A stretch of 64,000 bases of DNA from Sphyrna mokarran (Eukaryota). Below the pieces are notes generated by a model, which made no database searches, had not been told where the DNA came from, and saw only the letters and a program-made list of their open reading frames with translations. The stretch covers positions 91,450,001 through 91,514,000 of the forward strand of contig JAGIQG010000009.1 in NCBI GenBank assembly GCA_024679065.1, written 5' to 3'. Shown piece after piece: positions 1 to 64,000 of the stretch (position 1 is the stretch's first letter; each line of letters opens with the position of its first letter). The position numbers and the translations under genes are program-made.

Positions 1-35
1 AGAGCAGACCCAGTTTGCTCTGCGGATGGATATTC

Positions 36-155
36 CCCTCCCCTCACCACACTCTCCCTCACCACACTCCCCCTCACCACACTCCCCCTCACCACACTCC
101 CCCGCACCATACTCCCCCGCACCACACTCCCCCTCACTACACTCCCCCTCACCCC
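36..155. repeat. 15-bp C-rich tandem repeat (CCCTCACCACACTCC)n
   Basis: About 8 units; paralogous shorter array at 35335-35408. Confidence 0.9.
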
Positions 156-384
156 CATAATGGTGGCCTGGCTTCTTTCCTGGTTTATTTTGATGTTTTT
201 CTGAAGTGACCTTCCTGTTGAAGCAGTTTCTCAGTTACACACCCTGTACTGTAGCTGGGTGCTGGTCGAAAGCTGGAGGAATCCGGATTGGTTATTGGGG
301 AACTACTCTTAATTTGAGGGAAATGGTTTCCATGCCAATTATAAATGTTCCCCCACAGAAAATTCTTAACTGTGACCTGTATCT

Positions 385-680
385 GTGTGTATACACCTCT
401 CTTTGTAGCTATGAATGTGTGTATACATGAGTGTAATGTGTGTATTTGTGTGTGTATGAGCATGTGTGTGTTACTTGCACACCAGTATATACATGTCTCT
501 GTGTGTGCGTATGTATGTATGTGTTGGTGCTTGTGCGTGCATATGTATTTTTGTGTCTGTGTGTTTGCATGTTTCTGTTTGTGTGTGTGTGTTTACATAT
601 GTTTGTTTGTGTGTGTGTTTGTGTGTGCGCGCGCACGCGCAGTCTGGTATATATGTGCGTGCTTACATGAGAGTATATGT
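385..680. repeat. Degenerate (GT)n/(GTAT)n microsatellite
   Basis: TG-rich low-complexity tract; paralog at ~35655-35890. Confidence 0.85.
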
Positions 681-952
681 GCATCCTCACTCCATAACCC
701 ATTCAATTACCAATTACAATTTAAATGAAAATATTGCAACAATTCTACAAACCCTGTAAGACTGTTAAATTATTCCATTTCTTTCCAGTTGCTTCTATTT
801 TAGTCTCAATGGGATGTGAAAATTACTGGCTAGGTCAGCATTTATTGCCATCCCTAGTTGCCCTGTTAGAGTGGGAGCTCCAGGTTTTGACCCAGTGATG
901 GTGAAGGAACAACAGATATATTTCCAAGTTAGGGTGGTGTATTGTTTGGAGT

Positions 953-3607
953 GAAACAAAGAACAAAGAACAACACAGCACAGGAAACAGGCCTTTCAGC
1001 CCAACGAGCCCTTGCTGCTATTTTAACATTGTGAGTGCCCCTTTCTACCTATGACCTTTGTCTATGCCTATTGGGAAAGATGAGGGAAGACTAATGTGGA
1101 GACTATTTGTTAACACCAATCAGCCTAAGCGCACATTTTTGGGGTGTGGGAGAAAACTGAAGTGTCCGGAGAAAACCCGCACAAGCATGGGGAGAATGGG
1201 GAGAACTCCCGCAGACACTGGACCAAATCCATGTATCTGCACGGCAAATAGTAATAGTCACTGAGCTACAATGTTGCCGGTCAGCTGGTCCAGTTTGAGC
1301 GTACACTAATGACGTGAAGCACTAGGCAACTCTCGAAGCAACGTTCAAGAGCTGCCCTCGCACGACCCATCGTGTGTAAGCCCTTTGTTGGATAATAAAT
1401 TAAAAAAGACATCAATAAACACCCACAATTTATACAGACATTCACGGAATCCCCAGAAGCTCAGAAGTAAGACAAGTGAGCCATAAAATATGTTGAAAGG
1501 TCCATAGGAATCAATTGATTCCCAGGGACATACCAAGGCTCTTGATCTTTATTCAGAACAATCTCCTGTATCTCTCCATCTCTAGTCTGCTCATGTGAAT
1601 ATCTAAGTAAACCTTAAACAACTCTAGCATGCCTGCCTCTACCACCCTTCTTGGCAGTGCATTCTAGGCCCCCATAATCCTCTGTGAGAAAAACCTCCCT
1701 CCAACATCTGAATTATACCTCAACCCTCTCACCCTAAGCCCATGGCCCCTCATAATTTTTGTATCCAACCTAGAAAGAAGCTTACCACTGTTCGCTCTAT
1801 CTATACACTTCATAATTTTATACACCTCCATTAGATCTCCTCTTATTCTCCATCTCTCAAAGGAGAACAGCCCTAATTTGTCCAATCTCTCCTCATAACT
1901 CAGACCTTCCATACCAGGCAGCATCCTGGTAAACCTCCTCTGCACTGTCTCCAGACTCTCCACGATCTTCCGGTAGTAAGGTGACCAGAACTGGACGCAG
2001 GATTCCAAATGAGGTCAAACCAACATTTTATACAACTGCAACATTAGACACCAGCTTTTATACTCTATACCCCTTCCTATGAAGGCAAGCATACCATAAG
2101 CCTTCTTCGCCACCTTCTCCACCTTACTGCCACCTTTAAGGACTTGTGTACTTGCACCCCCAGGTCCCTCTGCATTTCTATACTCTTAATAGACCTACCA
2201 TTTATCGTGTAACTCCCCCTCACGTTATTTCTTCCAAAATGCATCACCTCACATTTATTTGGATTAAATTCCATCTGCCATTTCTCTGCCCAATATAGCA
2301 GCCTATCTATATCCTGCTGTGTTGCCTGACACTGGTCTTATCAGCAAGTCCAGCCATCTTCGTGTCATCTGCAAACTTGCAGATCACACAATTTACTCCC
2401 TCTTCCAAGTCATTTATGTATATTACAAATAGCAAATGTCCCAGTACTGAGGTTTGCGGCACACCACTAGTGACAGACCTCCAGCTAGAAAAGGACCCTT
2501 CTACCACTACTCTCTGTCTCCTGTTACCAAGCCAGTTCTCAATCCATCTAGCCACCTGTCCTTGTATCCCATTAGCCTTAACCTTTCCAATCAACCTACC
2601 ATGAGGGACTCTGTCAAATGCCTTACGGAAATCCATATAGATGGCATCCACAGCTCATCCCTCGTTGACTGTTTTTGTCATCTCCTCAAAAAATTCTGCC
2701 AGATTCGTAAGGCATGACCTCCCCTTTACAAAGCTATGCTGCCTTTCACTAATCAAAGTGCCACGCTCTAAATGCGTACACATCCTATCCCTAAGAATCC
2801 TTTCCAACAACTTCCCTACCACTGACGTCAAACTCATTGGCCTATAATTACCCAGGTTATCCCTACTACCCTTTTTAAACAATGGTACCACATTAGCTAT
2901 CCTCCAGTCCTCTGGGACCTCACCTCTGTCCAAAGAAAAGACAAAGATTTGCGTCAGAGGCCCAGCAATCTCATCTCTCTCTCCCCCTAAGCAGCTTAGG
3001 ATAAATGCCATCAGGCCTGGAGATTTATCAGTTTTAAAACCTTAACACTTCCTCCTTCATAATAGATATTTCCTGCAACAGGTCTACAACTCCTTCCAAG
3101 ATGGTACCAGACAACAAGCTCTTCTCCTTCGTGAATACTGATGCAAAATATTTATTCAGCATCTCCCCCATTCCTTTGGAATATAAGCATAGCTCCCCTT
3201 CTCTATCCCTATGAGGACCGATTTTTCCTCTAACCACCCTTTTATTCCTAGCATAGGAGTAAAATGCCTTTGGATTTTCCTTAATCCTGTCTGCCAAGAC
3301 CATTTCATGCCCCCTTTTTGCCCTTCTAACTCCCCGTTTGAGCTCCCTCCTACTCTCTCTGTATTCCTCCAATGCTGTCTCCGTTCCCAGTTGCTTAGAC
3401 CTAACATACGCCTCTCTTTTCTTCCTGACTAAGACCTCAATGTCCCTAGTTAATGCTCTCTAATCCTACCTTTCCCTTCCTTCCTCTTAACATGTCTTTG
3501 CTGCAACCTTTTCAGGTGTCCCTTAAAAGACTCCCAAGTGCTGAACATGGACTTATCCTCAAACAACCTCCCCCATCAATACCTATAAGTTACTGCTTAA
3601 TCTGGCA
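953..3607 (-). mobile_element. CR1 LINE, 5'-truncated and decayed (with a nested SINE-like piece at ~1030-1560)
   Basis: ORF2 RT fragments (VPEDWRIANVVPLFKKG, YMDFRKAFDRVPH, SGVPQ, KFADDTK, CVQFWSP); 3' tail repeat at ~955; absent from the paralogous site at ~36172. Confidence 0.92.
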
Positions 3608-3764
3608 CTCCAGGTAGTGTGTGTTCCCAAGTATCTGCTGTCCTTGTCCTTAAAAGTGCTAGTGGGTTTAAAAGGTGCTGCCCAGAGAGACTTGGTGAGT
3701 CCCTGTGGTGAATCCTGTAGATGATTCACACAGCTGCCACTGAGCATCAGTGGTGGAGGGCTTG

Positions 3765-4095
3765 AAACATAGAATCCTCCAGTGCAAAAGGAGGCCATTT
3801 GGCCCATCGAGTCTGCACTGACTGCAATCCCCACACTGGCCCCATCTCCATTAACTCATGCATTTAGCTGCGCTAATCCCCATGATATAAAGGGGTTATT
3901 TAACCTGGCCAGTCCAGCTCACCTGCACATCTTTGGACCATGGGAAGAAATCGGAACACTCTGAGGAAACACATGCAGACACGGGGAGAATATGCAAACT
4001 TCACACAGACAGTGACCCAAGAAGGGAATCATACCCGGGTCCCTGGTGCTGCGAGGTAGCAGTGCTAACCGCTGTTCCACCCTGCTGTCCCTTGT
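3765..4095 (-). mobile_element. tRNA-derived SINE (shark HE1-like)
   Basis: tRNA-like head (ggttagcactgctacctcgcagcaccagggacccgggt) and CR1-like 3' tail; same family at 14565-14880, 20100-20385, 30110-30395 and 59120-59405. Confidence 0.7.
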
Positions 4096-5942
4096 GGAAT
4101 GGGTAGCAATGAAGTGAGCTGCTTTATCCTGAATAGTGTCTGTTGAATTTCTTGAGTGTTTTTAGAGCTGTCCTTACCTCGGCAAGTGGAGAGAATTCCA
4201 TTACATAGAAACATAGAAAACTGAAGCAGGAGTAGGTTATTTGATGCTTCGAGACTTTTCACCAATCCTTACAATCATGGCTGATCATCAAATTCAATAT
4301 TATGATCCTCTTTCCCCCATAACCCTTGATCTCAAAAGGCCCAAAAGCTCCATGTAATTTTTTTTCTTGAAGTCAGATGTTTTGGCCTCACTTACTTTTT
4401 GTGGTACTGAATTCCTCACATTCACCACTCTCTGGCTGAAGAAATTTCTCCTCACCTCAGTTCTTATCCTCAAACTGTGACCCCTACCATTTGGAACTTT
4501 GTTTCTGAATCTACCCTACCTAATCCTGTTAGAATTTTATAAGTCTCAATGAGATCCCTTCTCACTCTTCTAAACTCCAATGAATACAATCCTCACACTC
4601 CTGACTTGTGCCATGTAGATGGTGGACAAGTTTTGGGGAGTCAAGACGTGGTTACCCACTGCAGGATTCCTAACCTCTGACCTGCTCTTGTACCTACAGT
4701 ATTTGGCTAATGGCGAATCCAGTTTTGTTTCTGGTCAATGGTAGGCCCCAGGATGTTGCTAATGGGGATTCAGACATGATAATACCATTGAATCAAGGGA
4801 TGGTGGTTTGATTCTCTCTTGTTGGGGATGATTGTTGCCTTGCACTTGTGTGGCCCAAATATTACTTACCACTTGTTAGTCCAAGCCTGGATATTGTTCA
4901 GGTCTTGCTGCATTTTGGACATGGACTGCTTCAATATCTGAGGAGACATAATGTAGCTGAACATTATGCAATCATCAGTGAACATCCCCACTTCTGACAT
5001 TATCATAGAAGGCAGGTCATTGATGAAGTAGCTGAAGATGGTTGGGATTGGGACACAAATTCCCTGAGGAAATCACTGATGCCCAGAGAGTGAGATAATT
5101 GACCTCCAACCAAACAACCACCATTTTTTGTGCTAGTTATGATTCCAACCAGTGGAGAGTTTTCCTCCTGATACCCATCGATTCCGGTTTTATGAGGGCT
5201 CCTTGATGCCATAACTCGGTCGAATGTGGCCTTGATGTCAAAGGCTCTCACTCTCATCTCACCTTGGGAACTCAGCTCTTTTTTCCATGTTTAAATCAAA
5301 CCTGTAATGAGGTCAGGAGATGAGTGACCCCAGAGGAACCCAAACTGGGTGTCACTGAGCAGGTTATTGCTGAGTAAATGCCGCTTGATGACACTGTTGG
5401 TGAACCTTCATCACTTTACTGAGATTGACAGCAGACTGATTGGGCTGTAATTGCCTGGGTTAAATTTGTCCTGATCCTAGTGTACAGCTATTTTATACAT
5501 TGCCATTCTTCTCACTGTACTGGAATAGCTTGGCGAGGGAAATAGCAAGTACTAGAGCACAAGTCTTCAACATTTTTGCCAGGATGTTGTCCTTCCACAC
5601 CAACACACTCACTTTGAGGTTCCCTACACTTCTCATTACTGAGAAGCTGGTGAGCCTTCACCTCCAGCTCACTGGGAAATGTGCTGAAGTTTGATTCTCT
5701 AAAGTTAGGACATGGCTTCCTCTCCTCTGTCTCTCACACTGACATCTTCAGTTAAGAAGTCAATCAATGCTAATGGAAAACAGTGAATGATGTTGACATT
5801 TAGTCTGAACTCAGTCAGTTCACATTGGATTGAACCTCAACAACTGCCCATTCCAATCGTCACAAGCTGCTGAGTGAATGAATAAAACATTTCCTGTGAA
5901 ATCAGTGAAGAAGAATTCAGACAAATCAAACACCAAGAGTTA

Positions 5943-5948
5943 TTTATT
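5943..5948 (-). terminator. Putative polyadenylation signal of gene A
   Basis: AATAAA on the minus strand followed by a GT/T-rich tract; conserved in copy B at 36903-36908. Confidence 0.5.
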
Positions 5949-6756
5949 GATGACAATCCACAGTTATGATGTTTCACTATGATCCTGATTATAGATTTTA
6001 CTCCATGAATGTGATACAACATTAAAATAAACAATCATTGAACACATCAAATATGATGTTACATAAAGAGCAAAATGAGCCAGTGTGTAATAATTTAAAT
6101 TCTGGTGTGTCTAACTACACTGAGAGTTACAATTTAGATTGGTAATATTAATATCTCAGCAGTATTCACACTGAGAATTTTGACATGTTTTTCAGCCACT
6201 CCCTGTAACGATGATGGGAGGTCTTCCCCCATTGAGTGTCTCCAGTATCTGTCCCAAGCTGTGTCGTGTCCCTTACCAGTATTCCTGGAACTTGCATTGT
6301 GACAATCTGAAACCCTCAGTCATGGAGAACCCTTTGCCCTGGAAGAGCTGTTAGTTTCAGGCTAATTTTCACTGAGTTGATGGTCCTCCAGCAGGAGACG
6401 GTGTTTATCTCAGTGTGTGTTCCTGGAAACAGCATGTACAGCGTACAGTCCTGTATAAAGGAACTGTCGGGTGAACATTCTGTGACTGTGTGGAAATTCA
6501 TCAGATCAAATTTCATTTTACTTCATCTCATACACCTTATAAAGTGAAGTGGGAAAACTGCCCAGCACCAGAAAAATGTTTCCAACATCCTGATTGTCTT
6601 CTTCATTGTCAGATATATCACATAATCTTTGACACAGATTCCAAAAGGCCTTGATCAGAATCCGCAAACATTTAAAGATATTTAAAACACTGAGCAATCA
6701 GAAAGTGAGAAAAGTGTACAAACTGTGAGTGTATTTCATTCCCAACAATCTGTCCC

Positions 6757-6800
6757 TCAGTCACTCACTGGAGCTGTTGTGTACGTCCGACTTGGTGAAT
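6757..6800 (-). CDS. Gene A cytoplasmic exon (DSPSRTYTTAPVSD*)
   Basis: Acceptor cttctgcag|, phase 1, YxxA motif, conserved in copy B. An internal gtgagt donor (6763-6768) could splice to a further exon. Confidence 0.7.
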
Positions 6801-9800
6801 CTGCAGAAGTGAAATAAATGTCAGTTAGAATGGGGAATAATCCATTCTCAGAGAGTGAGAACACAACAAGTGTGAGGGAATGGAGATTGTGTGAGAAATA
6901 CTCATTCTCACACTCCCCTCCATCCTTACACTTTATGGAGATCCTGTAGATCTCTTCCATTCCATCCATATTCAGTAGGTGAGGATGTGAGTGTGTGCGG
7001 TGGCTTTAATGATCAATATTATACCTGGTCTGGGCTGATCACACAAAGGAAAATCAGACAAGGAACAAGATGTGTTTATACGTGTGTATCTGTGGATGGG
7101 AATTAAATCAGTTCATTCAACACAGTGTCCTGTATTCCCAGTACTGGAGATTCCCCACATTCACTCTGTCCCCTCAGTTCGACATTCCCCTCTCTCTGAT
7201 TCTTACCTCTCTGCTGTCTTTTCCAAATGATTATTCCGAATATAACAGCCAGTGCTGCGATCACTGATCCGATTATAATTCCAAGATGGAAACGCCCTTC
7301 ACTGTTTCCCGGGATTTCTGAAACACATTTGAATAATATGAGGATTGTTTCTGTTCTCGGATCCATTCCCAGTTCTGTGTTCATTGGGGATAATTTGAAC
7401 TGAAACCACCCCAGTCCAAATGGGATTGGTTGAAGCTTTGCTTTTACACTGGTCCCATGGTGGATAAGGGAGTGTCTATGGATCTGCTCTGGATGGACTT
7501 CCAGAAGGTCATTGATAAAGTTCCACACAAGAGATTCTTGACAATAATCAGAGTGTTTAGAATTGAAGGAAATCTTCGTCGTGGGCTGAAAATTGGTTGG
7601 CAGGAGAGAGACAGGGAATGGAGAGAATGGGATTGTGCTCCCATACAAACACATGCACATATCCAGTACAGTTCCTTACCCCACTGATGGAGCTTGGGCT
7701 CTGCCAGGCTGCTGTGTTCAATTTGACAGGAGTATTGATCCTCATCCGCAGCATTTATTTCAATCTGTTTCTGGATCTGATGGGTTCCATCATGGTTTGG
7801 TCGAATCCCCGAGGATAGTGTTTCAGACATTACCTCTCCATTCCTTAACCAGTTCACCTCGATGTCTACAGGATAAAAGCCAGTAACCAGGCAGGAGAGA
7901 GTGAGCGGCTTGTACTGACTTTTGGGCTCACTTCTGGAGATGAAGACTTCAGGCTGAACTGTAATGGGAAAGGGTGAAAACACAAACAATAAACCCACAC
8001 TGAATGCAATGGGAGAACGGTTTGATAAATCAGTGAAGTTAGAGCAGAACATGGGCTCAAAACTGAAATCAATACTTTTCCGTTCAAAATATTCCTTTCC
8101 AGCTTTTAAATATAACACCAAATGCTGGACAGACTTTTCTTCTAGACTTGTTTTCCAGTGTTTGTTCCAGGATTGATCCGAATCCCATTTCTCTTTAGTC
8201 TTCACTGCCATGTGATTGGATGCGACCCATCTCATTCTGTTGGGCTCTAAACTGATATGGTCTTTTCCATCAAATCCAATTCTCATCGATCTCTTTATGG
8301 AGCCGTCTTCAGCAATCTCAACAATTAGGATCCATTGAAAAACGTGAATTCCTGTCAATAATCAAAAACATTAATCATTTATTCCCAGAAAGCTACAATT
8401 ATCTAATCAATGGGGAAATGAGCAATCATACTCGGATGGTGTCAACGATTTGAGGATTACAAATGTTACATCCTCATTGATTACACTCTAATCATTGAAA
8501 ACAAAGGCAAGGAACCTTTAGGGAGAAAATTAGCCTCAAGTCTTCATCTTTAGAAATCAGCCTAATAGTCAGGACAGTGTCCAGGGATGAGTAGGTTAAA
8601 GGGATTAGTGGGTATAATATGTAGGGATATGACAGTAGGGCCTGCGTGGGATTGTGGTTCGTGCGAACTCGATGGGACGAAAGGCCTCTTTCTGTACTGT
8701 GAGGTTCTATGACTCTAAGCCATTCACTCACTCCTGCCTGTTCACTGAACATATGAAAAGGCAAAGTTTGATCAGGGCTAGTCACCATGGGTTTGTCAGA
8801 GGGAGGTCATGCCTAATAAAATTGATTGAATTTTTTGAGGAAGTCACCAGGTATGTTGAAGACGGTGGTGCAGTTGATATAGCTAATATAGATTTCAGTA
8901 AAGCTTTTGACAAGGTCCAGACGGGAAGCTTATAAAGGAGGCAAATCCACGTGGGATACAGGGTAATTTCATAAACTGAATTTAAAATTGGCTTAGTTAT
9001 TGGCGACAGAGGCGATGACAGAAGGCTGCTTTCATGACTTGAAGCCAGTGTCTACTGGGGTACCACAAGAATCTGTGCTCGGTCGTACATTATTTGTCAT
9101 TTATGTAAATGACGCAGATAACTATTTTGAGAGGATGTGATATTAGTAAGTTTGGGGATGACACAAAGATTGGACGGATGGTTAACAGTGAGGCGGAGTG
9201 CCTTGGGCTACAAGAAGATATAGATGGAACAGCAATTGGGCAGATGGAATTTAACGCTGAAAAGTGTGAGGTGATACATTTCGAAAGGATGTATTTAAAT
9301 GAATGCCATGACACTAGGAAGCTTTGTGAAACAAAGTGGCCTTGGCGTGTTTGTCTCTAAAGGCGAAAAGACATGTTAGCAGGATGGTGAAAAATGCATA
9401 TGGGACACTTGCCTTTATCGATTGAGGCATCGATTTCAAAAACAGGGAAGAGATGTCGGAATTGTACAACTTTGGAAGGATGTGATTGCAGTGGAGAGGG
9501 TGCAGAGGAGATACACCAGGATGCTGCCTGGGATGGAACATTTAAGTTATGAAGAGAGGTTGTGTAGGTTTGGATTATTTTAGCAGCTGGCAACTGGTCA
9601 CTGGGTTGTTGCTGACCAGAAGCTGCATCCATTCGAGATCCAGCTGCTGTCGGATGGACCTGCACTGTTTCTGTATTTAAAACTGACAGGAGTGATTCTA
9701 TTGGGGTTATTTGTGTTGCTGGCATCCCAGCTCTACATAATTCATGTCTTTGTGTTGCTTCTTGTGAAGGGACCTTGCAGCATCCTCCATGTGGCTGTAA

Positions 9801-12800
9801 GGGCTCACCTGAAGAAGAAATAACACTCTGAAAGCTTGTGCTACCAGATAAACCTGTTGGATGTTGTGAGGCTTCTTAGTGTACTTTTTGTTCAAGCAGA
9901 GAAGACTGAGGGCTGACCTGATCAAGGTGAACAAGATTATGAGGGACACAGTGGACAGAGAGAATAGGGAACAGCTATTTTCCTTCGTTGAAGGGTCAGT
10001 ACAAGGGGACACAAGTTCAAGGTGAGGGGCAGTAGATTTAGGACAGATTTGAGGAAAAGAAGTTTTACCAAAGAATGGTAATAGCCTGGAGAGTGTTGCC
10101 TGGGAGGGTGGTAGAGGTGGGTTACCTCACATGCTTTAAAAAGTATCTGGATGAGTATTTGGCACAACATAACATTTAAGGCTATGGGCGAAGTGCTGGC
10201 AGATGGGATAAGGTGGAAGGTCAGGTGTTTCTTTTACGTCAGTGCAGATTCAATGGGCCGAATGGTCTCTTTTCACTATTTGATTCAGTGATTCTATGAC
10301 ATGGCGCAACTCTATGAGAGTTATTACTGAACAATGTCAACCTCAGCAAATTGGTCTAAAACATTTCATAACATTTGTGTTCATGAACTACTTTTCTATT
10401 TTGTAATCTATCATCATCTTAAAATGGTTCATATGAATAAAATGGTTTGATTTATTTACAATGACTCTGAGCTAAAACTTAAATACAACAGTAAATTCAA
10501 ACAGAACACAAACAATTTCTAATTTAGAAATAGAATTCTCATTAAATAAGAGATCACAAACAATTCCTCCAATTGAAACATCAAAAAATCCCCATCTCTG
10601 TGCCTGAGGGTCTCTGTCGCAAAATGATGGGGTGGGGAGATAAAAATCTCCCCCCATATCTGTATCCTGTCCTCCCTAGTGCCAGCGACATGCCCAGCTG
10701 CTGTTTCTTGGACCTGTGCACTGTTTCTGTCCTTGAAGCCGGCAGGAGTGGATCGATTGGGGTTATTTGTGTCGCTGCGACACAAATTCCAGATTTACAT
10801 AACTCATGTCTTTGTATTGGCCTCTGGTTATGGGACCTTGCAACATCCTCCATGTGACTATGAGGATTGGGATGGGTTCTGCTTTATACCAGACAAAGTA
10901 TCAGTAATGGTTTTGAGACAAAGGGACAACTGTTGAGAAACACTTGTCTTCAACTCCCTCACTCCTGTCCGCTCCACTCCAGACAGACAAGGAGTTTGTC
11001 ATGTTGAGACACCAGTACATTCCTCAGTTCTGTAATGAACACCTCTCCCAGCAGAGTCAGCAGGGGGCTGCTGTGATCGATGAGTCACTGAAAATCTGAT
11101 CTGTTGGAGGTTTATCATATATATTCTCCTAGTAACTGCACGCCATCATCTTCATAGCTAACCTAATGCTTCGCTCAAATAACAAGGGCTCAGAGGTGGA
11201 GAGCTGGTGATCTGAGTATTGTCCCAGACTTAGGACACTCCCTACGTTAACACCCTGAAGGGGTAAGGAGTCACTGTGTCAGTTCAGCTGTCTTCCAGCC
11301 AGGATGCTGAGCCTCTTGTTGATCTGAATGTTACTCTCGTTCTGCCTACAGTTCAGTTAGAGCCTCAGTACCCTCTGTGAGCCGGGGCCCAATATCTTCA
11401 CGTCTCCTTTCCACCCCCCCGAGCTGCTATCACTGAGTCACCACCACCTCCAGCCGCTGTGTCCAAAGACAGCACTGTCAGAAGAACACATTGACACTGA
11501 GCGGTGAATGAGGGCAATGTAATTGATGTCGTCTGCACGGATATGCAAAATACTTTTGAGATCGTACCATGTGAAAAACTTGTCAATAAGACTGAAGCCC
11601 TTGGACTAAGTTGAACCATAGTGGGATATCTGGAGGTGGGGTGGGAGTGTTTGAGGAGCTAGTATTGCTTTTTGCTCAGTTGATAAAATGCTAGTGTGTC
11701 AATCAGATTAATACAATAGCGCAGGAGTTGATCCCCATTCAGCTGAGGCTGGCCGTGTTTCACTGAATGATCATCAAGATGTTTTAAAAAACTGGTTAAA
11801 ATATGAAGAACAGGGAGTTGTTGTGACTGACTGCTTTTGAAACTGGATGGAGATATGCAATGATGTTGGCCCAGCTTTCAATACTAGAACCACTGCTGGT
11901 GTTTATTCTTGGACTTGGGGGATAGAGGGATGGATTTAAGATGACACAAAAGTTGATGTGTAGTATGAGGAAGACAGTTTTAAAGAAAAACATAAGGCAG
12001 GATTGTGGAATAGGAGGGACATGATATCAATGATATATGAATTACATTGTTAACTACATAAATGCATGCCTTTGTTTAGTTACACACCTACAGCACTGAG
12101 AGATAGAGACTGCTGGGACAATGTCTGGGTCAGTTAAAACAATTCTGCTTTCTGTAAATAAGCCTTTCATTAAAAAATACACTTTATCATCTAGCATGAG
12201 CATGAAGCAGAGAATGGTTGTTGAAGGTTGGGAATGAAGGATGGGATTTTCCGCAACCTTCTCTTCTCCAAGGATGTTTCATGGTGGCAGAGGAGGCCCA
12301 CCATTGGCTGGCTGTAGGAGCTTCGTTATCAGTGGGTTTCCCATTGAATGGACCCCTGTTGCCGGGAAAACCATGCCGGGCATTCGCTGTCGGCAGGACC
12401 AGAAGATCCTGGTGGTGAAAACGGCCAGAAAATACCAGCCTAAGGAGTTGTTTCAGTCAGAAGATTGTAAGCTGAGGTATCTCTGTTGAAAAATAGTAGA
12501 GATCAAAGGGGTGATGTTCAGCCACGTTTGTCTTCAATGAGAACGGACACGGGGGTGGGGGGTGCGGGGGGAGAGTAAAATACGGCGAGATTCTCACTGG
12601 CAAGATCATGTTTCCCATGTTTTTCATATGAAAGAACAGTGATATATTTTTGAATCAGGATGGTGAGTGATTTGGAGACAAACTTGTGGTGATGGCGTTT
12701 CTATGTATTTACTGTCCTTGTCCTTGAAGGTGACTGAGGCATTTTAATTTTTAAATAGAGTAGGAAGGTGTAATACAGCTCATATATTTTAATTAATCAA

Positions 12801-15800
12801 TTGTGGAATAATATTAACTTGAGCTTACATTGCACATTTAATGTGGAATGTCCCAATGAATCTTATCTGATAAAACTGTTAAATGGCCAAAAGCTTGGTC
12901 AAACAGATAGATCTTAAGGAATATCTTAAGTAGGGGAGGAATACGAGGGGGTTTAAGATTGAACTTCTCAACCTTAGGTCGAGCTAACTAAAAACATGGC
13001 ACCAATGAATGAGGATTGGAAGTTAAGGGTGTACAAGAAACTAAAAGTAAATGAATGCAGGTCACTCAGAGGATTGTAGGGCTGCAGAAGGTTACACATT
13101 GGGGTAGCATGGTGCCATAGGAGGATCTGAAAATGAAATTGTGAATTCTAATTTCAAGCCTGAAATCAATGCAGGTCGTCAGTAAGCACAGGCACAAGAG
13201 TAGAATTTATAGTAAATCATACTGTCAGAAACCTCCCAAATCTCTTCATGTACAATCAAGCCATCCAAAACGCTGCTAGCCATATCTTATGTCACATCGT
13301 GTCCCACTCTTCCTGGCATACACTGTCACGCAATATCCTGAATTTAAATCATCATTCTTGTTTTCAAATCCATTCCTGGCTTCATCTCTCCCTGCCTGTA
13401 ATCATCTCCAATCCCACAACATCCCAAGACATCTGCACTCCTTCAGTACTGGCTTCTTGAGCATGTGTATAATTGCTGCACCATTGATAGCGATGCCTTC
13501 AGTTAACCAGGTAATGAGCTCTGGAATTTCTGCACTGTACCTGTTCACTTCTGTTGCTTTCTTCCTTTCAGATACTTCTAGAAATACCTTTCAGACCAAG
13601 CTTTTGATCATTACAGTTAATATCTCTTTCTGTGGTTTAGTGTCTTTTTTTCACAGTGTTCCTGTGAAGCACTATGATGACTTCAGCCATTCTAATGAAG
13701 TTGGCTTCTAGAGTATGAAGCCCTAAGTTAACTTGAGTTTATTTATTTATTGGTCTGCAAAAGAGCTACCAAATGTGTTCTCACAATTGATGCTTTCCAC
13801 ATCTATTGGGCGCTGCAGGGGCCAGCGTATATTACTGACCCTGAAAATCACATGATTATTTGGTGTTTTAAATTTCTTTTTTACTTCGTTTTATTGTTCA
13901 GGCTGTTCCCTCTCCTTTAGGAGGTCTGCTCCTTTTAATTTGTCCCGAAGTTAATTTGAGTTAGTTTATTACGTTAGCACATGTTAAGTTCTAATTGATG
14001 GTTAAATCAGGGAGCCTCGTGCTCCCTATTTAAATCAGGCATGTCAGTCTCTCAGCCTGCATTCAGCAGCGAGCAACTGGAGAGCTGGCTGTGTGCAGAT
14101 CTATGTTGTAAATAAAGTAATTTGTGATGGGACTTCCACTTCCGTGGAGTTATACAAACACTTTGGAAAATTTTGTTACAATGAAGGCTCTCCACAAGTT
14201 GACAGTGTTACTGTTGAATTGTTTTGAAAAGTGGCTAATGTTGTGATGAAAGCAAACAGCTTCATTACAGTATTACTGACAAGAAGCAATTCTTCACCTA
14301 AAGAGGGATCAGTGACTGCAGTGGTCTCCAGATAGAGGTATGGGTTTAGGATACTCACTATCCTTCCTCCATGACGTGGGTACAAGGTACATGAGATAGA
14401 GGCCTCAGATCATTATGCAACAGAAGAATATAACTAACTCCATGTACTGCTTGGAAATCTTGTGGTTGATTGGGAAGAATTGTGCCTCTGAGTCAGAAGC
14501 TCTGGCATCTCCAGAACTTGTTCTCTGCTGGAGAATAGTTCATGATAAGAAATAATCTGTTAATTGTAGAATCCTTACAGTGCAGAAGGAAGCCATCCAG
14601 CCCAATGAAACTGCACCACCAAAAATCTCACCCAGGCCCAATCCTCATCATACCATATATTTACTTTGCCAGTCCCTCCGACACGAAGGTCAATTTAGCA
14701 TGGCCAATGAACCTAACCAGAAACCTCTTGGACTGTGGGAGGAAACCAAAGCACCCAGAAGAAACCCCTGCAGACACAGGGAGAATGCACAGACTCAGTA
14801 CAGACAGTGACCCGAGGCCGGAAATGAACCCAGGTCCCCGGTGCGGTCAGGCAGCACTGCTAACCATTGTGCCACTGTGCCACTCCTAATTTTATATCTA
14901 ATTTTATATTAATGGAGGTGGAGGCATTATCTTAGGGATTCATCTGGGCAAATTGAAAAAGATGTGTTTGCATAATGGAAGAAGTTAAATGAAGATTGGT
15001 GGAGTGTGTTTGAAAGGATTCAATCTCTAATGAAATGTTGAGCAGAGAAAAGACAGGCTGCAGTTCCATTTCTCAACAACTGACTTTCTAGATTATAACA
15101 GCAGGGATCAATCATTCTCATCACAGAACTTGTGGATTTGTAACCTCTGCCCTGCACAATATGCTACTCTGCCATACAAAGTAGAGATTCAAAAGTGTTC
15201 CCTTATCCAGTATAAGGTTAATCACAGGAGTGTCAATGTAAAGATCTCAATCAGAACAGGAAGAAGGAACAGAATCACTCTCCATATCTCCCTGATTCAT
15301 GGACCCACACGCTGTATACCCCAGGGTCACAGTCTGCAGTATAACTGTGGTTAGGTACCTGTCTGACACACATTAAATAGTCAGTGGGAGATTGGACATC
15401 ACTGATCTTACCGGATGTCTGGTTTGTGTTCTTCATTATTGAATTCAGACTCTCCTTTGCCATGTCTGATCGTACATTTACGACAGATGTAAGCTGTTCC
15501 CAATATTCCTCATCAAAAAATTCCACCATGAATTGCTGTCTGGGAATCATCCGACGAACGTGAGTGTCGTGATAATTAACTTGAACTCCCTTCACTATTG
15601 CAACATTAGTAACCTCAGGAAGATCACCAATTCCGGAGATTGCCGTGTATATCACAGTCAGTGAGTCAGTATCTGTAAAATAGTAACAGGTTAATAGATG
15701 TTTCCACAGACTACCAGCTGATCATAGTGAGAGCCATTCAAACTCCAATAATCCACATTCAATCCCAATCTTAGAATCCTGTCTGATATTAGCAAAGGGG

Positions 15801-18800
15801 TGATGGACAATCTAGAGCAGGATCTTCACTATCCTTCACAGAGCTTTTTAATCCCCCTTTATACATACTGACTAGGGATGGCTTCTGGGCAATGTCAGCC
15901 TGGCATCTCGATAATGGCCACCTGGCAGTGCCAGAGATAGACCCTATGTGGGAGGAGGCCTATGGGAGCAGGGCCTGAAGAGGCCCTGTAGTGTGTTTCA
16001 CAGCATCAGGAGAGGGAGAGGGTCCCGTTGCCACTCTGCAGCTGCAATATAAAGAGGGAGGTGAGGGGGTCCCGCCGCCATGCTACAGGTAATCAGTATA
16101 GGGGGGAGAACGGCTGACTGCCTCTCTGCAGCTCTGATTGGTTGGGGACACAATTAGTATTGTTTGCCTGGGCAGGGGTGGGGGCAACAGGGGCTGATGT
16201 GGGGCTCTTGAGGGCCATGGAGCCTGTGATTGCAGTGGAGGGAGAGAGTTCGTTGAGGCTATGTATAACAGCAGTGGACTAACTGTTGTTCCTATGGCGC
16301 ATGTATATTCTCACAGGTCTACACATGCGTGGTAGCTCTCTCTGCTGTTGTGCAGTAGCCCTCTCGGCTATTGCTGTTCTGCAGGCTGGCTGGTGAATTA
16401 AACCTTTCTCCCTATCTGTCGCAGCTATATATGGTCCAGCTGATATTTGCAAATGTCTAAGTCCATAAAATTGGGAGTGAAAACTCACCTAAAAAATGGA
16501 TCTGCAATTTTGCCATTTCCATGTTAGCTGGACATTTAGAATCATTCTCATAAAATTTCATCCATACTCTCACCAAGATCCTGCACAACTACTGCAAAAT
16601 TTTTTTTATTCTTGTACTCCAATCTCCTTGCAATAAAGACTATTATACCAATGGTCTTCCTAACTGCTTGCTGTAGCTCCATGCTAACTTTTTGCATTCC
16701 TTGTACAAACACATCTCAACCTCTCTGAGCATCAATATTTACATATTTCACAACTTTGAAAAAATATTCTGCATTTCTATTCTTATGGCAAAAATGAATA
16801 ACTTCCCACTTGCTGCGATTATACTGCACCTGCCATCTTGAGGCTGCTTCACTTACTGACATCTGTTTGCAGACTCTTGGTGCCTTCCCAACAGCTTACC
16901 TGTTCATGTGCCTATCTAGGTAAGCATTAAACAACTCTAGCGTGCCTGCCTCCACCACCCTAATTGGCAGTGCATTCACAGTGCTCTGTGAAAAACCTCT
17001 TGCTCACTTTTGAATTATACCTCGCCCCTCTCACGCTAAGCCCATGGCTCCTCGTAATTTTCATATCCAACCTGGGAAAAAGCTTATCACTGTTCATTCT
17101 ATCTATAACCTTCATAATCTTATATATCTCTATTAGATCTCCCTTCATTCTCCGTCTTTCTAAGGCAAACAGCCCCAATTTGCCCAATCCCTCCTCATAA
17201 GAGTAAAATGCCTTTGGATTTTCCTTAATCCTATCCTCCAAAACCATTTCATGCCCTCTTTTTGCCCTTCTAACTCCTTGTTTGAGCTCCTCCTACTCTC
17301 TTTGTATTCCCCAATGCTCTCTCCATTCCCAGTTTCTTAGACCTAAGAAAGAGACACCTCTCTTTTTTCCCTAACTAAGTCCTCAATATCCCTAGTAATC
17401 CATGGCTCTCTAATCCTACCTTTCCCATCCTTCCTCTTAAGCAGCACATATCTTTCCTGCAACCTTTTCAGTTTTCCCTTGAAAGACTCCCATGCCGAAC
17501 GTGGACTTATCCTCAAACAACCTTTCCCAATTAGTTTTAATAAGTTCCTACCTAATCTGACTGTAGTTAGCCTTCCTCCAATTTAGCACCCACCCCTTAG
17601 GGCAACAAGCATCTTTTCCCATTTGTATCGTAGACAGAATTGTGGTCACTGTTTGCAACATGTTCACCCTACTGCAACTTCATCCACCTGACCTGGCGCA
17701 TTACCCAGAACTAAATCCAATATAGCCCCTTCTCTAGTTGGGCTAGCTACATACTGTTCCAATGACCCTTCTTGTACACATTTTACAAATTCCTCTCCAT
17801 CCGAACCCCCAGTTCTAGGCACCTTCCAGTCCACCCCAGGGGGATTAAAATCTCCAAGTACAACAACCCTATTCTTTCTGCACCTACCAAAATGCCTTAC
17901 ATATACCTTCTTCCACTGCCCGCGGGCTGTTGAATGGCCTATAGTGTACCCCTAGCATAGTAACTGCTCTCTTCCTATTCCTCAACTCCACCCACCGCGA
18001 CTCAATTCCTAACTCCTCTATATTATCCTCCCTCTGCACTGCTCTGATGTGCTCCCTAACTAACAACGCCACTCCCCCTCCTCTGTCAAGCCTAAAACAC
18101 TTACATTTAGCTGCCAGTGCTGCCCTTCCTTTAACCACGTCTCTGTCACTGCAACCACATCTAAATTCCTTGCGAATGTTAAGGCCTTAACTTCATCTGT
18201 TTTATCTGTTACGCTCCTCGTGTTAAAACAGATGCACTCCAGACCTCCAGGCTCACCAGGATGCTCCTTCTCCCGGATGATTTTCCTCTCATCCAAACTT
18301 ACCTTGTCACCCAACTTGCTTCCAATCAGTGCCTACTGAGCTTTGGGTCTCATCTCCACCCCTCCTCCACACTAGTTAACACCCTGCTGAAACACTCCAG
18401 CTAACCTCCCAGCTAAGATATTCGTGCCCTTCCTATTTAATTGTTCCCCATTCCTCCTATACAAGTGCCCTTCTCTCACGAATGATGTACAAATGTAAAA
18501 CCCTCTGTCTTGCACCAATCCTTTAGCCATATATTTAGCTGTAGGATCTCATTATTCCAAGCCCCACTATTACTAAGCACTGGTAGCAGCCCAGAGATTG
18601 TCACCCTGGAGGCTCTGCTCTTCAGCCTGGCCCCCAACTCCCTGAACTGCCTACGCATATCCCCCCTGCTCTTCCTCCCTACATCCTTCTCTCCTATATA
18701 TAGAATTATATTAGCCTGGGTCCCTTCGCCCTTCAAAATTCCCTCTACTCCCTCAGAAACACCCTGTACCCCTGCTCCAGGGAGACAGGCTACCAACCTG

Positions 18801-21800
18801 GAGTCTCGCTTTTGTCTAAAGAACTGCCTATCTATTCCTTTAACCCTCCCATCCCCCACCACTATCTCACTTCTAGCCCCCTTCCTTCCCTCTAAGGCAT
18901 TCTGATCCTCCTTTCTTATGTTTTTTACCCCAGTTGTTGCCCTGCCCTCGATATTTTGGGGGACTACCGCTGGGGTCGTCTTTGGACCACGACTCCTCTT
19001 CTCCCCTTCCCAACAGTAACCCACCTGTCTCTCCCACTCCTGGTTCTGGGATCTCCACTTGACTGTGGTTCCCATCCATTATTGCCTCATTCCCTCTGAC
19101 TAAAAATACATCCTTAAGATGCAGCTCTAATTGCCTTACCCAGGCCCTCAGATGCTGCAGCTCCAAATACTTGATACAGATGTGGACTTTCAGGAGATGT
19201 GTTGTCTCCAGGAACTCCCACATATGACACCTAAAGCAATTAAAGCATCTCTCCATAGACCCTGCCATTTACCTGACCACCTTCGGAGTTATGAACACAA
19301 AAATGGAAAAGAAGAAAGACAGAACAGTAACACATCTTGCCTAAGCCTGTTCTCGCCTAAGCCCAGTGAGCCAAAACCCTTACAGCTCTCATTCTGCTCC
19401 CAACTCACTCCACTGCCCATTCCCGGCAATGCCCGCTGTCTACTGCCTTCTTTTCATCCTCCCGCGCTCCATTCCAAACTATCCCCACGTCTAACTTCCA
19501 CTACGGTAAGAAAAAACAACCAAAAATCCCACAAATCGGAAATAGAGAGAAGAAGAATTGAATGAAAATTCACTTGATTGACCACTCACCTTAGCAATGC
19601 GGTTGAGTCTTAAATGCTCTCAGGAATGGGTAATAAATGCTGGCCCAGCCAGTGACACCCACATCCCATGAACAAATAAAAAAGACCCACAGCACCCATG
19701 TAAGCCAGCCATTACATCCCAGAAATGTTGCAGCCCGAGTATCCGGTGCCCCCTTTTCCCCTGAACTCTGGGGGCTGCCGCTCAATGGGACATTCCTCCT
19801 CACTCTCCTTCGCTATTGCTGCCCCAGGCCCAGACTTTTATAAACTATCTGTGATTCATGCTGGAGTGACGTCACGCTGGAGAGGAGGGAAAGGTACAGG
19901 AAGGGTAAAAGGGCCGTGCCAAACTCTAATGATATGTAAACCTATACAAATGCATGGAAATTGACATCCCGCTGGAAAAAATGGCCTGGGAGAATCCCGA
20001 ACCACCTGACACCAGACACAAATTTGATTGTTCGGCTGACGGCCTATTTCCCTGTCTCGCTACACTGACCAACGAATGCAGCAAGGTACAAAGATCATAG
20101 CATCAAGGACCCAGGTTCAATTCCCGGCTTGGGTCACTGTCTGTGTGGAATTTTCACGTTTTACCCGTGTGTGCGTGGGTTTCCTCCGGGTGCTCCAGTT
20201 TCCTCCCACAATGCAAAATGTGTGGGCTAGTGGGTGGCCATGGTAAATTGTCCCTTAGTATCAAGGATACTAGCCAGGGTTAATGCATGATGTTATGGGG
20301 ATGAGGTTTGGGTGGGATTGTGATCAGTGCAGACTCGATGGGCCGAAAGGCTTCCTTCTGCACTGTAAGGATTTCTATGATTCCATGAGGGAGATGGACA
20401 ATCCAGAGCAGGATCTCCACTGACCTTCACAGAGCTTTTTAATTCCCCTTTATACATGCTCACGAGTATACACTCAGTTTGGAAAAGTCAAGGAATCACC
20501 AGGCAGGAATATTCCGATTTAAATTTCACTCCCAGCTGTGGCTGCCTGGAAACACTCTCACCTCTGACTCAGTATGTTCTGGATTGAAGCTCCCATTCCA
20601 GAGACTGGGCTGCACACACAGTGTATTACTGACAGAAATCTTTCTGTATCTGCTTTCTCCTTCACACCTTTTGTCAAAATACATTGGTAACTTTGGAATC
20701 TAACATCACAGCTCCCAAATCAAAGTACGGATTTTAATTTGTTAAGAACATAAGAACCAGGAGCAGGAGTCGGCCACCTGGTTCCTCAAACCTGCTCCGC
20801 CATTCAATAAGATCATGGCTGATCTTCTTGTGGACTCAGCTCCACTTACCCGCCTGCTCACTGTAACCCTTAATTCCTTCACTATTCAAAAATTTATCTA
20901 TCCTTGCTCTGAAAACATTCAATGAGATAGTTTCAACTGCTTCACTGGGCATGGAATTCCACAAATTCACAACCCTTTGTATGAAGAAGTTCCTCCTCAA
21001 CTCAGTCATTAATTGGCTTCCCCTTATTTTGCGTCTATCTCCCGAGTTCTAGTTTCACCTACTAGTGGAAACAAGCCCCCTGCTTCTACCTTATTTATTC
21101 CCTTCATAATCTCAGATGTTTCTATAAGATCTTCCTCATTCTTCTGATTCCAATGAGTCTAACCCCTGTCTACTCAGTCTATCCTCATAAGCCAACCTCT
21201 CAACTCTGGAACCAACCTAGTGAATCTCCTCTGCACCCCTTCCAGTACCAGTAGATTCTTTCTCAAGTAAGAAGACCAAAACTGTACACAAACTCCAGGT
21301 GTGACCTCACCAGCACCTTATACAGCTGCAACATAATCTCGCTGTTTTTAAACTCCATCCCTCTGGCAATGAAGGACAAAATTCCATTTGCCTTTTAAAT
21401 TACCTGCAGCACCTGTAAACCAACTCCTTGAGATTCTTGCACAAGAACGCCCAGGTCCCTCTGCACAACAGCATGCTGCAATTTTTTACTGTTTAAATAA
21501 TAGTCCATTTTGCTGTTATTTCTTTCAAAATGGATTACCTCACATTTACCAGTATTATACTCCATCTGCCAGATCCTCGCCCACTCACCTAGATTATCTA
21601 CATCCCTTTGCAGACTTTCAGTGTCCCCTTCACACTTTGCTCTTCCACCCATCTTAGTGTCATCTGTGAATTTTGACACACTACACTTGGTCTCCAACTC
21701 CACATCATCTATGTAAATCGTAAACAATTGCGCCCTAACACTGACCCCTAAAGCACGCCACTAGTCACTACTCACCAGAAAAACACCCATTTACTCCCAC

Positions 21801-24800
21801 TCTTTGCATTCTGTCAGTTAACCAATCCTCTACCCATGCATTACCTGTAAAATCAGACACCTTTATCTTATGTAGCAGTCTCTGATGCAGCAACTTTCAA
21901 ATGCCTTCTGCACATCCAAATACATCACATCCACAGGTTCCCTATTGTCCACTGCACATGTAATGTTCTCAAAGAATTCCACCAAATTAGTCAAACATGA
22001 CCTGCCCTTCGTGAACCCATGCTGTGTCTTACCAATGGAACAATTTATATCTAGATATCTCACTATTTCTTCTTTGATGATAGATTCAAGCATTTTCCTT
22101 ATTTCAGAAGTTAAGCTTATCAGCCTGTAGTTACCTGCCTTTTATCTACCTCCTTTTTTAAACAGTGGCATCACATTTGTTGTTTTCCAATCTGTGGGAA
22201 ACACTCCATGGCCCAGCGAATTTTGGTAAATTACCACGAGTGCATTTCTTATTTCCCACTGACAGCTCTTTAAGTACCCTAGAATACATTCCATCAGGAT
22301 GAGGAGATTGTCGATCTTTAGCCCCATTAACTTGCCCAACATTCCCTCTTTTATGATAATGATAGTTTCTAGGTTCTCACCTGCCATAACCTTCCTGTCA
22401 TCAATTTTTGGCATGTTATTTGTGTCTTCCATTGTGAAGACCCACACAAAATATCTGTTCAATGCCTCAGTCATTTTTTCATTTCCAGTTATTACACCCT
22501 GTTTTTCATCCTCTATGGGACCAAAGTTTACTTTCACCACTCTTTTTCGTTTTATATATTTGTAGAAACTTTTGCTCTCTGTTTTCATATCCTGAACTAG
22601 TTTACTCTCAAAATCCATCTTACTTTTCTTTATAGCTTTCTTTGTGGCTTTCTGCTGATCTTTAAAGATTTCCCAATCCTCTCGGTTCCCACCAATTTTT
22701 GCCACTTTCTATGCATTTTCTTTCAATGTGGTAACCTCCATTCTTCCCTCTGTTTTTGGATCTCTGTTTATTGCAGAACCAGAGGATCATTGATTAGTCT
22801 CAGAAAATTAAATTAATTAAATTAAAATTAAAGAGATAAATAGTCAATCTGTTCCTAGTTACCAGGAGGATCAAACTCAGACAGGTTCAGATTCAGGCTG
22901 ATAAAAATCTAATCTTCATCCAGCGCCTTTCACAAAGTGAAACTTCCCCAAGGACAGCTTTATAAAACAAAGATTGACCCAGAGACATACACAGCTCATT
23001 GCACAAAAATTGTCTTCAAATTCCAGGGTTAAAGGAGTATTTTAAAGAGAGGCTGCAGAGAGGTGTAGGGAGGGATTACAGAGTGAAGGACCGAGGTTAC
23101 TGAAGGCACATTCCCCAGTGTGGGGGAGATTCTAATCCCTGATACTGGAGATATCAGAATGAGAGGAACACAGAGATCTCACAGAGTTTGTGAAACTGGA
23201 GGAGATTACAGAAATACGAAGGTGCGAGGACATGGAGAGATTTCAATTTTTAAATCTGGGGCAGAGGGAATGGTGCCTTCATTTCAAAGAGAATGGAATA
23301 TAAAAGCTTGCTAAAACTTGTTATACAAGACACCAGTTAGACTACATCTGGAAAACTGTGATCAGTTTTAGTCCCCTTATCTAAATGAAAATATGCTGGC
23401 GTTGGAAGCAGTCTAGAGAAGATCCACCACGTTGTTCCCAGGTATGGAGAGATTTTCTTATGGGGAGAGGTTGAGTAGGTTGGGCCTGTATTCACTGGAG
23501 TTTAGAAGAATGACAGGCAACCTTATTGAGACATCTCGAATTCTCAGGGATTTGACAGGGTAGATGCTGAGAGGGTGTTTCTCCCTGTGGAAGAATGCCA
23601 AGACTGCAGATGAGGTTGATGAGCTGCATCTCTTCAATACCTTTGAGGATCGCTATGGGGCTAGCAGGGAAGGGTGAGGAAGGAATGGTCACTGATGGTC
23701 AGGTCCTGATTCTCCATGGAAGTGAGCATTTCCAAAACCCGAGTTCAAATGACTCCTTCCAGGTAATGGCATACTGCTCAGACACTTGTCCCTTTCTACT
23801 TTCCTTGTATTCTATAAGGAAAGTAGAAAGAAACTTAAGCAAGGAGTAAGGAGGGCTAAAAAGGGTCACGTAAAAGCACTGGCCAGCAGGATTAAGGAAA
23901 ATCCCAAGGATTTTCATACATATGTAAAGAGCAAGAGGGTAGCCAGGGAAAGAGTTGGCCATCTCAAGGATAAAGGTGGAATCTATGCATGGATCCAGAG
24001 GAATAGGGAGGTATTAAATGAATAGTTTGCATCAGTATTCACCAAAGAGAAGGACTTGGTGGATGATGAGTCTGGGAAAGGATGTATAGATAGTTTGAGT
24101 CATGTTGAGATCAAAAAGGACAAGTTATTGGGGTTCTTGAGAAACATTAAGGTGGAGAAGTCCCCAGGGTCTGAAGGGATATACCCCAGAATATTGAGAG
24201 AGGCAAGGGAGGAAATTGCTGGGGCCTTGAGAGAAATCTTTGTATCTTCACTAGCTACAGGGGAGGTCCCAAAGGATTGGAGAATAACCAGCGTTGTTCT
24301 TTTGTTTAAGAAGATTTAGCAAGAAAAATCCAGTTAATTACAGACTGGTGAGCCTTATGCCAGTGGTAGGGAAATTATTGGAGAGGGTTCTTTGAGACAG
24401 GATTTGTACCCACTTAGAAATAAATGGACGTATTAGTGAGGGGCAACGCGGTTTTGTAAAGGGGAAGTTGTGTCTCACATACTTGATTGAATTTTTCGAG
24501 GAAGTCACAAAGATGATTGATGAGGATAGGGCAGTGGATGTTGTCTACATGGACCTCAGTAAGACCTTTGATAAGGTCCTTCATGGCAGACTGGTGCAGT
24601 AGGTGAAGTTGCATGGGATCAGAGATGAGCTGGCAAGGTGGATGCAAAACTGGCTCAATCAGAGAAGATTAAGAGTAGCAGTGGAAGGATGTGTTTCTGA
24701 ATGGAGGGCTGTTACAAGTGGCGTTCCTCAGGGATCAGTGTTGGAACATTTGCTATTTGGAGAAAAATGTAACTGGATTGATTGGTAAGTTTGTAGATGA

Positions 24801-27800
24801 CACAAAGGTTGGCGGTTTTGTGGACAGTAATGAGGACCATCATAGAGTATAGCAGAATATAGATTAGTTGGAGAATTGGGCAGAGAGATGGCAGATAGAA
24901 TTTAATCCGGACAATGTGAGGTAATGCATTGTTGAAGTCTAATACAGATAGAAAATATATAGTAAATAGCAATACTCTTAAGAGTATTGATAGGCAAAGG
25001 GATCTGGGTTTACATGTTCACAGGTCACTGAATGCAATGCAGGTGAAGAAGGTTGTCAAGAAGGCATACGGCATGCTTGCCTTCATCAGTTAATGCATTG
25101 AGTTTAAAAATTGGCAAGTCATGTTGCAGTTTTGTAGATGTGGAGATGCCAGTGTTGGACTGGGGTAAACACAGTAAGAAGTCTCACAGGTTAAAATCCA
25201 AACTTTATTTGATAGTAAACCCACAAGCTTTTGGGGTTTGCCCCTTTGTCAGGTGAGTGGAGAGTTCTGAAGAGATGTGTATTGTCTCCGGACAGGACAG
25301 TAAGTGAAATGTTGCAAGTTCAGGCAAGTTGTGGGGGTTACAGATAGTGTGACATGAACCCAAGGATGAGGCCTTCCTCAGTCTCCGCTCAGTGACTCTG
25401 CGCTGTTGTGTGTTGTGAAGGCCGCCTTGGAGAACGTTTACCTGACAATCAGAGGCCGAATGCCTGTGACCGCTGTACTGTCTGGAGACAATACACATGT
25501 CTTTAGCCCATGCCTAATGCTATCTCCACTCACATTGTCTGCATCTTTAAGGCTTGAATGACAGGTTAGCTGTAAAGACTCGCATTGTAATCAGTATTCT
25601 GTAAATTGTGTGTGCCTTTTATGTGCTCTGTTTGAGACCAGAACTCTTCGCTCACCTGACAAAGGGGCAAATCCCAAAAGCTTGTGAGTTTACGATTAAA
25701 TAAACTGATTGGACTTTAACCTGGTGTTGTGAGACTCCTTACTGTATTTATCCCAGTCCAACGCCGGCATCTCCACATCAGAACAACCATCGACACTGCA
25801 AACTGCCGGATCCAAGTGGAGAGGATCTCCAAGAAGATTGCACATATCGATGCAGACATCAAGTTTTTATAAAGATGCAAGAAAGCGGACAAGGTACCGA
25901 AAAGACTACAGATCATGGACCCACTCAGTTTAACCTATAACGCAGACCACGCTGAGACTTTGCTTTTGCACCCCTCTCACACACCAGTTCTATAGCAAAC
26001 GCCGAATCCTGGAAACCAAGATAGAATACACATTGTCAACTTGCACTCAGGACTCAGATCAGCTGCAAAACACTGCCAAGCGGATGAGACAAAGAAACTA
26101 CACCATCTACATGCACATCAAGAACAGGAAACTTGAGAAACTCAGCATCAGCACCAGCAGCAACCAAGTCTCCCCCGGTCCCACAATAGAAAACAGTACC
26201 ACCGCAGAGAGGTCCATTGTCAACTTGTCGGACTACACACTTCAACCAGACGAAATCGAAGTTCTCAGCCGAGGACTCAATTTCTGCCCCACCACCAGAA
26301 TGGACCCCATCAGTCTCGCAGCAGATACAGAGGAATTCATCAGGTGAATGAAGCTGCAGGAGTTCTTCCACAAAACACAAGAGGCCAACAGTGAACACAG
26401 TGAGATAGCCAATGAACAGGAACAGCTGAAGAGAGATCTACAGTGCAGCAAACAAAGAGGAAAGAGTCCAATTGGACTCCTGCAGAAGGCCGCTGCCCTC
26501 GACTGGACATGTTTGGCCAAGTCATCAGGAGGTACGTCAACATCAGATTCATCAACGGCACTCACAAGACAGCCTCGAACATCATCCAAGCACAATGCAA
26601 TGCCATCCACACTCTAAAAACTAACGTCACACTGTCAACAAAACAGCAGACAAAAGAGGGGCCATTGTCATACTTAACAGAACAGATTACTGCAAAGGAA
26701 CAATGAGGAATACCACAGTTACTGTAGATCCGATCAAAGAACACACCGTCAACTCAACGGACTGATCAAGGCCTTTGATTTGGACCTTTAGATTATCCTC
26801 CGAGCTCTCATCCCACATACTCCCTGCGTTGGAGATCTCTACTGCCTCCCAAAGATACAAGGCAAACACACCCGTTGGTCCCATTGTATCGGGCAATGGG
26901 ACCCTACATGAAAACCTCTCCGGCTACGTCGAGGGCATTCTGAAACCCATTGTACAAAGAACCCCCAGCTTTTGTCACATCACTATGGATTTCCTACGGA
27001 AACTCAGCGTACACGAAACAGTCGAACCAGGGACACTCCTCATCACAATGGATATCTCGGTGCTCTACACCAACATCCCCATGATGATGGCATTGCTGCG
27101 ACTGCCTCAGTACTCAATGCTGACAACTGACAATTTCCACATGCAATTTTACAACTCATTCGCTTCATCCTGGACCATAATATCTTTACTGTCAACAACC
27201 AGTTCTTCCTCCAGACACAAAGAAGAGCCATGGGGACCAAACTTGCACCTCAATAAACCAACATCTTCATCCGCAAGTCAGCCAGAGACCTCCAAGTCTC
27301 AGCCTCCTGGGGGTCTCCAACCAAGGGGATCACAGGCCATGGGGTGTGGAATGTAGTACGATGTCTCCCCAGCCAATGTGCATCTTGAGGGGTCACCCTG
27401 GTGCAGTAAAAGGCCTTATAAAATTCAGAAATTCTAATGTCATCAGGAGGACAGAAGTTGAGTTCAGAAGAAGGACACTAGATACTGTTTAAAATGACAT
27501 ACCCCTGTTATATTGCACAATTAAATATCATTCCTTCATGTTATTTGTACTGTTAGTTTCACCAAGAAATATTATTGTATCCCCAGCTGTGACTAATCTT
27601 TCTGTGATTCCTGCCCTACAGGGATGACTGTATCCTGACCGCACACAAAGAGGCTCAGAACGTCATGCTGTGTGACAGAGGCCCTTTGGCCAGTAGGCCG
27701 CCCTGGTATCTCCAGCACCCACCGCACCTTGTGGCCCCCACAGGGTTTTGTCCCCCCCTTAACCCCACACAGCCCATTGCCTGCACGTTGATATCCAAGA

Positions 27801-30800
27801 CCCACATTCATATGTGTGCCCAGGTGCCAGTGTAGATAGAGAGGGCAGGTAGGATTCAGATCTGTGTGGTGCCAGGGCAGCATCACAGTGTGCCGTAGAG
27901 TGAGTCATCATCACCCTCCTGCCTGGACCAAGGACTCACTAGCGTGCCCAGCCCACTCCCATCACCCTAGTGTGATGCCATTTGGATTCTTGTCCCCACC
28001 AGTCATCCCAGCAGCCTGAGCTGGTCCTCAAAGAGCCCGGGAGTGTCCGAACTCTAGAGGATGTAGCTGTTGTGCACACACTCCCTGGGTGTTGTACACA
28101 GACGTACATGATATTCAGCCTGTGGTCAAGGACAATCTGCACGTTCAGGAAGTGGAATCCCTTCCTATTGATGAAGTGCAGTCCCTGATCATGTAGGATC
28201 CATTGGATAATGTCAATGCCATCTCCAGCCCTCTGCACATGGGGCAGTGCAGTGATGGTGGTGAAACCTGCAGTCCGGGCTTCCTGTTGGGCCTGACCCA
28301 TGTTGAAGTGGATGTAATTGGCTGGATTCCTGGAAGGATCTGGTGGTGTAGACATTGAGGGCACTGTGACCTTCACTGCCACCGGGAGTGGGTGTCCTCC
28401 TGTGCCTCGAGTTCCCATGTCTGAGGAGCTGAAACAGGTGCCACACTGTCTCCTTACTGAGACAGAGCCTACAGCATCATGTGGCCTCCATCATCCCTGC
28501 AAAGCATCTACAAGTCCTGTACACACTGATCCTCCACCTCCTCCTTCCCCTGCCCCCCTCCCCTGTGGCAGGATGTGCTGCCATGTCCTGGCCCTGACCG
28601 GCAGCCCCCTGCCCTCCTGCTGTGGCTTCTCGTTCTGTTTGGCCTTGAACAGTCGTACACCTCCCTCCTCCTCCCTCCTGAATGACCGCTACAGTGACGG
28701 CCATTTCTATCGCTGCCAATCCAAAATCCATATCTGCACGGTGCAGGGGGGATGGCGGTGGTTCAAGTTGTAGACTTTCAGGGAGGTAGAAATATTTAGT
28801 ACACTTACCCAGCCCAGGCCCCCCACCCACTCCCAGTAACCGGCATCCCCATGAGTCTGGACACTGGCAACTCAACATAGTGCCATGAGTCATCTAAATG
28901 GGTTGTCTACTGTTGACATCCTGGCCACGGCACGCAGGGAGGGCGTAGAAGTGGGTTTGCCAGGCTACCCATTGCGGACCCTTGAGGCTTGGGTATGGGT
29001 GCTATCACCGCAGTACCTTCCAGGTATATGTTGCATTTCTGACAGTCGGGACAGGGGCAGACTCGTGACTATCACAGGATGGGTTCCCATTGCAGGCAGC
29101 AGTGCAGAGTCCAGGCAGTGTGAAGAACCATGTTAACAACTGCACAGCTCCTGTGCTTGAAGCAGCAACTGACAGAGCTGTTGACTGTTACTGTTACTGG
29201 GCCCTGGGATACAAGGTCTGGAGTCAGCTGCAGTGCCTGTCCAGCAGACAGACAGCAAAACAAACAGGTCAATATTTGTGGGTTGGTGATGAACATTATG
29301 TGGCACCTTTCGGGGGTCTCTGTGTAGCCAGGGGAAATGTGTGCACCATGAACCTGCTGTAAATGGTGACTCCCAGCACTGGTCCCCCTGGGGGAGGAGG
29401 TGGTGAAGTGGCCCTGTCACTGGACTAATCCAGAGACCCAGGGGAATACTCTGAGTACCTGGGTTCGATTCCCACCACGGCAATGGTGAAATTTGAATTC
29501 AATAGAAGTCTGGAATTAAAAATCTAATGGTGACCAGAAACTGTTATCTATTGTCACAAATACCCATCTGGCTCACTAATGTCCTTTAGGGAAGAAAATC
29601 TGCCATCCTTACCTGGTCTGTTCTACATGTGACTCCAGACCCACAGCAATGTGGTTGAGTTTTAAATGCTCTCAGGAATGGGTAATAAATGCTGGCCCAG
29701 CCAGTGACACCCACATCTCAGGAACAAATAAAAACTCCCCCACCCCACCCCAGCAACATTGCAGCCCCTGAGTGTCCGGTGCCCCGTTTCCCCTGAATTC
29801 CGGGGGCTGCCGCTCAATGGGACTTTCCTCCTCACTCTCCTTCGCTATTGCTGCCCCAGGCCCAGACTTTTATAAACTATCTGTGATTCATGCTGGAGTG
29901 ACGTCACGCTGGAGAGGAGGGTAAGGTACGGGAGGGGGAAAAGGGCCGTGCCAAACTCTAATGATATGTAAACCTATTCAGATCCATGGAAATTGACATC
30001 CCGCTGGAAAAAATGGCTGGGAGAATCCTGAACCACCTGACGCCAGGCATAAATTCGATTGTTTGGCTCACGGCCTACTTCCCAACCAATGCAGCAGGGT
30101 GGAAAGATCACAGCACCAAGGGCCTGGGTTCAGTTTCCAGCTTGGGTCACTGTCTGTGTGGAAGTTGCATGTTCTACCAGTGTGTGCGTGGGTTTGCTCC
30201 GGGTGCTCCATTTTCCTCCCACAATCCAAAATGTGCAGCTTAGTGAATGGCCATAGAAAATTGCCCCTTAGTGTCAGTGATACTATTAGGGTAAATGCAT
30301 GGGGTTATGGGAATAGGGTCTGGGTGGCATTGTGATCAGTGCAGACTTGATGGGCCGAAAGGCCTCCTTCTGCACTGTAAAGATTCTATGATTCTGTGAG
30401 GGAGATGGACAATCCAGAGCAGGATCTCCACTGACTCTCACAGAGCTTTTTAATTCCCCTTTATATATGGGTCATGAGTATACACTCAGTTTGGACAAGT
30501 CTAGGAATCACCAGGCAGGAATATTCCTATTTAAATTTTACTCCCAGCTGTGGCTGCGTGGAAACACTCTCACCTCTGACTCAGTATGTTCTGGTCCTGG
30601 TAATGGGATGGGAATAATTAATGATCTCACAGTTAAGGAACCTTTTGGAAGAAGGGAACCCTTTTGGAAGGGTTGAATTTAAAATACAGATGGAAGGTGA
30701 GAAGGTAAAATCCAATACCAATGTCTTGTGCTTAAACAAAGGAGACAATAAAGGGATGAAGGAGGAGTGGCTAAGGTAGACTGGGGGCAAAAATATTTTG

Positions 30801-32761
30801 TTTCTTCCCACATTTTGTCCTTGTTCTCTCCTTCTCAGACTCCTTAATTGATTCTCATCCCCCTGGCATTATTAGTTTAAACCCTCTCCAACTGCTTCAG
30901 CAAACACACCCTCTCGGACATCAGTCCCAGTCCTGCCCAGGTGTAATCTGTCCAATTTATACAGGTCCCACCTCCCCCAGAACCGGTCCCAATGCCCCAG
31001 GAATCTGAAACCCTTTCCCTGACACCATCTCTTCAACCATGTATTTATCCAATATCTCCTCTCATTTCTAATCTGACTAACACATGGCCCCGCTAATAAT
31101 CCTGAAATCACTACCTTTAAGATCCGATTTCTTAACTTTCTTCCTAGTTCCCTGAATCGTGCTTTTAGGACCTCATCCCTTTTTATAACCTTTGTCATTT
31201 GTACCAACATGTGCTACAATCACTGACTGTTTGCCCTTCCCCTTCACAATGTCCTGCAGCCACTCTGAGACATCCTTGACCCTAACACCACGGAGGCAAC
31301 ATATCGTCCTGGAGTCTCATTTGCATCCAAAGAAATGCCTGTCTATTGCCCTTACAATTGAATCCCCTATAACTATTGCACTGGTACACTTTTTACCCCT
31401 CCCCTCTGCAACAGAACAAACCTTTGTGCAACGAGTTTAGCTGCTGCTGCTTTCCCTAGAGAGGTCATTCCCCTCAACAGTATCCAAAGCGGTATGCCTA
31501 TTTTACAGGGGAATGGTCACTGGAGATTCCTGCACTACCTGCCTATCTCTCTTGCTCTGTCTGATGGTCACCCATTCTTTTCCTGCCTGTGGAGTCTGAG
31601 CCTGCAGTGTGACCAACTCTCTATACCTGCTATACCTGACTCGTGGATGCTTCACAGTGTCTCCATCTGCCGCTCCAGTTCTGAAACTCAAGCTTCCAGG
31701 AGCTGTAGCTGGAGACACTTCCCCTACACATACTGACCCAGGAGACTGGAACTGTCCCCAGCCTGTCACATGGAGCAAAAAGAACTAACCACTGCTTGGA
31801 GCTCTCCTATCATGTCTTACCCCTTTCAATTAAACTTTTGAAAGATCTTTTGTTTCCGATATATACAATTTTCTTTCTTTCCTGCTCCTTGTTACTACCG
31901 AGTATAATCCTTTCGAACTATAAACCACAGAAATTATACAGAAACACTATAATAGTGTACACCAACTACAATGCCAAAAGCAAAAAGAAACAATATTTAT
32001 CAATCAGCACTCTCGCTTGTAGCCTCTGCTGCCTGTTTCACCTAACTCCCTGTGTCCATCCAACTCCCAAAGCACTCCTCACAGTCAGACAGTACTCTGT
32101 ACAGGAAAAATATAACAGTGAGCCAGCCAGGAGCTGAACCTGGGATGTTCTGATCTTGTTCCCTGCTGTTAATATTTTATCTTTTCCTCTTTGGTACTAC
32201 AAAGTATTTACTAAATCTCCTGTGTTATCTACAGTCTGCTTGTCAATCTTTAATGGTTTTATATCTCACAGAATCACTCATTTACTGTTAATATATTTCT
32301 ATAAACTTTTACTATTAGTCTTTGTATCACCTGCACATTTTCACTGTGTCCTTTATCTCAATTTAATCTTTCTGTTCCTCCATTCTTCCCTCTGTTTCTG
32401 GACATTTCCACTTTAATTGCTCCAAGCTTCTCTGATCAGGTGTTTTGAACATACAAACATGGAGCAGGAGTAGGCCATTCGGCCCCTCGAGTCTGCTCTG
32501 TCATTCTGTGGCTGATGTGATTGTGATCTGAACTCTACTTTCCTCTCAATCTCTCTGTACACTTTCACTCCCTTGTCAGTCATGATGTTATCTAACAGAT
32601 ACACAATAATGTCTGAGTGAACATCACCCATTTCAAACTCTCACCAAAAGATTCAAATTCACCCCAGAGAGAGAGAGAGTGAGAATAGGAGAGTGAATTC
32701 TGTACTTACCGGGAGAGACCCAGGAAAAACACAGGGAGATGGAGAAAAGGATCAGCAACAT
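6757..32761 (-). CDS. Non-classical MHC class I heavy chain, gene A (6 exons, ~340 aa, apparently intact)
   Basis: Exons 32761-32710 (52 nt), 15672-15412 (261), 8351-8076 (276), 7958-7680 (279), 7317-7207 (111) and 6800-6757 (44) sum to 1023 nt, all phase 1 with GT-AG boundaries and no internal stop. Domain order is leader-a1-a2-a3(IgC1)-TM-cyt. Which leader is used is inferred. Confidence 0.88.
7207..7317 (-). CDS. Gene A connecting peptide/transmembrane exon
   Basis: EIPGNSEGRFHLGIIIGSVIAALAVIFGIIIWKRQQR: hydrophobic span then basic stop-transfer; tttcag| and G|gtaaga. Confidence 0.9.
7680..7958 (-). CDS. Gene A alpha3 (Ig C1) exon
   Basis: LSCLVTGFYPVDIEVNWLRNG...PNHDGTHQ...YSCQIEHSSL; canonical C1-set Cys-Trp-Cys; ttacag| and G|gtaagg boundaries. 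Confidence 0.95.
8076..8351 (-). CDS. Gene A alpha2 exon
   Basis: tgacag|GA...AAAA|gtattg; GIHVFQW...GFDGKDHISLE...TKEKWD...YLKAGKEYFERK; 92 codons; no Cys. Confidence 0.92.
8725..10300 (+). mobile_element. Decayed CR1 ORF2 fragments in gene A intron 2, interrupted at ~9565-9890
   Basis: [51 protein letters not shown]. Confidence 0.88.
13802..14156 (+). mobile_element. Possible solo LTR
   Basis: ~350 bp with a TATA-like tatttaaa, AATAAA near the 3' end and terminal ...ttataCA; the 5' TG and target-site duplication are not clear. Confidence 0.3.
14565..14880 (-). mobile_element. tRNA-derived SINE (HE1-like)
   Basis: Head gtggcacagtggcacaatggttagcagtgctgcc...gggttcatttccggcctcgggtcactgtctgt on the minus strand. 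Confidence 0.75.
15412..15672 (-). CDS. Gene A alpha1 exon
   Basis: ttttacag|AT...TCCG|gtaaga; DTDSLTVIYTAISG...PEV...YHDT...IPRQQFM...EEYWEQ...NTNQTS, with the conserved end-of-alpha1 N-glycan sequon; 87 codons. Confidence 0.92.
16940..19500 (-). mobile_element. CR1 LINE with ORF1 (zinc-finger/esterase-like) and internally deleted ORF2
   Basis: ORF1 CFRCHMWE..C..YLELQHL and VACLPGAGVQGV..IILYIGEKDVG; APE fragments (CFNTRSV, VAVTETWL); ORF 16960-17247 fuses KENPKAFYSY directly to the RT C-terminus. Confidence 0.88.
20745..22735 (-). mobile_element. CR1 LINE ORF2, decayed
   Basis: QHGFTKGRSCLTNLVEFFE, SKFTDDTKMGG, DWKTTNVMPLFKKG; tail ttcttatgttctta at ~20745. Confidence 0.9.
22736..23290 (-). 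promoter_or_regulatory. Orphan, decayed copy of the class I promoter/upstream module (leader deleted)
   Basis: 22771-23290 aligns to 33126-33630. X-like CCTGGTAACTAG is kept, the Y box is replaced by an AATTA tract, and 22736-22760 matches intron-1 sequence 32378-32402. Confidence 0.65.
23590..25136 (+). mobile_element. CR1 LINE ORF2, decayed, truncated by a Penelope insertion
   Basis: IKENPKDFHTY, KSPGSEGIYPRILRE, TSGVPQGSVL; paralogous start at ~51915. Confidence 0.88.
25137..27275 (+). mobile_element. Penelope-like retroelement with inverted terminal (pLTR) arrangement
   Basis: IVNLSDYTLQPDEIEVLSRGLNFCPT and RT motifs PIVSGNG...LITMDISVLYTNIP; 25137-25260 is the reverse complement of ~25650-25779; minus-strand GIY-YIG C-terminal-like fragment VLQGGLHNTQQRR. 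Confidence 0.88.
27700..28900 (-). mobile_element. PIF/Harbinger transposase relic (HARBI1-like), copy A
   Basis: FINRKGFHFLNVQIVLDHRLNIMYVCVQHPGSV matches the Harbinger DDE motif NRKGxHSxNVQ...PGS; frameshifted. Confidence 0.85.
29395..29720 (+). mobile_element. tRNA-derived SINE (SacSINE1/DeuSINE-like); paralog at 58385-58710
   Basis: Pol III A box tggtg(a/t)agtgg and B box g(g/a)ttcga(a/t)tccc, followed by the core ...catctggctcactaatgtcctttagg... Confidence 0.7.
30860..31800 (-). mobile_element. CR1 ORF1 (esterase-like) fragment
   Basis: FRELGRKLRNRILKVVISGLL...WLKRWCQGKGFRFLGHW...LYKLDRLHL. Confidence 0.85.
32710..32761 (-). CDS. Class I signal-peptide exon, copy 1 (MLLILFSISLCFSWVSP/G)
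   Basis: ATG at 32761, 17 hydrophobic codons plus 1 nt, donor G|gtaagt; phase 1 matches the alpha1 exon. Confidence 0.85.
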
Positions 32762-32869
32762 TCTGGGAATCCACTGTCCCAATTCCAATCAGTGACTGGG
32801 AATTAAACACTTGAAGCAACTTGATAAACTCCAGCTTTCAGCTTTCAACTCCAGCTTTCAACTCCAGAT

Positions 32870-33050
32870 AAACTCCAGCCCTGCCTGCGGCAGTTGTGAA
32901 TGCGCCAAGTTTGGTGCCGTTTAAGAGGTTAGTTGATACGTATATGGAAGAGAAGGGAATGGTTTAGTTTGGAGGGTCATTGCTTTTTATATTGGTCGGC
33001 GCAACATCGAAGGCCGAAGGGCCTGTTCTGTGCTGTAATGTTCTATGTAA
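32870..33050 (+). mobile_element. Young CR1 3' end inserted between the promoter module and leader copy 1
   Basis: Matches 50595-50777 (ccctgcctgc...gttctatg tail). Confidence 0.85.
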
Positions 33051-33143
33051 ACTGGGGGAAAAACATGAAAAAAACAAAAACCTTATCCAAATTCCATTTT
33101 CCCGTCTAAATTGAGCATTTCCTTCTTGCAGAACCAGAGGATG

Positions 33144-33237
33144 ATTGGTTAGTCTCAGAAAACTAACCAATGAAAGAGATAAACAGCCAGCTTGTCACTA
33201 GTTACCAGGAAGATCAAACTCAGACAGGATCAGGTTC
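33144..33237 (-). promoter_or_regulatory. Putative S-X-Y/CCAAT MHC promoter module upstream of leader copy 1
   Basis: Minus strand: S-like GAACCTG/GATCCTG, 15 nt, X1-like CCTGGTAACTAGTG (33209-33196) overlapping X2-like TGACAAG, 24 nt to ATTGG (Y box, 33171-33167), then CCAAT (33148-33144). Order and spacing resemble mammalian SXY modules. Confidence 0.6.
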
Positions 33238-33599
33238 AGGCTGAAAAAAATCTAATCTTTACCCAGCACCTTTCACAAAGTGAAACCTCCCCAAGGACAG
33301 CTTTATAAAACAAAGATTGAGCCAGAGACACACACAGCTCAGTGCATAAAAACTGTCTCCAAATTCCAGGGTTGAAGGAGGGTTTTAAAGAGAGGCTGCA
33401 GAGAGGTGTAGGGAGGGATTGCAGAGTGAAGGACCGAGGTTACTGAAGGCACATTCCCCAGTGTGGGGGAGATTCTAATCCCTGATACTGGAGATATCAG
33501 AATGAGAGGAACACAGAGATCTCACAGAGTTTGTGAAACTGGAGGAGATTACAGAAATAGGAAGATGCGAAGACATGGAGAGATTTCAATTTTAAAATC

Positions 33600-33980
33600 C
33601 GGGGCAGAGGGAATAGTGCCTTTAATTCAAAGAGAATGGAATATAAAAGTAGGGAAGGCTTTATAAAACTATTCAAGGCACCAATTAAACAACATCTGGA
33701 AAATTGTGGTCAGTTTTAGTGCCCTTATCTAAGGGAAAATATACTGGCGTTGGAAGCAGCCCAGAGGAGGTTTAGTCGGTTGAGCCCAGGTTTCAAGGGA
33801 CTTTCTTATGAGGAGAGGTTGAGTAGATTGGCCCTGTACTCATTGGAGATGAGAAGAATGAGAGGTGAACTTATTGAGATGTATAAGATTCCCAGAGGGT
33901 TTGACAGGCTAGATGTTGAGAAGGTGTTTCCTCCTATGGGAGAGTCTCAGATCAGAGCAGAGAATCTCAGAGTAAGGTGT
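33600..33980 (+). mobile_element. CR1 ORF2 C-terminal fragment
   Basis: EAAQRRFSRLSPGFKGLSYEERLSRLALYSLE. Confidence 0.85.
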
Positions 33981-34067
33981 CACCCATTTCAAACTCTCAC
34001 CAAAAGATTCAAATACACCCCAGAGACTCAGAGAGAGTGAGAATAGGAGAGTGAATTCTGTACTTAC

Positions 34068-34119
34068 CGGGAGAGACCCAGCAAAAACACAGGGAGATGG
34101 AGAAAAGGATCAGCAACAT
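34068..34119 (-). CDS. Class I signal-peptide exon, copy 2 (MLLILFSISLCFCWVSP/G)
   Basis: Near-identical 52-nt exon with donor G|gtaagt; flanking intron 33980-34067 matches 32622-32709. Confidence 0.8.
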
Positions 34120-34349
34120 TCTGGGAATCCACTGTCCGAATTCTGTCAGTAACTGGGAATTAAACATTCGAAGGAGGAAACTAACATTGTTTATTGTGAT
34201 TGGAAAACACAAAAAAATGTTGATAAGGGCTCCAGTTTCCTGTCTTCATTAAAATGTGATCAGTTCCCTGACGTTAAGCCACACAGTCATAGGGTGAATG
34301 ATTGATTAGTGTCAGAAAAACAGCCGATGAAAGGGAAGGAATTTCTAAT

Positions 34350-34935
34350 GTTTATTTGTTTTTCACAACTAGGCTTACATTAATACTGCAATGAAGTTAC
34401 TGTGAAAATCCCGAGTTGCCACACTCCGGCACCTGTTCAGGTACACTGAGGGAGAATTTACATAGAACATAGAACATAGAACATTACAGCACAGAACAGG
34501 CCCTTCGGCCTTTGATGTTGCGCCGACCAATATAAAAAGCAATGCCCCTCCAAACTAAACCATTCCCTTCTCTTCCATATACTTATCAACTAAGTCCTTC
34601 AATACCCTCATCCAGATCATTTATAAAAATTACAAACAGCAGGGGCCCCAAAACAGACCCCTGAGGTATGCCACTTGTCCCCGAACTCCACGATGAATAT
34701 CTCCCATCAACCACCACCCTCTGTCTTCTATCTGCTAGCCAATTCCTAACCCAATTAGCTAAATCACCCTCTATCCCATAAATCTGCATTTTCTGCAGAA
34801 GTCTTCCATGGGCCACCTTATCAAACGCCTTACTAAAGTCCATATATACCACATCAACCGCCTTACCCCCATCCACCTCCTTAGTCACTTTTTCAAAAAA
34901 CTCAATGAGGTTAGTAAGGCACGACCTACACTTAG
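34350..34935 (-). mobile_element. SINE fragment plus internally deleted young CR1
   Basis: (catagaa)n tail at 34460; [15 protein letters not shown]...[21 protein letters not shown] joined directly to the 3' end. Confidence 0.85.
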
Positions 34936-35334
34936 CATGGCTAATTCACCTATCCTGTCACCAGTTATCAGGAAATTGTCCATTTCCAGTTCCGACACTT
35001 CCATGTTGAGTTTCCTCCCCGTCAGGAATGGACACAAAAGGGGCTTGAAAATGATGAAGAAGCCACACTGCAAACAACCATCATTTTAGCTGCTGCAGGC
35101 TTTGGGCCTAGTCAGGCCATCTGCCCCCACAAGGGTACAGACTGTTAGACTTATTAAAAACCTTGTTAAACTGCAATTTTTCCAGTCCGCTTTAGGTTTT
35201 CGAATTTGAAATTGAGCAGACGAATGGTCTGGTGTGAGCACCCAGCAGTTGGCCAGGGAGGACAGTCCTCCCACAGTCCCTTTCAGCTTGCCTGGCTGTA
35301 AGAGCAGACCCAGTTTGCCCTGTAGATGGACATT

Positions 35335-35890
35335 CCCCTCCCTCACCACACTCCCCCTCACCACACTCGTCCTCACCACACTCCCCCTCACCACACTTCC
35401 CCTCACCCCCATAATGGTGGCCTGGCTTCTTTCCTGGTTTATTGTGATGTTTTTCTGAAGTGACTATCATGGACCTTCCTGTTGTAGCAGTTTCTCAGTT
35501 ACACACCCTGTACTGTAGCTGGGTGCTTGTCGAAAGCTGGAGGAATCCAGATTGGTTCTTGGGGAACCTGCCCACTGTTCTTAATTGTGAGGGAAATGGT
35601 TTCCATGCCAATTATAAATGTTCCCCCACAGAAAATCCTTAACTGTGACCTGCATCTGTGTGTATACATCTCTCTGTGTAGCTGTATGTGTGTGTACAAG
35701 CATGTGTGTATTTATGTGGGTATGTGAGCATGTGTGTGCTTATTTGCACGCCAGTGTGTGCGCGTATCTTGTGTGCGTATGTATCTCTGTGTCTGTGTGT
35801 TTGCATATGTGTGTTTACTTATGTCTGTTTGTTTGTGTGTGCGCGCGCAAGCTGCTATATATGTGCATGCTTACGTGAGGTTGTATGTGC
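35335..35890. repeat. Paralogous 15-mer array plus degenerate GT microsatellite
   Basis: Matches 36-680. Confidence 0.85.
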
Positions 35891-38155
35891 ATCCTCACTC
35901 CATAACCCATTCAATTATCAATTACAATTTAAATGAAAAACTTGCAATAATTCTACAAACACTGTAAGACTGTTAAATTATTCAATTTCTTTCCAGTTGC
36001 CTCTTTTTTAGTCTCAATAGCATGTGAAAATTACTGGCTAGGCCAGCATTTATTGCCCATCCCTCGTTGCCCTTCACAATGCTATTAGAGTGGGATTTCC
36101 AGGGTTTTGACCCAGTGATGGTGAAGAAACAACAGATATATTTCCAAGTTAGGATGGTGTGTGTCTTGGAGTGGAACCTCCAGGTAGTGTGTGTTCTCAC
36201 TCTCACCTCACCTTGGGAACTCAGCTCTTTTGTCCATGTTTAAATCAAACCTGTACTGAGAACAGGAACTGAGTGACCCTGGAGGAACCCAAACTGGGTG
36301 TCACTGAGCAGGTTATTGCTGAGTAAGTGCTGCTTGATGACACTGTTGATGAACCTTCATCACTTTACTGAGATTGACAGCAGACTTATTGGGCTGTAAT
36401 TGCCTGGGTTAAATTTGTCCTGATCCTAGTGTACAGCACATACCTGGGCAATTTTATACATTGCCATTCTTCTCACTGTATTGGAACAGCTTGGCTAGGG
36501 GAGCAGCGAGTTCTGGAGCACAAGTCTTCAACATTATTGCCAGGATATTGTCTTTCCACACCAACACACTCACTTTGAGGTTCCCTACACTTCTCATTAC
36601 TGAGAAGCTGGTGAGCTTCACCTCCAGCTCACTGGGAAATGTGCTGAAGTTTGATTCTCTAAAGTTAGGACATGGCTTCCTCTCCTCTGCCTCTCACACT
36701 GACATCTTCAGTTAACAAGTCAATCAATGCTGATGGAAAATAGTGAATGATGCTGACATTTGGTCTGAAGTCAGCAAGTTCACATTAGATTGAACCTCAA
36801 CAACTGTCCAATCCAATCGTCACAAGCTGCTGAGTGAATGAATTAAACCTTTCCCGTGAAATCAGTGAAGGAGAATTCAGAGAAGGCAAACACTGACAAT
36901 TATTTATTGATTACAATCCACAGTTATGGTGTTTCACTATGATCCTGATTATAGATTTTCCTCCCTGAACGTGTTATAACATTAAAATAAACAATCGTAG
37001 AACACATCAAATATGACATTACATAAACAGCAAAATGGGCCAGTGTGTAATAATTTAAATTCTGACATTCTGTAGTGTCTCACTACACTGAGTTACAATT
37101 TAGATTGGCAATATTAATATCTCAGCAATATTCACACTGAGAGTTTTGACATGTTTTTCAGCCATTCCCTATAGCTATAATGGGAAGTCTTTCACAACTG
37201 AGTGTCTCCAATGGCTGTTCCAATCTGTATTGTGCACCTCACCAGTATTCCTGGACCTTGAAATGTGCCAGTCTGAAAAAAATCCTTTGTCCTGGAAGAG
37301 CTGTGAGTTTCAGGCTGATTTTCACAGAGTTGTGGTCCTACAGCAGGAGATATGTTTATCCCAGTGTGTGTTCCTGGGAACAGCCTGTACAGCGTACAGT
37401 CCTGTATAAAGGAGCTGCTGGCATGAACATTCTGTGACTGTGTGGGAATTCATGAAATCAAATTTCATTTTACTTCATCTCATACACCTTATAAAGTGAA
37501 ATGGAAAACTTCCCAGCACCAGAAAAATGTTTCCAACATCCTGACTGTCTTCTCTGTTATCGGAGTATAAAACAATTATGTTATATACGAGTCCAAAAAA
37601 TCTGATTAAAATCTGCAAATATTTAGATATTTAAAACTCTGAGCAACCAGAAAGTAAGAAAAGTGCACAAAATGTGAATGTATTTCTTTCCCAATAATCT
37701 GTCCCTCAGTCACTCACTGGAGCTGTTGTGTACGTCCCACTTGGTGAATCTGCAGAAGTGAAATAAATGTCAGTTAGAATGGGGAATAATCCATTCTCAG
37801 AGAGTGAGAACACAACAAGTGTGAGGGAATGGAGATTGTGTGAGAAATACTCATTCTCACACTCCCCTCCATCCTTACACTTTATGGAGATCCTGTAGAT
37901 CTCTTCCATTCCATCCATATTCAGTAGGTGAGGATGTGAGTGTGTGCGGTGGCTTTAATGATCAATATTATACCTGGACTGGGCTGATCACACAAAGGAA
38001 GATGAGACAGGGGACAAGGTGTGTTTATACGTGTGTATCTGTGTGTGGGAATCAAAACAGTTCATTTAACACAGTGTCCTGTACTCCCAGTACTGGAGAT
38101 TCCCCACACTCACTCTGTCCCCTCAGTTCTACATTCCCCTCTATCTGATTCTTAC

Positions 38156-38265
38156 CTTTTGCTGTCTTTTCCAAATGATTATCCCAAATATAACAGCCAG
38201 TGCTTGGATCACTAATCCAATCAGAATTCCAAGATGGAAACGCCCTTCACTGTTTCCCGAGATTT
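38156..38265 (-). CDS. Gene B TM exon (1-nt deletion at 3' end, phase shift)
   Basis: EISGNSEGRFHLGILIGLVIQALAVIFGIIIWKRQQK|gtaaga ends in phase 0 instead of phase 1. Confidence 0.8.
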
Positions 38266-38629
38266 CTGAAACACATTTGAATAATATGAGGATTGTCTCT
38301 GTTCCCAGATCCATTCCCAGTTCTGTGTTCATTGGGGACAATTTGAACTGAAACCACCCCAGTCCAAATGGGATTGGTTGAAGCTTTGCTTTTACACTGG
38401 CCCCATGGTGGATAAAGGAGTGTCTATTGGATCTGCTCTGGATGGACTTCCAGAAATTCGTTGATGAAGTTCCACTCAAGAGATTCTTGACAATAATCAG
38501 AGTGTTTGGAGTTGAAGGGAATCTTTGCCATGAGGTGAAAATTGGTTGGCAGCGGCAGAAACAGGGAATGGAGAGAATGGGAATGTGCTCCCATACAAAC
38601 ACATGCACATATCCAGTACAGTTCCTTAC

Positions 38630-38908
38630 CCAACTGATGGAGCTTGGGCTCTGCCAGGCTGCTGTGTTCAATTTGACAGGAATATTGATCCTCATCCCCA
38701 GCATTTATTTCATTCTCTTTCTGGATCTGATGGCTCCCATCGTGGTTTGGTCGAACTCCCGAGGATAGTGTCTCAGACATTACCTCTCCATTCCTTAACC
38801 AGTTCACCTCAATGTCTACAGGATAAAAGCCAGTAACCAGGCAGGAGAGAGTGAGGGGCTTGTACTGACTATTGGGCTCACTTCTGGAGATGAAGACTTC
38901 AGGCTGAA
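38630..38908 (-). CDS. Gene B alpha3 exon
   Basis: 85/93 aa identical to gene A alpha3; intact GT-AG. Confidence 0.9.
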
Positions 38909-39025
38909 CTGTAATGGGAAAGGGTGAAAACACAAACAATAAACCCACACTGAATAGAATGGGGGAACGGTTTGATAAATCAGTGAAGTTAGAGCAGAAC
39001 ATGGACTTAAAACTGAATTCAGTAC

Positions 39026-39301
39026 CTTTCCGTTCAAAATATTCCTTTCCAGCTTTCAAATATTCCTTTAAATGATGAACAAATACTTCCTGCAGACATT
39101 TTTCCCAGTAATTATTCCAGGATTGGTCAGAATCCCATTTCTCTTTAGTCTTCACTGCGAAGTGATTAGATGCGACCCATCTCATTCTGTCTGGCTCTAA
39201 ACTAATATAGTCCTTCCCATCAAATCCAAACCGCATCGATCTCTTAATGGAGCCGTCTTCAGTGACCTCGACAGATCAAATCCACTGAAAAATGTGAATT
39301 C
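39026..39301 (-). pseudogene. Gene B alpha2 exon with premature stop
   Basis: GIHIFQWI*SVEVTEDG...GFDGKDYISLE...TKEKWD...YLKAGKEYFERK. Confidence 0.88.
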
Positions 39302-39446
39302 CTGTTAGAAACCAAAAAGGGATAAATAATCAATAGACAATCTTTCCAGTGGTGAAAGGGGATTTAGTCTGAGATAGAAATAGACAGAATTTTCCTGCAC
39401 CATCAGGAGCAGAAAGCTGAGCGGTGAGGTTATTAAATTAGATGGA

Positions 39447-42400
39447 GTCAGTGCTGGGAGATGGACTGAGTTCAGTGTCCCAGGGGTCAGTGCTGGGGAC
39501 TAAATTCAGTGTCCGAGGGATCAGTGCTGGGGGACTGAGCTCAGTGTCCCAGGGGTCAGTGCTGGGGGACTGAGCTCAGTGTCCCAGGGGTCAGTGCTGG
39601 GGGACTGAGTTCAGTGTCCCAGGGGTCAGTGCTGGGGACTAAGTTCAGTGTCCGAGGGATCAGTGCTGGGGGACTGAGCTCAGTGTCCCAGGGGTCAGTG
39701 CTGGGGGACTGAGCTCAGTGTCCCAGGGGTCAGTGCTGGGGGACTGAGCTCAGTGTCCCAGGGGTCAGTGCTGGGGGACTGAGTTCAGTGTCCCAGGGGT
39801 CAGTGCTGGGGGACTGAGATCAGTGTCCCAGGGGTCAGTGCTGGGGGACTGAGCTCAGTGTCCCAGGCGGCAGTGCTGGGAGATGGACTGAGTCCTGTGT
39901 CCATGGGATCAGTGCTGGGTGACTGAGTTCAGTGTCACAGGGGTCACTGCTGGCGGACTGAGCTCAGTGTCCCAGGGGTCAGTGCTGGGGGACTGAGTTT
40001 AGTGTCCCAGGGGTCAGTGCTGGGGGACTGAGTTCAGTGGCCCAGGGGTCAGTGCTGGGGGACTGAGTTCAGTGTCCCAGGGGTCAGTGCTGGGGGACTG
40101 AGGTTCAGTGTCCCAGGGGTCAGTGCTGGGGGACTGAGTTCAGTGTCCCAGGGGTCAGTGCTGGGGGACTGAGTAAGTGCCCCAGGGGTCAGTGCTGGGG
40201 GACTGAGTTCAGTGTCCCAGGGGTCAGTGCTGGGGGACTGAGTCAGTGTCCCAGGGTCAGTGCTGACCTCAGTCCCCAGGGCAGTGCGGGGACTGAGTTC
40301 AGTGTTCAGGGGTCAGTGCTGGGGGACTGAGTTCAGTGTCCCAAGGGTCAGTGCTGGGGGACTGAGTCAGTGTCCCAGGGTTCATGGGGTGATTGAGTTC
40401 AGTGTCGCAGGGGTCACTGCTGGCGGACTGAGCTCAGTGTCCCAGGGGTCAGTGCCGGAAGACGGAGCTCAGTGTCGCAGCGGTCGGTGCTGGGGCACTG
40501 AGTTTAGTGTCCCAGGGGTCAGTGCTGGGGGACTGAGTTCAGTGGCCCAGGGGTCAGTGCTGGGGGACTGAGTTCAGTGTCCCAGGGGTCAGTGCTGGGG
40601 GACTGAGTTCAGTGTCCCAGGGGTCAGTGCTGGGGGACTGAGTTCAGTGTCCCAGGGGTCAGTGCTGGGGGACTGAGTTCAGTGTCCCAGGGGTCAGTGC
40701 TGGGGGACTGAGCTCAGTGTCCCAGGGGTCAGTGCTGGGGGACTGAGTTCAGTGTCCCAGGGGTCAGTGCTGGGGGACTGATTTCAGTGTCCCAGGGGTC
40801 AGTGCTGGGGGACTGAGTTCAGTGTCCCAGGGGTCAGTGCTGGGGGACTGAGATCAGTGCCCCAGAGGTCAGTGCAGGTGGACTGAGTTCAGTGTTCCAG
40901 GGGTCAGTGCTGGGGGACTGAGTTCATTGTCCCAGGGGTCAGTGCTGGGAGATGGACTGAGTTCAGTGTCCCCGTGATCAGTGCTGGGTGACTGAGTTCA
41001 GTGTCCCAGGGGTCACTGCTGGCGGACTGAGCTCAGTGTCCCAGGGGTCAGTGCTGGGGGAGTGGGGTTCAATGTCTCAGGGGTCAGTGCTGGGGGACTG
41101 AGTTCAGTGTCCCAGGGGTCAGTGCTGGGGGACTAGGCTCTGTGTCCCAGGGTTCAGTGCTGGGGGACTGACTTCAGTGTCTCAGGGGTCAGTGCTGGGG
41201 GACTGAGCTCAGTGTCCCGGGGTCAGTGCTTGGGGATTGAGTTCAGTGTCCCAGGGGGTCAGTGCTGGGGGACTGAGCTCAGTGTCCAGTGATCAGTACT
41301 GTGCGACTGAGGTCAGTGTCCCAGGCGTCAGTGCTGGGGGACTGAGTTCAGTATCCCAGGGGTCAGTGCTGTGGGACTGAGTTCAGTGTCCCGGGGTCAG
41401 TGATGGGGGACTGAGTTCAGTGTCCCAGGCGTCAGTGCTGGGAGATGGACTGAGTTCAGTGTCCCCGGGATCAGTGCTGGGTGACTGAGTTCAGTGTCCC
41501 AGGGGTCACTGCTGGCGGACTGAGCTCAGTGTCCTAGGGGTCAGTGCCGGAGGACGGAGCTCAGTGTTGCAGCGGTCGGTGCTGGGGGACTGGGTTTAGT
41601 GTCCCAGGGGTCAGTGCTGGGGGACTGAGCTAAGTGACCCAGGGGTCAGTGCTGGGGGACTGAGCTCAGTGTCCCAGGGGTCAGTGCTGGTGGACTGATT
41701 TCAGTGTCCAAGGGGTCAGTGCTGGGGGACTGAGTTCAGTGTCCCAGTGATCAGTGCTGTGCTACTTCAGGTCAGTGTCCCAGGGGTCAGTGATGGGGGA
41801 CTGAGCTCAGCATCCCAGGGGTCAGTGCTCGGGGACTGAGCTCAGTGACTGAGGGGTCAGTGCTGGGGGACTGACTTCAGTGTCTCAGGAATCAGTGCTG
41901 GGGGACTGAGTTCAGTGTCCCAGGGGTCAGTGCTGGGGAACTCAATTCAGTTTTCCAGGAGTCAGTGCAGGGTGATTAAGTTTAAGTGTCCCAAGGGTCA
42001 GTGCTGGGGACTAATTTCAGTGTCCCAGGGATCATTGGTGGGGAAACGGAGCTCAGTGTCCCAGGGGTCAGTGCTGGGGACTGAGTTCAGTGTCCCAGGG
42101 GTCAGTGCTGGGGGACTAAGTTCAAGTGTCCCAGGGGTCAGTGCTGGGGGACTAAGTTCAGTGTCCCAGGGGTCAGTGCTGGGGGACTGAGCTCAGTGTC
42201 CCATCGGTCAGCGCTGAGGGTTCTGAGCTCAGTGCCCCCGGGGTCAGAGCTGGGGGGACTGAGCTCAGTGTCACAGGGGTCAGTGCTGGGAGATGGACTG
42301 AGCTCAGTGTCCCAGGGGTCAGTGCTGGGGGACTGTGTTTAGTGACCCAGGGGTCAGTGCTGGGGGACTGAGTTGTGTCCCAGGAGTTAGTGCTGGGTGA

Positions 42401-45400
42401 CTGAGCTCAGTGACCCAGGCTTCAGTGATGGGGGACTGAGTTCAGTGTCCCAGCGGTCAGTGCTGGGGAACTGAGTTTAGTGTCCCAGGGGTCAGTGTTG
42501 AGAGACTGAGCTCAGCGTCCCAGGGGTCAGTGTTGAGGGTCTGAGCTCATTGTCCCACGGGTCTGTGGTGGGGGACTGAGTTCAGTGTCCCAGGGGTCAG
42601 CGCTGGGGAAATGAGTTCAGTGCCCCAGGGGTCAGTGCTGGGGGACTGAGTTCGGTGGCCCAGGGGTCAGTGCTGGGGGATTGAGTTCAGTGGCCCAGAG
42701 GTCAGTGCTGGCAGACTGAGTTCAGTGTCCCAGGGGTCAGTGGTGGGGGACTGAGTTCAGTGTCCCAGGGGTCAGTGCTGGCGGACTGAGTTCAGTGTCC
42801 CAGGGGTCAGTGCTGTCAGACTCAGTTCAGTGACCCAGGGGTCAGTGCTGGGGGACTGAGCTCAGTGTCCCAGGGGTCAGTGATGGGGGACTGAGCTCAG
42901 TGTCCCAGGGGTCAGTGCTGGGGGACTGAGTTCAGTGTCCCAGGGGTCAGTGCTGGGGGACTGAGATCAGTGTCCCAGGGGTCAGTGCTGGGGGACTGAG
43001 TTCAGTGTCCCAGTGGGTCAGTGCTGGGGGACTGAGTTCAGTGTCCCACTGGTCAGTGCTGGGCGACTGAGCTCAGTGACCCAGGGGTCAGTGCTGGGGG
43101 ACAGAGCTCAGTGTCCCAGGGGTCAGTGCTGGGGGACTGAGTTCAGTGACCCAGGGGTCAGTGCTGGGGGACGGAGTTCAGTGTCCCAGGGGTCAGTGCT
43201 GGGGGACTGATTTCAGTGTCCCAGGTGGCAGTGCTGTGGGACTGAGTTCAGTGTCCCAGGGGTCAGTGATGGGGGACTGAGTTCAGTGTCCCAGGCGTCA
43301 GTGCTGGGAGATGGACTGAGTTCAGTGTCCCCGGGATCAGTGCTGGGTGACTGAGTTCAGTGTCCCAGGGGTCACTGCTGGCGGACTGAGCTCAGTGTCC
43401 CAGGGGTCAGTGCTGGGGGAGTGGGGTTCAATGTCTCAGGGGTCAGTGCTGGCAGACTGAGTTCAGTGTCCCAGGGGTCAGTGCTGGGGGACTGAGCTCA
43501 GAGACCCAGGGGTCAGTGCTGGCGGGCTCAGTTCAGTGACCCAGGGGTCAGTGCTGGGGGACTGAGTTCAGTGTCCCAGGCGTCAGTGCTGGGGGAGTGG
43601 GGTTCAATGTCTCAGGGGTCAGTGCTGGCAGACTGAGTTCAGTGTCCCAGGGGTCAGTGATGGGGGACTTGGCTCTGTGTCCCAGGGGTCAGTGCTGGCG
43701 GGCACAGTTCAGTGTCCCAGGGGTCAGTGCTGGGGGACTGAGCTCATTGTCCCAGGGTTCAGTGCTGGGAGACTGAGTTCAGTGTCCCAGGGGGTCAGTG
43801 CTGGGGGACTGAGTTCAGTGTCCCAGGGGTCAGTGATGGGGGACTGAGCTCAGTGTCCCAGGATTCAGTGCGGTGTGGACTGAGTTCAGTGTCCCAGGGG
43901 GTCAGCACTGGGGTACTGAGTTCAGTGTCCCAGTGATCAGTGCTGTGCTACTGAGGTCAGTGTCCCAGGGGTCAGTGATGGGGACTGAGCTCAGCGTCCC
44001 AGGGGTCAGTGCTGGGGGACTGAGCTCAGTGACTGAGGGTTCAGTGCTGGGGGACTGACTTCAGTGTCGCAGGAATCAGTGCTGTGGAACTCAGTTCAGT
44101 GTTCCAGGAGTCAGTGCAGGGGACTAAGTTTAAGTGTCCCAAGGGTCAGTGCTGGGGACTAATTTCAGTGTCCCAGGGATCATTGGTGGGGAAACTGAGC
44201 CAGTGTCCCAGGGGTCAGTGCTGGGGGACTAAGTTCAAGTGTCCCAGGGGTCAGTGCTGGGGGACTAAGTTCAAGTGTCCCAGGGGTCAGTGCTGGGGGA
44301 CTAAGTTCAGTGTCCCCGGGGTCAGTGCTGGGGGACTGAGCTCAGTGTCCCATGGGTCAGTGCTGAGACTTCTGAGCTCAGTGCCCCCGGGGTCAGTGCT
44401 GGGGGTACTGAGCTTAGTGTCCCAGGGGTCAGTGCTGGGGGATTGAGTTGTGTCCCAGGAGTTAGTGCTGGGTGACTGAGCTCAGTGACCCAGGGGTCAG
44501 TGCTGGGGGACTAAGTTCAAGTGTCCCAGGGGTCAGCGCTGGGGGACTATGTTCAGTGTCCCAGGGGTCAGTGCTGGGGGACTGAGCTCAGTGTCCCATG
44601 GGTCAGTGCTGAGACTTCTGAGCTCAGTGCCCCTGGGGTCAGTGGTGGGGGGACTGATCTCAGTGTCCCAGGGGTCAGTGCTGGGGGACTGAGTTGTGTC
44701 CCAGGAGTTAGTGCTGGGTGACTGAGCTCAGTAACCCAGGGGTCAGTGATGGGGGACTGAGTTCAGTGTCCCAGCCGTCAGTGCTGGGGGACTACGTTCA
44801 AGTGTCCCAGGGGTCAGTGCTTGGGGCCTAAGTTCAGTGTCCCAGGGGTCAGTGCTGGGCGACTGAGCTCAGTGACCCAGGGGTCAGTGCTGGGGGACTA
44901 AGTTCAAGTGTCCCAGGGGTCAGTGCTGGGGGACTAAGTTCAAGTGTCCCAGGGGTCAGCGCTGGGGGACTAAGTTCAGTGTCCCAGGGGTCAGTGCTGG
45001 GGGACTGAGCTCAGTGTCCCATGGGTCAGTGCTGAGACTTCTGAGCTCAGTGCCCCTGGGGTCAGTGGTGGGGGGACTGATCTCAGTGTCCCAGGGGTCA
45101 GTGCTGGGGGACTGTGTTTTGTGACCCAGGGGTCAGTGCTAGGGGACTGAGTTGTGTCCCAGGAGTTGTGCTGGGTGACTGAGCTCAGTGACCCAGGGCA
45201 GCGATGGGGGACTGAGTTCAGTGTCCCAGCGGTCAGTGCTGGGGAACTGAGTTTAGTGTCCCAGGGCTCAGTGTTGGGAGACTGAGTTCGGTGGCCCGGG
45301 TCAGTTTGGGGATGAGTTCTGGCCCAGAGGTCGTGCGGCGACTGAGTTCAGTGTCCCAGGGGTCAGTGGTGGGGGACTGAGTTCAGTGTCCCAGGGGTCA

Positions 45401-48400
45401 GTGGTGGTGACGGAGTTCAGTGTCCCAGGGGTCAGTGCTGGGGGACTGATTTTAGTGTCCCAGGGGTCAGTGATGGGCGACTAGGCTCAGTGTCCCAGGG
45501 GTCAGTGCTGGGGGACTGAGCTCAGTGACCCAGGGGTCAGTGCTGGGGGACTGAGTTCTGAGTCCCAGGGGTCAGTGCTAGGGACTGAGTTCAGTGTCCC
45601 AGGGTTCAGTGCTGGTGGACTGATTTCAGTCCAGGGTCAGTGCTGGGGGACTGGTCGTGTCCAGGGTCCTGCAGGGGATGAGTTCAGTGTCCAAGGTGTC
45701 AGTACTAGGGGACTGAGCTCAGTGTCCCAGGGGTCAGTGCTGGGGGACTGAGTTCTGTGTCCCAGGGGTCAGTGCTGGGGGACTGAGTTCAGTGTCCAGT
45801 GGTCAGTGCTGGGGGCTGAGTTCTTGTCCCAGGGGTCAGCTGAGGGACTGAGTTCAGTGTCCCAGGGGTCAGTGCTGTGGAACTCAGTTCAGTGCGGAGT
45901 CAGTGCGGGACTATTCAGTGTCCCAGGTCAGTGCTGGGGACTATAGTGTCCCAGGGGTCAGTGCTGGGGGACTGAGTTCAGTGTCCCAGGGGTCAGTGCT
46001 GGGGGACTGAGTTCAGTGTCCCAGGCGTCAGTGCTGGGGGACTGAGTACAGTGTCCCAGGGGTCAGTGCTGGAAGATTGAGTTCAGTGTCCCAGGTGTCA
46101 GTGCTGGGAGGTGGACTGAGTTCAGTGTCCCAGGGGTCAGTGCTGGGGGACTCAGTTCAGTGTCCCAGGGGTCAGTGCTGAGGGACTGAGTTCAGTGTCC
46201 CAGGGGTCAGTGCTGTGGAACTGAGTTCAGTGTCCCAGGAGTCAGTGAGGGGACTAAGTTCAAGTGTCCCAGAGGTCAGTGCTGGGGGACTGAGGTCAGT
46301 GTCCCAGGGGTCAGTGCTGGGGGACTGAGCTCAGTGTCCCAGAGGTCAGTGCTGGGGGACTGAGTTCAGTGTCCCAGTGGTCTGTGCTGTGGGACTGAGT
46401 TCAGTGTCCCAGGGGTCAGTGCTGGGGAACTAAGCTCAGTGTCCCAGGGGTCAGTGCTGCGGGACTGAGTTCAGTGTCCCAGTGGTCAGTGCTGGGGGAC
46501 TGAGTTCAGTGTCACAGGGGTCAGTGCTGGGGGACTGAGTTCAGTGGCCCAGGGGTCAGCGCTGCAGAACTGAGCTCAGTGTCTCAGTGGTCAGTGCTGG
46601 CGGACTGAGTTCAGTCTCCGAGGGGTCAGTGCTGGGGGACTGAGTTCAGTGTCCAAGGAGTCAGAGCTGAGGGACTGAGTTCAGTGTCCCAGGGGTCAGT
46701 GCTGGGGAACTGAGTTCAGTGTTCCAGGAGTCACTGCTTTGGAACTCAGTTCAGTGTTCCAGGAGTCAGTGCAGGGGACTAAGTTCAAGTGTCCCAGGGT
46801 TCAGTGGTGGGGGAACTGAGTTCAGTGTCCCAGGGGTCAGTGCTGGGGGACTGAGTTCAAGTGTCCCAGGGGCTCAGTGTTGGGGTACTGAGTTCATTGT
46901 CCCAGGGGTCAGTGCTGGGGGACTGAGTTCAGTGTCGCAGGGGTCAGTGATGGGGGACTGAGCTCAGTGACCCAGGGGTGAGTGCTGGGGGACGGAGTTC
47001 AGTGTCCCAGGCGGCAGTGCTGTGGGACAGAGTTCAGTGGCCCAGGGGTCTGTGCTGGGAGATGAACTGAGTTCAGTGTCCCCATGATCAGTGCTGGGTG
47101 ACTGAGATCAGTGTCCCAGGGGTCAGTGCGGGGGGACTGAGCTCAACGTCCCAGGGGTCAGTGCTGAGGGAGTGGGGTTCAATGTCTCAGGGGTCAGTGC
47201 TGGCAGACTGAGTTCAGTGTCCCAGGGGTCAGTGCTTGTGGACTGAGGTCAGTATCCCAGGGGTCAGTGATGGGGGACTAAGCTCAGTGTCCCAGGGGTC
47301 AGTACTGGGGGACTGAGGTCAGTGACACAGGGGTCAGTGCTGGCGGGCTTAGTTCAGTGTCCCAGGGGTGAGTGCTGGGGGACTGAGCTCAGTGTCCCAG
47401 TGGTCAGTGCTGGGGGAGTGGGGTTCAATGTCTCAGGGGTCAGTGCTGGCAGACTGAGTTCAGTGTCCTAGGGGTCAGTGCTGGGGGACTGGGCTCTGTG
47501 TCCCAGGGTTCAGTGCTGGGGGACTGAGCTCAGTGTCCCAGGGGTCACTGATGGGGGACTGAGCTCAGTGTCCCAGGGTTCAGTGCTGGGGGACTGAGTT
47601 CAGTGTCCCAGGGGGTCAGTGATGGGGGACTGAGTTCAGTGTCCCAGGGGTCAGTGCTGGGGGACTCAGTTCTGTGTCCCAGGGGTCAGTGATGGGGGAC
47701 TGAGCTCAGTGTCCCAGGGTTCAGTGCGGGTGGACTGAGTTCAGTTTCCCAGGGGGTCAGCACTACTGAGTTCAGTTTCCCAGGGGGTCAGCACTGGGGT
47801 ACTGAGTTCAGTGTCCCAGTGGTCAGTGCTGGGGGACTGCGTTCAGTGTCCCAGGGGTCAGTGATGGGGGATTGATCTCAGTGTCCCAGGGGTCAGTGCT
47901 GCGGGACTGAGTTCAGTGTCCCAGTGGTCAGTGCTGGTGGACTGAGTTCAGTGTCCCAGGGGTCAGTGATGGGGAACTAAGCTCAGTGTCCCAGGGGTCA
48001 GTGCTGGGGCACTGAGCTCAATGAACCAGGGGTCAGTGCTGGGTGACTGAGTTCAGTGTCCCAGGGGTCAGTGCTGGGGGACTGAGCTCAGTGAACCAGA
48101 GGTCAGTGTTGGGGGACTGATTCCTGTATCCCAGGGGTCAGTGCTGGGGGACTGAGTTCAGTGGCCCAGGGCTCAGTGCTGGGGGTCTGATATCAGGGCC
48201 CAAGGGTCAGTGGGGGGACTGAGCTAAGTGACCCAGGGTCAGTGCTGGGGGACTGAGTTCAGTGTCCCAGGGGTCAGTGCTGGGGGACTGATTCAGTGTC
48301 CCAGGGGTCAGTGCTGGGGGACTGAGCTCAGTGACCCAGGGGTCAGTGCTGGGGGACTGAGTTCAGTGTCCCAGGGGTCAGTGCTGGGGGACTGAGTTCA

Positions 48401-50988
48401 GTGCCCAGGGGTCAGCGCTGCAGAACTGAGCTCAATGTTCAGTGGTCAGTGCTGGGGACTGAGTTCAGTGTCCAAGGAACAGAGCTGAGGGACTGAGTTC
48501 AGTGTCCCAGGGGTCAGTGCTGGGGAACTGAGTTCAGTGGCCCAGGAGTCACTGCTTTGGAACTCAGTTCAGTGTTCCAGGAGTCAGTGCAGGGGACTAA
48601 GTTCAAGTGTCCCAGGGTTCAGTGGTGGGGGAACTGAGTTCAGTGTCCCAGGGGTCAGTGCTGGGGGACTGAGTTCAAGTGTCCCAGGGGCTCAGTGTTG
48701 GGGTACTGAGTTCATTGTCCCAGGGGTCAGTGCTGGGGGACTGAGTTCAGTGTCGCAGGGGTCAGTGATGGGGGACTGAGCTCAGTGACCCAGGGGTGAG
48801 TGCTGGGGGACGGAGTTCAGTGTCCCAGGCGGCAGTGCTGTGGGACAGAGTTCAGTGGCCCAGGGGTCTGTGCTGGGAGATGAACTGAGTTCAGTGTCCC
48901 CATGATCAGTGCTGGGTGACTGAGATCAGTGTCCCAGGGGTCAGTGCGGGGGGACTGAGCTCAACGTCCCAGGGGTCAGTGCTGAGGGAGTGGGGTTCAA
49001 TGTCTCAGGGGTCAGTGCTGGCAGACTGAGTTCAGTGTCCCAGGGGTCAGTGCTTGTGGACTGAGGTCAGTATCCCAGGGGTCAGTGATGGGGGACTAAG
49101 CTCAGTGTCCCAGGGGTCAGTACTGGGGGACTGAGGTCAGTGACACAGGGGTCAGTGCTGGCGGGCTTAGTTCAGTGTCCCAGGGGTGAGTGCTGGGGGA
49201 CTGAGCTCAGTGTCCCAGGGGTCAGTGCTAGGGGACTGATTTCATTGTCCCAGGGGTCAGTGCTGGCGGACTCAGTTCAGTGTCCCAGGGGTCAGTGATG
49301 GGGGACTAAGCTCAGTGTCCCAGGGGTCAGTGCTGGGGGACTGAGTTCAGTGTCCCAATGGTCAGTGCTCGGGGACTCAGTTCTGTGTCCCAGGGGTCAG
49401 TGCTGGTGGACTGAGTTCAGTGTCCCAGGGGTCAGTGCTGGGGGACGAGTTCAGTGTCCCAGGGGTCAGTGCTGGGGTATGAGTTCAGTGTCCCAGAGGT
49501 CAGTGCGGGGACTGAGTTCAGTGGCCCAGGGGCAGTGCTGGGTACTACGTTCAGTGTCCCAGGGGACAGTGATGGGGGAACTGAGCTCAGTGTCCCAGAG
49601 GTCAGTGCTGGGGACTGAGTTCAGTGGCCCAGGGGTCAGTGCTGGGGACTGAGTTCTGTGTCCCAGGGGTCAGTGCTGGGGGACTGAGTTCAGTGTCCCA
49701 GGGGTCAGTGCTGGGGGACTGAGCTCAGTGACTGAGGGGTCTGTGCTGGGGGACTGAGTTCAGTGTCCCAGGGGTCAGTGCTGGGGGACTGATTTCAGTG
49801 TCCCAGGGGTCAGTGCTGGGGTACTGAGTTCAGTGTCCCAGAGGTCAGTGCTGGGGACTGAGTTCAGTGGCCCAGGGGTCAGTGCTGGGTACTACGTTCA
49901 GTGTCCCAGGGGACAGTGATGGGGGAACTGAGCTCAGTGTCCCAGAGGTCAGTGCTGGGGACTGAGTTCAGTGGCCCAGGGGTCAGTGCTGGGGGACTGA
50001 GTTCTGTGTCCCAGGGGTCAGTGCTGGGGGACTGATTCAGTGTCCCAGGGGTCAGTGCTGGGGGACTGAGCTCAGTGACTGAGGGGTCTGTGCTGGGGGA
50101 CTGAGTTCAGTGTCCCAGGGGTCAGTGCTGGGGGACTGATTTCAGTGTCCCAGGGGACAGTGATGGGGGAACTGAGCTCAGTGTCCCAGAGGTCAGTGCT
50201 GGGAACTGAGCACAGTGTCCCAGTGGTCAGTGCTGGCGGACTCAATTCAGTGTCCCAGGGGTCAGTTCCGGGGACTGTGTTCAGTGCCCCAGGGGTCAGT
50301 GCTTGGGGACTGAGTTCAGTGTCCCACGGGTTAGTGCTGGGGGACTGAGTTTAGCGTCCCCTAGAGAGGTTGAAGGATTTGAGGTTGTTTTCGTTAGAAA
50401 GGAGGCGGCTAAGAGGGGATCTTATTGAAGCATATAAGATGATTAGAGGTTTAGATAGGGTGGACAGTGATAGCCTTTTTCCTAGGATGGAGAAAGCTAG
50501 CACGAGGGGACACAGCTTTAAATTAAGGGGTATGAGTTATAGGACGGATATCAGAGGTAGGTTCTTTACTCAAAGAGTGATTAGGGAGTGGAATGCCCTG
50601 CCTGCAGCTGTTGTAGATGCGCCAAGTTTGGTGGCGTTTAAGAGGTTAGTTGATAAGTATATGGAAGAGAAGGGAACGGTTTAGTTTGGAGGGGCATTGC
50701 TTTTTATTTTGGTCGGCACAACATCGAAGGCCGAAGGGCCTGTTCTGTGCTGTATTGTTCTATGTTCTATGTTCTATGTCCCAGGGGTCAGTGCTGGGGA
50801 CTGAGTTCAGTGTCTCAGGGGTCAGTGCTGGGGGACTGAGTTCAGTGTCCCAGGGGTCAGTGCTTCGGGACTGAGTTCAGTTTCTCAGGGGTCAGTACTG
50901 TGGGACTGAGTTCAGTGTCCCAGGGGTCAGTGCTTCGGGACTGAGTTCAATTTCCCAGGGGTCGGTGCTGGGGGACTGAGTTCAGTGT
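39447..50988. repeat. 35-bp G-rich minisatellite array, ~310-320 units, consensus TCAGTGTCCCAGGGGTCAGTGCTGGGGGACTGAGY
   Basis: Directly visible tandem array; interrupted once by a CR1 3' fragment at 50361-50777. Confidence 0.98.
50361..50777 (+). mobile_element. Young CR1 3' fragment inserted in the minisatellite
   Basis: Open ORF2 C-terminus (LFSLERRRLRGDLIEAYK...WNALP), (TTCTATG)n tail, flanking GTCCC on both sides. Confidence 0.92.
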
Positions 50989-51031
50989 AAGGTTATACAT
51001 CAACACGTTGATTCTTTCTGCCTTTTCTTTC

Positions 51032-51292
51032 CAGATGTCTGGTTTGTGATCTTCAGCACTGTATTCAGATTCTCCTTTGCCATGTCTGAGTGTGAGTTCA
51101 CCAGTCCTGTGATGTAATCCCAGAATTCAGGGGTGATATTTTCAGCCATGAACCTCTGCCTGGGAATGCAGCGAAGGATATTACTGTCATGATATCGTGC
51201 TTGGACACTATTGAGCATTCCAATGCTTGTAACCTCAGGAAAATCTTCTATCCCAGACACAGCAGTGTATATCACCGTGAGTGTGTTAGTGT
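51032..51292 (-). CDS. Gene B alpha1 exon (open frame, splice donor mutated)
   Basis: DTNTLTVIYTAVSGIEDFPEV...YHDS...IPRQRFM...PEFWDY...KITNQTS; 49/87 aa identical to gene A by manual alignment. Confidence 0.88.
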
Positions 51293-51359
51293 CTGTAAAA
51301 TAAATGGTTAAAGTGATTGGTCAATAAACACCAGTCTGATCATCAAAACAACCTCACTG

Positions 51360-51790
51360 GATTTCACCATCCTCCCCTCTCAATCAGCACCCCCTCCCCG
51401 ATCACCATTCTTTCCACAATCACCACTCTCCCCTCCCGAACGCTACCACTCATCCCAATCAGCTCTCCTCCTCGATCACCAACCCCTTTCCCCAATCACT
51501 ATCCTCTCCCCTGATTAGCACCTCCCTGATCACTACTCCCTCCCCAGTCACCAGCCTCCCCAGAACACTAACCCTCCTCCCAATCACCACCCCCTTCTCG
51601 ATCACCACTCCTCTCCCTAGTTACCATCCCTCTCCCCAATCATCACCCCCCTCCCGATCACCACCACCCCCCTTCACTATCACCACCCTTTCTCCCCAGT
51701 CACCACCCCCCTTCACGATCACCTCCCCTTTTCCCCAATTACAGTCCTCTCCTCCCAATCCGCACCCATAAAGAGCCACCTCCAGAAAAC
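51360..51790. repeat. Degenerate C-rich ~17-18 bp repeat (ATCACCACCCCCTCCCC-like)
   Basis: Recurring aTCACCAC plus C/T runs immediately 5' (gene sense) of the gene B alpha1 acceptor. Confidence 0.75.
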
Positions 51791-51914
51791 CACTCCAAAT
51801 GGGGCAACAGCCCAGAGCTTAGGCCAGTAATATTGTGTGAGTGAGGTTGTGTGAGCGGCTGTCAGTGTCTGTGTACTGGTACACAGGACCAGTGACAAGT
51901 GCTGAAAGATAAAT

Positions 51915-54640
51915 GAGAATGCCAAAACTGGGGATGGAGTCTCCGAGCTGCATCTCCTCACTACCTTTGAGGAGTGCTGTGGGGCTAGTAGGGAAGGGTG
52001 AGGAGGGAATGGTCACTGACAGCCAGGTCAGGGTTCACCATGGAAATGAGCATTTCCAAAACCCTCGTTCAAATGTCTCATTCTGGGTAAGTGTCATACT
52101 GCCCAGACACTTGTCCCTTATTATTCCACTCGAATACAAGGAAAGTAGAAAGAAACTTAAGCAAGGAGTAAGGGGGGACTAAAAGGGGCCATTAAAAAGC
52201 ATTGGCCAAAAGAGTTAAGGAAAATCCCAAGGCTTTTTATACATATGTAAAGAGCAAGAGGGTTGCCAGTGAAAGGATTGGCCCACTCGAGGACAAGGGA
52301 GGGAATGTATGTGTGGAGCCAGAGGAAATGGACGAGGTATTAAATGAATACTTTGCATCAGTATTCACTGAAAAGAAGGACTTTGTGGATGGTGAGTCTG
52401 AGAAAAGATGTGCAGATTGTTTGAACTATGTTGAGATCAAAAAGGAGAAGGTATTGGGGTTCTTGAGAGAATTAAAGTAGACAAGTCACCAGAGCCAGAA
52501 TACTGAGAGAGGCAAGGGAGGAAATGGCTGGGTCCTTGAGAGAAATCTTTGGCTACAGGGGAGGTTCCAAAGGATTGGAGGATAGCCAATGTCGGTCCTC
52601 TGTTTAAGAAGGGTAGCAAAAATAATCCAGGTAATTACAGGCTGGATCATCAGTGGCCGGGAAGTTACTGGAGAGGATTCTTTGAGACAGGATTTATTCC
52701 CACTTGGAAATAAGTGGGCATATTACTAAGAGGCAACATGGTTTTGTGAAGGGGGGGGTCGTGTCTCACAAACTTGATCGAGTTTTTCGTGGAAGTGACG
52801 AAGATGATTGAAGAGGGTAGGGCAGTAGATGTTGTCTACTTGGACTTCAGTAAGGTCCTTGACAGGATCCCTCATGGCAGATTGGTGCAGAAGGTGATCA
52901 GAGGTGAGCTGGCAACTTGGATACAAAACAGGTTTGGTCAAAGACAGAGGGTAGCAGTGGAAGGAAGCATTTCTGAATGGAGGGCTGTCCTCTGACACCT
53001 ATGTTGTTTATAAAATATATAAACGATTTGGAAGAAAATGTAACTGATTTGCTTAGTAAACTTACGGACAACAAAAATGTTTTGCGGAGAGCGATGAGGA
53101 CCATCAGAGGATACAGCAGGGTATAGATCAATTGGAGACTTGCACAGAGAAATGGCAGATGGAGTTTAATCCAGACAAATGTGAGGTAATACATTTTGGA
53201 AAGTCTAATATAGATAGGAAATATACAGTCAATGGCAGAACCCTTAAGAGTATTGATAGGCAGAGGGATCTGAATGTACAGGTACACAGGTCACTGAAAG
53301 TAGAGAAGGGAGTCAAGAAGTCGTGCAGAATGCTTGCCTTCATCGGCTGGGGTATTGGATTTAAAAATTGGCAAGTCATGTTGACAGTTTATAGAACCAT
53401 AGTTAGGCCGCACTTGGAATATGGTGTACAATCCTGATTGCCACACGACTGGACGAACGTGGAGGCTTTGGAGAGGGTACAGAAAAGATTTACCAGAATG
53501 TTACCTGGTATGGAGAGCATTAACTGTGAGAAGAGGTTGGAGAAACTTGGTTTGTCCTCACTGGAACAACAGATGTTGAAGGGTGATCCTGATAGAAGTC
53601 TACAAGTTTATAAGAGACATGGATAGAGTGGATAGTCAGAAGCTTTCTCCCAAGGTGGATGAGTCAATTACTAGGGGGCACAGGTTTAAGGTGCGAAGGA
53701 CAAGGTGTTAGGTGATTAAGAAGGCAAATGCAATGATGGCCTTTATAGCTAGGGTGCTAGAATATAAAAGGAGGGAGGTATTTTTGCAGCTGTATAGGGT
53801 ACTGGTGAGGCTGCAGCTGGAGTATTGTGTGCATTCGAGGAAGGATATATTGGCCTTGGAGGGGGTGCAGAGAAGGTTCACTAGGCTGATACCGGAGATG
53901 AAGGAGTTGGATTATGAGGAGAGACTAAATAGGCTAGGTTTGTATTCTTTGGAGTTTAGAAGGCTGAGAGGGGATCTTATTAGAGACATATAAGATAATG
54001 AAGGGGATGGATAGGGTATAGGTTGAGACACTCTTCCTGCTTAACAAAGGTAGCAGGACTAGAGGGCACAGCCTCAAGATTGGGGGTGTCGGCGGGGGGA
54101 GCGTTCAGATCAGAGTTGAGGAGGAATTTCTTTGCTCAAAAGATAGTGAATTTTTGGAATTCTCTGCCTGATGAAGTGGTGAAGGCTTCCTCACTGAATA
54201 TGTTCGAGTCAAGAGTGAATAGGTTTTTGATTGACAAGAGAATTAAGAATTATGGGGAGAAAGCGGGAAAGTAGTACTGAACCACTGCAGATCAGCCATG
54301 ATCTTATTGAATGGCGGGGCAGGCTCGAGGGGCTAGATGTCCTACTCCTGCTCTTATTTCTTATGTTCTTATGTTCTTAAAGGAGATATATGAAGCAGAT
54401 ATTTTATACAGAGAGTGATGGGTGCCTGGATCTTTTTGCTGGGGGAAGTATTGGAAGCGGATACTGTACTGACTTTTCAGAAGTGTCTTGACAAATAGAT
54501 GAAAATCAAATAGATGGAAATAGAGGGATGTGGTCCCAGAAGAGTAGGGAGTTTTAGTTCAGTCGGGCAGTATGATCAGTGCAGGCTTGGAGGGCCAAAG
54601 GGCCTGTTCCTGTGCTCTAATTTTCTTTTGTTCTACTCTT
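51915..54640 (+). mobile_element. Nested decayed CR1 LINEs
   Basis: VKENPKAFYTY, YLDFSKVLDRIPH, FNPDKCEVIHFG; second CR1 (53710-54378) nested in the 3' end of the first. Confidence 0.88.
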
Positions 54641-54933
54641 GACTGAACCTTGTGTTATCTGTTACAGGAAATGATCCAGATGCATTAAACCCTCCCACTC
54701 CGCTCCTCCTAAGATGCACAATGGCAGCTGGAAGAAAACCTCGGAGGAAGGCCCTGAGGAAATCGTCAAGCTCAGCATTTGTCAATTGACACCAGCTTCC
54801 ACCACACAATCCACCAGCGCAGATACGATCAGCTCAGTGGGACAAGTTAGTGCTGAGGCTTCTGGGTCACTTACTGGTGGGCACCACATAGCCTTTAATC
54901 TACATCGGGTGAAGGTGGGAACGGCTCAGGCAC

Positions 54934-56157
54934 ACATAGAACATAGAACATTACAGCGCAGAACGGGCCCTTTGGTCTTCGATGTTGCGCCGACCAATTA
55001 AGAAAAGGCAATGACCCTCTAACTTAAACCATTCCCTTTTCATCCATAAACTTATCTACTAACCTCTTAAACGCCACCAAACGTGGCGCATCTACAACTG
55101 CAGCAGGCAGGGCATTCCATACCCTTACCACCCTCTGGGTAAAGAACCTACCTCTGACATCCATCCTATAACTATCACCCCTTAATTTAAAGCTACGTCC
55201 CCTTGTGCTAGCTTTCTCCATCCTAGGAAAAAGGCTGTCACTGTCCACCCTATCTAAACCTCTAATCATCTTATCTGTTTCAATAAGGTCTCCTCTTAGC
55301 TGACTTCTTTCTAACGAAAACAACATCAAATCCCTCAGCCTCTCTTCATAAGACCTGCCCTCCATACCAGGCAACATCCTGGTAAACCTCCTCTGTACCT
55401 TCTCCAATGCCTCCATATCTTTTTTATAACGTGGGGACCAGAACTGCACACAATACTCCAAGTGTGGCCGCGATAGAGTTTTGTACAGTTGCAACATGAC
55501 GTTGTGGCTCTGAAATTCAATCCCCCTACCAATAAAAACTAAGACTCCGTATGCCTTCTTAACAACCTTATCGACTTGATTGCCAACTTTCAGGGATCTA
55601 TGCACACATACACCAAGATCCCTCTGTTCATCAACACTATTAAGAGTCCTACCATTAGCCCTATACTCTACACATTTGTTATTCCTGCCAAAGTGAATTA
55701 CCTCACACTTTTCCACATTAAACTCAATTTGCCACCTCTCGGCCCAGCTCTGCAACTTGTCCAAGTCTCTCTGCAAACTATAACACCCCTTTTCACTATC
55801 TACCACTCCTCCGACTTTGGTGTCATCCACAAACTTACTAATCCATCCTTCAATACCCTCATCCCGATCATTTATAAAAATTACAAACAGCAGGGGCCCC
55901 AAAACAGATCCCTGAGGTACACCACTTGTAACCAAACTCCATGATGAATAATTCCCAACAACCACCACCCTCTGTCTTCTATCAGCTAGCCAATTCCTGA
56001 TCCAATTAGCTAAATCACCCTCAATCCCATACATCTGCATTTTCTGCAAAATCCTTCCATGGGGCACCTTATCGAATGCCTTACTAAAGTCCATATATAC
56101 CACATCAACTGCCTTACCCTTATCCACCTCTTTGGTCACTTTTTCAAAAAACTCAAT
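54934..56157 (-). mobile_element. Young 5'-truncated CR1 with an uninterrupted 371-aa RT/C-terminal ORF
   Basis: ORF 55024-56139: [41 protein letters not shown]; (catagaa)n tail. Confidence 0.95.
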
Positions 56158-56159
56158 AA

Positions 56160-57900
56160 TGGAGTTCTTCCAGAGCTAAGGATGCATCTGGCCCCAAGCC
56201 AAGTGCTAGGCCTCTGGGATCGGTCATCCCAAAATTGCTGGAGCTCCATCAGCAGCAATGGTGGAGGGACTGTCAGCAACACTGCATCAGCTGTGAGGCT
56301 TTTGGAGGAATCTAACAGATTTCTGTCACAGGAGGTGGTACCGGTACAGTATGGTACTCAGACTAACACTGCAAGGGTCGCATCCACAGTGGAAAGCCTG
56401 GGGTAAGGATTGGTCACCATGGTTGACAGGGTGCAGACCATCCTGGAGACACAGCCATGGCTGCGAGCCTCAAACTTGATCCAGTCTCAGGGGGCATCAC
56501 TGAGGGATTGTACACCATGGGGCAGATGTAGTTGGGGATTCCAGGACTGACAGAGCCAGGTGATGCTGAGGCTTTTGGAGATGACTCCAGCTGGCCACCG
56601 TCCCATGGAGTATCCCCAATACATATGGGCACACTGAGAGAGGAAGGAGGTTTGGAGCCCATGCTGGGGCCTTCCACCCAGGAGACATCAGTCATTAGAC
56701 CTTCTGATTCCATCCCCATGCTGACCGCACACAAAGAGGCACAGAATGTCATGCTGTGTGACAGAGTGACTGTACGTTTATATCCGAGACCCACACTCAT
56801 ATGTGTGCCCAGGTGCCAGTGTAAACAGAGAGGGCAGGTAGGATTCAGATTTGTGTGGCACTAGGGCAGCCTCACAGTGTGCTGCAGAGTGAGGCATCAT
56901 CACCCTCCTGCCTGGACCCAGGACTCACTAGCATGCCTTGCCCACTCCCATCACCCTGGTGTGATGCCATTTGGATTCTTGTCCCCACCAGCTATCCCGG
57001 CAGCCTGAGCTGGTCCTCAAAGAGCCTGGGAGTGTCCGAACTACAGAGCATGTAGCTGTTGTACACACACTCCCTGGGTGTTGTACACACACGTACATGA
57101 TATTCAGCCTGTGATCACAGACAATCTGCACATTCAGGAAGTGGAACCCCTTCCTATTGATGAAGTGCAGTCCCTGATCATGTGGGATCCACTGGATAAT
57201 GTGAATGCCATCTCCAGCCCTCTGCACATGGGCAGAGCAGTGATGGTTGTAAAAACTGCAGCCCGGGCTTCCTGTTGGGCCTGATCCATGTTGAAGTGGA
57301 TGTAATTGGCTAGATTCCTGGAAGGATCTGGTGGTGTAGAAGTTGAGGGCACTGTGACTTTCACTGCCACTGGGAGTGGGTGTCCTCCTGTGCCTCGAGT
57401 TCCCAGGTCTGAGGAGCTGAAACAGGTGCCACACTGTCTCCTTACTGAGACGGAGCCGACAGCATCATGTGGCTTCCATCATCCCTGCAAAGCATCTACA
57501 AGTCCTGTACACCCTAAGCCTCCACCTCCTCCTTCCCCCGCCCCCCTCCCCTGTGGCAGGATGTACTGCCATGTCCTGGCCCTGACCGGCAGCCCTCTGC
57601 CCTCCTGCTGTGGCTTCTGGCTCTGTTTGGCCTTGAGTGGTCGGACATCTCCCTCCTCCTCCCTCCTCAGTGACCGCTATAATGATGGCCATTTCTATCG
57701 CTGCCAATCCAAAATCCATATCTGCACGGCGCGGGGGGGATGGCGGGGGGTCAAGTTGTAGACTGACAGGGAGGTAGAAATATTTAGTACACTTACCCAC
57801 CCCAGGCCCCTCCCATGCCCTCCCAGTAACCAGCATACCCATGAGTCTGGGCACTGGCAACTCAACACAGTGCCATGAGTCATCTAAATGGGTTGCCTAC
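56160..57900 (-). mobile_element. PIF/Harbinger relic, copy B (transposase plus possible convergent second-ORF remnants at 54670-54930 and 56160-56760)
   Basis: FINRKGFHFLNVQIVCDHRLNIMYVCVQHPGSV; the plus-strand coding-like remnant is split by a young CR1. Confidence 0.8.
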
Positions 57901-59939
57901 TGTTGACATCCTGGCCACGGCATGCAGGGAGGGCATAGGAGTGGGTTTGCCAGGCTACCCATTGCAGACCTTTGAGGCTTGGGTATGGGTGCTATCACCG
58001 CAGTACCATCCAGGTACATGTTGCATTTCAGACAGTCGGGACAGGGGCAGCCTCGTGACTATCACAGGATGGGTTCCCATCGCAGGCAGCAGTGCAGAGT
58101 CCAGGCAGTGTGAAGAACCATGTTAACAACTGCACAGCTCCTGTGCTTGGAGCAGCAGCTGACAGAGCTGCTGTCTGTTACTGTTACTGGGCCCTGGGAT
58201 ACAAGGTCTGGAGTCAGCCGCAGTGCCTGTCCAGCAGACAGACAGCAAAACAAACAGGTCAATATTTGTGGGTTGGTGATGAACATTATGTGGCACCTTT
58301 CGGGGATCTCTGTGTAGCCAGGGGAAATGTGTGCACCATGAACCTGCTGCAAGTGGTGACTCCCAGCACTGGTCCCCCTGGGGGAGGAGGTGGTGTAGTG
58401 GCCCTGTCGCTGGACTAATCCAGAGACCCAGGGGAATACTCTGGGTTCCTGGATTCGAATCCCACCACGGCAATGATGAAATTTGAATTCAATAGAAGCC
58501 TGGAATTAAAAATCTAATGGTGACCAGAAACTGTTATCTATTGTCACAAATACCCATCTGGCTCACTAATGTCCTTTAGGAAAGAAAATCTGCCATCCTT
58601 ACCTGGTCTGTTCTACATTAGACTCCAGACCCACAGCAATGTGGTTGAGTCTTAAATGCTCTCAGGAATGGGTAATAAATGCTGGCCCAGCCAGTGACAC
58701 CCACACCCCAGGAACAAATAAAAACTCCCCCACCCCACCCCAACAACATTGCAGCCCCTGAGTATCCGGTGCCCCGTTTCCCCTGAACTCCGGGGGGCTG
58801 CCGCTCAATGGGACTTTCCTCCTCACTCTCCTTCGCTATTGCTGCCCCAGGCCCAGACTTTTATAAACTATCTGTGATTCATGCTGGAGTGACGTCACAC
58901 TGGAGAGGAGGGAAAGGTACGGGAGGGGGAAAAGGGCCGTGCCAAACTCTAATGATATGTAAACATATTCAAATCCATGGAAATTGACAACCTGCCAGAA
59001 AATATGGGCTGGGAGAATCCCAAACCACCTGATGCCAGGCGCAAATTTGATTGTTTGGCTCACGGCCCATTTCCTGTCTCGCTACACCAACAAACCATAA
59101 TAGTCGGGTGGAAAGCTCATAGCACTAAGGACCCAGGTTCAATTCCCACTTGGGTCACTGTCTGTATGGAATTTATATGATCTCCCCATGTGTACCTCGG
59201 TTTATTCCAGGTGCTCTGGTTTCTTTCCACAGTCCAAAATGTGCAGGTTAATGAATGGCCATGGTAAATTGCCCCTTAGTGTTAGGAGTACTAGCCAGGG
59301 TAAATGCATGGGGTCATAGGGATAGGGCTTGGATGGGATTGTGATCAGTGCAGACTTGATGGGCCGAAAGGCCTCCTTCTGCACTGTAAGGATTCTGTGA
59401 TTCTATGAGGGAGATGGACAATCCAGAGTAGGATCTTCACTGACCTTCACAGAGCTTTTTAATTCCCCTTTATACATGCTCACGAGTATACACTCAGTTT
59501 GGAAAAGTCTAAGAATCACCAGGCAGGAATATTCCGATTTAAATTTCACTCCCAGCTGTGGCTGCCTGGAAACACTCTCACCTCTGACTCAGTATGTTCT
59601 GGATTGAAGCTCCCATTCCAGAGACTGGGCTGCACACACACTGTATTACTGACAGAATGCTGCACTGTCAGAGGATCAATCCTGAGGGAGAACTTTCCTC
59701 ACAGATTAATGGAATAGATCCTGGGACAGAGCAGGGCGATCAGAAACTGGATCAATACTGATCCCTGAGACAACATCATCCATGTAGATTGCCTAATCAG
59801 AGTTTCCTGCACCATAACAGTGAGGACACTAGAAAAGGTATTTCATTGGCTGGAAAGAGCTTTGGTGCATCCTGGTGTTGTGAAGTCTTTCTGTCTCTGC
59901 TTTCTCTCTCACACCTTTTGTCAAAATACATTGTCAATT

Positions 59940-62900
59940 TTGGAATCTGACCTCACATTCACCAACATTGTACTCCATCTGCCAGACCCTCGCCCACTCA
60001 CCTAGATTATCTATATCCCTTTGCAGACTTTCAGCATCCTCTGCACACTTTGCTCTTCCATCCATCTTAGTGTCATCTGTGATTTTTGACAGACTACACT
60101 TGGTCTCCAACTCCAAATCATCCACGTAAATTGTAAACAATTGTGCAATACTGATCCCTGACCACTAGTCACTGATCACAGAAAAACACCCATTTACCCC
60201 CACTCTTTGCTGTCTGTTAGTTAACCACTCCTCCATCCATGCTAATACATTACCTGTAACACTGTGCATCTTTATCTTATGTAGCAATCTTTGGTTCGGA
60301 ATCTTGTCAAATATCTTCTGGAAATACAGATATATCACATCCACAGGTTCCCCATTGTCCACTGCACATGTAATGTTTTCAAAGAATTTCACCAAATTAG
60401 TCAAACATGACCTGCCCTTCATGAACCCAAGCTGTGTCTTACCAATGGGACTATTTATATCCAGATGTCTCGCTATTTCTTCCTTGATGATAGATTCAAG
60501 CACTTTTCGTAGTACAGAAGTTAAGTTAACTGGCCTATAGTTGCTTATCTTTTGTCTACCTCCTTTTTGAACAGTGGTGTCACATTTGCTGTTTTCCAAT
60601 CTCCAGGAACAATCCCAGAATCCAGGGAATTTTGGTTAATTAGAACGAGTGCACTTGCTATTTCTCTCGCCATCTCTTCTAGTTTCCTGGGATGCATTCC
60701 ATCAGGACCAGGAATCCTGTCTATCTTTAGCCCCATTAACTTGCCCAACACCACGTCGTTCATGATAATGATAGTTTCTAGGTTCTCACCTGTCATAGCC
60801 TTCCTGTCATCAATTTTTGGCATGTTATTTGTGTCTTCCAGTGTGAAGACCCACACAAAATACCACTCAATGCCTCAGTCTTTTTCTCATTTCCAGTTAT
60901 TACATATCTCTTCTCATCCTCTAAAGGATTCATGTTTACTTTCACCACTCTTTTTCAGTTTTATATTTATAGAAACGTTTACTCTCTGTTTTTAATATTC
61001 TGAGCTAGTTTACCCTCATTCTCCATATTACCTTTCTTTAGCTTTTCTCATGACTTTCTATTGATCTTTAAAGATTTCTCCATCCTCCAGTTTCTCACTA
61101 ATCTTTGCCATTTTGTCTGCATTTTCTTTCAATTTGATTCCCTCCTTTATTTCCTCAAATATCTATGGCTGATTATCTCTTTTTCTACAGTCCTTCCTTA
61201 TCACTGATGTATACTTTTGATCAGCACTGGGAAAGATCATTTTGAAAGTCCTCCACTGTTCCTCAATTATCCCAGTATAAAGTTTTTGCTCCCAGTTTAC
61301 CTTAACCATTCCTGACTCATCCCTTTATTGTCTCCTTTGTTTAAGCACAAGACATTGGTGTTGGATTTTACCTTTTCACAGAATTTAAATCTGTATTTTA
61401 AATTCAACCGTGCTGTGATCACTTCTTCCAAGAGAATCCCTAACTGTGAGATCATTAATCATTGCCATCCCATTACACAGGATGAGATCGAGGATAGCTT
61501 GCTCCCTTATCAGTTCCATTACATACTATTCAAGGAAGCTATCGTGGATACATTCTATGATGCTGCCTTGACCGACCTGGTTTGACCAATTGATATGTAG
61601 ATTAAAATCTCCCATGATAATTGCTGTACCATTTTTACATCCATCAGTTTTTTTTGTTTATTTCTCACTCCTCCATGATGTCATTATTTGTAGGTTTATA
61701 GACTACGCCAATCAGTCACTTTTTCTCTTTACTATTTCTAATTTCCACCTAAATGGATTCAACCATTTTTCCATCGAACCTGTATCATTTTTCATTACCG
61801 CTCTGATATCATCCTTAAATATCACAGCTACCCTTACCTTCCTGTCTGTCCCTCTGAACAGTTTGATATCCCTGGATATTCAACTCCCAGTCGTGACCAT
61901 CCTAGAACTCTGTCTCTGTAATGGCCACCAAATCATACTCATTCACAATGACTTGTACTGTCAATTCATTTACCTTGTTTTGAATGCAACAAGCATTCTG
62001 ATAAAGTGGTCTTGTGCTTGTTTTTGTACCTTCTTTATGAATTCTAACACTTTCATTAATAACATCTCTTCAGTTCTCCTTCCTTTTAACTTTTCTCCTG
62101 ATTTTTGATGTAGTTGGAAACTTCTGCCCATTTTTTGCGCTTGCTCTCTCCTTCTCGGACTCTTTACATAGGTTCCCAGCACTCTGGCATTATTAGTTTA
62201 AACACTCCCGAGCTGCTCTAGCAAACCCTTAGACATCAGTCCCAGTCCTATCCAGGTGTAATCTGTCCAATTTATACAGGTCCCACTTCTTTCAGAACTA
62301 GTCCCAATGCCCCAGGAATCTGAAACCCTTTCCCTGATATCATCTCTTCAGCCATGTATTTATCCAATATTTCCTCTCATTTCTAATCTGACTAACACAT
62401 GGCACCGCTAACAATCCTGAAATCACTACCTTTAAGATCCGATTTCTTAACTTTCTTCCCAGGTCGCTGTATTCTGCTTTTAGGACCTCATCCCTTTTTT
62501 TAAATCTATGTCACTTGTCCCAACATATATGATGACCACGGCCTATTTGCCCTTCCCGTTCACAATGTCCTGCAGCCGCTCCGAGACATCCTTGACCCTA
62601 ACACCAGGGAGGCAACATACCAAGCTGGAGTCTCATTTGCAGCGACAGAAATGCTTGTCTATTGCCCTTACAATTGAATCCCCTATAACTATTGCACTGG
62701 CATACTTTTTACCCCTCCCCTCTGTGACACAACCAACCTTGGTGCAACGAGTTTAGCTGCTGCTGCTTTCCCTAGAGAGATCATTCCCCTCAACAGTATC
62801 CAAAGTGGTATACCTATTTTACAGGGGAATGGTCACTGGAGATTCCTGCACTACCTGCCTATCTCTCTTGCTCTGTCTGGTGGTCACCCATTCTTTTCCT

Positions 62901-63160
62901 GCCTGTGGAGTCTGAGCCTGCGGTGTGACCAACTCCCTATACCTGCTATCCACAATACTCTCTGACTCACAGATGCTCCACAGTGTCTCCAGCCGCCACT
63001 CCAGTTCTGAAACTCGAGCTTCCAGGAGCTGTAGCTGGAGACATTTCCCTACACATACTGACTCAGGAGACTGGAACTGTCCCCAGTCTGTCACATGGAG
63101 CAAGAGGAGTAAACCACTGCTTGGAGCTCTCCTGTCATGTCTTACCCCTTTCAACTAAAC
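59940..63160 (-). mobile_element. Long decayed CR1 (ORF1 plus ORF2 N-terminal half)
   Basis: NYRPVNLTSV, PGPDGMHPRKL, ORF1 CGKCLQLQLLEARVSELE-like fragment. Confidence 0.88.
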
Positions 63161-63443
63161 TTCTGAAAGATCTTTTGTTTCAGACATATACAATTTTCTT
63201 TCTTGCTTGCTCCTTGTTATTACCGAGTACAACCTTTTCAAACTAAAAACCACAGAAATTAACAGAAACACTATAATAGTGTACAACAACTACAATGCCA
63301 AGAGCAAAAAAGAAAAAAATATTTATCAATCAGCACTCTCACTTGCAGCCTCACTTAACTCCTGGGTTCACCTAACTCCCTGCGTTCATCCAACTCCCAA
63401 AGCACTCCTCACAGTCAGACAGCACTCTGTGCAGGAAAAATAT

Positions 63444-63677
63444 GATGTGGAGATGTCGGCGCTCGACTGGGTTAAACACAGTAAGAAGTCTCACAAAACC
63501 AAGTTAAAGTCCAACAGGTTTATTTCATAGTAAACGTCCTTCACCAGGTGATTGCAGAATTCTGAGTGGAGAACTCTCCATTCACCTGACAAAAGAATAA
63601 TGTTCTGAAAGCTAGTGGCATTTACTCTCAAATAAACCTGTTGGATTTTAACCTTGTGTTATGAGACTTCTTACAGC
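63444..63677. mobile_element. Small Penelope-derived foldback insertion
   Basis: Ends are inverted pLTR sequences; flanked by AAAAATA on both sides; absent at the paralogous site 32105-32115. Confidence 0.8.
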
Positions 63678-64000
63678 AAAAATACAACAGTGAGCTAGGG
63701 CTCTCTTTGGTACTACAAAGTATTTGGTTACTAAATCTCCTGTGTTATCTACAGCTCTGCCTGCCAATGTTTAATGGCTCCATATCTGCCAGAATCACTC
63801 ATTTACTGTTAATATATTTCGATAAACTTTTACCAATCGTCTTTACATTACCTACACATTTTCACAATGTCCTTTATCTCAATTTAATCTTTCTGTTCCT
63901 CCATCATTCCCTCTGTTTCTGGACATTTCCACTTTAGTTGCTTCAAGCTTCTCTGATCTGGGTGTTTTGAACATACAAACATAGAGCAGGAGTTGGCCAT

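Follow-up and report, generated by a model that had tools for sequence, protein, structure and literature searches.

Gene A is an MHC class I gene in a 64,000-nucleotide stretch of the Sphyrna mokarran genome, referred to here as the window. It is an intact member of an old, multicopy, non-classical class I family in which no alpha2 disulfide is possible; the full reading, in which the family is likely UEA and its products would be beta2m-bound and present non-standard ligands, has a probability that we put at roughly 70%. The alpha2 disulfide cannot form because no examined family member keeps C101. For the window itself the result is modest, and gene A is very probably one more member of a lineage already described; the remaining interest is biochemical and lies in a class I groove predicted from sequence to be free of the disulfide.

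Gene A, its splicing and its missing cysteines

The exons of gene A follow the layout of an MHC class I heavy chain, with alpha1, alpha2, alpha3 (C1-set), transmembrane and cytoplasmic exons in one frame; this frame runs for 340 codons before the first stop, and all internal exon ends are AG/GT. A second gene in the window, gene B, is a pseudogene with a stop in alpha2 and a broken alpha1 donor. The features of the two genes are as follows.

34068..34119, minus strand: second copy of the leader exon, lying upstream of gene A (homologue search)
32710..32761, minus strand: gene A leader exon, the nearest of two copies (tblastn to homologue signal peptides, GT donor)
15412..15672, minus strand: gene A alpha1 exon, with V7, Y59, N84 and the N86 glycosylation sequon (AG/GT ends; run X1 contig 6)
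8076..8351, minus strand: gene A alpha2 exon (Pfam, alignment; both junctions seen in run X1)
7959..8075, minus strand: gene A intron 3, 117 bp, in frame and stop-free (skipped in contigs of runs X1, X2 and X5)
7680..7958, minus strand: gene A alpha3 exon, C1-set Ig domain with both cysteines (Pfam PF07654, E 7.8e-18)
7207..7317, minus strand: gene A transmembrane exon (homologue search; family-type junctions in run contigs)
6757..6800, minus strand: gene A cytoplasmic exon, which carries a YTTA motif and is given as far as the first in-frame stop; another exon may follow downstream (homologue search)
51032..51292, minus strand: gene B (pseudogene) alpha1 exon, with GA where the donor should read GT (homologue search, splice-site check)
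39026..39301, minus strand: gene B alpha2 exon, with V101, F164, C159 and an in-frame TGA at position 99 (39276-39278) (translation, alignment)
38630..38908, minus strand: gene B alpha3 exon with both cysteines (translation)

Gene A is an intact gene that appears spliced in a public-run contig. Contig 6 of run X1 (596 bases) matches 15411-15673 and 8076-8350 without a single difference, and in it alpha1 runs into alpha2 at the predicted ends; the alpha2-alpha3 junction was likewise seen in this run. As no paralog comes closer than 89% identity in alpha2, the contig represents gene A or an identical allele. Similarly joined contigs from runs X2, X4 and X5 carry 9-29 differences per piece and represent relatives of gene A. 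A spliced gene A transcript, which the earlier note had proposed to seek in RNA-seq data, has a counterpart in a run that was guessed, not recorded, as RNA, and the evidence for splicing consists of exon-joined contigs only, with neither level nor tissue attached.

The alpha2 exon encodes 0 cysteines. Translation of positions 8077-8349 on the minus strand gives a 91-residue MHC_I alpha2 domain (Pfam PF00129, E 1.4e-14) that contains both peptides FQWILIVEI and LEEKSVQHL; the C101 column reads V (codon GTT, 8320-8322) and the C164 column reads S (codon TCT, 8131-8133). Numbering is HLA-style; which positions count as anchor or groove sites is taken from general background knowledge. The column register was set by aligning a close relative, P0013, to chicken class I chains, whose two cysteines face the columns in question, and also by class I genes of the same genome that keep both cysteines. 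The translation and the alignment register bear out the earlier observation that gene A alpha2 lacks any cysteine and carries V101 and S164, and the absence is confirmed as real; assembly error was rejected as its source. Apart from the alpha3 pair, the mature protein has no cysteine, and alpha2 keeps Q96, D119, G120, D122, T143, K146, W147 and Y171.

For gene B, the earlier claim that both cysteines are missing held at the two columns themselves (V101, F164); its alpha2 is nevertheless not free of cysteine, given C159, and the copy is broken by the TGA at position 99 and the GA donor. The argument that loss in two paralogs marks a lineage trait is weak on this account, gene B being a pseudogene, and its conclusion holds on the family-wide loss of C101 described below. 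Intron 2 of gene B is filled by about 310 copies of a 35-bp minisatellite in an 11-kb array (39463-50360 and 50777-50988).

The leader region (window 32640-32900) recurs, at 81-100% identity and often paired, at about 28 places on contig C1548. One copy on the plus strand (G000:C1548:91745568-91745765) lies immediately upstream of a single-copy, Cys-keeping neighbour gene, and the signal peptide of gene A's family is also found in P0122 and P0127, relatives of that neighbour. This suggests that promoter and leader have been shared or converted between gene A's family and the neighbour's lineage.

Copies, conservation and age of the family

The genome of S. mokarran holds at least 19 family alpha2 copies (53-100% identity) on contig C1548, 18 of them within 90.98-91.73 Mb and the other at 86.66 Mb. 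C101 is absent from all 19, and C164 is present in one of the 18 that cover its column. The copy at 86.66 Mb (L016/L062) stands about 4.3 Mb outside the cluster, nearer to classical-type genes; its intron 3 is longer, and it has a close orthologue in Mustelus. Two database searches returned 44 and 55 matches to the family, of which 43 and 55, respectively, carry shark names, the remaining one being unnamed; 8 further family proteins that were looked up are also from sharks. No ray or chimaera occurs among the named matches, which places the family in sharks and, the search being word-based, is weak evidence of absence. The family was found in Heptranchias, Pristiophorus, Heterodontus, carpet sharks, Carcharodon, Cetorhinus, Scyliorhinus and Mustelus, which we take to represent six orders.

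Among the database proteins, C101 occurs in 0 of 69 covered alpha2 domains (70 domains from 68 proteins), with V in 64, and C164 is kept in 7 of 68 covered domains. The claim that both cysteines are lost thus stands at the family level for C101, which is always gone, and only in part for C164. As background, non-family domains with both columns covered were taken from the best 150 library matches of a profile search and are near relatives by score; 158 of these 163 keep both cysteines, 5 lose C164 only and 0 lose C101. The statement that the pair is nearly invariant in class I agrees with this count, and the loss in the family goes beyond chance, since 158 of 163 non-family domains keep both residues and none is without C101. 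The 13 other class I genes of the same genome that entered the tree keep both cysteines as well; a broken class I copy at 85.95 Mb has C101 only.

The two columns differ in constraint. Across 64 family rows, position 101 is V in 59, I in 3 and A in 2 (entropy 0.47 bits); position 164 is F in 23 and L in 18 (2.47 bits) and ranks as the 14th most variable of 179. The V codons are two changes away from Cys and the codons for F, S, Y, W and G at 164 one change away, in line with C101 having been lost first and position 164 having varied later. A replacement alpha1-alpha2 disulfide was looked for in the 64 rows, and no conserved cysteine pair was found. A lone C45 is present in alpha1 of 22 of the 64 rows (including gene B, L052, L054, L057, L059-L061 and database proteins; not gene A), and this unpaired residue is a candidate, on sequence grounds, for forming heavy-chain dimers.

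Among 8 open paralogs of the same genome, dN/dS is 0.55 in alpha1, 0.31 in alpha2 and 0.29 in alpha3, and all three domains are under purifying selection. Alpha3 is homogenised among the paralogs L001-L013 (94% amino-acid identity, dS 0.09), unlike alpha1 (58%, dS 0.52) and alpha2 (79%, dS 0.39), a sign of partial gene conversion. The 117-bp alpha2-alpha3 intron (7959-8075 in gene A; loci L001-L014 and L016) is in frame and stop-free in 12 of the 15 paralogs checked and 96% identical among 8 of them; its retention would add 39 residues with one cysteine, and its conservation probably stems from homogenisation along with alpha3.

A tree of alpha1+alpha2 came from a quick IQ-TREE run, with midpoint root and long outgroup branches flagged. 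From the genome of S. mokarran it took in 15 of the 19 family copies, excluding those that were broken or incomplete, together with 13 class I genes from outside the family; a further 49 proteins came from databases. A branch with SH-aLRT 99 and a length of 0.75 separates all 64 family rows from the 13 Cys-keeping genes; within the family there are several cross-order subclades, and the base is unresolved. Gene A and a sister copy group with genes from Cetorhinus, Carcharodon, Chiloscyllium, Hemiscyllium and Pristiophorus (SH-aLRT 96). The alternative raised in the earlier note, that gene A represents a new sublineage, was rejected on this nesting with orthologues from three other orders: the subgroup is old and shared across orders. 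Judged from these sequences, the family is old, apparently predating the split of the main shark orders.

Lineage of the family and what the assignment means

UEA genes have lost invariant anchor residues, possess a groove more hydrophobic than that of UAA and fall into three sublineages; UCA is not known outside dogfish sharks. The UEA abstract of Almeida et al. 2021 reportedly places UEA across sharks and absent from rays and chimaeras. On contig C1548, a BET domain gene at 90.78 Mb and an exon at about 90.85 Mb, which by its likeness we take to be beta2m-like, are followed by gene A's family at 90.98-91.73 Mb, by single Cys-keeping class I genes at 91.75, 92.06, 92.16 and 93.32 Mb and then, at 93.68 Mb, by a ZIP gene; location is the sole basis for calling the BET gene brd2 and the ZIP gene slc39a7. 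A second multicopy, Cys-keeping class I cluster lies at 95.58-95.84 Mb. As far as section 9 of the published account goes, multicopy UEA and single-copy UDA form one class Ib cluster between brd2/beta2m and hsd17b8/rxrb/slc39a7 (PMC10751288); in the same source UBA is a separate multicopy cluster, and the supplement labels the genes MHC-Ib only. UBA is described, in the relevant parts of two sources, as derived from UAA (PMC10751288; PMC12562908). Gene A's family agrees with UEA in position and copy number, with 18 of its 19 copies between the brd2/beta2m-like and slc39a7-like genes; the copy at 86.66 Mb speaks against it. Because synteny, copy number and range match, the family is very likely UEA; the suggestion that gene A may belong to a described multigene shark lineage has thereby gained its most likely name.

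Other assignments were tried and rejected. UBA does not fit, as the cluster that suits it, at 95.58-95.84 Mb, is another clade, and 19 copies are at odds with the single or low copy number of UDA, UFA and UGA. Classical class Ia (UAA) is contradicted by the lack of an alpha2 cysteine in gene A and by its 5 of 9 classical anchor residues; 3-7 of these nine, which are the usual peptide-terminus anchors, are kept across the family, with a mode of 5.

It is distinctly improbable that the family is an undescribed shark lineage, or UCA, instead of UEA. Some room for it is left by the composition of the comparison: the phylogeny proposed in the earlier note recovers the family as one clade among sequences that include no named UEA or UCA members, and no Squalus protein stands among the family matches of the two database searches. 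Against it, the family occurs in six orders other than the dogfish sharks to which UCA is confined, and the genome has exactly two expanded clusters, at the two published positions. In the pertinent part of a further source, only UBA and UEA are listed as expanded shark families, UDA, UFA and UGA being single or low copy (PMC12562908). The reading that cysteine loss is the decay of dying copies has next to no weight left; gene B and at least 5 other copies do have alpha2, alpha3 or a splice site broken by stops or frameshifts, but V101 is conserved across six orders, alpha2 dN/dS is 0.31, and gene A is intact and apparently spliced, which effectively refutes it. The absence of C101 throughout one clade, in six orders and at this dN/dS upholds the view that the loss is a lineage trait and not decay, in a family that is most likely UEA.

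In the portions of the literature that the search covered, no statement on UEA cysteines was found either way, which is not proof that the loss is unpublished. The authors of Almeida et al. 2021 are said to have aligned the UEA domains and, because they did so, probably noted the cysteines. We consider it rather unlikely, though conceivable, that the family-wide C101 loss is not in print and that no other large, ancient and expressed class I family combines an otherwise complete groove and beta2m interface with the lack of an alpha2 disulfide. If this were true, the family would be a natural experiment in class I folding and loading without the tapasin/TAPBPR disulfide check, and position 164, once a structural staple, would now be a variable site that tunes the A-pocket end. 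A family without the alpha2 disulfide since before the split of the shark orders would also offer dozens of natural variants for the study of groove stabilisation and loading.

Predicted folding, ligands and relation to known class I systems

An AlphaFold2 model of P0013, a relative with 70% identity in alpha2, has the normal platform of class I molecules, with pLDDT 86-96 over residues 21-190, and best matches chicken class I and MR1, as well as 6LUP. The model depicts a relative and not gene A, its alpha3 is of lower confidence and its whole-chain rmsd to solved structures is 4.6-6.0 A; AlphaFold confidence, moreover, shows fold and says nothing about stability. The structure prediction suggested in the earlier note has accordingly yielded a normal platform for a relative. 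According to the sections of these papers that concern the bond, the C101-C164 disulfide sits at the A pocket and mutating it in HLA-A2 abolishes TAPBPR binding (PMC6926029), and the class I alpha2 disulfide forms late in folding (PMC9359109).

We propose that C101 was replaced by V once, on the family stem, freeing position 164, and that hydrophobic packing of the residue at 164, usually F or L, on V101 would take the place of the bond, as suggested by the conserved position 101 and the mostly bulky 164. The small S164 of gene A fits this packing less well than the usual F or L. The protein would fold as a beta2m-bound, glycosylated surface molecule; beta2m binding and glycosylation are indicated because none of the 64 family rows departs from Q96, G120, D122, W147 or the N86 sequon, and D119 is present in 63. 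The beta2m-contact residues are Q96, D119, G120 and D122, all four present in gene A and in 63-64 of the 64 rows. The A-pocket end of the groove would be remodelled, with Y7 lost and the 159-170 helix face highly variable (159, 163, 164, 167 and 170 are among the most variable family sites), and the F-pocket end (T143, K146, W147) kept; from this combination the ligands may be non-standard, such as peptides that are modified or carry an N-terminal extension, or else amphipathic ligands with their anchor at the C-terminal end. Loading would then take place outside the normal disulfide-dependent chaperone check, and paralogs may differ in ligand.

A UEA family without any ligand, forming a closed or empty platform read directly by a receptor in the manner of MICA-like stress ligands, is unlikely. 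It would account for the absence of Y7 in all 64 rows and the retention of R84 in only 6, and several of the most variable positions (57, 65, 69, 158, 162, 166, 170 and 173) fall outside the usual list of groove-facing sites. No ligand-driven diversification was detected among the 8 open paralogs either, groove codons showing no excess of replacements (dN/dS 0.39 vs 0.43 elsewhere), a result that also counts against the reading preferred here. Against this, T143 (56/64), K146 (59/64), W147 (64/64) and Y/F123 (61/64) are kept, the helices are without deletions, and variability is higher at groove positions than elsewhere (1.48 vs 1.07 bits, with a p of 0.003 that is overstated because the rows are related). 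CD1-like lipid presentation is very improbable. The mean groove hydropathy of the family, 0.45 (gene A, 0.42), does exceed that of two classical-type genes with 9/9 anchors (-0.34 and 0.08), but it is similar to that of the UBA-position genes (0.11-0.46) and far below that of the disulfide-keeping neighbours at 92.06 and 92.16 Mb (1.40 and 1.06); the shark genes described as CD1-like are UFA and UGA, which are single or low copy (PMC12562908). The flexible or non-peptide-binding groove suggested in the earlier note stays a conjecture, for a family that retains T143, K146 and W147 and whose groove is of no more than moderate hydrophobicity. A beta2m-bound molecule presenting non-standard ligands is the reading that we prefer.

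Among known systems, UEA stands closest: both UEA and gene A's family are found in sharks only (for the latter, in the searches made here) and may have in common the lack of several of the nine anchor residues that gene A's family shows, and no difference between the two has emerged. By the position given in section 9 of the published account, both are also multicopy, MHC-linked, adjoin brd2 and beta2m and lie in the cluster of single-copy class Ib genes (PMC10751288).

The classical UAA molecule (PDB 6LUP) shares with gene A the exon layout, the alpha3 disulfide, the beta2m-contact residues, T143/K146/W147, the N86 sequon and the fold; its comparison with the model of P0013 gives a TM of 0.75 to target at 34% identity. 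In the same genome, the genes at 89.63 Mb (the closest to 6LUP) and 85.79 Mb keep C101, C164 and 9/9 anchors, whereas gene A has neither cysteine and 5/9.

The single-copy class Ib neighbours, which by inference are UDA, UFA and UGA, belong to the same cluster and are likewise non-classical, and the leader region of the 91.75 Mb gene is 92% identical to that of the family; unlike the family, they are single copy, keep C101-C164 and fall outside the clade. The neighbours at 92.06 Mb, whose best match is MR1, and 92.16 Mb have grooves much more hydrophobic than those of gene A's family. The latter (L036:7440-7712; G000:C1548:92.156 Mb) is a class I gene that occurs as a single copy; its groove is very hydrophobic, its alpha2 is close to PDB 9CH4 chain A (E 2e-34), an entry labelled only 'Ig-like domain-containing protein', and it is likely one of the CD1-like shark genes. 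The teleost S and P lineages are described, in the section of the source that treats them, as keeping the alpha2 cysteine pair (PMC4364491). The UBA-position genes at 95.58-95.84 Mb resemble gene A's family in being multicopy, non-classical and on the same contig, and differ from it in grouping with classical genes, in keeping both cysteines in 7 of 7 tree rows and in forming a separate cluster.
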